A stretch of DNA of 64,000 bases from Mobula hypostoma (GCF_963921235.1 NC_086098.1:37510001-37574000); one strand, 5' to 3'; shown: positions 1 through 64,000, counted from the stretch's first letter. The notes: generated from the letters alone by a model not told the origin. Numbers and translations are program-made.

Positions 1-1387
1 CAGCTTATTCCGTTCAAAGAGCCAGGGAGGAGGATCTCCCAATAAACTACTGGTATTACAGATGTTCACATTCTCCTTAAATCCAATAAGTCAAATCAGT
101 AACGGCCCATTTTCGATCCAGCTTCTGCTGTGTCCTGCTTTAAACAGTAGAATATTGACACTAAAGTAGATTAGGATACTTGTAGTCCATTGCCAGTATT
201 GTCAATGAAAACGTACAGTGTACACCCTGTGTTTGAATTGGTTGGATTCTAACCCCGGCCCCAGCTCAGTAATCCATCAGGTGGTTTACTGGCTCATGTT
301 CTGCCTTGATAATATAATTAGATGCTGGTTGAGCAGCTAAGCCATGCACCCAAGAGGTAACAACCTCTTTCAAACATCCTGTGGCATTATTGCACCCTGA
401 ATTTTAATTCCAACCTCGGCAGGAAGTCACTGTGCTCTTTCTGTCAGTCAGAGGCTGACTGGAAGCAGACTTTAAACTTTCTTTCCGTGTCAGGCAGTGC
501 TGGTATATCTTCCATGACCTAGAATATCCCCTTCTCCACTTGAGTACCTGTGGGCATCCCTTGGTTACCTTAGATATGGACCTTCCTGTCCTAGATTGGG
601 TTGCTCTGTTGCAATCCTCAATATTGATGAGGGTCCAATGTGTCTGCTGTCAGATCAGGAACACTTAACTGAGGAACGGAGGGGGTTGTGGTCAGCCCTG
701 TTACTCCTGCGCTAATCAGAGGAGTTAAAATTGGGGTGGTGCAGTAGCCTAGTGCACAGTGCACTGCAGCCTACATAAGAACATAAGAAATAAGAGCAGG
801 AGTAGGCCATCCAGCCCATCGAGCTGCCTGGCACGTGTCACTGATTTGATTTGACACAAACAAACTATTTCACTGTATGTGTTGATGGATGTGCGACAAA
901 TAAAGTTAATCTCACTTTCTTTCTTTCTCGTCTGTTCAGTTTTTATCAGGAATATACTATAAATTAAAATCCAATGTTGCAAAACTCACCTTCACAAGGT
1001 GACACTAATGATTGCACCATGCGGGCAGTTCCAGCATATTTGCAGCAACCATCTGTTGCGATTATGTGAGGTGCCACCAAACCTGCACCAATAAATTCTG
1101 GATGCAGGAATTTCACCAGTCAGTATCCTGGCTTTGGAGTTTTACGGGGCAGATGGTGAAGACCCATGTCGTGTCGCCCACTGACCTCGGTGATCTATGT
1201 CATCCCAAACTGCCTGATCTCAGTAACATTCAGAATTGCTGTCAGCTTTACAGCCACAATCATTGCTGCATCCCCAAAGAAAACATCTTGGCTGCCGATG
1301 AAGGAAACCACGTCCATCACTGTCACTGGTTGTGCAGAGAATTCATGCAACTCACTTACTGATTCTCAACTGTGGGATTGCGTGCAT

Positions 1388-1610
1388 TAAAACAGGAAAT
1401 GCTGGAAATATCCGAGTCAGGATATGGAGAGACAAACAAAGTACACATTTCAGATTAATAACCTTTTATTTGAACTAGGAAAACTTTTCAGAGCATTTTC
1501 CAGTTCAGGTATAAAAGGTTATCAGCTTGAAACACTAACTCCATTGACACCGACTAACCTGCAAAGTATTTCCAGCATTTTTTGTTGTTAATTCAGCATC
1601 TGCAGCTTTT
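1388..1610. mobile_element. Ancient PLE-type fold-back remnant
   Basis: Nested inverted pairs AAATGCTGGAAATA / TATTTCCAGCATTT and ATAACCTTTTAT / ATAAAAGGTTAT, plus a CAGCATCTGCAG tail. Confidence 0.55.
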
Positions 1611-1845
1611 CAGCTTTTTGATCCAGATGTGGATGGTACAGTATATTTAGTTTTGGCTTCTCTCCTCTTGACCAGCCTGGTCTGACCACTATGTTCCTCA
1701 GGGATGTCAACATTTCCTTACCAAATTATTCTTAGAATACATTTTTTTTTGTAGAGGACAGCAACTATTTTAAAAACCTGGTAACTGTGTTACAGTGTAA
1801 TTAAATCACATTCAGAAGTTCTGCAGAAACATCACTTCACACAAA

Positions 1846-2764
1846 CGGGATCCCACCACCAAGCACATCTTTCCCTCCCCCCGCTCTTTCTGCTTTCCGC
1901 AGGGATCGCTCCCTATGCAATTCCCTTGTCCATTCATCCCCCCCCACCCCTTCCCACCGATCTCCCTCCTGGCACTTATCCGTGTAAGCGGAACAAGTGC
2001 TACACATGCCCTTACACTTCCTCCCTCACCACCATTCAGGGCCCCAGACAGTCCTTCCAGGTGAGGTGACACTTCACCTGTGAGTCGGCTGGGGTGATAT
2101 ACTGCGTCCGGTGCTCCTGGTGTGGCCTTCTATATATTGGTGAGCCCTGACGCAGACTGGGAGACCATTTCACTGAACACCTACATACTGTCCGCCAGAG
2201 AAAGCAGGATCTCCCAGTGGCCACACATTTTAATTCCATGTCCCATTCCCATTCTAATATGTCAATCTATGGCCTCCTCTGCTGTAAAGATGAAGCCACA
2301 CTCAGGTTGGAGGAACAACACCTTATATTCCTCCCCTTCTTACCCCATCCCTTATTTATTTTTATCCCCCCTCTTTTTTCTCTCTCTCTCTCTGTCCCTC
2401 TCACAATCACTCCGTGCCTGCTCTCCATCTTCCGCTGGGCTCCCCTCCCTCTTTCTTTCTCCCTAGGCTTCCTGTCCCATGATCCTCCCCCTTCTCCAAC
2501 TCTGTATCCCTTTTGCCAATCAACTTTCCAGCTCTTGGCTCCATCCCTACCCCTCCTGTCTTTTCCTATCATTTCGGATCTCCCCCCTCCCCCTCCCACT
2601 TTCAAATCTCTTACTATCTCTTCTTTCCGTTAGTCCTGACCCAAAACGTCAACTGTACTTCTTCCTATAGATGCTGCCTGGTCTGCTGCGTTCCACCAGC
2701 ATTTTGTGTGTGTGTGTTGCTTGAATTTCCAGCATCTGCAGATTTTCTCGTGTTTGCGTTTTTA
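1846..2764 (+). mobile_element. Penelope-like retroelement, 5'-truncated (GIY-YIG endonuclease remnant plus 3' terminal repeat)
   Basis: Manual translation gives ...PGTYPCKRNKCYTCPYTSSLTTIQGPRQSFQVR*HFTCESAGVIYCVRCSWCGLLYIGE..RRLGDHFTEHL..DLPVATHFN..LRLEEQHLIF, i.e. a Cys knuckle plus VIY...YIG motif, with stops. Flanked by a perfect 12-bp TSD ACTTCACACAAA (1834-1845 / 2765-2776). Confidence 0.9.
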
Positions 2765-4702
2765 ACTTCACACAAAATATTATTTCTTCCTGTCTCTGAG
2801 GCATTCATTTTGACTCCATTTTTTTGGAGGTGATTCCTTCAAGAACTGGGAACCTAACACACGAACAGAAAAACGGTGGGGACCACTATATTAAGTGAGC
2901 TCTTCCACATTTTTCTAATATGATGTCATGACAGGATTGGGGTTGGAAATTTCTGCCTTACCATTTCCATCCTCCCCTCCCTCCTAACTCCATTGTCAGA
3001 TAAACTAATAATAATTCTAAATGTGCTGTCTTATTAAAGGTGAAACTTATGAGGAAAGAACACATGTAGAGTGTTAAGAGAAACAGAATTTAACTTTCCT
3101 TCAAATATTGTCCGACTAACACTGCAGAGATCTTCAGACCATTCCAGAGCTTCTAAAGAGGTATGAGAGCCTGACATCTTCTGGGCTAATTGTGCATATT
3201 TGTTTTGGAATTAGGATTAGAAGATTAACCTCAGATATCCTTCCCTGTGACGAGGGAAGGTCAATTATCCCTGTACCATTATCTGGCCTGATTAGCTGCA
3301 TTGTGACTACTTCATATTAGAGAATAAATTACAGAAGTGTATTTAGAAGAAATAGATGAGCTGAACCTAGTATCCATTATTTTTAAAGGGCATATACTTT
3401 AATATTATTGATTTTTAAATAATATTTAATATTGATTTAATACAAAAGGGAGGAAATAACCCCATGATTCTCCCACTAATTAGAAGAGCTATGGAAACAC
3501 TGGTAAATCAGAATAGATATGTCTTCTGTGATTTCAGAGGCTATTGAAATGAAGTTGGAATGTTATTTAATGTGTTTTTACTGCTGTCATTTAGTTTGTT
3601 GAACGAGATGGAAAGCTTATCTTAATAAGGTAAAACTAACCCTTCAATACACTTCTTAAGTATTTCCATTATAAGTTCCGAGTAGAATATTTTTAATGAA
3701 AACTGTCTCATGTAGGTATTTGGCTTCTGGTTGATGTTATTTTCCTCAGTTCCTAATACGTGTTGCCAGAGGAATTTGATTTATTGAATTTCCACCCCCT
3801 TAACCGGCACTGCAAATATTTTATGGGGATGAAAGGCCCAGTGCCTTTCTCCACACCCTGCAACCTCCTATAGCCAGCCTACCTGAGTTCAAGGCAACCC
3901 TAATGGATTCAGCCAGACACTCTCCGATTCCAAGGAACAATTCTGTTTCCATCTTAAAGCAGGACCTGAACACATTTAGAGGAAAAGAAGTGACAATCCA
4001 GGAATATCTACAGCTGGTAAAATATGGGCCTGGCAGTGGGAAACCATGGCAATTTTTAATTTCAGCAACTTCCCTTGCTGACTAGAGTTGTCTCCAACAG
4101 ATTTGGGCACATCCCATGCACTGGCACAAGTCCTGGAGACAGTCTTATTATTTCAATGGCCTTACTCTCTTCAGGCCTGCCAACATTTGGACCTCTGCTG
4201 AATGACTGGCCAAAGATGAAAGTAGCATTGAAAAGACCCAAGGCTGGGGTACTGAAGGCAGATGGTGTGTGGCCAATCAATGTTTTTTTAAATTAATTGG
4301 ATGTTGATTGTAATGCTTCATGTAGATTGATGGTAGGATATCTTTCTCCCCAACCTTCATAAGACAAGCGGTCCATTGCTTTAGGGAGGAAAATGCAATG
4401 TGTTTCATGAAGCCCTAAGGAAAAGAGGCCCCTTGAATTTCATAAACAGATGATTTGGTGTGCTCGATGCACCCAGCACTGCTCTAGGATCTATTCCAAT
4501 ATTGTTCATGTTATTGGAACAACCTAAAAGACAAAGCTGTTTTTTATTCAGCAGTGCTGCAACTCACATTGGCAGAACTAAAGTCCTGCATCACAACATT
4601 TCAAAAGAAGTGTCTACGAAGATAATGGTGGTGGTCCTCCAAAATTCTATACAGAGGACATTTCTTATGGATTGAAATGAATCAAGGACAACCTCACTGT
4701 TG

Positions 4703-4767
4703 CGTTCACCAGCAACTTTTATGTGTGTTGCTTGAAATTCTGGCATCTGCAGATTGCCTCGTGTTTG
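4703..4767 (+). mobile_element. 65-bp PLE terminal insertion
   Basis: Matches the PLE 3' terminus. 14-bp direct repeat CAACCTCACTGTTG at 4689-4702 / 4768-4781. Confidence 0.8.
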
Positions 4768-4969
4768 CAACCTCACTGTTGATTATTTAACTGAAGGTTG
4801 CAACGAACAGGAAGAGGAATCAGGGGCTGGGTGAATCGAACTTTTAAAAGGCTTTTGATGTCACATGAGTTTACTAAACAAAATTTGAGTATACGGTATT
4901 GGGGCAATACACTGGTATGGAGAGATAATTGATTAAATGACTGAAAGATAGAATGTTGGAATAAATAGG

Positions 4970-5270
4970 ATCAGAATCAGAATCAGGTTTGATATCAAAG
5001 ACATATGTCGAAAGTTCTTTCCATGAATTTTGGCAGTGCGAAATATAAAAACACTATAAATTACAGAAAGAATTCTATATTAAAAATTAAATTAACTGAG
5101 TAGTGTAGAAAGGGCGCAAATATCATGAGGGGACGTTCATGGGTTTCTTCATCATCCATTCAGAAATCTGACTGCAGAACGGAAGAAGCCATTCCTGCAA
5201 CACTGAGAGTGCATCTTCAGGCTCCTGTACCTCCTCCCTGATGGCAGCAGATGAGAAGAGGAATGGACAA
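4970..5270 (-). mobile_element. Rex LINE 3' end
   Basis: TCAGAATCAGAATCAGG tail, homologous to 23083-23585 and 38180-38520. Confidence 0.75.
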
Positions 5271-5364
5271 GCAGGGTGTTGTTTTTAATGGTGAGAAGTA
5301 GAAAGTGTTAAAAGGGGAAGGTGTGGAAGGATGGGGACCTGAGTATTTTTGTACATGAATCAAG

Positions 5365-5915
5365 TTGATGGGCAAGTTCACCGATGACACGACGGTGGTG
5401 GGGCTTATCACCAACAACAATGAGACAGCCTACAGAGAGGGGGTGGGAGAGCTCAAGGCCCCGTGCCAGGGAATAACCTTTTCCTCAATGTCAACAAGAT
5501 AAAGGAGATGGTTGTCAACTCCAGGAGAACACACACCACTCACATTCCTCTTTACATTGGTGGCACAAGAGTAGAAACTGTGAGTGGTTTCAATCTCCTG
5601 GGGGGGGGGGCACATCTCGCGCAACATCTCATGGTCCCAGAACACATTGCACACAATCAGGAGAGCTCACCAACACCTCTAATTTCTGAGGAGGTTGAAG
5701 AGAGCTGATCCATGCACATCTGTAGGCGCATCATTCTACAGATACACGGTACGGAGCATCGTTACAAGCTGCATCGCTGCTTGGTACAGAAACTGCACGG
5801 CAGCAGACAGGAGATCAAAACTGCCGAACGCATCACTGACACAAGCCTACCCGCCATCAAGGAAAAGTATATGAAAGAGTACCAGAAAAGGGCCAGTAAC
5901 ATCATGAAGGATCCC
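5365..5915 (+). mobile_element. Rex LINE RT C-terminal fragment
   Basis: KFTDDTTVVGLI, NNLFLNVNKIKEMVV, RASNIMKDPTH. Confidence 0.8.
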
Positions 5916-5917
5916 AC

Positions 5918-6317
5918 CCATAAAATCATAAGATATAGGAGCATAAGTAGGCCATTTGGCCCATCGAGTCTGCTCTGCCATTTCACCGTGGCTGATCCAT
6001 TTTCCTCTCAGCCCCAAACCTCCTGCCTTCTCCCCATATCCTTTCATGCCCTGACTAATCAGGAATCTGTCAACCTCTGCCTAAAATATACTTCAAGAGT
6101 TCCTTTACCTTAAGTTCTCTAATCAATTTTGGTTCATGGCACAACACCCAGTCCAGAATAGCTGATCCCCTAGGGATCTCTACCATGAGCTGCTCAAAAA
6201 AGCCATCAAATTCCTCCTCTTGGGATCCAGTACCAATCTACCTGCATATTGAAAACCCCCATGACTACCATAAATTGCTCTTTTTTCATGCATTTTCTAT
6301 ATCCCATTGTAATCTGT
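5918..6317 (-). mobile_element. CR1 fragments (3' end 5918-6090 fused to endonuclease fragment 6095-6317)
   Basis: CR1 tail as at 62597. VVMGVFNMQVDW matches the CR1 EN at about 31630. Confidence 0.75.
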
Positions 6318-7000
6318 AGACGCAAACAACAGGAATTTTGCAGATGCTGGAAATTCAAGCAACACACATCAAAGTTGCTGGTGAACGCAGCAGGCCAGGC
6401 AGCATCTCTAGGAAGAGGTACAGTCGACGTTTCAGGCCGAGACCCTTCGTCAGGACTAACTGAAGGAAGAGCCAGTAAGAGATTTGAAAGTGGGAGGGGG
6501 AGGGGGAGATCCAAAATGATAGAAGACAGGAGGGGAAGGGATGGAGCCAAGAGCTGGACAGGTGATTGGCAAAGGGGATATGAGAGGAGGTCCGGTGAGG
6601 AAGACAAGGGGGAGGAACCCAGAGGATGGGCAAGGGGTATAGTCAGAGGGACAGAGGGAAAAAAAGGAGAGTGAGAGAAAGAATGTGTGTATAAAAATAA
6701 ATAACGGATGGGGTATGAGGGGGAGGTGGGGCATTAGCGGAAGTTAGAGAAGTTGATGTTCATGTCATCAGGTTGGAGGCTACCCAGATGGAATATAAGG
6801 TGTTGTTCCTCCAACCTGAGTGTGGCTTCATCTTTACAGTCGAGGAGGCCGTGGATAGACATGTCAGAATGGGAATGGGACGTGGAATTAAAATGTGTGG
6901 CCACTGGGAGATCCTGCTTTCTCTGGCGGACAGAGTGTAGGTGTTCAGCAAAGCAGTCTCCCAGTCTGCATCGGGTCTTGCCAATATATAGAAGGCCACA
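6318..7000 (-). mobile_element. Penelope-like retroelement 3' part (GIY-YIG C-terminus plus terminal repeat with hammerhead)
   Basis: Close reverse complement of 2120-2760. Encodes CGLLYIGKTRCRLGDCFAEHL...LRLEEQHLIFHLGSLQPDDMNINFSNFR*. Confidence 0.9.
6421..6458 (-). ncRNA. Minimal type I hammerhead ribozyme (PLE-associated), intact
   Basis: Minus strand reads uAGUC-CUGACGA-AGG(gucucgg)CCU-GAAA-CGUC^GACUg. Stem I AGUC/GACU, 3-bp stem II, palindromic ACGU stem III, GUC cleavage triplet. Confidence 0.85.
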
Positions 7001-7650
7001 TCAGAATACTCTCAATGGTACATCTATAGAAGTAACCGCCTGTTTTAGGTGACAAACCAAATCTCCTCAAACTCCTAATGAAATATAGCTGGAGTCTTGC
7101 CTTTCTTACAGCTGTATCAATATGTTGGGACCAGATTAGATCCTCGAAGATCTTGACACCCAGGAACTAGAAACTGCTCACTCTCTCCACTTCTGATCCC
7201 TCTATGAGGATTGGTTTTTGTTCCCTTATCTCAGCCATCCTGAAGTCCACAATCAGTTCTGTGGTCTTACTGACGTTGAGCACCAGGTTGTTGCCGCGAC
7301 ACCACTCCACTAGTTGGTATATCTCGCTCCTGTACGCTCTCTTGTCACCATATGAGATTCTGCTGACAATGGTTGTATCATCTGCAAATTTATAGATGGC
7401 CTTTAAGCCTTGCCACACAGCCATGGGTGTAGAGAGAGTAGAGCAGTGGGCTAAGCACACATCCCTGAGGTGCATCAGTGTTGATTGTCAGTGAGGTGGA
7501 GATGTTATTTCCAACCTGCACAGACTGTGGTCTTCCGGTTAGAGGGCTGAGGATCCTGTTGCAGAGGGAGGTACAGAGGCCCAGGTTCTGTAACTCTGGG
7601 AATGATGGTGTTAAACGCCAAGCATTAGTTAATGAACAGCATCCTGCCAG
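7001..7650 (-). mobile_element. Rex LINE RT fragment
   Basis: [40 protein letters not shown]. Confidence 0.85.
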
Positions 7651-7887
7651 GTGTTTATCTTGCTCAAACTTGATTTCGCTCAGGCCTGATAAGCCAAATC
7701 CACTCCAAATCTGGCCCACTCACACAATGGCCGTTCCCCTTGCCCCTGCCTTATTTTTATTCACCCTTTCTAATGAATCCCGTTCACTGATTGGGTGCAG
7801 TCCAACTTTGAAAACTGCCGCGAAGAGAGAAAATGGAATAGTGTGAACAACGGATCGGCTGTTGGCAGTTTCTGTACTCAGATCGCT

Positions 7888-7910
7888 TTCTCTCTCTCTC
7901 TCTCTCTCTC
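7888..7910. repeat. (CT)n microsatellite
   Basis: Read directly. Confidence 0.95.
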
Positions 7911-8117
7911 GATGGTGGGGGAGAGTTTGCTGTAGACTCTCGAGCCGAAGAACTTGCGGAAAAAAAGTGTTGTGGCAGGCTATAACATTGCAATCAGTGA
8001 GTTTTTTTTGTTTTATTAGTCTGAATGGTGGTGCTGGCTCGAAGGGCTGAATGGCCTTCTGCACCTATTGTCTATTGTCTCCTCGCTCACTGTGTGACAC
8101 TGCTCTGCACTTGATTA

Positions 8118-8133
8118 GGGAGAGGGAGAGAGG

Positions 8134-8168
<35 letters not shown>
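8118..8168. repeat. (GA)n microsatellite
   Basis: Read directly. Confidence 0.95.
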
Positions 8169-8170
<2 letters not shown>

Positions 8171-8599
8171 TGTGGCATGTCGAATTATCAGTTGAACGAT
8201 TCGTTTTGCTGTACTACAGATCACAGTCTTTCCTGGTTGCTTCGCTATTGCTTGCTTGGTAAGTGGGGGGTGCTGAAGCTTTTTGCTGTAGTAAGTGGGG
8301 GAGGGGGAGGGTTGATGCTTTGTTGCTGCTTATGCGTGGGGGGGGAATGGGGGGGCTTTTGGGGTTCCAACTTTTTATTGTCACTCATTTTTGGGGCACC
8401 ATTCTGTTTCCATGGATGTCTGTGAAGAGCAAGAATTTCAGGTTGCGTATTGTACCCACTCTGATGTTAAATGGAACAATTGAACTATTGAAGCACTGCT
8501 TTTCTAAACCCTCAGTATGAACCTCTGTGAAATCTCCACTCCTTCTCTTGCTCCTGCTCACCGACTGGGCTCAGTCCGACTCCGAAATCTGCTGCTTTT

Positions 8600-9460
8600 T
8601 TTTCACCCACCCTACCCTCGGATTGTTTGTCCCTCTCCCGTCAGGGAGGTGGCTGCAAGACACCCACGTCACGACCAGAAGACTCAAAAACAGTTACTTT
8701 CCACCCTCTAACCCGCCCCCTCACACCCCCAACCACCATAATTTTATCAGTCACCTTACGCAGAGACATTCCTGTGTCCAGTGTCACTTTACGTACATAC
8801 AATCGATCTATGTATATAAGCTATCATATATATTCATATATCAGTCTCTGCTATTTCTGTGGATTCATCACTGCACGGAGAAGGGGAATCTACTAAATGG
8901 GCAAGAGTTTGCTCTCCAAATTGTACTGTCCTGGCTTGTGTATCATGTTGGCAACTGGGACACGACCTCCATGGTCGACCCCGGACAGTGGAGGACCTCT
9001 ATATTCATTGTGTCTTGTTTTATTAGTGTTGTCGCGTGGCCAAGTGGTTAAGGCATTCATCTAGTGATCTGAAGGTCGCTAGTTCGAGCCCCAGCCGAGG
9101 GAACGTGTTGTGTCCTTGAGCAAGGCACTTAATCACACATTGCTCTGCGATGACACCGGTGCCAAGTTGTATGGGTCCTAATGCCCTTCCCTTGGACAAC
9201 ATCGGTGGCGTGGAGAGGGGAGACTTGCAGCATGGGCAACTGCTGGTCTTCCATATAACCTTGCCCAGACCTGCACCCTGGAAACCTTCCAAGACGCAAA
9301 TCCATGGTCTCATGAGACTAACGGATGCCTATATTTATTATCATTGTGTTCTTTATCTTACTGTGTTTTGTTTTGGGCTGCATTGGATCTGGAGTAACAA
9401 TAATTTAGTTTTCCTTTACACTTGTGTACTGGAAATTACATTAAACCACCTTGAGCCTTG
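8600..9460 (+). mobile_element. Rex 3' end interrupted by two short retroposon insertions
   Basis: PLPSGR..TRRLKNSYFP, then an AT-rich UTR resuming after 9000 and after 9330. Confidence 0.65.
9030..9332 (+). mobile_element. tRNA-derived SINE, apparently full length
   Basis: A box TGGCCAAGTGG, B box GTTCGAGCC, central GTGTCCTTGAGCAAGGCACTTAA, RTE-like 3' end CCATGGTCTCATGAGAC..GGATGCC. Confidence 0.8.
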
Positions 9461-10101
9461 AATCGTGAGGTAGAGGAAGCAATTGAGAACCTGAATGCAA
9501 GAGTTTGAATGTCCTGACTGGAGTTATCTTGTTTCAGCCCTTTGGCAATATTGCTTACAGGTCCCATCCCCTTCGCACTGTGGTCGATGGGGTAAGTGCA
9601 GGAATAACACTTTTCCTGGATGAGGTTTTTAGAACCAGGCATCACAGTCTCAAAATAGAGCATCAGGAAACAGATGCAGGAAAACACATCACCTAAAGAT
9701 TTTGAAATTCTTCACCCATAGGCTATTGGGACCATGTCGCTGAGTATATTCAAGACAGAAATGGATTGATGTTTAGATTTTAAGGAAATTAATGAATATG
9801 GAACGTGGACTAATTTCGTTGACTTTATTGAATGGTGGAGTGGGCACAAGAAGCTGAAAGGCACTTCTGTGTTTCTTTTTCTTACGTTGATATGATGCTG
9901 AAATACGGCAGAGAAAATTCAATCTTTGGCATGTGGCGACTATAGGAAGAAAACAAAATGCTGGCCAGATAATATTTAAAGAGAGTGGACTATGCCCAGT
10001 CAAAGGGTGATTACTATTCCTCTGATATTTAGGTTTGAGGTAAATGATTTCATTTATATTATTCAGGCCACTAAAAAGAGCTATACTTCCCCAAGCTTAG
10101 A

Positions 10102-10711
10102 TTATTAGATTATTAAGACACGCATTTAGTAATGCATGCATTAAGAAATGACATAATATTCCTCCGGTGTGATATCACAGAAACACAGGACAGACCAAGA
10201 CCGAAAAACTAACAAAAACCACATAATTATAACATATAGTTACAACAGTGCAACAATACCATAACTTGATGAAGAACAGGCCATGGGCACAGTAAAAAAG
10301 TTCAGTCTCTTGAAAGTCCCACATTTCACGCAGACAGGAGAAGGAAGAAAACTCTCCCTGCCATGCCCGACCACAGTCCGACTCTGAGTCATCCGAAAAC
10401 TTCGAGCCTCCGATCAGCCCTCCGACACAGAGTACCGAGCACCATCTTTGCCGAACGCTTCAACCCCAGCCTCGGTCGCCAGCAGCAAAGCCAGGGATTT
10501 TGGGTCCTTCCCTCCAGAGATTCTCAATTGCACAGTAAACCGGGCATTTCAGAAGTTTCTCCAGATGTTTCTCTGTGCTTCCCACGTCTGTCTCCATCAA
10601 ATCAGAATTGTGCACGGCATCCTACTTACAAATACGATATCATTTCACCGGAGAGCTGCGCGCACTGCGTCACGCCGCCATCTTCTCCTCCCGCTATAGC
10701 TTCTTCCAGTA
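10102..10711 (-). mobile_element. Non-autonomous retroposon (about 600 bp) with LINE-like CpG-rich head
   Basis: Head GGGAGGAGAAGATGGCGGCG (YY1 motif 10674-10684), (AATAATCT)n tail, TSD AAGCTTAGA (10093-10101 / 10712-10720), no coding homology. Confidence 0.7.
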
Positions 10712-10777
10712 AAGCTTAGAAGAGCCAGGCCATTGGTGTTGGCTTCTGTTCAGGCTACTTGGAGAATGTAAATAAAA

Positions 10778-10907
10778 CATTGCAACACACACAAAATGCT
10801 GGAGGAAGTCAACAGGCCAGGCAGCATCTAGGAAAAGAGTACAGTCAATGTTTCAGGCATTTTGTGTGTGTTGCTTGGATCTCCAGCATCTGCAGATTTT
10901 CTCTTGT
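10778..10907 (+). mobile_element. PLE-derived short fold-back remnant
   Basis: GCAACACACACAAAATGC...GCATTTTGTGTGTGTTGC inverted pair plus PLE tail. 11-bp TSD TGTAAATAAAA (10767-10777 / 10908-10918). Confidence 0.8.
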
Positions 10908-12744
10908 TGTAAATAAAATGTTGATGTTCTCTGGTGCCTGGTGGTAAGCCACAAAGCACATTCCTTTGCTTTGGTAACTTTGAGGCTAGCTTGTACTAAC
11001 TCAAAAACTGAACACCGTATAGAGTATTCATTCCTATGTATAGAGTACTGATGCCTACACCACGAGCTATCGCCTTGACTTTGACTAATAGGATAGAGAG
11101 TTTATCCCTTAACTAACACACTAAATCAAGTTGTAACTTCCAGTTCACCTTATATTGGACAGAGGCCCATATCTCAGATTTACAAATATGTGAATTAATT
11201 TAGTACAAAAGTAGCAAATTAATTTGGAGAATGACTGCTGAGGAAGATAGTCAAAAGATGGAAGATGGCTTAATGAACTTGCAAATGTTAAGATAAATAT
11301 CGGGAGCAACTTGCACTGAAATTAAATCATATTCTTGATTTCACCAGTCATGAAGCTGGAACATATAATCTGTGTGACTTCTTATATTTTGTGTCCAGAT
11401 AATAAATTGCATTTGATGTCCGACCAGATATTGCCCACCAGTTCCTACAGCTGCATTGGTGAGATTTGTACGTACCTGTCAGCTGGAGAGAGTCGAGCTC
11501 TGTGATGTGGATTAGTAAAGTTAGTACTGATCTCTGTGCTTTGATCATTTTCTTCGGATGCAAACAATGGTTCCAAGAATTGAAATAGTAAATAATATTA
11601 CATTAATTTCCTCTCTCAATGCATAATCTGCTAAAAAATGAGGACTGAAGCTCCTTGATCAGGGAGTTTTCTATTTAAGTACAATCAGCTTTTCAGTCAA
11701 CAAGACCAGGAATCATTTTCATTCAATATGAACCATACTGAATTATCCAACCTCAATTGGTTCAAAGATGCATTGTGGTCGCAGAGACCACTGGGTATTG
11801 AGGAGGAATGAAAGACTATAATGCAAACCAATATTAGGTAATGTGTTTTAACTCCTGAATAGTTCTGATGGTTAGGAGTTGTCAGGTCAGTGGAAGTATA
11901 CATTGCATCAGTTAACTGTCCAAATAATCTTCTCTATTTCTGATCGGATGTACTTACACTTATCCTGGGGATTAAGCACATGGAGAAAATAGCTGACATC
12001 TATTATCTCAACATCTTAAACCTTTATGTTCCTACAAATCTTTTGCCATTTAGCAGCCTGATGTAAGACTTTTTAAAACTCTATTAAGCAGAGTTAATAC
12101 ATTTCCAGAGTTGGTGGTAATTTCTCAGCCACTTCAACAAACTTCTAATCATTTTGAACAGCTGCAAAAGATTTTCATACTGACATTGTTCTGTTTATCT
12201 TTTCATAACTAAGCTTCTTATTTCCAACATCACATTAGTGGTAACTTTTGTACTTCTCCACCTGAAACATCCAGTTCTGGCTGGAAAAAAACCTCTAATT
12301 TCTGCCTAATCTGAGATTTCTGTAATTTAGTATAACCTCTTCTATTGTGCATTCAGCATCCTTGTTTAGAGAAATCCAGAATTACTCATCTTTTTTTTTC
12401 TTATAACCTTATCAGCAGTCTCCCACTAGCATACAAACTTATTTGATGCTCTATTTACTTATCATTGGCTGTAAAATTAATCTCCTTATTTCTCACCCTT
12501 TCTCTACCTTTCACTAGTCATCCAGTCTATCAGCCTATGTATGATGCTATTTACACTTCTCCTTTCACTTTCCTTATTTTAAAGTTTACTTTCATGGTTC
12601 TCACAACATAGACGAAGGCGTCTAAACATTAGGTCAATGCCTGTTTGCAGAACGATCCCATCCATCCTCTTTCCTCACTTATTTCCTGGTAACCACTTCG
12701 GTCTCAAATGCTCAACTCCCTCTTGATCGCTCTGCCCGTCCCCC

Positions 12745-12890
12745 ACACCTCCACCAGGAGCAACTTACAATGGCCTATCATCCTGTGGTTCATTTGTGGG
12801 AGGAAAGCGAGCACCCAGAGGAAACCCACTGCAGTCACGTACAAACTCCACACAGACAGCACTGTACCTCTGGATTGAACCTGAGCAGTC
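12745..12890 (-). mobile_element. HE1/V-SINE-like fragment
   Basis: GTGGGAGGAAAGCGAGCACCCAGAGGAAACCCAC..ACAAACTCCACACAGACAGCAC. Confidence 0.6.
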
Positions 12891-12904
12891 AAGACATTAA
12901 AGTA

Positions 12905-13345
12905 CTCAAAGATTCAAAGTACATGTGCTATCAAAGTACAACCCTGAGATTCGCCTTCCCACAGGCAACCACAAAACAAAGAAACACCATGGAACCCATT
13001 CAAAAACATCAAAAACCCATTGTGCAAAAAAAAGAACAAATCGCACATACAGCTAAATAGAAAGGAAGAAACACAGAATATAGAATAACAAACCGCAGTT
13101 ATTGACACAGTCTAGGAATGCTCAGTTCAATTTAGTTCAGTTGAATTTAGCGCTGTGTTGTTTGTTGACTGCAGTCGGCACAGCCTGTACACCCAATCAA
13201 AATTGCACCAAATAGCAACAAAAAAAGGAGTAACCAGAAACCAGATACACATCATAACATGAACTGCAAAGTCCAATCCACCAGCCTTGTCTGTTAAATC
13301 TTGCCCAGGACCTAAGACTCTGGCACCATCCTCTGGGAACATCAA
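12905..13345 (-). mobile_element. Non-autonomous Rex-tailed repeat
   Basis: Antisense GAATCTCAGGGTTGTA..TTTGAATCTTTGA tail, no coding homology. Confidence 0.5.
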
Positions 13346-14192
13346 ACAAGAGGGGTGGGGGGGGGAGAGGAGGGGAGGGGAGGGGGGAGAGGGAGAGAGA
13401 GAGAGAACACAAACATTAGACCATCAGCATATTAATCCATGTGGAATTGCCTTCTGTCTCAAGTTGGCATGCTGCCAAAACTGGGCAAACTACTCAATGG
13501 AAGCACCTCTCGAGAAGAGAATGAACTTGTCGGCCTCCCCAGCAGTAGACCAGACAGGGTTGAATCCCATTTAACAAACATTAAATCAGGCCTCAACCTG
13601 CCACATGACAACAGTTCTAGAGGGAGCGACCTGTGCCATTTGACGGCCTTGTATGCACACAGGGATTTTGCACAAGTGACAGACAATTCTGTGTTTCAGA
13701 AAGCTCGATGTCATTGTGCATCCTCTGAACATGTTCCTGGAAGCGTACTAGCTGTACACTGAATACCCAAAGAATTGAATTCCGATTAAAATATAATTAT
13801 GGACTCAACTAAAAGCATTGTGCTGTGTGATATAATTTCCAGGCCAAAACAGACAATCCCTTTAAGGTTGGATAGGATTAATAAACAAAATAGGCAGATT
13901 ATTGCACCACATGGTTCTATAACACAAAAACAATGAATATCTCATTGCTCATCTCCAGACATGGGTTAGTGAACTTTTCTCAGATGGTAATGTCACTAAA
14001 ATGATAGATATGTTTTGATTATCATTTTAACTTTACAAGGAATAAATTTCAATAATGAAAATGTCAATAATCCATGACTAATTTCCTATTTGTAAATTTA
14101 ATTTCCCTGAAAACACACAAGTAGAGTTTGAGTTGCTAATGTAATGCTTCATCCAGTGGAACACATATTTCAGGTTACAGTCAGAGACTCAC

Positions 14193-14232
14193 GGAGGCCC
14201 ACATTATCCTGCGCTTCCCTGGGGACAAGACT
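14193..14232 (-). other. Candidate 40-nt exon of an unidentified minus-strand transcript
   Basis: cttttctttccctcttcctgctctattcctgcaccAG|AGTCTTG...GGCCTCC|GTGAGT in non-repeat sequence. Confidence 0.4.
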
Positions 14233-17200
14233 CTGGTGCAGGAATAGAGCAGGAAGAGGGAAAGAAAAGCCAGTGTGACAAAAATCCATAAGGGTGAAAT
14301 AAAGGATTTTGTTTTAAAATTTTAATACCCGTGGTCATTTAAAATATTCATTCTACATCTGAGCAACCAAACGGTTGGAATGGAGAGGGTGTCCTGTCCT
14401 TTACGGTGCTTGTCTCTTCCATTCACAGCAGAGGAAATGAGCATAGAGCAAGTTCTGTCATGGACAGCTGATCCCTTAAGTTTACCTCCCAAAAGGGGAG
14501 GCTGAAAACTATTTTCTTCTGTTTTATGCAATGAAAATGCCGAGAGAAAAACATAAAGCACAATTGTAAATACAGACTGCAGGGATTTTAGTCTCTGGCA
14601 GCGAAACTAACAAACACTTTCAAATAAGTCTCGGAAAAGTGCAGTGCGAAGAACAGCTTCAGCCTCGGCTGTTTAAAATTATTTACCGATATCATATTAT
14701 TTTGCTTTAATAATATATAATTTCACTAGATATCATAAAACAATACAAATGAGTTTCACCTATCTCCCTGTTACAGTGTTTCCCTCTCCTTTTTGATCAC
14801 TATAATTAATAGCCAGAGTGCATTAAATTGGTGAGGCCAAGAACAAAGATTATTGCTGCCTTTCATTGATCATGCCTACATATTGCTGACATAATAAATA
14901 ATCTACCCAAAATTTTAAAGGTAAATTCACTAAATCATTAATAATAACTAAGGGACCATACATCAACCTGAAACAAGGTAGTATCAAGTGCAAATCTAAG
15001 TTACGTTGAATCTGAAGGTTGCAATGTATATTTGTTTCATTATATGACTTTCATGCCAAGCTATTATTGTGTGTGTGTTTTTTTTACTGCGGATAATTTT
15101 GAAAGCTTTTATGTCACAGACTTTATTTCCATCTTACTTTTTGATTTTGGAAGTATGGACTTCGATGATCTACTGTTCAGGGAAGCACTTGGGCCTCAGG
15201 GGTCCTCCCGTACGCTCAATATTCCGTCAGCTTGATAAGCTCGGAGCCCCAGTGGTCCTGTGATTGATGGTCTCCCACTGATGTTTCATATATCTCCAAC
15301 TTCCAGCCGACACATGGCACAAATAATTGGTGTCACTTCTATTGATCAAGTGCCAAATGCTGGCACAGCCAAAAGCTGACAAAACACTTCTTAATATTGT
15401 TTCACTGAAGTAAAGATCTCGACCAACTTTACCTTCTGCTGCAAGTGGCTGAATGCAGTAAAGCATGAAGGGACATTTTCTAGGGTTTGTACTTCCTTGT
15501 TACTGAAGGATTAACGTTGTCAGCCTGTTCACATCCATAGACCCTGGTATTGATGGGGTGAGAAGGGTAAGTAAGGTTGCTTTTACAGTGTTTTTTGAGC
15601 CTCAATGACAAGCGCAAGGAGTCTAGGATCATGGAGGCACAGGTAGGTAATCATGAAGGGGGAGGATGTCTGGACATGGCTGAGAGAAGTGGGAGGAGAT
15701 GAGGCTGAAGAAATCTCGGTGTAAGGCAAAGCCTTAGATGAAAACTGAGATAAATTTATATTGTATTTATGGGAAATATGGTGGACAATTACTACAAAGA
15801 AATGGTGCTGCAAAGAGCTATGAGCTAAATTATGCAGATAACTTACAGCTTTTGCTGTCACTGGTTGAGGAATAAATGTTTGGAAGGAAGGATCTCCTAT
15901 TTTTTCAAATGAATGCTGTGGGATATTTTCTGTGAGGAACTGAGACTGCGAGGTCATGGCCTGAAGGATAGTGCCTCCTGAGGTGCTGGGGCCACAGTGC
16001 AACCCTCTGAACTTCCCTGACAGACAACCACACTGTCACCATTCACAGAACAAGCCAATACCCTTTTGCATGCACAAGAAAAGATGCATGGCTTTGGTGG
16101 ATAGACGTGAGAAAAATAATGCCCCCAGCACAGCTCCGCGTGTGTTAGTTGTTAACACAAATGAAGCATTTCACTGTGTAAATAGCCAATACTTTGACTG
16201 TTCCATCCTATAATGGGCATTAAAAATTCAATTACTTTTAATAATGCCGTCGGATGGTCTCGGGGAATGAGAAGAACCAACAGTTCTTCCCTAGCTTCAG
16301 AAGCATTCTCATTCTCCAGCAGTTTCCTCAATGATTTATCCTCACTTGTTTGAATGTTCTCCTTCTGATCATTGTTACTGTGCCAAGGGAGGAGTGTATT
16401 TTTAAACAATCTTGTTTGCTTCTGTTATAATAGTACTGAAATAATGAAAAGAGTAAATGCCAGGCATTTTGAAAGACCAGCATCAAACCTGGCAATGTTC
16501 TAGTGGCTGAATATCTTCAGTAACTGCCCACTGAGATGCAAGAATGCCCCACCTGTGGTTTGTTACAGTTCTCATGAAGAAAGATGGAAGTTAAAAATAT
16601 AATTGTGACATTTTCTGCACAAAGGGAGTACGAGGGCACTTCAAATGTGCTTCTAGAGAAAAGGATACACATTAAAGCCACGCTCAATTATGACATTTCC
16701 ATTCATCCGCAGATACTTTGGGATGAAATATCCTTGGTTATCTTGGTACACCACATGGAAGGGCTGGTAATTAGGGCCGAATCCAGAAATGTCATGTCTG
16801 GGTGTACTGGTTGCTGTTTCTCCAGGATGCTGTAAAGAATGACCTCTCTCTGCATCTTCTGTGGCCACCATTTTGAGAGAGTGCAGAACCAGAGGAAATG
16901 ACAGAAATTGGGGCTTTAAATTAAGGTACAAGTCATTTCTGATTCCTACCAGAAAGTATTTCATAACCCTAACTCTCAGAGGACCCAAGGGCAGTGCGAC
17001 ACCTGAAGGTTAGCCCACATATGAGGCCATCTGGGCTTCTGAGAACTGTTTGTATAAATTTGTTCTTTGAAAAGGTAAATGGCAGTGTAACCATCCTTGT
17101 GCAGAGAATCTAATACTCCTCTCTAAAATGTTCGAATTCATCTTGATGGGCTCCTCTGAGTTCTCCACTGGTTACATAGGTTCACATTGCAGATGAGTGA

Positions 17201-19402
17201 ATATTCAGGATCACTACTGCCTTTAATGAGAGAATTAGCAGAAAGCCTCTCAGCTCTATCATCATCACGTTTCTTGCAAGTGCCACAGAGCAGCCTTTTA
17301 TTTTCATGCTCATTTTTATTTTCTTTTATTTTGTTTCTATGTTTGCATTTTATCCCTTTGTAAAGCACTAGGAACTACATTGTCTGTATGGAAAGTGCTC
17401 TATAAATCAGTTGTTATTATTATTAAATGTTACCCCAGTACAATTCATACGTGTTGGATGTTGTCAAAAGCCTGAGTTAAATTCAAATAAATGTTATTCA
17501 TGAAGACGTTCATCTTCCCTGTGTGGTATGAACTGTCTTTACTTCTCTATGTACGGTTTTAAACCACTTACTCATACTTCACATTTAGGCACCAGCTTGG
17601 TTAATGGGATGACTTTATATTCCATGAAAATGTTAATCTACAAATTGTTCCTCTAAATGGTTCACTTTATACATCTCATTATTCACTGGCTAGCATAGCC
17701 AAGGTAATAAAACCTGGTTCAAAATCAAAGCAATGTTATTATCTTTGGGATTAATAAACAGAAATATTTTCAACATCGGTTTGCTTTTGTCCTACAATCA
17801 GATTTCTTTCAGTGATTACTGTTCTCAAACATACAGACAGGGAGATAACCCCTCCAGTAATAAAAAGTCTTGCATTTCTGTAGCACCTCCTTATTTGTCA
17901 GCAAGCCTAAAAAAATCTTGAGTAGTGTTTCTTATGTAATCAATTTTGTAACGTAAAAATTTAGGATTGACCTTGCTGAAAGCTCTCCCAAGCCACTCTT
18001 TCATTATCCGTTTTAGTGATGCTGGTCACAGGCCAAGGTTATTTAGAACTCTCCTGAACTCCTTTGAAGCTGTACTGTGGAATCTGTAAGGTCCAACACG
18101 GAGAGCAGACCCAGTCTCTGCATTCCGAAAGTGCTGCACTCATTCAGTAACAAACTGCATCTGTAAAGTGGGATGAACCCATATTGTTTCAACATAAAGC
18201 AAGAACGCTATCTAACTGAACCATAGAGACTGCCCAATAGCCACCTATCCAGAATGTATAAAAAGCACAGATCACTGAGAGGTTTCTTAATTTAAGACAG
18301 CTAATTGTTATTGCACATTCAGACATTTGTAATATGATTGTACAAAGCTATGAATGTAAAAATTAGCAACAAGAGAAGGCTATGACCCTTGAAACCTGTA
18401 TTGCTTTTTAATAAGATCAGGGCTGCTCTGATGTGGTCCAGAATACTTGGCTGAATGGTGTTGGATTTGGTCCTGGATTCAGAGCTTGTCATCTTCATTC
18501 ACCCACACTTACCTGGCCTGGGACATTCAGAGTCACTGAGCTGACCCTACTCTCCCAGAGACCATTCAACGAGGCATATGGAGGCCCGAGCAATGAGCAA
18601 TACAGACTTCAGCCCCTACCTAGAACATCTGAACAACCTTTGATAAGAGGTAAGGATGAAGGTATCGACTTGCTTTCAATCTAAGTCTATGTGGCTGTTT
18701 TACAGACTTCAAATACCAAGTTTGTGGTAAATAATTTAAGAAGAGTTATTAAACACAGAACCATTAAAACAGTTTTGAAGCCAAACAAATTACTTTTTTA
18801 AAAAAAGCAAAATTGATCTTATCAGGTCTGCTAGACACAGGATTGGAGAGACAAATTCTCCAATATGATGTTGAGGAATCCCAGCAAATTGAGGCTCCAT
18901 CATTTGATTCAGAAGTCATCATAATGTCAAGACACCTGGCCACAGCCACAGACAGCACGATTCATTTCAGTCTATATCTGATTATCACTGTCATCAAAAC
19001 GAACAATGTCTTATAAGTGTCAAGGTAGAAATTTGCTCACTAATTTATGGACAACGTAAGAAAATATGCTCATTGAACTCCTCCCATAGCTTCAACGGAA
19101 CCAAATCTCAGTCAAGGAGTTCAGTACCGACAAGTTACCACATTATTGAATCACCATTGTACAATGAGTATTTTCACCTGATCCCCTGGTAGGCTGATTG
19201 CAGGAGTCAGAAGATCAGTTAAAAACCTGAAAGCACAAAAAGAGATGTGCTAAAGTAAATGAGGATTTGGTTTTCTTGTTTTCTGTGAAGAAGAATTCAG
19301 AAGGATAATGAAGAAGTGCTTTTTATAAATATCAAATACCAATTATTACTAACAACTGCCTAAGAATTTTCTGCTGACAGCTTCTGGGTTACATAGCTGA
19401 CT

Positions 19403-20025
19403 CGAGACCAGAACTGCATGCAGTACTCCAGGTGCAGCCTCACCAGTACCCTGTACAGTTGCAGCATAACCTCCCTGCTCTTAAATTCAATCCCTCCATT
19501 TGCCTTATTGATAGCCTGCTGCACTTGCAAACTAACCTTTTGTGATTCATGCACAAGCACTCCCAAGCCCTCTGCACAGCAGCATGCTGCAATCTAGTAC
19601 CAGTTAAATAATGATCTGATATTCCATTTTTCCTTCCAAAGTGGACGAGCTCACATTAATCAACATTGTACTCCATATGCCAGATCCCTGCCCACTCACT
19701 TAACCCATCTATACCTCTCTGCAGGCCCTCCGTATCTTCTGCACAATTTGCTTTTCCACTCAATTTAGTGTCATCAGCAAACTTAGATACACTAAACTCG
19801 GTTCCCCCTTCCAGATCGTTAATGTATATCGTGAACAGTTGCAGGCCCAGCACCGACCCCTGCAGCACACCAGTCACCACTGATTGCCAACCTGAGTAAC
19901 ACCCATGTATCCCAACTCTCTGCTTTCTATTAGTTAACCAATCCTCTATCCCTGCTAATACATTACTCCCAACTCTAGGCATCCTTATCTTATGGTTAAG
20001 TCTTTTATGTGGTACCTTATCAACT
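19403..20025 (-). mobile_element. CR1 LINE RT fragment
   Basis: WLTNRKQRVGI, QGSVLG, SKFADDTKL, LVRLHLEYCMQFWS. Confidence 0.9.
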
Positions 20026-20214
20026 GTTGAAATATATCTAAAAAATTGCTTTACACAACATAATTTTATAAATGAAAAACATCATGAGTTGACAAAATCT
20101 GTTCTTACTTTTAAAAATAAACTTACACAACTAGATTAGGAGCAATTCTCTAAATTATGTAGAGTCTACAAACTAAAACTTCTCACTAATTGCAAGAAGC
20201 AAACATTTAATTTA

Positions 20215-20650
20215 CGGTGGACGTCACAGGTAAAGCCCTCCCAACCAGTGAGCACATCTACATGAAACACTGTCATAGGAAAGCAGCATCCATCATCAGG
20301 GACCCCCATCACCCAGGACATGCTCTCTTCTCGCTGCTGCCATCAGGCAGAAGCTACAAGAGCCTCTGGACTTGCAGCACCAGGTACTGCACCTCAACCA
20401 TCAGGCTCGCGAACGAAAGTGGATAACTACACTCAACTTCACTTGCCCCATCATTGAAATGTTCTGACAACTGATGTTCTCGCTTTCAAGGACTCTTCAT
20501 CTCATGTTCTCGTTATTTATTTAAATTTGCATTTGCTCAGCTTCTTCTCTTCTGCACTCTGGTTGATCTTTCATTGATGCTGTTACAGTTACTATTCTGT
20601 AGATTTGTTGAGTATGCCCACAAGAAAATGAATCTCAGGTTTACTAAGGT
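20215..20650 (+). mobile_element. Rex 3' end
   Basis: RKAASIIRDPHHPGHALFSLLPSGRSYKSL. Confidence 0.8.
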
Positions 20651-21199
20651 ACAAATATGACATATTTATGGGAAACTTAACTCAAAACTTGTGAAGTGAT
20701 TTTTAAAGGGAATAACACACGAAAGGTTACAAGGGAACCTTGAAGTACGATTGTAATTTCACCACAAATTTGTAAGTGCTGAGTTAAAGCATAATTTAAA
20801 AAACTTTGGATATCTAATTTGTAAAGATATGTGGCACCTCAATTAGAAGAATTAATTTATAGAAGGAAATTGAATTGATCACTGATTGACATTAAGCTAT
20901 AAAAACACAGTGCTGTTAGCAAATATAAAATCAGGCTGTTTTAAGTATCAGCAACGGACTCAGGCAAAGCAACAGGGACCTAGGGCTCCACCTACTGGTC
21001 ATTCAAGCTGATCACATTCTGCGCAATTAAAGTGAATAAAAAAATGATTTTCACATTTCTGTGCAAAGCACCATTTGGGCAGATATTTTATTACAATTAC
21101 ATTATATATTTTAATTATTTTGAGTGGGAAAAACTAGCTTATTGAGCCATTTTCTTGAACGGCTTCAGCTTTTCTGCTAGCGGATAAGCAGTTCCTGAT

Positions 21200-22030
21200 T
21201 TAGATGCAACATCTGCTGTATATCTTTAGGTCGCGATGGTGTTTGAGTTAGGAGGGGAGGTAGAAATGGGTGGCGTGTGCAGCAGCCGATGAGTGTCAAT
21301 AGTGGAAAGCAAGGTGCTTTTTCTGGGATGCCACCAAATATCTTCAGCCTAGCTGGAGATGCATTCCTCTGGGCAAGTCAGCAGCATTCCATCACCCTCC
21401 TGGCTTGTAATTTCAGACGATGGAAAAGTTTTGGAGCGTCAGGAGTGAGTCACGTGTATATTCAGCCTCCAATCTTTATTTATGTGACAGTCCATTCTAG
21501 TTGAGGTTCTGGCCTATAGTGACCCCGAGGATGCTATTGGTGAGGTCTCAATGATAGCAATGCCACTGAATATGTAAGAAGGGTTTCTCCTCCTGGAGAA
21601 GTCATTGTATGGCAGCTTTGTGGCATGATTCTTGCTTGCTATTTATTAGCCCATGGCTGAATATTCTCCAGAACGAGTGCTTCACCTTTTGAGGAATTGG
21701 AAATGGAATTGTATAATCTACGGTCATCATCAAACATCACCAGTTCTGAATTTTGTGACAGAATGAAGTTGTTTGGTGTAGCAGATGGAGACGATTGGAG
21801 CGGCTCAGAGTAACTGGTGCAGTGATGTCCTGGAAGTGGGGTGACCTGCCATTGGGTGAGGTATGAGTCTAGATGGTAGAGCAATTCCCCCTTGATGTTC
21901 ACTCACCAATTTTACCAGGCCTCCCCGATGCCACATTTAGTCAAATGCTGTCCAAAGTCAAGGTCAGTGATTCTTCACTTCTGAAATACAACAATTGCTT
22001 ATGAAGGCTGGAGCTAAATGGTGGTAGCGA
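21200..22030 (-). mobile_element. Old CR1-group LINE remnant
   Basis: Decayed RT motifs (MFDDD.., NIQPWANK). Confidence 0.55.
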
Positions 22031-22064
22031 GCCTTAAATTAAGCAAGAATGAGCAAAAGGCCTC

Positions 22065-22210
22065 AAGACCATAAGATACAGGAGCAGAATTAGGCCATTT
22101 GGCCCATTGCATCTGCTCCACCATTTCATCATGGCTGACCCAATTTTCCTCTCAGTCCCAATCTCCTGCCTTCTCCCTGTACCCCTTCATTCCTTGACCA
22201 ATCAAGAACC
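22065..22210 (-). mobile_element. CR1 3' end
   Basis: Same tail family as 5925 and 62597. Confidence 0.8.
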
Positions 22211-22214
22211 TAGG

Positions 22215-22332
22215 TGGAGACTGCTGGAATCTGGAGCAACAAACAATCTCCTGGAGGAGTTCAGCAGGTCGAGCAAAATCTGTGAGAGTGGCGAAGGAAT
22301 TGTTGACGTTGCGGAGTGAGACCCTGCAGGGA
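22215..22332 (-). mobile_element. Decayed PLE terminal fragment
   Basis: TGCTGGAATCTGGAGCAACA..CTGGAGGAGTTCAGCAGGTCGAGC..TTGACGTT..GAGACCCT resembles the other PLE termini. Confidence 0.55.
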
Positions 22333-23082
22333 TATTGATGAGTGAATACCACTGGGCCAAACTGTTAGTGCTATCCAGCAGCACTTGCTAACCAATAGCT
22401 TGCTGATGGTTGAGAGCAAACTGCCGGGACCATAATTAGTTTGAGTTAGACTTGATTTTTGCCAGTGTCTCAGCAACAATGGAACAGTTTAATTAGCACA
22501 TATTCCCTTAGGACAACTTCAAAAGGACTTTGTGGGCTGCAAAGCGCTTTGGGATGTCCTGAGGTCTCGAAAGGTGCTACATAACTACAAGTCCTTCTGT
22601 CCTTAATTGTTTTTACAAGTCTCGTGTGAAAACAAGCTGTTGAAGCAGATAATATTAAGAAAACAACAGCAGGTGATCATTGTTCTGTAAAAGGAAAAAG
22701 GAAGGAAGTCTCCCTCTTTACTTCCATAAAGAGAACATCTGGGATCCAAAATGAGCACACAACACATATTTTTGTTTCATCCCCATTTCTCAAGCACTAA
22801 AGTAATCCACAAAAAGGACCATGGGAAAGAAAAATTAACCATTGAGGATTATTTTTAACTGCTACTTCCTTTTGAATGTCACTTCTGGGTTGCTTCAATG
22901 AATAGTGGTTTAAGTAGGAAATGCAGATAACAGCACACAACACTTAGTTAATGGTCCGCTCTGGAGATGAAAAACAGGCACTGATTTAACATTGAACAAG
23001 CTGCAAAATCTAAAGCAATTTTAAAGGCGAAATGAAATATTGTGAGTGACGGATATCTTTAATACTGCAAGTGACCACCATT

Positions 23083-23585
23083 ATCAGAATCAGAATCAGG
23101 TTTAATATCATCGGTATATGTTGTGAGATTTGTTGCCTTTGTGGCAACAGTACAGTGCAATAGCTGATAATAGAGAAAAAAACATGAAATACAGTAATTA
23201 CATATATTAAGTAGTTAAATTCAATAAGTAGTGCAAAAATAGAAATACGAAAAGTAGGGGGGTAGTGTTCATGGGTTCAAAGTCCATTCAGAAATCGGAT
23301 GGCAGAGGGGAAGAAGCTGTTCCTGAATCACGGAGTGGGTGCCTTCAGGCTTCTGTACCTCCTTCCTGATGGTAGCAATGAGAAGAGGGTGGAACGTCCT
23401 GGGTAATGGCGGCCCATAATAACCGACACCGACTTTTTGAGGCATCGCTCCTTGAAGATGTCCTGGATATTACGGAGGCTAGTGCCCATGATGGAGCTGA
23501 CTAAGTTTACAACCCTCTGCTGTTTATTTTGATCCTGTGCAGTAGCTCCCAGCCCTACACCAGGCAGTGAAGCAGCCAGTTGAAC
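23083..23585 (-). mobile_element. Rex 3' end
   Basis: Homologous to 38180-38700. Confidence 0.8.
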
Positions 23586-24394
23586 AACCTGTTCTGTACA
23601 CTCAGAATCTTTTACGCTTATATCTATTTTTCAGTATTATCTCCTCTTTCTCCTAATGATCTGTTCTATTATAGAATTTAATATTGAACCATGTAAGCAG
23701 AAGTTAAGGTAGCTAGCCAAAAGCTTGGTCAGGAAGTTAGATTTTAAAAGAATAAAGGAGTCTGACATGATCACAGTGGGCCTCTGGGGCTTTCTGTGCT
23801 CTATAATTATGAGAAATGCAGAGGAAGGTATGTTAACGAGGGACTTTGAGGGTTTTTTTACAGCATGTCTAAGTTTCAGCAACTCACCTCTCATTCAGAA
23901 GGCCAATCTGTCAGTCCTCACCCGTCTCAGCATGGCCGAAAGCAGAGCATTAGCAAAAACCAGAGTGATTAATCTCTGACACTAATTCTGCTGGGCTGTT
24001 ATTCAGTGCCCAGCAGCACACCATAGGAACTGTCGAGAAAATCTGAGGTTCACAGCCCAACTTCCTGACACTCAGACTTTATCTTTTCATTTTTAGGATC
24101 TGGGCTTTGCTGGGAAAGGCAGCCTTCATCTCCCATCTCTAACTGCACTTACGAATTTGGCAAAACGTTCCAGTCCTTCTGATGACAGTACTCGCAGATC
24201 GCTGTCAGGGAGAGTTTTCCAGGGTTTAGATGATTAAGGACTACAACAAATATTTGTCTGTCAGAACGGAGCACGTGAGATTCTGACACACCTGCTATGT
24301 TTGTCGTTCTTCTTGGTTGAGATTGGACGTTAGGAATGTGGAGCTATCCAGGCGAGTAACTGCAGTGCACTTTGTAGATAATACACTGCATGGG

Positions 24395-26590
24395 ACCATA
24401 AAACATAGAAGCAGAATTAGGCCATTCGGCCCATCAAGTCTGCTCTGCTATTCCATCATGGCTGATTTAATATCTCTCTTAACCCCACTTTCCTACCTTC
24501 TGCCTGTAACCTCAATGTTCTTACTAATCAAGAATCTATCAGCCTCTGCCTTAAATGTACTCGTGTACCTAATAACATGGCCTTCACACAAGTCTGTGGC
24601 AATCAATTCCACAGATTCAACACCCTCTGGCTCAAACAATTCCACCTCATCTTTGTTCTAAGGGGATGTCCCTGTATTCTGAGGCTGTGCCCTCTGGTCC
24701 TAGGCTTCCCCACTCTAGGAAACATCTTCTCCACATCCACTCCATCGATGCCTCTCAATATTTGATAGCTTTCACTGAAATCCCTCATCATTCTTCTAAA
24801 CTCCAGCAAGTAGGTGCCCAGAGCCGTAAAATTCTATTTACTCAGGAGACAGACAGAGAGTCGATAGAAGTAAGACAGAGCTGCAGTGAGGTCGTGTTCT
24901 GTATACGGGTTACAGAGGAGGATGTGTTAGCTGTCTTGAAACAAGTTAGGATGGATAAATCTCCAGGGCCTGACACAGTGTTCCCTTAGACCCTGTGGGA
25001 GGCCAGTGCAGAAATTGCAGGGGCCCTAGCTGAGATATGTAAACCATCCTTAGCCACGGGTGAAGTGCCAGAGGATTGGAGGATAGCTAATATTGTCCCC
25101 ATTATTTAAAGAATGCTCTAAGAACAAGCCAGGAACTTATAGGCCGGTAAGCCTGACATCAGTAGTAGGAAAGTTATTGGAAGTATCCTAAACGACTGGA
25201 TTAACTGATTAGGGATAGTCAACACGGCCTTGTGTGTGGTAGGTTGTGTCTAACCAATCTTATAGAGTTTTTCGAGGAAGTTACCAGGAAAGTTGATGAA
25301 GGCAGGGCAGTGGATGTTGTCTACATGGACTTTAGCAATGCCTTTGACAAGGTCCCGCATGAGAGTTTGACAGGATGGTTCAGTCGCTTGGCATTCAAGG
25401 TGGAGTAGAAAATTGTGTTAGACATTGGCTTTGCGGGAGAAGCCAGAGAGTGGTGGTAGATGGTTGCCTGTGTCTAGTAGTGTGCTGCAGGGATCGGTGC
25501 TGGGTCCATTTGTTGTTTGTCATCTGTATCAATGACGTGGAATATAATATCGTAATCTGGATCAGCAAATTTGAAGATGACACCAAGATTGGGGTTGTAG
25601 CGGACAGCGAGGAAGATTATCAAAACTTGCAGTGGGATCCGGACCAGCTGGATAAATGGGCTGAGAAATGGCAGATAGAGTTTAATGCAGACAAGTGTGA
25701 GGTGTTGGACTTTGAGAGGACAAATCAGGGACTTGGGTGGCGAGAGGTAGGACACTGAGGAGTGTAGTAGAACAGAAGGATCTGTGAACACAGGTCCATT
25801 GTTCCTCGAAAGTGGTGTCACAGGTAGGCAAGGTTGTAAAGAAAAATTTGGCACATTGGACCTCATAAATCAAAATATTGAGAACAGGAGTTAGGATTTT
25901 TGTTGAAATTATATAAGAAGTTAGTGAGGCCAAATTTGCAGTAGTGTGTGCAGTTTTGGTCAACTACGTACAGGAAACATGTCAAAACGATTGAAAAAGT
26001 GCAGAGAAAATTTACAAGGATGTTGCCAGGACTTGAGGACCAGAGTTATAGGGAAAGGTTGAAAAGGTTAGAACTTTATTCCCTAGAACGTAGAAGATTG
26101 AGGGGAGATTTGATAGAGGTACAGTATACAAAATTATGAGGAGTATAGAGACGGTAAATGCAAGCAGGCTTTTTCCACTGAGGTTGAGTGAGACTAGAAA
26201 TAGAGATCGTGGGTTAAGGGTGAAAGTTGAAATGTTTAAGGGGAATATGAGGGGGAATCTTCTTCACTCAGAAGATGGTGAGAGTGTGGAAGGATTTGCC
26301 AGCACAAGTGTTGCATGTGGGGTCAATTTGAATATTTAATATAGATTTGGATAGGCCCATGGATGGGAGGGGTATGGAGAGTTATGGTCCAGGTGCAAGT
26401 CCACGGGAGTAGGCAGAATAATAACTTGGCGCGGACTAGATGGGTTGAAGGGCCTGTTTCTATACTGTAGTGTTCCATGACTCTAAACATGTCTTGTTGT
26501 TAACCATCTCATTCCTGGGTTCACTCTCGTGAACCTCCTCTGGTCCCTCTCCAATGCCAGCACACCCTTTCTTAGATAAGGAGCCCAGAT
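24395..26590 (-). mobile_element. Host CR1 3' fragment in two pieces (24395-24830, 26486-26590)
   Basis: LEFRRMMRD..TRGHSLRIQG on the minus strand. Sequence resumes after the insert (GTGAACCTCCTCTGG = QRRFT antisense). Confidence 0.8.
24833..26485 (+). mobile_element. CR1 LINE RT region, degenerate, nested antisense in another CR1
   Basis: DKSPGPD, YMDFSNAFDKVPH, SKFEDDTKIG, VQRKFTRMLPGL, RGDLIEV. 3' tail about 26450-26485. Confidence 0.9.
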
Positions 26591-26744
26591 ATGGCATGTT
26601 GGTGTCCGATTGAGTGGAAGTCTGTGGTGGTCGACAGCGCGCCAGTCAAGATGTCTGCTTTACCCCGGATGCCACTGAACCTGTTGGCACCACCCACACC
26701 CGGCCCACAGAAAGCATTCCATTCTGCAAGCAGGGAGTATACCA

Positions 26745-27047
26745 GAGATTCACTTTATTTGTCTCTTGTGTATCGAAACACTGAAACATACAGCGAACTG
26801 GGTCAACAACCAGCACGGTCCGAGCACGTGCTGGGGGCAGCCTGCAAGAGCCACTGTGCGTCCGGTGCCAACATAGCTCACCCACAACTCATTAACCCAA
26901 ACGTCTTTGGAATGCGGGAGGAACCCGGAGCACTCGGGGGAAATCCATGCAGGAGAACGTAAAAACTCTTTGCAGACAGCAGTGAAAATTGAACATGGGT
27001 CACTGATGCTGGAACAGCATTCTGCCGACCGCTATGCCACTGTGCCA
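26745..27047 (-). mobile_element. HE1/V-SINE-like element
   Basis: GGAGGAACCCGGAGCACTCGGGGGAAATCCATGC and a tRNA-like head at about 26990-27047. Confidence 0.6.
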
Positions 27048-28239
27048 ATCACATAGCAAGCGTGCCTCAGATGTTCTGATGACTTGCAAGTGCTATTTTC
27101 ATACTGGAGTGAAATAGGTACTGAAATCACAGGCCTGGGGTGTGTGTAGTAAATGTGCATCCATGTGTCCTGCCTGTCGATCTACAGGACACACAATAGG
27201 TGCTCCCGGAACCACGGGTCTATTGTGCAAAGCAGCTTACCAGCAGCACCTATGAAAGGGGAAGCACAGTCCCTCTGCACCGAATAAGGAAAAGCTGGCC
27301 AAAGGAGGAAGTGGAGAGCTTTTTCTGATGTTGTACCAGAGACCTTGGGCTAAGGGTGGACAGCAGGAAGGACATCCTCTTTCCCCAGTTCTCCATGGGG
27401 CAGGAAGGCATCTCTTTTACTGACAACAGGAAAATATTGCGGAGCACGTGAGAATGTCAAGAGTGTTACAGTAAGGACACGGCTGCAATCCTGCAAAGTT
27501 CCAACGATCTCACGCTTAAGTTGGAAGATTACTGAAATTGTTTCTGAATGTTGCTGGCCTTCCCCATCTTTTTGAATCAGAGGATTGCCAGGAAGCACAA
27601 TTCCCATCCTTGAAGCTACACTTCAGTCTGTACGGCAGAGCCCATTGCACTGTCTTCTCCTCCTCCTCCCCAGACTCTCACTTATTCTTCAGTCAATTGG
27701 GTGGTAGCAGCTGAAATCACAGACCCCCGCCCACAGCCCTATCATGCTCCCTTCATTCTCACACAGCGGCTGGAGGAGTAAAGATTATGGTCTGTGGCTT
27801 CTCCACACAACCACCTGTTTCTTTTAAAGAGAGTATAGAGGCTTTTCTGGAAAGGCATAGGGCGGATGCAATCTCAGAGCTGGAAGATAGAGTGTGAGAT
27901 GATGGAGAAAACTGGCAGCGGGTGTCGTTGCAACTTCCGCGTTGTTGTGATTCAGCCTGTATTCACTGGCACACAGAGTGCTATTGCTCGAGAGTCTGGG
28001 TCAATCATACATCACTTTCCTTGCACCAGCTTCCTGCGTGGTTTAAGAAAAGTCTAAACTCCTCAGAGATCCCCGTAACTTTTAATTCCAAATCCTGTAA
28101 GACCCATTCCTCACTGTCATATAAACAGTCTTTGCAGGAAATACTCCAAAACTTTGTTGTCATCTTTAAAAAAAAACTTAGCCTTATCACCACATAAATC
28201 TTCGGTTTATATGTGGCTTATCATGAAATATTGTCCTAC

Positions 28240-28366
28240 CTGTCACTGTGTGTGTGGCTATTGCGAAATATGAGATCCTTGAAATAATGACAACCTTTTC
28301 CTCGAGATTTCTTCGAATCCGACGTTAGCATGGGACAGGATGACTCTTTGAAATAGGCTTTTTGTT
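28240..28366 (-). other. Candidate 127-nt exon of an unidentified minus-strand transcript
   Basis: T-run-acctcgttcctcacAG|...GACAG|GTAGGA. One open frame, CpG-retaining. Confidence 0.35.
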
Positions 28367-29223
28367 CTGTGAGGAACGAGGTAAAAAAAAAATTAACCTG
28401 TACGGTGTTCCTCTTAAACATCATTTTATGTATAATTAGAATAGCTGTCAGGATCCGGGGGGGGGGGGGGTGGGGGCAGGGGGACATTAAAGTACCAAAG
28501 AAAACATGCCACAAAATTAATGCCTGGGAGAATAATTTTTGTGGCATTCTCCTGTGGTCTCCCGTTATAATAGCGGCATAAAATTGGTTGAATTCTTGCA
28601 GATTTAGCATAATCAGCTATTTGTGTGACTCCTCTCCCAAAGCTACTGTAAGAGACCTGAAGAACTGGGTACAGATTATAGATACCCACATCATGGCTCT
28701 AAGTTATGAGGAAAACCTTCAACAAATTTTAAGCCTGAAAGTGATATTCTCAGAACCAAAGAAAGGAAGAGCCCTTAGGGCTCCCTATCATGCTGGCTTG
28801 TCTTTGGAATGGGCTAGCAAAACCATTAATCTCTTGGTGGAAATGATTCCAGATCCCTTCATTCTTGAATAAGAAGGCCCAAAAGTGGTCACATGATTAA
28901 ACCTGACAATCCATGATGTCATGTTATGAATAGTCTTGAAAATGTTTACAATAGAAAATAATCTTTTGGCCCATATGATTTTTCAGACTGATCTCTTGAG
29001 AATTATTAATCTTTCTACAAATGTTTTTATATTTAATAAATACAAGGAAGTAGAATAGGAAGCAGCTGCTTTGAGGGACGGGGGATATGGATCTGAATTT
29101 AAAGAGGTAGTTCCTCCCCCCCCCCCCAAGGCAGTGCAGAAAAAAAACTTGTAACAAAGAGAAGTGTCAGAGCAATTGATTTAATCTACTTTTTTTTTAA
29201 AAAAAGAGCATTTGAGCATGATA

Positions 29224-29445
29224 ACACACACAATGCTGGAGGAACTCAGCAGGCCAGGCAGCATGTGTGGAAAAGAGTAAAAAGTTGACATTTCTTCTGA
29301 GACCCTTCCTCAAGATCCTTCATTCTGATAAAGGGTCTCGGCCTGAAACATTAACTGTTTACTCTTTTCCATAGATGCTGTCTGGTCTGCTGAGATCCTC
29401 CAGCATTTTGTGTGTCTTGCTTTGGATTTTCAGCATCTGCAGATG
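29224..29445 (+). mobile_element. Older PLE-derived fold-back element with two decayed hammerheads
   Basis: Imperfect inverted arms about 29224-29315 / 29322-29415. Core decayed to CTGATAA..GAAACATT. Same TCAGCATCTGCAGA tail as other copies. Confidence 0.8.
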
Positions 29446-30105
29446 TTTGAACAATGAGCCTATCTGAAATTGTAAGGTTCTTCATGGGCTTTTTAGAGCT
29501 TTTCTTCATAACAGTTCAGCGGCAGAACTCTTGCATTTTGTCTATACCTCATCAGGTGAAAGGGTTTACCCAGCTGGACTGCCAGCTGGGCCGTCAAGCC
29601 ATGGGGAAGTGGCTTAAGAACAGTCTGAGGAAGGTGACTATCCTTCCAAGGCCTCGACTCAGCCCCACCCCACATCTCTCAAAGGACTGGGATGCGGAAC
29701 AGCACCGGAAGCCACTGGGTACAGCTGCTTGTGACTGTTCAGGGATATCAGATGTCTTGGCATTGAGTAATTGGAAGTCACACCCACCCAGCATTCCCAC
29801 ATAAACCAACACTGGGTTTAAGACCAGAGAAAGTGGGGGGGAGTGGAGGCGGGGTAGCCCTAAAAGCCTTTTGCAACTCCTCCATATTTCAATAGCGTTA
29901 TTCCGATCTAATCTTGGCCTCAGCTTTTCTTTCCTACTCCCTGCCTGAAAACTTTATTTCCCTTTGAATCCAAAAATAAAGGTGTATTGATGAGAGGCAC
30001 AGATGGAGAGGGCAGCCAGTGCCTTTTCTCCCAGAACAGCAATGACTAACTTGAAAGGGCCTGAATTTCAGGCGCTTGGAGGAAAATATAGGGTGGATGT
30101 CAAAG

Positions 30106-30238
30106 GCAACACACATAAAAATTGCTGGTGAACGCAGCAGGCCAGGCAGCATCTATAGGAAGAGGTACAGTCGACATTTCGGGCCGAGACCCTTCGTCAG
30201 GACTAACTGAAAGAAGAGACAGTAAGAGATTTGAAAGT
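30106..30238 (-). mobile_element. PLE terminal fragment with near-intact hammerhead (30168-30205), inserted in a CR1 3' fragment
   Basis: Minus strand reads AGUC-CUGACGA-AGGGucucggCCC-GAAA-UGUC-GACU, with one C>U change in stem III. CR1 sequence continues on both sides (about 29980-30105 and 30239-30410). Confidence 0.8.
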
Positions 30239-33200
30239 AGGTGTTTTTTATACAGAGAGTGGTAAGAGCATAGAATGCACTGCCAGGGATGGTGGGAGAG
30301 GCAGATACATTAGGGACATTTAAGATACTCTTAGATGGGCAAATAGATGAAAGATAAACAGAGGGTTTAGTTTGATCTTGGTTAAGAGGTCCTTGTACTA
30401 TGTACTGCTCTAAAAAAAATTGCCCATTTCGAGTTTATTGTCATCTGACTGTACATACATACAGCCAAATGAAGCTACGTCGTTCAGACCTCGGTGCACC
30501 CACAAAACATATACCACACACACCACATAAAACAATATATCAGCACAAATAAGTTCATAAAATGTAATTCAAAATTCATGTGTCGTTTGCAGCACAGGTA
30601 AGCCGTGAAGAGTGAACAGCTTGCTGTCCTGGTGCTGAGATCTTGGTGGTGGCAGGGTATTCATCAGTCTCACAGTCTGGGGGAAGAAGCTGCTGCCCAG
30701 TCTGAGGCCGGCTCCTGCAGCCCCTTGTTAAAATGGGGCCCGGAGTCTTCATGCCTCAATCTCCGCAGAAAGTGTAGACTCGCTGTGACTTTTTGACTAA
30801 TGAGGAGGCAGTGTGAGTCCAGGCTAAATCATTCATTACGTGCACACCCAGGAACTTTGTGCTCTTCATGGCAGAGCCATTGATGTGCAATGGAGGGTGG
30901 TCAACCTGAACCTTCCTGAAGTCCACAGTCACCTCTTGTGTCTTGTCCACGTTGAGGCTTGGGTTCTTCTTGCACCATTTGACAAGCCTCTCCACCTTCT
31001 CACTGTCTGATGGCTCATCATTGTTGCCGATGAGGCCAACCACTGTTGCATCACCAGCAAACCAGATGTGGTTTGAGCTGGTTCCAGCAGTGCAGCCCAG
31101 AGTCAGCAGCGTGAATAGCAGCGGGTGTTGCTGCCAACTCAGACTGACTGGGCACTTTCCAGCAAGATGCCCAGCATCTAGTTACAGAGAGGGGTGTAGA
31201 GTCCCAACAAGGACATTTCACCCACCACCCTCCCCACCAAGCCTCTGAGGGATGATCATGTTAAACGCCGAGCTGAAATTGTTGAACAACATTCCGGCAT
31301 ATAAGGCATCGTTTTCGAGGTGAGAAAGGACAGAATAGAGGGGTGAGGCTATGGCAATGTCAGTGTACAGTACCAGTTTGAGAAATAGGTGAACTGGAAA
31401 GGGTCCAATGAAGGTGGAATTTTGTAGGATCCATTAACAGCCTCTCAAAGAACTTCATGATTGTTGAGGTCAGTGCCACTGGGGAGTAAGATGTTGAATC
31501 CTTGTGGGTTGAGTTAAGAACCTGCAAGGGTAGAAGGACCCTGATGGCAGTTATATACAGTGGCTGGGAGGTGGACCACAGATTACAACAGGAAATAGAA
31601 AAGGCGTGTCAAAAGGGCAATGTTATGATAGTCATGGGAGATTTCAACATGCAGGTCGATTGGGAAAATCAGGTTGGAAATGGATCTCAAGAGAGTGAGT
31701 TTGTTGAATGCCCACGAGATGGCTTTTTAGAGCAGTTTGTCATTGAGCCTACTAGGGATCAGCTATACAGGATTGGGTGTTACATAATGAACCGGAGGTG
31801 ATTAGGGAGCTTAAGGTAAAAGAACTCTGAGGAGGCAGTGATTACAATATAATTGAGTTCAGCTTGAAATTTGATAGGGAAAAAGTGAAGTCTGGTGTAG
31901 TAGTATTTCAGTGGAGTAAAAGAAATTACAGTGATATGAGAGAGTAGTTGGCCAAAGTAAATTGGAAGGAGATGCTGGCAGGGATGTCAGCAGAGCAGCA
32001 ATGGTGTGCGTTTCTGGGGAAAAATGAGGAAGGTGCAGGACAGATGTACTCCAAAAACAAAGAAATACTCAAATGGCAAAATAATACAACTGTGGCTGAC
32101 AAGGGGAGTCAAAGCTAATGTAAAAGCAAAAGAGAGGGCATACGACAAAGCAAAAATTAGCAGAAACAGAGAGGATTGAGAAGCTTTGAAAACCCTACAA
32201 AGTGCATCTAAAAGAATCATTAGGAGGTAAAAGATGAAATATGAAAGCAAGCTAGCAAACAATATCCAAGTGGATGTTAAAAACTTTTTCAGGTATGTAA
32301 GAAATAAAAGAGAGTCGAGTGTGGATATAGGACCACTAGAAAATGAGGCAGGAGAAATAATAACAGGGGCCAAGGAGATGGCAGGTGACCTAAATGAGTA
32401 TTTTGCATCAGTCTTCACTTTGGAAGACACTGGCAGTGTGGCAGATGTTGAAGGGTGTGAAAGAAGAGAAGTGAGCACTGTTACTGTAACAAGGGGATAA
32501 ATGTTCAAAGAGCTGAAAGACCTAAGGATACATTAGTCACCTGGGCCAGATGAACTGCACCCGAGGGTTCTGAAAGAGGTAGTGGTAGAGATTGTGGAGG
32601 CATTAATAATGATCTTTCAAAAATCATTGGACTCTGGCATGGTGCCAGAGGACTGGAAAATTGCAAATGTTATTCCACTCCTTAAGAATGGGGAAAGGCA
32701 GCAGAAAGGAAATTATAGACCAGTTAGCCTGACCTCAGTGGTTGGGAAGATGTTGGAGTCAATTCTTAAGGATGAGGTGATGGAGTACTTGGTGACACAG
32801 GACAAGATAGGACAAAGTCAGCATGGTTTCCTTAAAAGAAAATTTTGCCCGATGAATCTGTTGGAACTCTTTGAGGAGATTATATGTAGGATATATAAAG
32901 GGGATGCAGTGGATGTTGTATATTTGGATTTTCAGAAGGCCTTTGACAAGGTGTTACATATGAGGCTGCTTTCCAAGTTAAGAGCCCATGGTATTACAGG
33001 AAAGTTACTAACATGGTTAGAGCATAGAGCGAGTGGGAATATAAAGGATCCTTTTCTGCTTGGCTGCCAGTGACTGGTAGTGTTCCGCGGGGGTCATTGT
33101 TGGGACCACTTTTTTAATGTTGTATATCAATGATTTAGATGATGGAATAGATGGCTTTGTTGCCAAATTTACAGATGATACGAAGATTGGTGTGTGTGTG

Positions 33201-33639
33201 GGGTGGGGATAGGTAGTGTTGAGTTAACAGGTAGGCTGCAGGATTCAGACAGATTAGAAAAGTGACAAGTGAAATACAATGTTGGAAAATGCATGGTCAT
33301 GCATTTTGATGGTAGAAATAAATGTGCAGACTATCTTCTAAACGGGGAGAAAATCCAAAAATCTGAGATGCAAAGGGACTTGGGAGTCCTTGTGCACAAC
33401 ACCCCAAAAGGTTAACTTACAGGTTGAGTCGGTGGTGAGGAAGGCAAATGCCATGTTAGCATTCATTTCAGAGGTCTAGAATACAAGAGCAGAGATGCAA
33501 TGCTGAGGAGTTATAAACACTGGTGAGGCCTCACCTTGAGTATTGTGAACAGTTTTGGGCTCCTCATTTAAGAAGAGATGTGCTGGCATTGGAGAGGGTT
33601 CAGAGGAGGTTCACAAGGATGATTCTAGGAATGAAAGGG

Positions 33640-35246
33640 ATAGAAACATAGAAACATAGAAAATAGGTGCAGAAGTAGGCCATTCGGCCCTTCGAGCCTG
33701 CACCACCATTTATTGTGATCATGGCTGATCATCCAACTCAGAAACCTGCACCAGCCTTCCCTCCATACTCTCTGATCCCCGTAGCCACAAGGGCCATATC
33801 TAACTCCCTCTTAAATATAGCCAATGAACTGGCCTCAACTGTTTCCTGTGGCAGAGAATTCCACAGATTCACCACTCTCTGTGTGAAGAAGTTTTTCCTA
33901 ATCTCAGTCCTAAAAGGCTTCCCCTTTATCCTCAAACTGTGACCCCTCGTTCTGGACTTCCCCAACATCGGGAACAATCTTCCTGCATCTAGCCTGTCCA
34001 ATCCCTTTAGGATTTTATACGTTTCAATCAGATCCCCCCTCAATCTTCTAAATTCCAACGAGTACAAGCCTAGTTCATCCAGTCTTTCTTCATATGAAAG
34101 TCCTGCCATCCCAAGAATCAATCTGGTGAACCTTCTTTGTACTCCCTCTATGGCAAGGATGTCTTTCCTCAGATTAGGGGACCAAAACTGCACACAATAC
34201 TCCAGGTGTGGTCTCACCAAGGCCTTGTACAACCGCAGTAGTACCTCCCTGCTCCTGTACTCGAATCCTCTCGCTATAAATGCCAGCATACCATTCGCCT
34301 TTTTCACCGCCTGCTGTACCTGCATGCCCACTTTCAATGACTGGTGTATAATGACACCCAGGTCTCGTTGCACCTCCCCTTTTCCTAATCGGCCAACATT
34401 CAGATAATAATCTGTTTTCCTATTTTTGCCACCAAAGTGGATAACTTCACATTGATCCACATTAAATTGCATCTGCCATGAATTTGCCCACTCACCCAAC
34501 CTATCCAAGTCACCCTGCATCCTCTTAGCATCCTCCTCACAGCTAACACTGCTGCCCAGCTTCGTGTCATCCGCAAACTTGGAGATGCTGCATTTAATTC
34601 CCTCATCCACGTCATTAATATATATTGTAAACAACTGGGGTCCCAGCACTGAGCCTTGCAGTACCCCACTAGTCACTGCCTGCCATTCTGAAAAGGTCCC
34701 GTTTATTCCCACTCTTTGCTTCCTGTCTGCTAACCAATTCTCTATCCACATCAATACCTTACCCCCAATACCGTGTGCTTTAAGTTTGCACACTAATCTC
34801 CTGTGTGGGACCTTGTCAAAAGCCTTTTGAAAATCCAAATATACCACATCCACTGGTTCTCCCCTATCCACTCTACTAGTTACATCCTCAAAAAATTCTA
34901 TGAAATTCGTCAGACATGATTTTCCTTTCACAAATCCATGCTGACTTTGTCCGATGATTTCACCGCTTTCCAAATGTGCTGTTATCACATCTTTGATAAC
35001 TGACTCCAGCAGTTTCCCCACCACCGACGTTAGGCTAACCGGTCTATAATTCCCCGGTTTCTCTCTCCCTCCGTTTTTAAAAAGTGGGGTTACATTAGCC
35101 ACCCTCCAATCCTCAGGAACTAGTCCAGAATCGAACGAGTTTTAAAAAATTATCACTAATGCATCCACTATTTCTTGGGCTACTTCCTTAAGCACTCTGG
35201 GATGCAGACCATCTGGCCCTGGGGATTTATCTGCCTTTAATCCCTT
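33640..35246 (-). mobile_element. Young CR1 LINE, 5'-truncated, nested antisense in an older CR1
   Basis: RT ORF plus 3' UTR hairpin and (TTTCTATG)n tail at 33640-33663. Host CR1 sequence is contiguous across it. Confidence 0.92.
33738..35102 (-). CDS. CR1 LINE ORF2 reverse transcriptase (5'-truncated, 454 aa uninterrupted)
   Basis: Motifs NYRPVSLTSVVGKLLE, QHGF, VYLDFQKAFDKV, QGSVLGP, KFADD, LVRPHLEYCVQFWSP, RGDLIETYKI, TRGHSL. The frame extends upstream to about 35245 (KSPGPDGLHPRVLKE) with a single TAA. Confidence 0.95.
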   Translation of the reverse strand: MANVTPLFKNGGREKPGNYRPVSLTSVVGKLLESVIKDVITAHLESGEIIGQSQHGFVKGKSCLTNFIEFFEDVTSRVDRGEPVDVVYLDFQKAFDKVPHRRLVCKLKAHGIGGKVLMWIENWLADRKQRVGINGTFSEWQAVTSGVLQGSVLGPQLFTIYINDVDEGIKCSISKFADDTKLGSSVSCEEDAKRMQGDLDRLGEWANSWQMQFNVDQCEVIHFGGKNRKTDYYLNVGRLGKGEVQRDLGVIIHQSLKVGMQVQQAVKKANGMLAFIARGFEYRSREVLLRLYKALVRPHLEYCVQFWSPNLRKDILAIEGVQRRFTRLILGMAGLSYEERLDELGLYSLEFRRLRGDLIETYKILKGLDRLDAGRLFPMLGKSRTRGHSLRIKGKPFRTEIRKNFFTQRVVNLWNSLPQETVEASSLAIFKRELDMALVATGIREYGGKAGAGF

Positions 35247-36354
35247 CATACGAAGGAACGTTTGATGGCTCTGGGTCTGTCCTTGCTGTAATTCAGAAGG
35301 ATGAGGGGAGATCTCATTGAAATCGTTTGAATGTTGAGAAAGAGGAAAGAGGAATATCCATTTAAAACAGAAATTTCTTTAGCCGGAGGGTGGTGAATTC
35401 GTGGAATTTATTACCACAGGCAGCTGTGGAGGCCAGGTCGTTGGGTGTATTTAACACAGAGCTTGATAGGTTCTTGATTGGACACGGCATCAAAGGTTAC
35501 GGGGAGAAGGCCGGGGAGTGGGGCTGAGGAGGGGAAAGAAAGGATCAGCCACAATTGAATGGTGGAGCAGACTTGAAGGGGCCAAATGGCCTAATTCTGC
35601 TCCTATGTCTTATGGCCTTATGGTCTTACGGTAATCGTCCAAATCAGTTTTGATTGGGCAGCACTAGTGCTCTGTTAGGCAGCAGATTGATGGTGGCTGC
35701 CCTGATGCCTGTAGGGACAGTGGGCAGTGGCTGGAGCAAGGAGTTGTTAAAGTTGTCCATTAAAATCTCTGTTAGCTGGGCCACACAATCCGTCTGCACC
35801 CGGCCAGCTATGTTGTGTGGCTCCGCAGCTCTGAATGGGTTTACCCTGGCTAGGATTCTCCTCACTTCAGCTGTGGCCAGACAGGCTCCCTGTTCTTCAT
35901 TGGGGGAGAGTGTCACAATGGCAGGGGCATAGGGAGCAAGGGTGGACCCAAATGCAAGACACATCTTGTGAGGTTACTTAGATTTAGTTTATTGATCGAT
36001 ACCAGGAGAGCAAGGCAGGAGCAGGAAATAGCGAACTGTACAGGGACTCAGGACTACGACTAGGCTGGGACCAAGGGCCTGGGCCAGGACTCGGAATCGG
36101 CTCCCAGAACTAGAGGAGACATAAAGAGGCTAGGGTATGGACTCCAAGCCCGAGACTGGGCAAGGACCCAGTACCTGGGTCTTGCCTCAGGCTTGGACCC
36201 CAGAACCAGGCATGGACATGACATGGGCTAGGGAGAGGAGAAACATAGGAACACAGAGCCTCAGTCTCGGGGAGCAGGTGCATGGAACCATGGACACATA
36301 CACAGAACAGAGATCCGGGACCCCTCCTTGGGTACAGGACATAGGGCCGGGACT

Positions 36355-36498
36355 CATGACCCTTCGCGGGGCAACGGCAAGTCGGCCAGACTTACCCCAC
36401 GGAGGCGAGGACAAGACGAGACAAGACATGACCCCCTGCGGGGCAACGGCAAGACAGCCTGACTTACCCCACGGAGGCGAGGACAAGACAAGACAAGA
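36355..36498. repeat. 72-bp tandem repeat x2 within the LTR
   Basis: CATGACCC..GCGGGGCAACGGCAAG..GACTTACCCCACGGAGGCGAGGACAAGAC at 36355 and 36427. Confidence 0.9.
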
Positions 36499-36642
36499 CC
36501 AACACGAATAAACACCAGACAGTACCTATCTAGCTCCAGTGATAGAACTAGACCGAAGTGCAGGCGAGGGCTGCAGATGAGGGCTAGAGGCGAGAGGGGC
36601 AGAGAAGGGTTTCAGACAAAGGGGTAGGACAGGAATCACAGA

Positions 36643-36735
36643 CCGCCAGGGCCAGGACTTGACTTAGAACTGGGAAGCCGCCAGGGCCAGGACTTGACTT
36701 GGTGCTAGAATGCCGCCAGGGCCAGGACTTGACTT
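36643..36735. repeat. 23-bp identical repeat x3, 35-bp period, within the LTR
   Basis: CCGCCAGGGCCAGGACTTGACTT at 36643, 36678 and 36713. Confidence 0.9.
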
Positions 36736-38179
36736 GGAGCCTCCGGGTAGTGGCGAGCTCTCGACTCGGCCTGGGAACAGCAGACAGCGGTTCTTGATTC
36801 CCTCCAGCGGGTTAACTGATGGACCCACCTTGATGAGGAAACTCTGCAGGCTCGCTTCGGCAAGGTAACGGGACAGGGTTGCTCCGGTGACGAAGGGCGA
36901 ATTACCGGCACTCGCTTCGGCAGAGACTAGGCTTGCTCCGGCTGGATGACATCGGCACGCCGTGACTTTGCAGACGCTCCCGCGCTGAACGGCTGAAAGC
37001 CGGAGACTATAAACTACCAGTTCAGCCGAGCGTTAATTGCCTCTAATCACCAAAGTTGAGGGACACAGGAAAACAGGGAATCAACAGTCCGGATCGTAAC
37101 ATAAACAAGGTAAAATTAAAGGGACCCCGATCCGGACCATGACAGAGAAGGGGCTTTCATTGATGTCATATCATTCATTGCATCAAATCGGGCGTAGAAG
37201 GCATTCAGTTGCAGCCGTCGCTGTCACTGATGCGCAGGGTGGGCTTGTAATCTGTTATGGTTTGTATATCTTGCCACGTATGGCATGTGTCCCTGGTGTC
37301 ACAAAGGTGTCTGAATATTCTGTGAGTACTCTCGCTTTGCCTTCCCGATGGTACAGGTGAGTACGACTCTTACTGACCTTAGAGTCATCTTACCCCCAAT
37401 CTGAAGGCAGCAACCCTTGACACTCCCAGAGAAAAAATCCTCTTCATTACAGTATTCAGAAACGAAGTCCCTAAACCTAGATATCCCTGTGAGTGGCATT
37501 CCACTCCTTGAGGAGAATAACACAGATTGATCAACATGACAGACATATATTAAGTGGACACCAAGGAGATGCACTAGGCACAGCTTCGTTTTAAACAAAG
37601 AAGGAAGAATTTTACACTCCCATTCTGAGCCTGGTTGAGGAGAGGTGGACGCTGTGCTCAGTGGAATTTGGCAGCTTGAGTGTAAGGAACAGGCACTCTC
37701 TTTCTGAAGCAGCAAAGTATGCTTACTCATTATGAGAACGATACTGGAAAGCAGCGGGATTTAACTTCTTCCTGGAATCACCAACACCATTTTGGTGAAA
37801 AAATTGCTATAAGTGGCCAAGTTACAGAGGCAGGACAACTGGGAATTTAGTCAGCACATCAATTTACCTACAGTGCTGTAGTTCCGCCCATCACCTTCCC
37901 TTTCTACCACCACAACCTCGCTCATGTCCAGTCAGACTGCCTAGCCGTAGGCCTCAGTAATAGCCTGCTACATCCTCCCTACCCTTTGCATGGAAAGGTC
38001 ATGCCACTGAGGCAGGCAATGATTAACTCCAGAGTGGCACTGCCCCAAAGCCATGAAATGACCGCTTCCCCGTGCCCATGCTGTGCTGCACGGTAACTCA
38101 GGTGGTGCCTTAACTCGCAAGGTATTTCCAGTCTGCTACTCTGATATTACCTGTGTCTCACGAGGACCGTGGGTTCAAA

Positions 38180-41100
38180 ATCAGAATCAGCTTTATTATC
38201 ACTGGCATGTGACGTGAAATTTATTAACTTAGCAGCAGCTGTTCAATGCAATACATAATACAGAAGGGGAAAAAAACAAAATAAAATAATAACAACAACT
38301 AAATCAATTACGGTATACGTATATTGAATAGATTAAAAATCGTGCAAAAGAACAGAAATACTATATATTAAAAAAAGTGAGGTAGTGTCCAAGGGTTCAA
38401 TGTCCATTTAGGAATCAGATGGCAGAGTGAAAGAAGCTGTTCCTGAATCACTGAGTGTGTGCCTTCAGGCTTCTGTACCTCCTACCTGATGGTAACGGTG
38501 AGAAAAGGGCATACCCTGGGTGCTGGAGGTCCTTAATAATGGACACTGCCTTTCTGAGACACTGCTCCCTGAAGATGTCCTGGGTACTTTGTAGGATAGT
38601 ACCCAAGATGGAGCCGACTAAATTTACAACCCTCTGCAGCTTCTTTCTGTCCTGTGTAGTAGCCCCCCCCCCCATACCAGACAGTGATGCAGCCTGTCAG
38701 AATACTCTCCACGGTACATCTATAGAAGTTTTTGAGTGTATTTCAAACTCTTCAAACACCTAATGAAGTATAGCTGCTGTCTTGCCTTCTTTATAACTGC
38801 ATCGATATTTGGGACCAGATTAGATCCTCAGAGATCTTGACACCCAGGAACTTGAAGCTGCTCACTCTCTCCACTTCTGATCCCTCTATGAGGATTGGTA
38901 TGTGATCCTTCATCTTACCCTTCTGGAAGTCCACAATCAGCTCTTTTGTCTTACTGACGTTGAGTGCCAGGTTGTGCTGCATATCTCACTCCTGTATGTC
39001 CTCTCGTCACTACCTGAGATTCTACCAACAATGGTTGTATCGTCAGCAAATTTATAGATGGTATTTGAGCTATGTCTAGCCACAGAGTCATGTGTACATT
39101 GAGAGTAGAGCAGTGGGCTAAGTACACACCCCTGTGGTGCACCAGTGTTGATCGTCAGCGAGGAGGAGAATTTATCACTAACCCGCACAGAATGTGGTCT
39201 TCTGGTTAGGAAGTCGAGGATCCAATGCAGAGGGAGGTACAGAGGCCCAGGTTCTGCAACTTCTCAATCAGGATTGTGGGAATGATATTAAATGCTGAGC
39301 TATAGTCGATGAACTGCATCCTGACATAGGTATTTGTGTTGTCCAGGTGGTCTAGAAACATAGAAACATAGAAAACCTACAGCACAGTACAGTCCCTTCG
39401 GCCCACAGAGTTGTGCCAAACATGTCCCTACCTTAGAAATTACTAAGGCTTACCTATAGCCCTCTATTTTTCTAAGCTCCATGTACCTATCCAGGAGCCT
39501 CTTAAGGTATCCGCCTCCACCACCATTGCTGACAGCCCATTCCACGCACTCACCACTTTCTGCGTAAAAAACTTACATCTCCTCTGTACCTTAAAACTGT
39601 GCCCTCTTGTGGCAGCCATTTCAGCCCTGGGAAAAAGCCTCTGACTATCCACATGATCAATGCCTCTCATCATCTTATACACCTCTGTCAGGTCACCTCT
39701 CATCCTCCATCGCTCCAAGGAGAAAAGGCTGAGTTCACTCAACCTGTTTTCATAAGGCATGCTCCCCAATCCAGGCAACATCCTTGTAAATCTCCTCTGC
39801 ACCCTTTCTATGGTTTCCACATCATTCCTGTAGTGAGGCGACCAGAACTGAGCACAGTACTCCAAGTGGGGTCTGACCAGGGTCCTATAAAGCTATAACA
39901 TTACCTCTCGGCTCCTAAATTCAATTCCACGATTGATGATGGCCAATACACCGTATGCCTTCTTAACCACAGAGCCAACCTGTGTAGCTGCTTTGAGTGT
40001 CCTATGCACTCAGACCCCAAGATCCTTCTGGTCCTCCACACTGCCAAGAGTCTTACCATTAATACAGGTACTATATTCTGCCATCATATTTGACCTACCA
40101 AAATTAACCACTTCACACTTATCTGAGTTGAGACTTATCTGGGTTCACACTTATCACATCTAAAGCCGTGTGGAGAGCCACGTTTGCCGTTGACCTATTG
40201 TGGCGATAGGCAAATTGCAATGGGTCCAGGTCCTTGCTGAGGCAGGAGTTCAGTTTAGCCATGACCAACCTCTCAAGACATTTCATCACAATAGATGTGA
40301 ATGCTACCGGGCGATAGTCATTAAGGCAGCTCACATTATTCTTCTTAGGTACTGGTATAATTGCTGCCTTTTTGAAGCAAGTGAGAACTTCCGCTCGTAG
40401 CAGTGAGAGGTTGAAAGTGTCCTTGAATACTCCTGCCAATTGGTTGGCACAGGTTTTCAGAGCCTTACTCCATCAAGACCTTTTGCCTTGCGAGGGTTCA
40501 CTCTCTTTAAAGACAGCCTGACATCGGCCTAAGAAACAGAGATCACAGGGTCATCAGGTGCAGCAGGGATCTTCACAGCTGTAGTTGTGTTCTCCCTTTC
40601 AAAGCGGGCATAGAAGACATTGAGTTCATCTGGTAGTGAAGCATCGCTGCCATTCATGCTGTTGGGTTTCGCTTTGTAGGAAGTAATGTCTTGCAGACCC
40701 TGCCAGAGTTGCTGTGCATCCGATGTCACCTCCAACCTTGGAAATTGTCTCTTCACCCTTGAAATAGCCCTCCACAAATCATACCTGGTTTTCTGGTACG
40801 GGCCTGGGTCACTAGACTTGAATGCCACAGATCTGGCCTTCAGCAGATGACGTACCTCCTGGTTCATCCACAGCTTTTAGTTTGGGAATGTGCAGTAAGT
40901 CTTTGTGGGCACACACGCATCCACACAGGTTTTAATGAAGTTGCTAACAACTGCAGCATACTCATCCAGATTCGAAGATGAATCCCTGAATACAGTCCAG
41001 TCCACCAATTCAAAGCAGTCCTGTAGGCGCTCCTGTGCTTCCCGTGTCCAAACCTTCTTGGTCCTCACTACTGGTGCTGCAGACTTCAGTCTCTGCCTAT

Positions 41101-41335
41101 ACTCAGGGAGTAGAAGTACAGCCAGGTGATCAGACTTCCCGAAGTGAGGGTATGGAATAGCATGGTAGGCATTCCTGATGGTGGTATAGCAATGGTCCAT
41201 TGTGTTGCTTCCTCTGGTATTGCAAGTGATGTGTTGATGGTAGTTGCTTAGTGATATTTTCAAACTAGCCTGGTTAAAATCTCCCAAAACGATGGCGAAG
41301 GCTTTAGGATGCACTGTTCGGATTCGTTCCTTGAA
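38180..41335 (-). mobile_element. Rex1/Babar-type LINE (EN-RT remnant), split by a CR1 at 39355-40160
   Basis: ORFs show [82 protein letters not shown]. (GATTCT)n tail at about 38180. Confidence 0.9.
39355..40130 (-). mobile_element. CR1 LINE 3' fragment nested in Rex
   Basis: LEYCAQFWSPHYR..RVQRRFTRMLPGL..RGDL and (TTTCTATG)n tail at 39355-39375. TCTA is duplicated at the junctions. Confidence 0.9.
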
Positions 41336-41624
41336 GCCTGCCCTATCAGAACATGGACTGCAGCAGAAAATCAAGATATCTGTTCCCAAAATTATGAACA
41401 ATAATGTGCAGGTGCCTGTAAAAGTAGTAGGATAAAATTTCCTATCAACATACAATAAGGATTAGTGTTAAATCCAAGTGGTTATATCGGCTCAATGTTC
41501 AATGCACATAGAACTGCCATCTGATATCTTCTAATGCATCTTCCCTTACTACTGAAAATTAAAGGACAATATGAACTTAGACAATGCTTTTTACTAATTC
41601 AGGAGATCTCTGGACATCTCAAAG

Positions 41625-41990
41625 CACCTTATTGAAAGGCTCAGATAGAGTGGACAATGAGAGGATGCTTCAAATAGTGGGAGCACATAGCACCAGGGGG
41701 CCCAAACTCAGAACACAAGGACTTCCCTTTGGAATGGAGATGAGGAGGAATTTCTCTAGCCAGAGGGTGGTGAACCTGTAGAGCTCATTGCCACAGAGAG
41801 CTGTGGAGGCCAAGTCATTGGGCATATCCAAAGCAGAGGCTGATAGATTCTTAGTAAGGGCGTCACAGGTTACCAGGAGAAGGCAGAGTGGAGTTGAGAT
41901 AGAAAATAAATCAACTATGATCAAATGGCAGAACAAACTTGATGAGCTGAATGGTCTAATTCTGCTATTCCTTAGGGTCTTATGGGTTAC
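41625..41990 (+). mobile_element. CR1 3' end
   Basis: EMRRNFSSQRVVNL and a typical CR1 3' UTR. Confidence 0.8.
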
Positions 41991-42049
41991 AGCCAATGAA
42001 AAAGGTTTAAAATACGTATCGTCATGAAGTAGGAAAGTGACAGGAAATT

Positions 42050-42447
42050 TACATGCTGCAAGACCTCACTTGCACCAACACCATGATGAGATAGAAAGAG
42101 TCCTCTCTGCTGTGCATTAATTAGGCAGAGGAACCAAATTACATCATTAGAGCGACAGAAGTTGAACTTCTGCCACAAACTTTTTAAGTGATATTTATAA
42201 AGGAGTAAGTGTTGACCACACCAGAAAGAAATAACTCCCATGCTTTTCTTTGAAACATTGCCATGTGGTCCGAGAGGCAAGAGGACACAGTTGTGCATCA
42301 ATCGGAAAGTTGCCCATCATTCAGAAACAAGTCTCCTTAGCTGTAGGGATTCAGTGCGGCTTTTTGAGCTCAAGTCACGGAACTGGGACTTGAACTCTCA
42401 ACACTCTGACTGAGGAAAGTGTGCGACCTGTTTGGCCATGGCTGACT
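42050..42447 (-). mobile_element. Ancient DeuSINE-like relic
   Basis: GCTCAAGTC..TGGGACTTGAACTC..CTGACT antisense tRNA-like head plus TGCCATG..CCGAGAGGCA body. Confidence 0.45.
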
Positions 42448-42602
42448 GAATAAGAGACTGAATAAGAGATAATACATAGCAACAGTCAAGACTCCTTTCA
42501 AGAATAACTTACAGATCAGCTTTTCGGGCAGATGCCGCTTTTAGTTTTGAAAGGCTCAATGACCAAGTAACTTAGAAGTGCAACTTACCTTATTGCTAGA
42601 TC

Positions 42603-42850
42603 AAAAGTCAAAGTCTGTCCCGAGCCTTTGTGGCCCATCAGGCTGGTGCTTACGCCGGTTTCTGTAGCGTGAAGCAACTGAGACTATGAGACTCCCCACT
42701 GGATAGGACGCCAGTCTATTGTGAGGTTAACCCCCAACATTTACCAGTACCCATTTTCAGCTGGGTGGACTGGAGCAGTGTGTGGTTAAGTGCCTTGCTC
42801 AAAGACACAACCTGCTGCCTTGGCCGGGACTCGAACCCACGACCTTCAGG
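42603..42850 (-). mobile_element. tRNA-derived SINE (5'-truncated)
   Basis: B box GGTTCGAGTCC (42827-42837). Head homologous to 9069-9145, body GTCCACCCAGCTGAAAATGGGTAC, (GACTTT)n tail. Confidence 0.8.
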
Positions 42851-42859
42851 TTGTCCAGT

Positions 42860-43640
42860 ACCCCTCAGTTTAATCCTAGCCTAATCAAGGGACAATTTAC
42901 AATGACCAATTAACCCACCGAAAGAGGCTTTGCTGCAACTGTACAGGTTACTGGTGAGGCCACACCTGGAGTACTACATGCAGTTCTGGTCCCCTTACTT
43001 GAGGAAGGATATACAGGCTTTGGAGATGGTGCAGAGGAGGTTCACCAGGTTGATTCCAGAGATAAGGGGGTAAACTATGAGGGGAGATTGAGTCACCTGG
43101 GACTGTACTCACTGGTACTCAGAAGAATGAGAGGAGATCTTATAGAAACATAAAAAGACATAAAAAAGGGATAGATAAGATAGAGGCAGGAAAGTTGTTT
43201 TCACTGGTAGGTGAGACTAGAACTAGGGGACATAGCCTCGAGATTCGGGGGAGTAGATTTAGGACTGAGATGAGGAAGAACTGCTTTTCCCAGAGGGTGG
43301 TGAATCTGTGGAATTCTCTGCCTACTGAAGCAGTGGAGGCTACCTCAGTAAATATACTTAAGACAAGGTTGGATAGATTTTTGTATAGGAGGGGAATTAA
43401 GGGTTATGGGGAAAAGGCAGACAGTGGAGATGAGTCCATGGCCAGATCAGCCATGATCTTATTGAACGGCAGAGCAGGCTCGACAGGCCAGATGGCTGAC
43501 TCCTGCTCCGGTACATCTTTGGACAGTGGGAGGGAACCAGAGCACCCGAAGGAAACTCACGCAGTCACAGGGATAAAGTTCAAACTCCATGAACTCAGGT
43601 CGCTGGTACTATAAAGCGTTGTGCTAACCACTACACTACC
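42860..43640 (-). mobile_element. HE1/V-SINE-like element split by a CR1 (42860-42920 plus 43509-43640)
   Basis: GGTAGTGTAGTGGTTAGC tRNA head on the minus strand and an antisense GGGTTTCC..GGGTGCTC..GGTT-type V-domain. Confidence 0.65.
42921..43508 (+). mobile_element. CR1 3' fragment inserted in a SINE
   Basis: LVRPHLEY, TRGHSLEIRG..FSQRVVNLWNSLP. SINE halves lie on either side. Confidence 0.85.
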
Positions 43641-44754
43641 TATACACATCAGCTTGATGTGACACATTCTCTTGTGAAAGGTAAACACTGTTTTATCTTC
43701 AAATATAATTATAATAAGAATAGCAGGAAAAATAACAGCAGGTCCTTGGATATTACTGCAAGTAAAGTTCTGTGATGTCTTCAGTCTTGAAGGTATCCCT
43801 CATGAAACGGTCTTGCTGATCCAGTTTGATTATCGATAATTTATACTGGAATAAGAACTGAATTTAAGCATGAATGAACATATCCCCTGAGTACAAACCT
43901 GAAAATGTTATGGCTTTATGAAATATTGTCCACTTCCAAGTCACATGTGGAAATCCTATTCCCCCCCCCCCCCACCTTCGGGGAGCTGTACTTAGTGCTG
44001 CTGCAGTAATTGTCTGGACTTCATGTCAATGGATCTTAGCAGAATTATTGTTTCCCTTTGTGACATTCCCCTGTAATTGTCCCTGTTGCTTTAGATTTAA
44101 TTTAGACATGAATTTCCTCTTTTATTGCTGGTTTGCCCTTTAAGCCTGCCAACATCTGCACCTGAATTCATGAATAAAGACTCAGATGAACTGACCCCGG
44201 AAATATAAGTGCACTTAATACATTATCAATCAAACAGAATTCGATCCACTTTTAACCTTTTGCATACTATTCACGTCTATAAACACTCAGTTCTTTATAT
44301 ATATACTAATGACTGCTGAGTAAAAGAATCCAAATCATATTTGACCCAATTTAACATTGATACTCGACATCTCAGTACAGTTAATTATTGTAGTGTTGAT
44401 TATACTGCAAAACAGACACCATCACAATAAAAAAAATCCACAACAGAGCACGATACATTGATAGCTTTTAAACCGCCAAAGGAAGATAAAAAAGATAATA
44501 CTGAACTTTATCCTAAATCATCTTATAGCAAATTATATAAAAAGAAATAACTGGTGCAAAGTCATGAAGAATACTGCCTCTCAATATCCATATAATCCTT
44601 CACCACAACCTGCGCTTGTGTAATTATCCACAATTATCAACATGTATGTTTTCTGTTTAAAACATATAATTCAGGCCCTCATGCACTCCTCCTCACTGCC
44701 TGCACAATATAGCTGGTTTCGGATACAAGAGTAACATTTTAATAAACAGGACCG

Positions 44755-45160
44755 ATTCTCTGATGAATTTCAAGTCGCTGACCCTCTCCACCTCTGACCC
44801 TCTGATGAGGACTGGCTCGTGGCCCTCTGGTTTCCTTCTCCTGAAGTCAACAATCAGCTCCTTGGTCTTGCTGACACTGACTGAGAGCTTGTTACTGCGG
44901 CACCACTCACCCAGATTTTTAATTTCCCTCCTATATGCTGATCCAGCCAGCAACAGTGGTGTTGTCAGCAAACTTATGTATGGCATTAGCCTCACAGTCG
45001 TAAGTGTAAAGTGAGCAGAACAGGGGGCTACGCACACAGCCCTGTGGTGCACCTGTGCTGATGGAGATTGTGGTGGTGATGTTGTTCCCAGTCTGAAATG
45101 ACTGGGGTCTGCAAGTGTGGAAATTGAGGATTCAAGTTCACGAGGAGGTATTGAGGCCAA
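44755..45160 (-). mobile_element. Rex RT fragment
   Basis: [35 protein letters not shown]. Confidence 0.8.
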
Positions 45161-45334
45161 GTTTCTCCTGCAAATGCCTCATGAAATATTGCTCCAAAAT
45201 TGATTAAGCCATGATCTGCTGAAAGACAGGGATTTGCTTAAAGCCATCGAGATGTACTCCCAGTGCTGTGTTGATCCTTCTGTTATTGTAACTACTGTAG
45301 ATGTTAAGACTATCAGTGATGCAGCAAGACAGGA

Positions 45335-45832
45335 CTATCAAGGGTGTCTTGTCTGGCTGGCTTATTGTGTGGTACAGAAGCTGCACGCCATTGGACTGTA
45401 AGACCGACAGAGGATCGTAAAAACCACCGAGAGGACCACAGGGGTTTCCTCCCCCCCATCTGTGACATTTACTTGGAGTATTGTTGAGAATTCCTACCAC
45501 CCATCCTACAACCTCTTTGACTCACTACTATCAGGAAGGAGATACAGGAGCATCAGGACTAGGACTGCCAGACTTGGTAACAATTTCTTCCATCAGGCTG
45601 TGAAGCTAATGAATACCCTGCCACCGATGAGGTCTCGTTACTAGGACAGTGAGCTGTTTACTGTACTGTTAACCCACGCTGCACACTACATGCACTTTTA
45701 ATCTTATTGATTTATTTGTGGTAATATGGTTTTATGTGCTGCGTGAGTTATATATCTTATGGCTGAGGAACATTGTTTCATTTGGTCATATGTATTTACA
45801 GTCAGATGACATTAAAACTGAACTTGAACTTC
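45335..45832 (+). mobile_element. Rex 3' end
   Basis: LFDSLLSGRRYRSIRTRTARLGNNFF and a (TGAACT)n tail. Confidence 0.8.
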
Positions 45833-48254
45833 AACTATCATAAACATATTAACATTTAAAGAGGATACTTCTTCCAGGAATCCTCTTTAAACTATGACTA
45901 TGTCCATGATAGTCGTAATAGCCAGTTAAAAAGAGGGAATTCAGAGAAGATTCACCAGACAGGTTCCTGAAAATGCAAGGCCAGATTCCTATTTTCTACT
46001 TCAAAAGAATAAGAACTGATTTCATTGAAGGATACAAAATTCTTCAAGATCTCTTTGTGATAGGTTAAGCCATGATCTGTTAAAAGGCAGAGCAAGCTTG
46101 CGGGGCTAAATGGCCTACTCCTGTAATGTTTCCTATGTCTGCCCTAGTTCCACCAAACTTTCAAAAGTACGTTGGGGCCAGATTAGTTTGCCTCAAGTAA
46201 TCAGAAGTGGTCACAGGCCTTGTACCTCACTGTCTGATCTCAGTGTTTGCCATCCATGCCCATATCACTCTGGCCTAGATGAGTTTCTGTCCTTTACAAA
46301 TGTCTTAGTTTGGTACGTAATGGAAAAAAGAAAAAATAGTGCATAACAGGCAGTTTGAACACTCCATGATTTTCTGTTAACAATGTAAACCCCCTCACTT
46401 AACTGTCGTTTCCTGCTATTCTCTTTAGAATTTGATCTGTAATGAGGATAGGCAGATATGGGATAAAACTACACAGCAATCAAAGCTGTTACATTATCTG
46501 CTGGGTAATACTTGGTATACCAGGCTTAGGTCATACATTCCAATATCAGTTCAAAGCAGGAGCCACGAGTTCAATTCCCACCAAGGAAATGAAGCACTTA
46601 AGTAGTGATGAAATCAAACAGCTCACTCAGTATCAGTGAGAACAAACAGCTAGGATGTTTTAAAAGGCAATTTAATTCACTACTATTCTTCAGGGACGGA
46701 CATTTGTTGCCCTAATTCAGTCTAACTTGTCTCTGACTTCTGGCTTGGTCGTCAACTACCAAAAAATTAGCCACTCCTAGCAATATAATGAACTCTTAAT
46801 TGGCCTCTCAAATGACCCAGCAAACCATTTAGCTCAGCATGTAGATATAATAAACGTAGCTTGCCAGAAATTGCCCACATCTCATGAATAAATAATTGAA
46901 AATTATAAAATAAAATTAATATTCTCTCAGTACAATTAAAGTTTTATTTTTATCTAAAACATTATTAGATAAAAAATGTTTACATTATCTTCACAACTTC
47001 TGTGATAGCTTATGACTGGTTGCTGTAAAAATCACAAGGATGCTGCGAATGTCAGCCTCTTCAATAAGAATAGCTAGTTTTGCACTTAAGAAGGGAAACT
47101 ACTTCTAATCAGCTGCAAAACATATTTGAGATCAATAGAAGGCTACTCTTAAGGTCTTAATTAAACCACAGACTTTTCTAATCCTTATTCAAGATTACCA
47201 GGCTCTCACAATTGTACTCTGAAAGTAATCAAGCCATTGTAGAAATCCAGATAGCAGATTCCAAGGACCCACAGCTGGTTTCTGACGTGAGTAACTTACT
47301 TTAATTATCCCTCTACCTTGGAGTGTAGTTAATAGCCCTAGTTTATAAACCCTCTCTCTCTCTCTTTCACCCTCCAAATACTGCTGTGGAAATCAGAGAT
47401 TATTATTATTATTCCAGAATGATGGAAAGAGAGGAAAAGTGTAAGAAAAATATTTAAATAAAGTTAAGTAAATGTAACAGATATCGGTGGAGAAGATGAA
47501 ATGCAGCAAAGAATGCTGTAACAGAAACTTGAGCAATTAATCCCCTGTTTATCAATTTGGATGGTTTAGTCATTAAAGCCATTGTGGTACTGATCCAATT
47601 CAGAAGACTATACAGAGTGAGGCTCTGATAGCAGATTCGATAGAGGTAAGTGTCGGATCTTATTTTTTATAAGTATATTCAATATCATTGTCAAATAAAT
47701 ATCATTTGCCGGAAAGCAATCATAATAACAACCAAGTTTGTTATGTATCTCAGCCAAGTTAATATTTTGAGATAGTAGCTTTGGTAGTTTCATAGTTCTC
47801 TCTCTCTTTCAAATACAATTGGGAAGTAAAGGTCAAGTTATGAAATGCTTTCTGTCTGTTTGGTTCAGGGCTAAAAGGGTAAGTAAATAAATAAAATATG
47901 CTTTTTTTCAGGAACTTTTTTAAAAAAAAGTTGATGACTTGGTCCCAGAGGCAATTTTGTAGTAGCCTTTCCAGAGCACGTGTTCTGATGAATTCTGCAG
48001 ATGATTGGTAACTTTGTGAAGTGAATGAATGAGTCATGTGGATTGCGAAAGTCTCAGGTTCGACTTTGGGCTTGTATTGAATTTGCCGATCTCAGCCCAC
48101 AATGGTCTCTCACACATCGACTCTCACACTGACCTCCTCTCCCTCCCAGGGTAAGAGAGGGGAGCGTTGGCAGTATATCGATTTCAGATCGTTCTCCAAT
48201 AATTCCTGTGCCTCCCATGTTGGAACAGTAATCAGTCTCTGTAAGGTTCCCATC

Positions 48255-48488
48255 TGCAATGTTTTGTAACTTCAAAACATTAAACTAATTCAAAGGAAGG
48301 CACAGGAGTCCACAATGTGAGTCTAACTGTATTTATTTGTGAGATATGTATGTATCATGTGGAAGTGTGATGATGTATGTAATTCAGGTATTTGTACATA
48401 AACCCCTAATTATTGAAATGAACAAGAATACTTAAACAATATATTTACAAGATTACTCAAATATTACTGAAATATTAAATACACAACA
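48255..48488. mobile_element. Possible short solo LTR
   Basis: TG...CA ends with imperfect inverted termini (TGCAATGTTTTG / AAATACACAACA). No TSD found. Confidence 0.35.
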
Positions 48489-48524
48489 TGCTTTTCATTT
48501 TTTGTCATCAATATAGATAATAAA

Positions 48525-48905
48525 CACTCAGTGGCCATTTTATTAGCTATTCCTGTACACCTGCTCATTAAGACCATAAGACACAGGAGCAGAATTAGGC
48601 CATTTGCCCCATCGAGTCTGCTCTACCATTCAATCATAGCTGAAATAAAGCAAATATCTAATCCCCCAATTGTGAGACAGTAACTCAATGCATAAAGGCA
48701 TGCCGACGTGGATGAGACGTTCAGATAAGATTGTGGAAGAAATGTAATCTAAGTGACTTTGACTGTGGAATGATTGTTGGTACCAAATGGGGTGGCTTTA
48801 GTGTCTCAGAAACTGCTGATCTCCTGTGATATTTTTTTTCCACACACAACATTTGCTATAGTTTACAGAGAATGATATAAAAAGCAAATAAATCAGTAAG
48901 CTGTT
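48525..48905 (+). mobile_element. Tc1/mariner DNA transposon 5' fragment with a CR1 tail inserted (about 48569-48643)
   Basis: TIR-like CACTCAGTGGCCATTTTATTAG and a decayed transposase N-terminus KKCNLSDFDCGMIVG..SVSETADLL..VYRE. Confidence 0.7.
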
Positions 48906-49294
48906 TCCAAGATGGATTTCCAGCAATTTGCAGAAACTCTTGTGTTTATGGTATCCCACTTGTTGTCTTGGTGGTTCTCCAGTTTGAACACTCACAGCAA
49001 TGTAACCCCCTGCTCACACCACACGCTGCTGAGCTGGGAGTCTGGTTCAGTTCCCTGACCCCTGTGCAACAGCTGCACTCATTCACCCCGATTCAGAGTG
49101 AGTGGCTTCAGCCCGACCCACATGGTGAGCGTCTCTCTCGTCGTCTGATAGAAGCTGCTGCCTACGCTGGTTTCCTCCACGCCAGAAACCTCTCCACTGG
49201 GACAAAGCTTGGTGGTGGTTGTCAGCTATTGGGCTTCACACATCAAAGTTGCTGGTGAACGCAGCAGGCCAGGCAGCATCTCTGGGAAGAGGTA

Positions 49295-49332
49295 CAGTCG
49301 ACGTTTCGGGCCGAGACCCTTCGTCAGGACTA
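49295..49332 (-). ncRNA. Minimal type I hammerhead ribozyme, intact (mirror copy)
   Basis: Exact reverse complement of 49365-49402. Confidence 0.85.
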
Positions 49333-49364
49333 ACTGAAGGTGAAACTGAATTGCTTCCTTCAGT

Positions 49365-49402
49365 TAGTCCTGACGAAGGGTCTCGGCCCGAAACGTCGAC
49401 TG
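49365..49402 (+). ncRNA. Minimal type I hammerhead ribozyme, intact
   Basis: AGUC(49366-69) CUGACGA(49370-76) A GGG-ucucgg-CCC GAAA(49390-93) CGUC^ GACU(49398-401). Predicted cleavage after 49397. Confidence 0.85.
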
Positions 49403-49934
49403 TACCTCTTCCCAGAGATGCTGCCTGGCCTGCTGCGTTCACCAGCAACTTTGATGTGTGTTGCTTGAATTTCCAGCATCTGCAGAATTCCTCGTGTTTA
49501 AGCTATTGGGCTTGTTGGCCTGGGCTGGAAAGAACTGAGCAGCTGAACGGAGATGGGAAAGACCATGTCCAGCAGGGGTGGGTGAAGAGGAAGAGATAGG
49601 ATCTGGGTAGACTATCAGCACCTGGAGCATCTTTGCCAGGCCCTTTCAATGTGGGTCACAGCGCTGAACCCCACAACTCAGAATGCGCAAAAACACGCTA
49701 GCCCCAGCCTGCCCAACACTCGCCCTCGCAGACAGCCGCTCCACTCTGAGCCGTGGGTGACCCATTGCTGGATTTGCACCAAGTACCCTGCACTGTTAAA
49801 CTGTCAGTCGTGCATCTACAACCTTTAATAACCCCTTTCATCGTTGTTTCCACTAGAACACATCCTATGCACTGAGCTACAAATGCATTAACCTGGGCCT
49901 TCTCTGTCCACACACTGTGCCTGATCTATTTTCA

Positions 49935-50765
49935 AAAAGAGAATCCAGGTTTATTATCACTGAAACATATTAAGAGATTTGATGCTTTGTGGCAGCAATA
50001 CAGTGCAAGACATAAAAATTATTATAAGCTGCAAAATAAATAGTGCAAAAGACAAGAGGTGAGATACTGTTCACGGAGCATTCAGAAATCAGATGACAGC
50101 GGGAACAGTGTTCTTGAAATACTGATTGTGGGTCATCAGGCTGGTAGTAACATGAAGAAAGCATGTATCAGATGGTGAGGGTCTTTAATGATGGATACCA
50201 TATGCTTGGGGCACCACCTCTTAGAGATGTCCTCAATGGTGAGCAGGGTAGTGACTGTGATCCAACTGGCTGAATCTACAAATGGCTGGAGTTTAGTTAT
50301 CAAATGCTGACATAAAATGGTTCCTTACATTATCAACTCAGCCTTCACTTGGTTATATTACTGGGGGTTATTTGTACCTGAAATGATGCAACTAATCTGC
50401 AGCCTCTTACATTGGTTGCATCACAGAATGTTATAGTGTCTCCAATCAGAATGCTCTCCAGCATACATCTCCAGAAATTTGCAAGAGTCCTTGGTGACAT
50501 ACCAAATCTCCTCAAACTCCTAATGAAGCAGAGGCTTTGGCCTGCCTTCGTTGTGATTGCGTCAGGATCCTGAGCCCAGAATGGATCCCCTGAGTTGTTG
50601 ACACCAAGGAATTTAACGCTGCTCGTCCTTTGCACTGCTGACCCCTCAAGGAGGAATGGTGAGTGTTCTCCTGACCTCCCCTTGAAGTCCACAACCAATT
50701 CCTTGGTCTTACCGACATTAAATGCGAGGCTGTGCTGCAACACCAACCAGCCAGCCTATTTAACC
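49935..50765 (-). mobile_element. Rex 3' part with a foreign insert
   Basis: NVGKTKELVVDF..KFLGV..RSLRRFGMSP..ESIL. Confidence 0.8.
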
Positions 50766-52039
50766 TTCCTATACTCCTGGGCATTTCTACCGTTCTCCTT
50801 CTGGCTTCAGGTTTCCGCAACAACTCTGACCTGAATTCTGCAGCTTTATCATGTTTTATTTCTCCCTTGCTGTCCTCATTACTTTGTCAACCAATAAACA
50901 ATGGAATCCTCTTGGCAATGCTAGCCTCACTCTATCACAGAAATTCTCTCCGTCCCATCCAACACTCTTCTACTCTCTGCACAGCTTAAACCTCACTTTC
51001 ATCTCTCCATTGAAGGATCTCTGATCTGAAACATTAACTGTTTCTTTTTCCATCTATAGTTTATCTACACGTGTAGTCAGAGCACAGCGACTCTCCCCAG
51101 GAGACGATAGCCATTGGGGAGGATGGTGGCTCCTCTGTAAGCTGGTGGGTCGGTCCTTGGCATCTCAGCTTGGGCTCAGGTTAAATAACAGTTAGAGTTG
51201 AAGTGATGTAGTGGACTTTGAACTGCACCAACTCTCAAAGATCCCTCCCACCTGTTTCTGGAGAGTCTCAGCACAAAGATTCCTTTACCCCTCCCAAAGA
51301 GAAGAAACTCGTACTCTTTTATTACATTGTTTTCAAACAGTCATAATAAATTGCTCTATACCAAATGGCTGGAGTTTTGTTATCACATGCTGACATAAAA
51401 TGGCTCCTTACATTATAGATTCAGCCAGCACTCAAATATGGGTTATTTGTACCTGACAATATAAATAGTCCTACTTCCTAAGTTATGTACTCCTATCACA
51501 GGAGAACAGAGGGGAAGAATGGAGGAGATAGTGTATCACATTTACCTGCTCTGTGGTCCTCTGGTATTCCACTTGGTTGAGGGCAGAGGAATTTAAAGGT
51601 GCTTCCCACCTCAATTCCCTCCTAGGACTGTAACTTGTAGCCTACTGGAAAGGAAGAGAAAGGATTATATTAGTTTTGCAACACAAGTATGATGGACAGA
51701 ATGGCCACCTTCTATATTGTCTATGAATATGGAGGTAGCAAAGTCATGGATTTGATAGAAGTAAGTCTCACTTTTGCTGGGGTGATGAGCATAGACACGT
51801 TCTCTTTTCCATCCAGCGGACAACATCCAGAAGAATCATTCCAGGTGCCCATTGTTATGGAACTCATCCTAGTCTTGTGGGTCCTTAATTAAATTTTTTG
51901 AAATCTGTGCACAATATCACACAATACATTTAGATTAAGATGGACAATATTGGACATGTTTAGCTTTGTATGGCTGCCGGAGTTAAAAATCTGCCATACC
52001 ACTCCTTAAACCATAAAAATGACATCCCTCTGATCTTGA

Positions 52040-53015
52040 ATCATAGAAACTACAGCAAAGAAACTGGCCCTTCAGCCCATCTAGTCTGTGCTGACCCATG
52101 GAACTACATAGTCCCATTAACCTACACCCAAACCATAGCTTCCATACTCCTCCCATTCATGTATCTATCACAATTTTTTTCTTAAACTTGCACTGGCAAC
52201 TCATTCCACACTCTCACCACTTTCTGAGTGGAGAAGTGCCCCTTAAACATTTCACCTTTCACCTTTGACCCATGACCTCTAGTTGTAGTCCCACCCATCC
52301 TCAGTGGAAAAAGCTTGCTTGCATTTACCCTATCTTTATCCCACATAATTTTGTATCCTGTACCCCTATCAAATCTCCCCTCAATTTTCTATGTCCCAGG
52401 GAATAAATTCCTAACCTGTTCAACCTTTCCCTATAACTCAGTTGCTCCAGTTCCAGCAACATCTTTGTAAATTTTCTCTGCACTTTTTTAATCTTATTTA
52501 CTTATTTCCTGTGGGTAGGTGACCAAAACTGCCACACTGCTCCAAATTAGGCCCCACCTACGTCTTATACAATGTCAACATAACATACCAACTCCTGTAC
52601 TCATAAATTGATTTATGAAGGCCAAAAATGCCAAATCTTTATGACTCTATTTACCTGGGATATCATTTTCAAGGAATTGTAGACCTGTATTCCCAAATCC
52701 CTTTGTTTTACGGCACTCAGTTCCCTACCACTCACTGTAAGACCTGTCTGGGTGGTGCAATTGAAATGCAGCACCTCACACTTGTCTGCATTAAACTCCA
52801 TCTGCCATTTTTAGCCTATTTTTCCAGCTGGTCCAGATCCCACTGCAAGCCTTGATATTCTTCCTCGCTGTCCACTACAACCCCATTCTTGGTGTCATCC
52901 ACAAATTTGCTGATCCAGTTTACCACATTATCATCCAGGTCATTGATATAGATGTCAAACTACAACTGACCTTGCACCAATCCCTATGGCGTACCACGAG
53001 TAACAGGCCTCCAGT
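52040..53015 (-). mobile_element. CR1 RT/3' fragment
   Basis: MEFNADKCEVLHF, KFVDDTKNG, 3' tail at about 52040. Confidence 0.85.
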
Positions 53016-54139
53016 CATCGAGGAAGTCCCCTTTCTGCCTTCACACACCAACCTGACGTCGTAACTCTGTGGAGAAGGCAAGCTGATCAAAATCTGATTG
53101 TGAGAGTACACTTATCTTCGCTACTGCTACTTTCTGATTGAGAAGCCCCGAGAGCCACTTTTCCCCCTCTTCCACACACTAATCCCTGTAAGGGCAGGAC
53201 ACGCCCATGATGATTGTGCCCCTGTGCTATGTATCTGGGCCAAAGCAGGTGCTGCAGAGAATGTGTTTCTGAACACTAACAGAGGTGTGGGGGGGGGGAG
53301 AAAAGTGATTAAATTCAACTGACATTTTCAGAATCTGTGCTTTGGAATTGCTGTTGTAGTGGGGAAAATAAATTATATTGCGGACAGGAAAAAAACAAGA
53401 GTTTCCTTAAGAGGTTAATATGTTAGTCAGCTGAAGACAAAACCTTGCCAGATTTTATTTATTAATGAATATTATAAATGCTGCCATTGGGCTTCAAAGG
53501 AACCTGACTTTTCCTGTGTGCCAGTACGTGCTTCCAAAGGAATAAGTAAATAATTGTTGTGATATTGTCCTTAAGGAAGTCCTTTCTATACTGAGAGAGG
53601 GAATTCCATTTACAATGGATTGGAGGATTTGTGTGAATAGGAAAGGGGCAGGCAGGTGAGCACAATATTTGTATTCTCTCAGCTTACCCCTGAGACTCAG
53701 CCTGGTTTATTGTTCAATACCATTTTATTGTAGGTCCAGTTAGACACTTTTGACAAATATGAGAAAGCAGTTTAGTGGTACAGCTGGTGACCTGTCAGTT
53801 GAGGTTCCCACACTTCGAAGGAAACGGGGTCTCCACAACCATAGACACAGGCTGAGGAAACGGCTGCAGGCACTTGAGGGACGGGCTGTCTAGGGATGAG
53901 GGAGACCGCTGTGCCAATTATAATACAATGTTTTGTTGTCAGTGTTTGCTTTAGGCACAAGAAAGAATGCCATTTGTGAATTAGTATTTCTAACAAATAC
54001 TGCAGGATATTCCCTGTTTCTGTGCTTTACACAGTTTGGGCACAGGGAACTTCCTTCAGCCCAGATTTGGCTCTTCAGTCCAAGTGTAGTTTGGAGCTCA
54101 GATAAATTCTAACACATTAAGGTGGAAAATGTATGTGGT

Positions 54140-54470
54140 ATCTTTCACACTGTTCTCAGGATAGTCCATTTTTCTAAAATGACAGTAATTGTTGCAATGA
54201 AGGAAACTTGGAAGCCAGTTTCTACACAGCAGACTCCTACAAGCAGCAGTGTGATCATTGGATTTGGTAACAGTAGACGAGAAATAAATACTGTCAAGGA
54301 CCCTTTAGGTGGTATCATGCTTTAGGATCCACCTGAGGGAAGATGAGGCCTCAGTTTCGCACCCTCTGCCTTCAGCAGTGAGCCATCCCCTGACTACAGC
54401 ACTGAAGCGTCAGCGTAGCTCTCTGCTCAAGTGTTCAAGTGGACCGTGAGCCCATGACTTTCCAACTGTT
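54140..54470 (-). mobile_element. Ancient DeuSINE-like relic
   Basis: TCCACCTGAGGGAAGATGAGGCCTCAGTTT..CAGCACTGAAGCGTCAGC..GCTCAAGT. Similar decayed copies at about 15880-16000, 18055-18230 and 42050-42447. Confidence 0.5.
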
Positions 54471-56094
54471 GACAGCTACTATCTGATTCACCTCGTGCTG
54501 CACTGTTAATTGTACACACCTCTCGTCCGTTGCTGCGTTATTCATCACTTGGTAATGTCCAGAAATGATCATAAAGTTTATTACCAGCCCACACCGAAGC
54601 TGCTCTCTATGAGAACTTCCACTCGGTGGGCGTGAGCCAGTGACAGCTCCACAGGTGCTGCAAGAGGCAAAGACTCAGCAGTAGCTCAGTGCTGATTTGA
54701 TATATTTGAGCAATAATGTACTACTATCATGCAGCAATGAAATATCAATTCAGTACAATGCTCCTTGTCAACAGGGATCTGTGCCTCTGCTGTCTGCTCC
54801 CAATTCTGCAATATTTGAGTGCAGTTTTTTAAATATAATTCTCTTCCATTGACTTTTAATTGTCTGAAACTGTAGGAACTGGCAAAAGCTTCAGTGCCTG
54901 AGAGTAGTGAGCCAAGTTTGCATTTGGAGTCCATTCCTGCCCTCAAATTATTGCCCAAACCTTGTTTAAAATTATCGTTTCAAGGAGTAAGAAGGAAAAT
55001 ATGTTTTTCACACAAAGGGCAGTTATTTTGGCAGGGTATCATCTGTACCATTACAAACTCTGTTCCTATTCATTGGTCCTAACACCCTGCCTGCCTGATG
55101 TCTGAGACGATTCACAACCACGTTGCCTCATCTGACCTTGGCCGATGCTTCCATAGTTTTTCCATCACCAACACCTCCTTCCTTCTCAACAACATTTAGT
55201 TTTAGTCCCTGTTGTAAACCTCCCCAGTACTCTCCTCAACTTTGTGCTTCATAATTCCAATGCTGCCTTCCATCCTCCGATCATTTAAAACTGTATATTG
55301 TATCCTAACCTGCACTAAATCCTGATCCCCGATTAACCTGCTACCTTAGACAATCCTCATCCTTGAAGAGACCTTCTCATAACCTCCTGTATCCTATAAA
55401 CTCTACTTCTCCAACCTCTCTAATAAACTCTGGACTTTTAACTTTGTCTTTACAGGATGAGCATTTGAGACTATGCCTTCATCTGCCCAGGTTACATTTG
55501 AAATTTCCCTCCCTAAAATTCTTCCGTTGCTCCTCCTCAATGAACAAACCTAAACATAACTTCTGTCCTAATGGTCCTCCACTCACTGGGCTCTACTGTT
55601 TAACTGCACCATCTTCATAGGAAAGTCAATGGCAGCTAACCACAAATATCTGAAGATGTTGGAGATGCATCACTCTGCCAGTATTTTCATGAGAAACCAT
55701 ACAGTACTGTCAGGAAATGCATCTTACAGTAGCAATTGCTGTATTTACAGAGGGGATACACTATGAGCTTACCTGAGAAAGTGGGAGCAAGACTGGTATG
55801 GCAAATGGGGCTTGCTTTGGGGTCATTTAAAGTCGATGCCTACTTAATTTGATCTGTCAAACTAGTGCCTTATTCTAATTTTTGCCGACAAATCTCTCTG
55901 GTACTGAAAATTACTTATCTCCAGCAGGGAGTCAACTGTTTTTCATGACTCATTCTCTTGATGTTTTAAAATGCCGCATATAATTGTGAACCTCATTAAA
56001 TTGTCTTGCCCTACGGTCCCGTCCTTCTTGGTCCCCATGCTGCTAACTTCAGATAAATAAAAACATATTAGATGAAGACAGGAAATGTATAGGA

Positions 56095-56257
56095 GAAACG
56101 CGTACAAAATGCTGGAGGAACTCAGCAGGTGAGGAATGAAGAGTTGGCTTTACAGGCTGATACTCTTCATCAGGACTGGAAAGAAAGCGGGAGAATGCCA
56201 GAATCTTGGCCTCCTGCATTTCTGGATTTCCATCATCTGCAGAATCTCTAGAGTTAT
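56095..56257. mobile_element. PLE-derived insertion with decayed hammerhead on minus strand
   Basis: CTCTTCATCAGGACT is antisense AGTCCTGATGAAG, and the PLE tail is present. Perfect 13-bp TSD GAAATGTATAGGA (56082-56094 / 56258-56270). Confidence 0.75.
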
Positions 56258-56734
56258 GAAATGTATAGGATATTTTCTAGTTTCATATAGATCCAAGATG
56301 TGTTATTTTCTTTGCCCAATCGATCATCAGCATGTATTTCTGGAGGAAATCTGTCCAAGAGGGAGGTGCGCTACATGAGGGATCTTTGCTGTGCCGCAGA
56401 GAATGTGCAGCACAGTGAGAAGGAGTGAATGAACAACCAGATGACCCAACCACGAACCACAGTCTCCACTTTTACTAGTGCCCACACTACACCAGAATAT
56501 GTGGAGCCCAGATCGGCCTCTTCTATAGATCCCGAGGACCCACCAACCAACAGCCCCTTTGGAGAACATCTTACTCAACCTGGGTTTTTGCATCACGACC
56601 AATATTTCAAAAAGTTCATCTCATAATACATCAAGATTAAGTGAACTAGGCAAATATAATAAATAGCAACAATAAATCATTGGGGGTTATCTTCATTTTT
56701 CAGTCCACTGCTCATAACAGCGGCTTAAAGGAGT

Positions 56735-58205
56735 TGGCAAATTGGTGCCTCACTAAATTCTTTGGGATGTATTCAAGGATTCACCTTCGAATCTGAATGA
56801 ATTATGCCACAGTCATCACCGACTTCATTGAGACCTATGTGAATGAGTGTGTGCCTTCAGGAACATGCCAACCATATCCAGACCAGGAGATTCACCTACT
56901 TCTTCATTCCCAGGAGGGAATCTGTGTGGGAGGCACGTTTTGTATACCTCCCCCCCTCAACCAATTGGAAAACCAGAGATACCCCAGAGCACCACAGAGA
57001 TTCACAGTCTGCTGGGACTAGATCTGCGGCGTTCAATGCCGGCAATCCAGAACCCTGCAAGAAGTCCAGGGACAACCGACAGAAGGCCAGCATAAAGGCA
57101 ATCCCATATGAAGTTAGGGCCACAGTCGGATGCATAACATCTGTGGTAGGGATGATATGCCATTATTTCCTATAAGGCAAAACCTAATATTATAGATGAA
57201 TGTGATGCTTCACTCTCCAAAAGGGAGAATAAAATTACACCTGTGCGGATCTACACCGCATTTGGTGACCCTTGACCCCTTGATTTCCGATTGGAGGCTG
57301 AAGTCACAGCAACTTTCAGGAGGGTGAATCTGACAAGGCATCAAGCCCTGATGGTGTACCTGGTAGGGTACTGAACATCTGTGCCAGCTAACTGGCTGCA
57401 GAGTTTAAGGACTGCTGAATTTGGAGCTTCCCACATGCTTTGAAAGGACATTAATCGTACTGATGCCCAAAAAAGAGCAGGGAGAGCTTCCTCAGTGGCT
57501 GTCACCCGATAGCACTTGCACCTACTCTGATGAAACGTTTTAAGAGGTTGGTTATGGCCAGAATTAGCCCCTGCCGAAGAAAGATCCAGGCTCTTTCCAA
57601 TTTGCTTACCGCCACTACAGGCCTATAGCAGATACAATCTCACTGCCTCTCCACTTGGCCTTGGACCATCTGGACAACAGCAGTCACCTTGTCAGGCTGC
57701 TGCACATTCAGTACAGCTCGGCGTTCAACACCATCTTACCTTCAGTACTAGTCAACAAGTTTCCAAGCCTGACTACACCCATGACTGTGTGGCTAGGCAC
57801 AGCACCAGTGCTCTCTACGTTCACTGGTGACACTTCGGTCGTTAGCAGAATCTCGGATTGTATCGAGGGGGCGTAGAGGGACGAGACAGATCAGCTGGCT
57901 GAGTGGTGTCGCACCAACAACCTGGAATTCAACATCAGTAAGACCTGATTGGAACTGATTGTGGGCCTCAGGAGGGGAAGGTAGGTTGGAAGAACATGCA
58001 CCAGTCCTCATCCAACAGTCAGTAGTGAAAAGAGTGAGCAGCTTCAAGTCCCTGGGCATCGAATCTCGGAAGATCAATCTTGGGCACAAGTTGATGCAAA
58101 CATGAGGAAGGCACACATTTAGAAGTTTGAGGAGGTTTGCTATGTCACCAAAAAAATCTAGCAAATTTCTACAGATGTACAGTGGAGAACATTCTGACTG
58201 GCACA
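56735..58205 (+). mobile_element. Rex LINE remnant, heavily decayed
   Basis: YATVITDFIETYV, ALDHLDNS..YSSAFNTI. Homologous to the reverse complement of 38900-41000. Confidence 0.75.
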
Positions 58206-58228
58206 AAAACAAGAAATTACAGGACGTA

Positions 58229-58356
58229 AACAACAGGAATTCTGCAGATGCTGGAAATTCCTGACGAAGGGTCTCTGCCTGAAACGTCGACTGCACCTCT
58301 TCCTAGAGATGCTGCCTGGCCTGCTGCGTTCACCAGCAACTTTGATGTATGTTGTT
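58229..58356. mobile_element. PLE terminal fragment with internal inversion; hammerhead core at 58261-58293 (+)
   Basis: Antisense terminus (58229-58260) is fused to sense CTGACGA-AGG..CCT-GAAACGTC-GACTG. TSD AATTA(C/G)AGGACGTA at 58215-58228 / 58357-58370. Confidence 0.8.
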
Positions 58357-60644
58357 AATTAGAGGACGTACTGTATATTGTGATAATAAATCAGAGTCTG
58401 ACATCCAGAAAGGGCTGTGAAAAACAAGACCACTGGAAACCTTCCCATTCTTTCAATCTCTATGCAGTGAATTGGAACATTTTTGTACTTAAAAGATATT
58501 CCAGAATTGCTCATTGCTGTTGGTTCAGCCCCTGAGACAGGGTTTACCAACCTGTTTAACGCCATGGGGCCTTGCCATTAACTGAGGGGTCCATGAACCA
58601 TGGGATGGGAGCCCCTTCTCTAGTGTCTCAGTACAAGGACACCTGGCAGACAATTACTGGATTGTTTCAAGTTGGGTAACAAGAGATATTATTGGGTGGA
58701 ATGGGCATTTTCTAAATTGGAGGATCTCTGAGCTGTTTTAACTTTTTTTGACTGTGAATTACATTTTTTTTTCTGCAGCCAATTAGATTCTATTAGCGTA
58801 GTAGCTTTTCTCTATTGGTTTCTGACAGTAGGTTTGAGCTAAGAGATGACCACTAAACTGTGATATAAAGAAACAAGGATTAATACGGCATTTAGAAATG
58901 TCAGACGGAAATAAAGGCTGATAAAACTGTTAATTTTTTTGGAAAACTGAGCTTAATACCTGAGATACAGAAATTAGATCATTTAAAGTTACCAGATCTG
59001 ATATCATCTTGAAAGTTATCAAATGATAACTTTCTGCAGTCACCCAGAGCATTTGTTCAAAAGGGACTTTTATTGCTCTATGTCCAATGATTGGCATAAT
59101 ACCACAATAAAAGACCCAGAGGAGAAGAGAAGGAAGTTCCCAACAGAGCAGGCTGGGGTAAGTGTCTGGTAGAAGCAGGAACACTCATCACACTTAAATA
59201 ACATTTGGATGTGTACATCAGCTCAATGTATCAGGTACTGGAAGGTGGAATTTGACTAGGTAGCTCTAGCAGCTGGCACAGATGTTAGTTGAACGCTCTT
59301 AATATAATTCTATGGCTCCACAACTGAATTTATAATCCACAGACTATTTTCTATGATATAAATAAAGTGTTATATTTTGAATCATTTGAGCCAACCACAC
59401 TGATTTTTTTTTAACAAAAGATGTTACACACACTTGATGGTGAAGCCTGCTGTCAAGAGCAGGACTGCCCACTGCCCTGCCATCTAGTGATTAGATTTGC
59501 TTACTGCAGCTCATCAGAGAGCCCTTGCAAAAACACTGCAGGCAACAGTGAAGGTGTTTTTTTTTCTTGCATCTTTACATCTTTTAAAATAATGGGATGT
59601 TGACTTTTATCATTAATTGCTGCTGACAAATCAATAGCCATCAGTCAACCATGTTACTGTGGTTTGGGAATCATGTAAGTGGGTAAGGAGAGATTTCTTT
59701 TAGTGAAATAGACAGATATTTAGGACAATCCAAGTGTTTCAGTATATTGTTATTGCAGACATTAGCTAATGTATTTAACTAAATTGAATTTAAATTTCCC
59801 TGCTGGGACAGCCTCCCTGGTGTGATTTGAACTCTTATCTCTGGATTAGTCCAAGCCACTGAACTAATGCCCACTAATTTAACCACCTTGCTACCACAAA
59901 GACTTATTTTCCCCTTGGAGAATATGTGAATGAATTCCCCATCAGACAAAGTGCTTTCAGCATAGCCTGTAATCAAAAGGCACTGTAAAGTTTTAAGAGT
60001 CTTGCAACACAAGAACCAAACCTACAGCCACCAAGTTAGTGCCGATACCAAGCACCCATTTACAGCAAAACCACTTTAATCTTCACGCATTACCCAACAA
60101 CCCGATTCCAGATCCTATCTCTCACTACACGCACTTCGTTCTTCGAATCAGTTTGTGCCTCCTCTTACGCAACATCCATTTAAAGAAGAATCCTCAGCTG
60201 AACATAAAGATCTTGGTAGCAGGAAGGAAAGAAGCTTCCAGACTGGTCCTGACCATCATTCTTCACTCGTGCAAAACAGATCGTATAAATGAAAATAGAA
60301 TGCTGGAAAGAAAACAGAATCAGCAGGCTAACCAGATCTGAAAGGAATGAAACAGGTTTAACATTTTGGTTCAATAACCTTTTGAATCATTGGATGACCT
60401 GGGCAAGATCAAAAAGCAAAAAAAAAAGTGCAGTTGGTGGAAATGTGAAATGGCAACACTTGCAGGCAGACCCCAGCCACAACCTTGGACTATATTGGTC
60501 CTTGACACAAATGATGCATTTCACCGTATGTTTTGATGTACCTGGGACAAATAAAGCTGATCCTTTTTTATATAGAAATAAAAACTGCTACACATCAGGC
60601 AGTTATTTCTGGAACCAATTTTCACCCCCCCCCCCCGACACGAG

Positions 60645-60825
60645 CCTGCAGATACCGGAACCTGGAGCAAGAAATAAACTTGCTGGAGACACCCAGCAGG
60701 TCGAGCAGCACCTGCTGACATGTCCTGATGTAGAGTTTTGACCCAAAACATTGAATCTTGACAAATCCTTTCTTCCACAAATGGTGGTTGGCTTGCTGAG
60801 TTCCTCCAGTAGATTGTCTGTTTTT
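60645..60825. mobile_element. Old PLE-derived fold-back remnant
   Basis: TGCTGGAGAC..CAGCAGGTC and GCTTGCTGAGTTCCTCCAG form degenerate arms. GTCCTGATGT...CCCAAAAC is a decayed core. Confidence 0.55.
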
Positions 60826-61162
60826 TTATTTTGTGCAAATTGTCTGCTACTTTTCCTGCAGTAGTCTGGTACATGCATACAGGTGACCCTGCATTGTGGG
60901 GAGCAGGGGGCAGTTTGCAATTCTACAAAATGTTCTCTTTTTCAATTCTCTATATTATGAAGTTGCGTTGTCTGCATGTGTCAAAAATACAAGTTGATAA
61001 AACATTGAATTTTTGAGGAAAAAAGTAAAGAAACAATGACAGTGAACTTTATTCCAAAGTTGAGTTTACTCTCGTATACATATGTACCAGTATACAGTGA
61101 AAACTTGCAGCAATGTCATGAACACATAGCATCACGTGAACGGCATTCACAAGAAACACATT

Positions 61163-61322
61163 ATGCAACACACACAAAGTGCTGGAGGAACTCAGCAGGT
61201 CAGGCAGCATCCATGGAAAAGAATAAACAGTTGATATTTTGGGCTGAGACCCTTCATTAGGAGTGGAAAGCGGTGGGGCAGTGGAGGGGGGCAGTTTCCA
61301 GCATCTGCAGAATATCTTGTGC
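61163..61322. mobile_element. PLE-derived insertion (decayed hammerhead) inside a Rex 3' tail
   Basis: ACACACACAAAGTGCTGGAGGAACTCAGCAGG...GAGACCCTTCATTAGGA...TTTCCAGCATCTGCAGA. Confidence 0.7.
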
Positions 61323-62596
61323 ATAACTTGTGTTCATAAATACAATTTTACAAACAAAAACCAATTGGAACAAGAAAACAAAATCTATTTGAGTGCAAAG
61401 TGGGTCACAGTGTTGCTAAAGTGTAATGATTTGTGTTTTGCTGGTTGTTTCAAGAAAAGAATAGTTGAAATTCTTGAAGCTGCTATTTGTTGTGTATGAG
61501 TGATTTCTGTGAGTGATGAACCTCCACTTCCCTAACAGCCACAAAGCTGGGAATGGCTGCATTGATTTTTAAAACTGCTACATTTTTTCTCACATTTATA
61601 AGCTATTTAAGTTGAGTTTTACTTTTAGATTGGCAGGGTCACTTGTGTCAACAAATTGTCAGATGGTTAACTATCACAATTTGGTGTGCACCATGCTTCA
61701 GTTGAGAGTTGGCTGCTACAGTGGGTGGTTATGTTTCCTTAACAGACACAGTCTAAGTGAGTTACAAGCAAATGCAGAACCTACATTTCAATCTTCAATA
61801 TCAATGTTCTAAGATGTGTCTCTGGCTGTAAACATGTTGGAGTGAAGACCAGTATCATTAAGGTCTTTCTGTTGCGCCTCACCCCATGTAAAACAGAAGT
61901 GAGTTTGCTAATCCTAAACAAACTACCCTTTTTTTTTCTCTTTTGTAACAGTTTATATGTGCAAGAGACTCTGTACTTTTCCTGATTTAATTAACAAATA
62001 GTGGGATCTTCAATACATGGCTGGAAGGAGATTCCAACCTCCCCCCCCCCCCACACACCACACGACACCTCACCCCACCCTATTAATAACTGAAGATATT
62101 TCAGGTTAACAGATTGGGTGAGGAGGAAGTTAATTCCACAGTTTTAATGAAACATCTTAACTGCCTTGGCTCTTCCCAAAAATGAAACTTCATCACTGAG
62201 ATGCAAGTGCTAGTAACTAGCCGTAAATGTTTACAGATGTTAACAATTAAAATGTTTAGAGGCCAGGGCAACAGATTAACTTGGAAACTGGCTGTATTTA
62301 ATATTAAAATAAAACATTGTTCTTGTACCCTTTGCAGTACCACATAATGGACAGGAGGTGGCAGCCAGAGTCAGTGTGAAGCATGACCAACAACCTTGCA
62401 AAAGCTGCCAAGGTTAAACTATTGAACAGCACCAATTACCCAGGAGATGGCCTACTCTGTATTGCCAATCTCTGCACGACCAGGTTCCCAAACTACTCCA
62501 GATTTACTGCTAATTTATGTCATATCCCCATAAAACTTCATTGCTCAGCCCACTGGGAACTACATCTATGCTTTTTTTTCATTCCATCTGCATTGC

Positions 62597-63510
62597 CATA
62601 AGATATAGGAGCAGAATTAAACCATTTGGCCCATTGAGTCTGCTCTGCCATTTCATCAAGGCTGATCCAATATTCCTCTCAGCACCAATCTCCTGCCTTC
62701 TCCCCGTATCCCTTCATGCCCTGACCAATCAAGAATCTATCAACCTCTGCCTTAAATATACATAAAGACTTGGCCTCCATGGCTGCCTTTGACAAAGAAT
62801 TCCACAGATTCAACACACTCTGACTAAAGAAATTCCTCAACATCTCCATTCTAAAAGGATGCCCTTCATTTTGAGGCTGTGTCCTCTGGTCTTAGACTCT
62901 CCCAGTATGGGAAACATTCTCCCCACATCTGCTCTATCAAGGCCTTTCACCTTCGATAGGTTTCAGTGATGTCACCCCTCATTCTTCTGAATTCCTGCGA
63001 ATACAGGCCCAGAACCATCAAATGCTTTTCATATGAGAAGCCGTTCAATCCTGGAATCATTTTTGTGAATCTCCGTTGAACCCTCTCCAGTTTCAGCACA
63101 CCCTTTCTAAGACAGTCCCAAAACTGCTCTCAATGCTCCAACTGAGCACCCACCAGTGGTTTAGAGTCTCAATGTTACACCCTTGCACTTGTATTTTAGT
63201 CTTATTGAAATGATGCTAACATTGCATTTGCCTTCCTCACCACAGATTCAACCTGCAAATTGACCTTCAGGGAATCCTGTACAAGGGCTCCCGAGTCCCT
63301 TTGCAACTCAGATTTTTTTTTGTATTTTCTCTCCATTTAGAAAATGGTCAACCCTTTCATTTGCCATGTGCATGACTGTCCACTTCCTGACTGTATTCCA
63401 TCTGCCACTACTTTGCCCATTCTCCTAATCTGTCTAAGTCCTTCTGTAACCCTCAAAACTACCTGACCCTGCACCCATCTTCATATCATCTGCAAACTTT
63501 GCAACAAAGC
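62597..63510 (-). mobile_element. CR1 RT/3' fragment
   Basis: CCATAAGATATAGGAGCAGAATT tail and antisense KFADD (ATCATCTGCAAACTT) at about 63485-63500. Confidence 0.85.
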
Positions 63511-63635
63511 CTTCACAGGGAGAACATGTGGCGAGTACTCTGGGTCGGGACTGAATCTAGAGTATTGTAGATGTTAAACAGCTACAGCACCTCCAGAACC
63601 ACAGCACAGTCTCTATAACCGGAAAATATTTGGAG

Positions 63636-64000
63636 GATACTATACTTTATACTTTATTGTCGCAAAATTGTCGCCAAACAATTGATACTAGAACGTACAA
63701 TCATCACAGTGATATTTGATTCTGCTCTTCGTGCTCCCTGGATTACAAATCAATAGTAAATATTAAAAGTTTAAATCATAAATAGAAAATAGAAAAGGGA
63801 AAGTACGGCAGTGCAAAAAAAAACCGAGAGGCAGGACCGGATATTTGGAGGGTACGGCCCAGATCCGGGTCAGGATCCGTTCAGCAGTCTTATCACAGTT
63901 GGAAAGAAGCTGTTCCCAAATCTGGCCGTACGAGTCTTCAAGCTCCTGAGCCTTCTACCGGAGGGAAGAGGGACGAAAAGTGCGTTGGCTGGGTGGGTCG
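63636..64000 (-). mobile_element. Rex 3' end (CpG-retaining, runs off the window)
   Basis: Antisense HPANALFVPLPSGRRLRSLKTRTARFGNSFFP and a (TATACTT)n tail. Confidence 0.75.

What the first reader, a model, noticed from the sequence alone, without database searches (positions are those of the whole stretch)
49237..49500. Perfect 104-bp fold-back carrying an intact hammerhead ribozyme on each strand
Seen: a 264-bp insertion with a perfect 13-bp TSD and identical inverted arms that share a variant (CTCTGGG versus CTCTAGG at about 6406), so one arm was probably copied from the other at insertion. Each strand encodes AGUC-CUGACGA-A-GGG(ucucgg)CCC-GAAACGUC^GACU. Established: this is the minimal type I hammerhead of Penelope-like elements. 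Inference: whichever strand is transcribed, the antisense arm is made first and the ribozyme second, so the RNA should fold into a 104-bp duplex that locks its own ribozyme. That duplex is an ADAR/Dicer substrate, so such cassettes could be a self-generated source of siRNAs against the PLE family, and a cruciform-prone site in DNA.
Basis: partly seen in the sequence, partly recalled or inferred. Interest (0 to 1): 0.8.

Follow-up and report, generated by a model that had tools for sequence, protein, structure and literature searches.

The report
Fold-back Penelope retrotransposon tail insertion
This 264-base hairpin-shaped insert is the ordinary by-product of one insertion of the tail end of a Penelope-like jumping gene, laid down once in each direction, and not a new ribozyme device or a demonstrated RNA-silencing source.

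Summary
Two 104-nt arms (49237-49340, 49357-49460) are 100% complementary. They are separated by 16 nt, followed by a 40-nt one-sided tail (49461-49500), and flanked by a perfect 13-bp target-site duplication. Each strand carries one complete minimal hammerhead motif.

It is a heavily 5'-truncated insertion of a Penelope-like element (PLE). A decayed autonomous copy in the same window (6324-7719, minus strand) has reverse transcriptase, then GIY-YIG endonuclease, then the same hammerhead and tail. Four other copies here also have a tail-less inverted piece joined to a tailed forward piece.

This shape is published for PLEs (PMC8557442) and explained by the enzyme nicking and extending both DNA strands from two RT start sites (PMC11167929).

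The fold-back centre and both junctions are present in reads of two species labels, so it is neither an assembly artefact nor brand new.

No RNA run holds the loop words. The siRNA idea is untested here and was already described for Penelope in Drosophila (PMC3681739). The minimal hammerhead needs a second sense copy, so "self-locking" adds little.

The scan had already found the same structure elsewhere in this genome.

The parts
49224..49236 (.). Left copy of the 13-bp target-site duplication AGCTATTGGGCTT
   Evidence: Exact direct repeat D2
49237..49340 (-). Inverted, tail-less copy of the PLE 3' end (reference positions 295-398 of the 3' region of the copy at 6324-6760). It starts at the family's tail-less RT start site.
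   Evidence: BLAST to the reference copy, 98.1%; 100% complementary to 49357-49460
49296..49331 (-). Minimal hammerhead motif on the minus strand, predicted cut after 49300
   Evidence: Regex hit 49300-49327 on -; mirror of the plus-strand motif
49341..49353 (.). 13-nt junction filler TGAAACTGAATTG that is not family sequence. It repeats AACTGAA from the adjacent arm end.
   Evidence: Family contigs diverge upstream of 49354 (loose ends). BLAST homology of the forward copy starts at 49354. The filler is unique in the window.
49354..49460 (+). Forward copy of the PLE 3' end (reference 292-398), 3 nt longer at its 5' end than the inverted copy
   Evidence: BLAST 96.6% over 49354-49499
49366..49401 (+). 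Minimal hammerhead motif on the plus strand, predicted cut between 49397 and 49398
   Evidence: Regex hit 49370-49397; criteria of PMC4209133
49444..49465 (+). Stem-loop AGCAAC/GUUGCU with a 10-nt loop. The tail-less end (49460) falls at the loop/3'-stem boundary. It matches the published 'AC-rich stem loop' RT initiation site (AC-rich as cDNA).
   Evidence: MFE of the single arm plus tail; PMC11167929
49461..49500 (+). One-sided 40-nt PLE tail, present only on the forward copy
   Evidence: No inverted partner. The same tail follows the forward parts of copies at 6324, 2755, 4766, 10908, 58228 and 61321.
49501..49513 (.). Right copy of the 13-bp target-site duplication
6324..7719 (-). Decayed longer copy of the same family that identifies it as a PLE. 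RT pieces lie at 7393-7719 and 7170-7487. A thumb-like piece lies at 6948-7166. A GIY-YIG endonuclease piece lies at 6737-7000. The 3' region 6324-6736 carries the same hammerhead and tail.
   Evidence: RVT_1 weak; PF09004 4e-07; homologues at 59-69% identity; 10 of 16 aligned sequences match PF01541
29223..29443 (.). Older fold-back insertion of the same family, with arms now 86% complementary

Best explanation
This is the dead product of one retrotransposition event of a very abundant Penelope-like element (canonical type: RT followed by a C-terminal GIY-YIG endonuclease).

Only the last ~150 nt of the element RNA were copied: the minimal hammerhead, the RT-initiation stem-loop and the tail.

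Inferred mechanism:
1. The PLE endonuclease made staggered nicks 13 bp apart.
2. The bottom-strand 3'-OH primed reverse transcription at the distal RT start site. This gave the forward copy with the 40-nt tail.
3. The top-strand 3'-OH primed a second reverse transcription at the proximal (tail-less) start site. This gave the inverted copy.
4. Both cDNAs ran to nearly the same 5' point of a short template (reference 292 and 295).
5. Their ends were joined by template switching or repair, leaving a 13-nt filler with a 7-nt templated duplication.

Because both arms came from the same RNA species, they were identical at birth. They carry a hammerhead on each strand simply because one arm is the reverse complement of the other.

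Shown: the anatomy, the family identity, the recurrence of this architecture, and presence in two species labels.

Inferred: which nick primed which copy, and how the ends were joined.

No function is needed. A read-through transcript would form a long hairpin, but there is no evidence here that this happens or matters.
For: Anatomy: perfect arms, a one-sided 40-nt tail and a 13-bp TSD.

Family identity: the copy at 6324-7719(-) has RT pieces, then a GIY-YIG piece, then the same 3' region.

Recurrence: copies at 29223-29443, 58228-58354, 61165-61321 and 10782-10908 all consist of an inverted piece ending at reference 400-402 (tail-less) joined to a forward piece carrying the tail. Three of the four show recognisable flanking target duplications (about 11-14 bp, with mismatches); none is evident at 61165-61321. 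In three of them the forward piece is only 33-49 nt, so the inverted piece cannot be a copy of it.

Other copies: a forward-only copy at 4697-4766 also has a 13-bp TSD. A forward copy at 30106 ends tail-less. Together these show two discrete 3' ends.

Literature:
- PLE insertions often have an adjacent inverted 5'-truncated copy and a 30-40 bp tail at one end only (PMC8557442).
- Purified PLE protein cleaves and extends both strands. It initiates RT at two internal sites in an AC-rich stem-loop, and the tail is the sequence between them (PMC11167929).

The shared rare variant at 49284/49413 is held by about 5-6% of family depth.

Both junctions and the loop words are present in DNA of organisms A and B.
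Against: - Two independent primings do not by themselves predict that both copies stop within 3 nt of each other (reference 292 vs 295). That needs a short template RNA with a defined 5' end, or a snap-back step, and neither was shown.
- The PLE assignment rests on a frame-broken copy. Its own endonuclease piece does not reach Pfam significance; only its close homologues do.
- No Rfam hammerhead model matches.
- No contig spans the whole palindrome.
- The mechanism is carried over from an anole PLE studied in vitro, not from this family.
Confidence: 0.8

Rival explanations
1. Snap-back. A single cDNA primed at the tailed start site folded back at its 3' end and was copied on itself, so one arm is a literal copy of the other.
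For: The arms are identical. Their inner ends coincide within 3 nt. The filler repeats AACTGAA from the arm end, as expected for a slipped self-priming step.
Against: Self-copying should run on through the 40-nt tail into the target, but the inverted arm stops at the family's tail-less end. Three other copies have inverted pieces far longer than their forward pieces, which snap-back cannot produce.
Confidence: 0.12
2. Re-copied unit. The 264-nt fold-back already existed elsewhere, was transcribed, and was retrotransposed as a whole, making it a hairpin-shaped non-autonomous PLE passenger.
For: An earlier follow-up on this genome (s1-141886) reported a similar unit that seems to be copied many times. 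In one search several fold-back joints of other copies have contig depths tens of times the single-copy depth.
Against: The filler is unique in this window. The loop words are held only by the two organisms that share the orthologous locus (only 2 sampled words). The RNA 5' end would have to coincide with the outer end of the inverted arm. RT would have to traverse a 104-bp perfect RNA duplex.
Confidence: 0.05
3. Functional hairpin-RNA locus. The cassette is transcribed and diced or edited, giving siRNAs that repress the PLE family.
For: The predicted RNA is a perfect 104-bp duplex. Inverted Penelope copies yield siRNAs in transformed Drosophila melanogaster (PMC3681739). Flanks are weakly represented in one RNA library of organism B, which could be DNA carry-over.
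Against: None of six RNA runs holds the loop-spanning words. The RNA run of the source species has zero depth on the unique flanks. No small-RNA data could be examined. With so many family copies, one hairpin would add little. No promoter is evident.
Confidence: 0.05
4. The palindrome is an assembly or library artefact, such as a chimeric fold-back read.
For: No single contig spans the palindrome. PLE tandem and inverted structures are known to trouble assemblies.
Against: Both junctions and the loop-spanning words occur in several runs of two different organisms. The unit is enclosed by a perfect TSD. The same architecture recurs with diverged arms at 29223-29443.
Confidence: 0.02
5. It is a MITE or Foldback-type DNA transposon, or a retrozyme/viroid-like element with ribozymes of both polarities.
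For: It has long terminal inverted sequence, small size, and a hammerhead motif on each strand.
Against: The ends are asymmetric, with a tail on one side only. The TSD is 13 bp here and about 11-14 bp in other copies. The arms are the 3' end of an RT plus GIY-YIG element. Forward-only 5'-truncated copies carry TSDs. There are no tandem direct hammerheads, which retrozymes need. The 'both polarities' is exact reverse complementarity, not two different ribozymes.
Confidence: 0.01

Closest known systems
Canonical EN+ Penelope-like element insertions with an adjacent inverted 5'-truncated copy and a one-sided 30-40 bp tail (Evgen'ev and Arkhipova 2005; Craig et al. 2021, PMC8557442)
   Same: An inverted tail-less copy abuts a forward tailed copy. 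The tail is 40 nt. One TSD encloses the unit. A hammerhead lies in the terminal region. The family has RT plus a C-terminal GIY-YIG.
   Different: Only ~150 nt of the element were copied, so the two truncated copies make almost the whole insert and form a near-complete palindrome. No ORF or pLTR tandem is present in this copy.
Two-strand cleavage and extension, and dual internal RT start sites, of the anole PLE PAc in vitro (Frangieh et al. 2024, PMC11167929)
   Same: There are two discrete 3' ends 38-40 nt apart. The proximal one sits in a stem-loop that is AC-rich as cDNA. There is no sign that hammerhead-cleaved RNA was the template: no copy starts at the predicted cut site.
   Different: That work saw no difference in start-site use between strands. 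Here the inverted piece is tail-less and the forward piece tailed in 5 of 5 composite copies. The joining step was not reconstituted there.
Minimal hammerhead ribozymes of PLE terminal repeats (Cervera and de la Pena 2014, PMC4209133)
   Same: [quoted passage not shown]
   Different: Activity was not tested. The two motifs here are on opposite strands, so they cannot form the sense-sense dimer within one transcript.
L1 5' inversions by twin priming (Ostertag and Kazazian 2001; from my own knowledge, not checked here)
   Same: Both nicked target strands prime reverse transcription, giving an inverted 5' part and a direct 3' part within one TSD.
   Different: In L1 the inverted part comes from RNA upstream of the direct part. 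Here both parts copy the same RNA segment, starting from two dedicated start sites.
siRNAs from rearranged Penelope copies with long inverted repeats in Drosophila (Rozhkov et al. 2010; review PMC3681739)
   Different: That was shown with small-RNA data in flies. Nothing of the kind was observable here.

Membership tests
Penelope-like element (canonical EN+ type) | Single ORF with RT followed by a C-terminal GIY-YIG endonuclease in autonomous family members | tested here: met
   Copy at 6324-7719(-). RT pieces score RVT_1 at E 0.0014 and 0.011, with FADD in place of YxDD. A downstream piece at 6737-7000 has the motif LYIGKT..R..EH. Its homologues at 59-69% identity match PF01541 in 10 of 16 aligned sequences, best E 4.4e-4. 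Atlas score is 0.94 to GIY-YIG clusters. The frames are broken, so the evidence comes from pieces.
Penelope-like element (canonical EN+ type) | [quoted passage not shown] | tested here: met
   The 40-nt tail at 49461-49500 has no inverted partner. The same tail is on the forward parts of six other copies. One forward copy ends tail-less.
Penelope-like element (canonical EN+ type) | Inverted 5'-truncated copy immediately adjacent to the 5' end, inside the same target duplication | tested here: met
   49237-49340 against 49354-49500, within the 13-bp TSD. Four further composite copies lie in the window; three of them show flanking duplications.
Penelope-like element (canonical EN+ type) | Partial tandem arrangement forming pseudo-LTRs | not tested
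   This copy is too short to show it. No full-length tandem copy was found in the 64-kb window.
Minimal type I hammerhead of PLEs | Conserved core CUGANGA ... GAAA ... cleavage triplet NUH | tested here: met
   CUGACGA, GAAA and GUC at 49370-49397 on + and 49300-49327 on -
Minimal type I hammerhead of PLEs | [quoted passage not shown] | tested here: met
   A at 49377; helix II GGGU/GCCC with G10.1-C11.1; ACGU at 49393-49396. In about half of family depth C11.1 has decayed to U at a CpG (49389 C>T).
Minimal type I hammerhead of PLEs | Self-cleavage, as a dimer or protein-assisted | not testable with these tools
   The monomer MFE is a rod that pairs GACG of the core with CGUC: -13.5 against -9.5 kcal/mol for the competent fold. 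Published single motifs are inactive.
Rfam hammerhead families (type I, II, III, HH9, HH10) | Score at or above the gathering threshold of the covariance model | tested here: not met
   No hammerhead model appears even at E<=10 in 48700-50000, and none at gathering score in the whole window. This is expected for a motif without helix III. Hence it is filed under the minimal PLE variant, not the Rfam families.
microRNA precursor families (MIR6136, mir-5681, mir-617, mir-961) | Score at or above the gathering threshold | tested here: not met
   78.6 bits against a threshold of 99, 49.5 against 88, 47.6 against 80, and 45.3 against 100. These are generic long-hairpin matches.
MITE / Foldback DNA transposon | Symmetric terminal inverted repeats reaching both ends, and a fixed short TSD typical of a transposase superfamily | tested here: not met
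   One end carries a 40-nt unpaired tail. The TSD is 13 bp here and about 11-14 bp in other copies. The arms are the 3' end of a retroelement.
Animal retrozyme | Tandem direct repeats delimited by hammerheads of the same polarity, giving circular RNA | tested here: not met
   There is a single inverted pair and no direct hammerhead repeat within the unit. Circular RNA is not testable here.

The most novel reading that the evidence does not exclude
The near-coincident inner ends of both arms (reference 292/295) may be more than chance. Fold-back joints and short-copy starts also pile up genome-wide at the 5' edge of the hammerhead. Together these could mean that this PLE family makes a discrete short RNA (hammerhead plus RT-start stem-loop plus tail, ~100-150 nt) with a defined 5' end. 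The enzyme would copy this RNA from both nicked strands, so mini fold-backs would be a regular, sequence-programmed product. Some of them might then be re-copied as hairpin units, or feed small-RNA pathways in this cartilaginous fish.
Probability: 0.12. Interest if true: 0.45.

Novelty: already known. Interest (0 to 1): 0.15.

Why it matters
It matters little as a discovery. The fold-back, the one-sided tail and the minimal hammerhead are all published hallmarks of Penelope-like elements, and siRNA production from inverted Penelope copies has been reported in flies.

The locus is useful in three limited ways:
- It is a clean natural illustration of the in vitro finding that a PLE enzyme extends both target strands from two RT start sites.
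- It shows that a perfect 104-bp palindrome with a 16-nt spacer has persisted in two species labels whose flanks differ by about 1.5%.
- It is a reminder for annotation that such hairpins attract false microRNA-model matches.

Tried and rejected
- Rfam at a permissive threshold found no hammerhead family, only sub-threshold microRNA hairpin models. Gathering thresholds over the whole window found nothing.
- Pfam and PDB searches with the window's own endonuclease piece found nothing. A PDB profile search gave only a chance ribosomal-protein hit. GIY-YIG identity came from homologues and the Atlas.
- Logan contigs could not bridge the palindrome. I therefore used loop-spanning words instead, of which only 2 were sampled.
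- Gene conversion between arms: with flanks 1.5% diverged between organisms A and B, about 1.6 arm-to-arm differences are expected since the split at a uniform rate. The chance of seeing none is about 0.2, so perfect identity needs no special explanation. The old fold-back at 29223-29443 has arms at 86%, which also argues against homogenisation.
- Hammerhead-cleaved RNA as the template: no copy starts at the predicted cut site (reference 336).
- The RNAcofold dimer gave an extended duplex rather than the catalytic dimer, so it was not informative.
- A 2026 preprint on animal retrozymes as PLE passengers has nothing on inverted or tail structures.

Full report
**Observation.**
- Positions 49237-49340 and 49357-49460 are 104-nt arms with 100% complementarity, separated by 16 nt.
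- Positions 49461-49500 are a further 40 nt with no inverted partner.
- AGCTATTGGGCTT is repeated exactly at 49224-49236 and 49501-49513.
- The motif AGUC-CUGACGA-A-GGGU(cucg)GCCC-GAA-ACGU-C^GACU lies at 49366-49401 on the plus strand. Its mirror lies at 49296-49331 on the minus strand.
- As RNA the 264 nt fold into one hairpin of -233 kcal/mol, z = -31.
- A single arm with the tail folds no better than shuffles (z = -1.1).

**What the repeat is.** BLAST of the insert against the window finds about nine further copies.
- The copy at 6324-6469 on the minus strand continues upstream for more than 1 kb and is homologous to other dispersed fragments.
- Stop-to-stop translation of that copy gives reverse-transcriptase pieces at 7393-7719 and 7170-7487. 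They score RVT_1 at E 0.0014 and 0.011 and include a FADD motif.
- It also gives a piece at 6948-7166 that matches PF09004 at 4e-07.
- Downstream of these, at 6737-7000, is a piece reading ..LYIGKT..R..EH...
- The protein atlas places that last piece with GIY-YIG clusters (score 0.94, 190 shared features).
- Fifteen homologues at 59-69% identity restore the missing N-terminal VVY..C..C half. Ten of the 16 aligned sequences match Pfam GIY-YIG, best E 4.4e-4.
- RT followed by a C-terminal GIY-YIG endonuclease defines canonical Penelope-like elements (PLEs).
- About 410 nt of 3' region follow the ORF and contain the same hammerhead and the same tail.
- The insert at 49237-49500 is therefore made only of the last ~150 nt of a PLE.

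**The architecture recurs.** Positions below use the 3' region of the 6324 copy as reference (1-437). On that scale the hammerhead starts at 304, the cut follows 335, the arm ends at 398, and the tail runs 399-437.

| Copy (window coordinates) | Inverted piece (ref) | Forward piece (ref) |
|---|---|---|
| 49237-49500 (this insert) | 295-398 | 292-437 |
| 29223-29443 | 306-400 | 308-422 |
| 58228-58354 | 306-401 | 405-437 |
| 10782-10908 | 324-402 | 388-436 |
| 61165-61321 | ends at 402 | tail only |
| 4697-4766 | none | 368-437, with its own 13-bp TSD |
| 30106-30241 | none | 267-402, ends tail-less |

- In five of five composite copies the inverted piece is tail-less and the forward piece carries the tail. 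Apart from the copy at 61165-61321, target duplications enclose the whole composite.
- In three of them the forward piece is far shorter than the inverted one. The inverted piece therefore cannot have been copied from the forward one.
- The only two close-range long inverted repeats in the 64-kb window are fold-backs of this family.

**Agreement with the literature.**
- Craig et al. 2021 (PMC8557442) state that PLE insertions are highly 5'-truncated. They often have an inverted 5'-truncated copy immediately adjacent, forming inverted repeats. A 30-40 bp tail is often present at one end only.
- Frangieh et al. 2024 (PMC11167929) purified an anole PLE protein. [quoted passage not shown] Reverse transcription starts at two adjacent internal sites in an AC-rich stem-loop. 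The genomic tail is the sequence between those two sites.
- Here the tail-less end (49460) falls at the loop/3'-stem boundary of the AGCAAC/GUUGCU stem-loop (49444-49465). As cDNA this reads CACACATCAAAG.
- That paper also found that hammerhead-cleaved RNA is not the preferred template. Consistent with this, no copy here begins at the predicted cut site.

**The hammerhead.** No Rfam hammerhead model scores even at E<=10. The motif nevertheless meets the criteria Cervera and de la Pena 2014 give for PLE minimal hammerheads (PMC4209133):
- the conserved core;
- a G10.1-C11.1 pair;
- a 4-5 bp helix I;
- a palindromic 15.2-16.2 (ACGU).

That paper reports no detectable cleavage of single motifs and low activity as dimers. 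The monomer here prefers a rod that pairs GACG of the core with CGUC: -13.5 against -9.5 kcal/mol for the competent fold. A fold-back transcript contains one sense and one antisense motif, so it cannot form a sense-sense dimer in cis. The hairpin "locking" the ribozyme therefore adds nothing to an already inactive monomer. Among the window's copies only the two arms of this insert keep every core position. The others show CpG decay, for example C11.1 to U in about half of family depth.

**Read evidence.**
- Contigs of the source sample (organism A, run X1) cross the left junction (48801-49259) and the right junction (49478-49950) with no differences.
- Contigs of organism B (run X5) cross the same two junctions. 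They show 8 and 6 substitutions in about 930 bp of flank, roughly 1.5%.
- Words spanning the loop are held by DNA runs of both organisms.
- The fold-back is therefore not an assembly artefact, and it predates the separation of the two labels.
- At that divergence about 1.6 arm-to-arm differences would be expected. Finding none has a probability near 0.2, so it is unremarkable.
- The family is extremely abundant. Summed word depth on the arms is in the millions, against 13-14 on the flanks. This is not a copy number.
- The arm variant at 49284/49413 is the minority state, at about 5-6% of family depth. This shows that both arms derive from the same source lineage.
- RNA: the source-species RNA run has zero depth on the unique flanks.
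- An organism B RNA run has thin coverage of the flanks (depth 4-6), which may be nascent RNA or DNA carry-over.
- None of six RNA runs holds the loop words.
- Small RNAs and editing could not be examined.

**The junction.**
- Family contigs diverge from this copy upstream of 49354 (loose ends). The forward copy therefore starts at 49354, and 49341-49353 (TGAAACTGAATTG) is filler.
- The filler repeats AACTGAA from the adjacent arm end. This looks like an abortive templated step during template switching or end joining (inference).
- The two copies stop within 3 nt of each other (reference 292 and 295).
- The best-supported joints of other genomic copies run from 49326-49333 to 49366-49373. These are fold-back junctions at the 5' edge of the hammerhead.
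- The inverted pieces at 29223 and 58259 end there too.
- An earlier follow-up on another window of this genome (s1-141983) independently noted that short copies start at the ribozyme's edge.
- This suggests a preferred 5' end of the template, which I could not explain. The string just upstream resembles a 3' splice site.

**Mechanism and rivals.**
- Most likely (about 0.8 for identity and overall scheme) this is one PLE insertion in which both nicked strands primed reverse transcription of the same short RNA species. One priming used the tailed start site and the other the tail-less one. The two cDNA ends were then joined.
- Snap-back self-copying (0.12) explains the coincident inner ends. 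It does not explain the tail-less outer end, nor the copies with very short forward parts.
- Re-copying of a pre-existing hairpin (0.05) is not supported for this loop. Earlier notes (s1-141886) suggest it for another such unit.
- A functional siRNA or ADAR hairpin (0.05 for this locus) is untested. As an idea it is not new: Penelope copies with long inverted repeats give siRNAs mapping to the inverted regions in transformed D. melanogaster (PMC3681739).
- An assembly artefact, and a MITE or retrozyme reading, are effectively excluded.

**Verdict.** The thing is an ordinary instance of a known kind. The scan has already met and explained the same structure in other pieces of this genome (s1-141946, s1-141886), which earlier notes say is a devil ray. 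Interest is 0.15.

Noticed in passing
window 49297-49399 (both strands): The Rfam microRNA model MIR6136 (a Panax ginseng family) matches the fold-back centre at 78.6 bits (threshold 99). It shares actual letters, not just pairing: GUCGAC-GUUUCGG, GACGA..GG and CCGAAAC-GUCG. The model consensus itself therefore resembles an inverted repeat of a minimal-hammerhead-like motif. That 'microRNA' family may derive from a similar retroelement fold-back.
   Followed up: partly
window 49326-49333 joined to 49366-49373 in other genomic copies; in-window 29315, 58259: Fold-back junctions and 5' ends of short copies pile up at the 5' edge of the hammerhead (reference 302-311). Some identical joints have contig depths tens of times single-copy depth. 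Immediately upstream the family reads like a 3' splice site (TCTCTTACTGGCTCTTCCTTCAG|TT). The cause of the preferred end is unexplained.
   Followed up: partly
window 29223-29443: An older fold-back insertion of the same family has arms that are now only 86% complementary over 71 nt and decayed hammerhead cores. The arms of such palindromes therefore diverge with age rather than being homogenised.
   Followed up: yes
window 49294 (and family-wide): A>G at this arm position makes up 3.5-3.8% of family depth in the two DNA runs but 13.4-13.5% in the two RNA runs (table 3). This could reflect preferential expression of a subfamily or editing. No other site shows the pattern.
   Followed up: no
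window 33738-35102 (-): The longest ORF in the window (454 aa) has a clear reverse-transcriptase domain (RVT_1, E 4.6e-31). It belongs to another retroelement that I did not classify. PLE RT fragments also lie at 38697-39341, 44777-45166, 50445-50745 and 57773-58197, so the neighbourhood is rich in transposable elements.
   Followed up: no
window 48824-49210 and 49657-49833: An RNA library of organism B has thin contigs (depth 4-6) on the unique flanks, carrying organism B's alleles. The source-species RNA run has none. This is either low-level, perhaps intronic, transcription or DNA carry-over.
   Followed up: no
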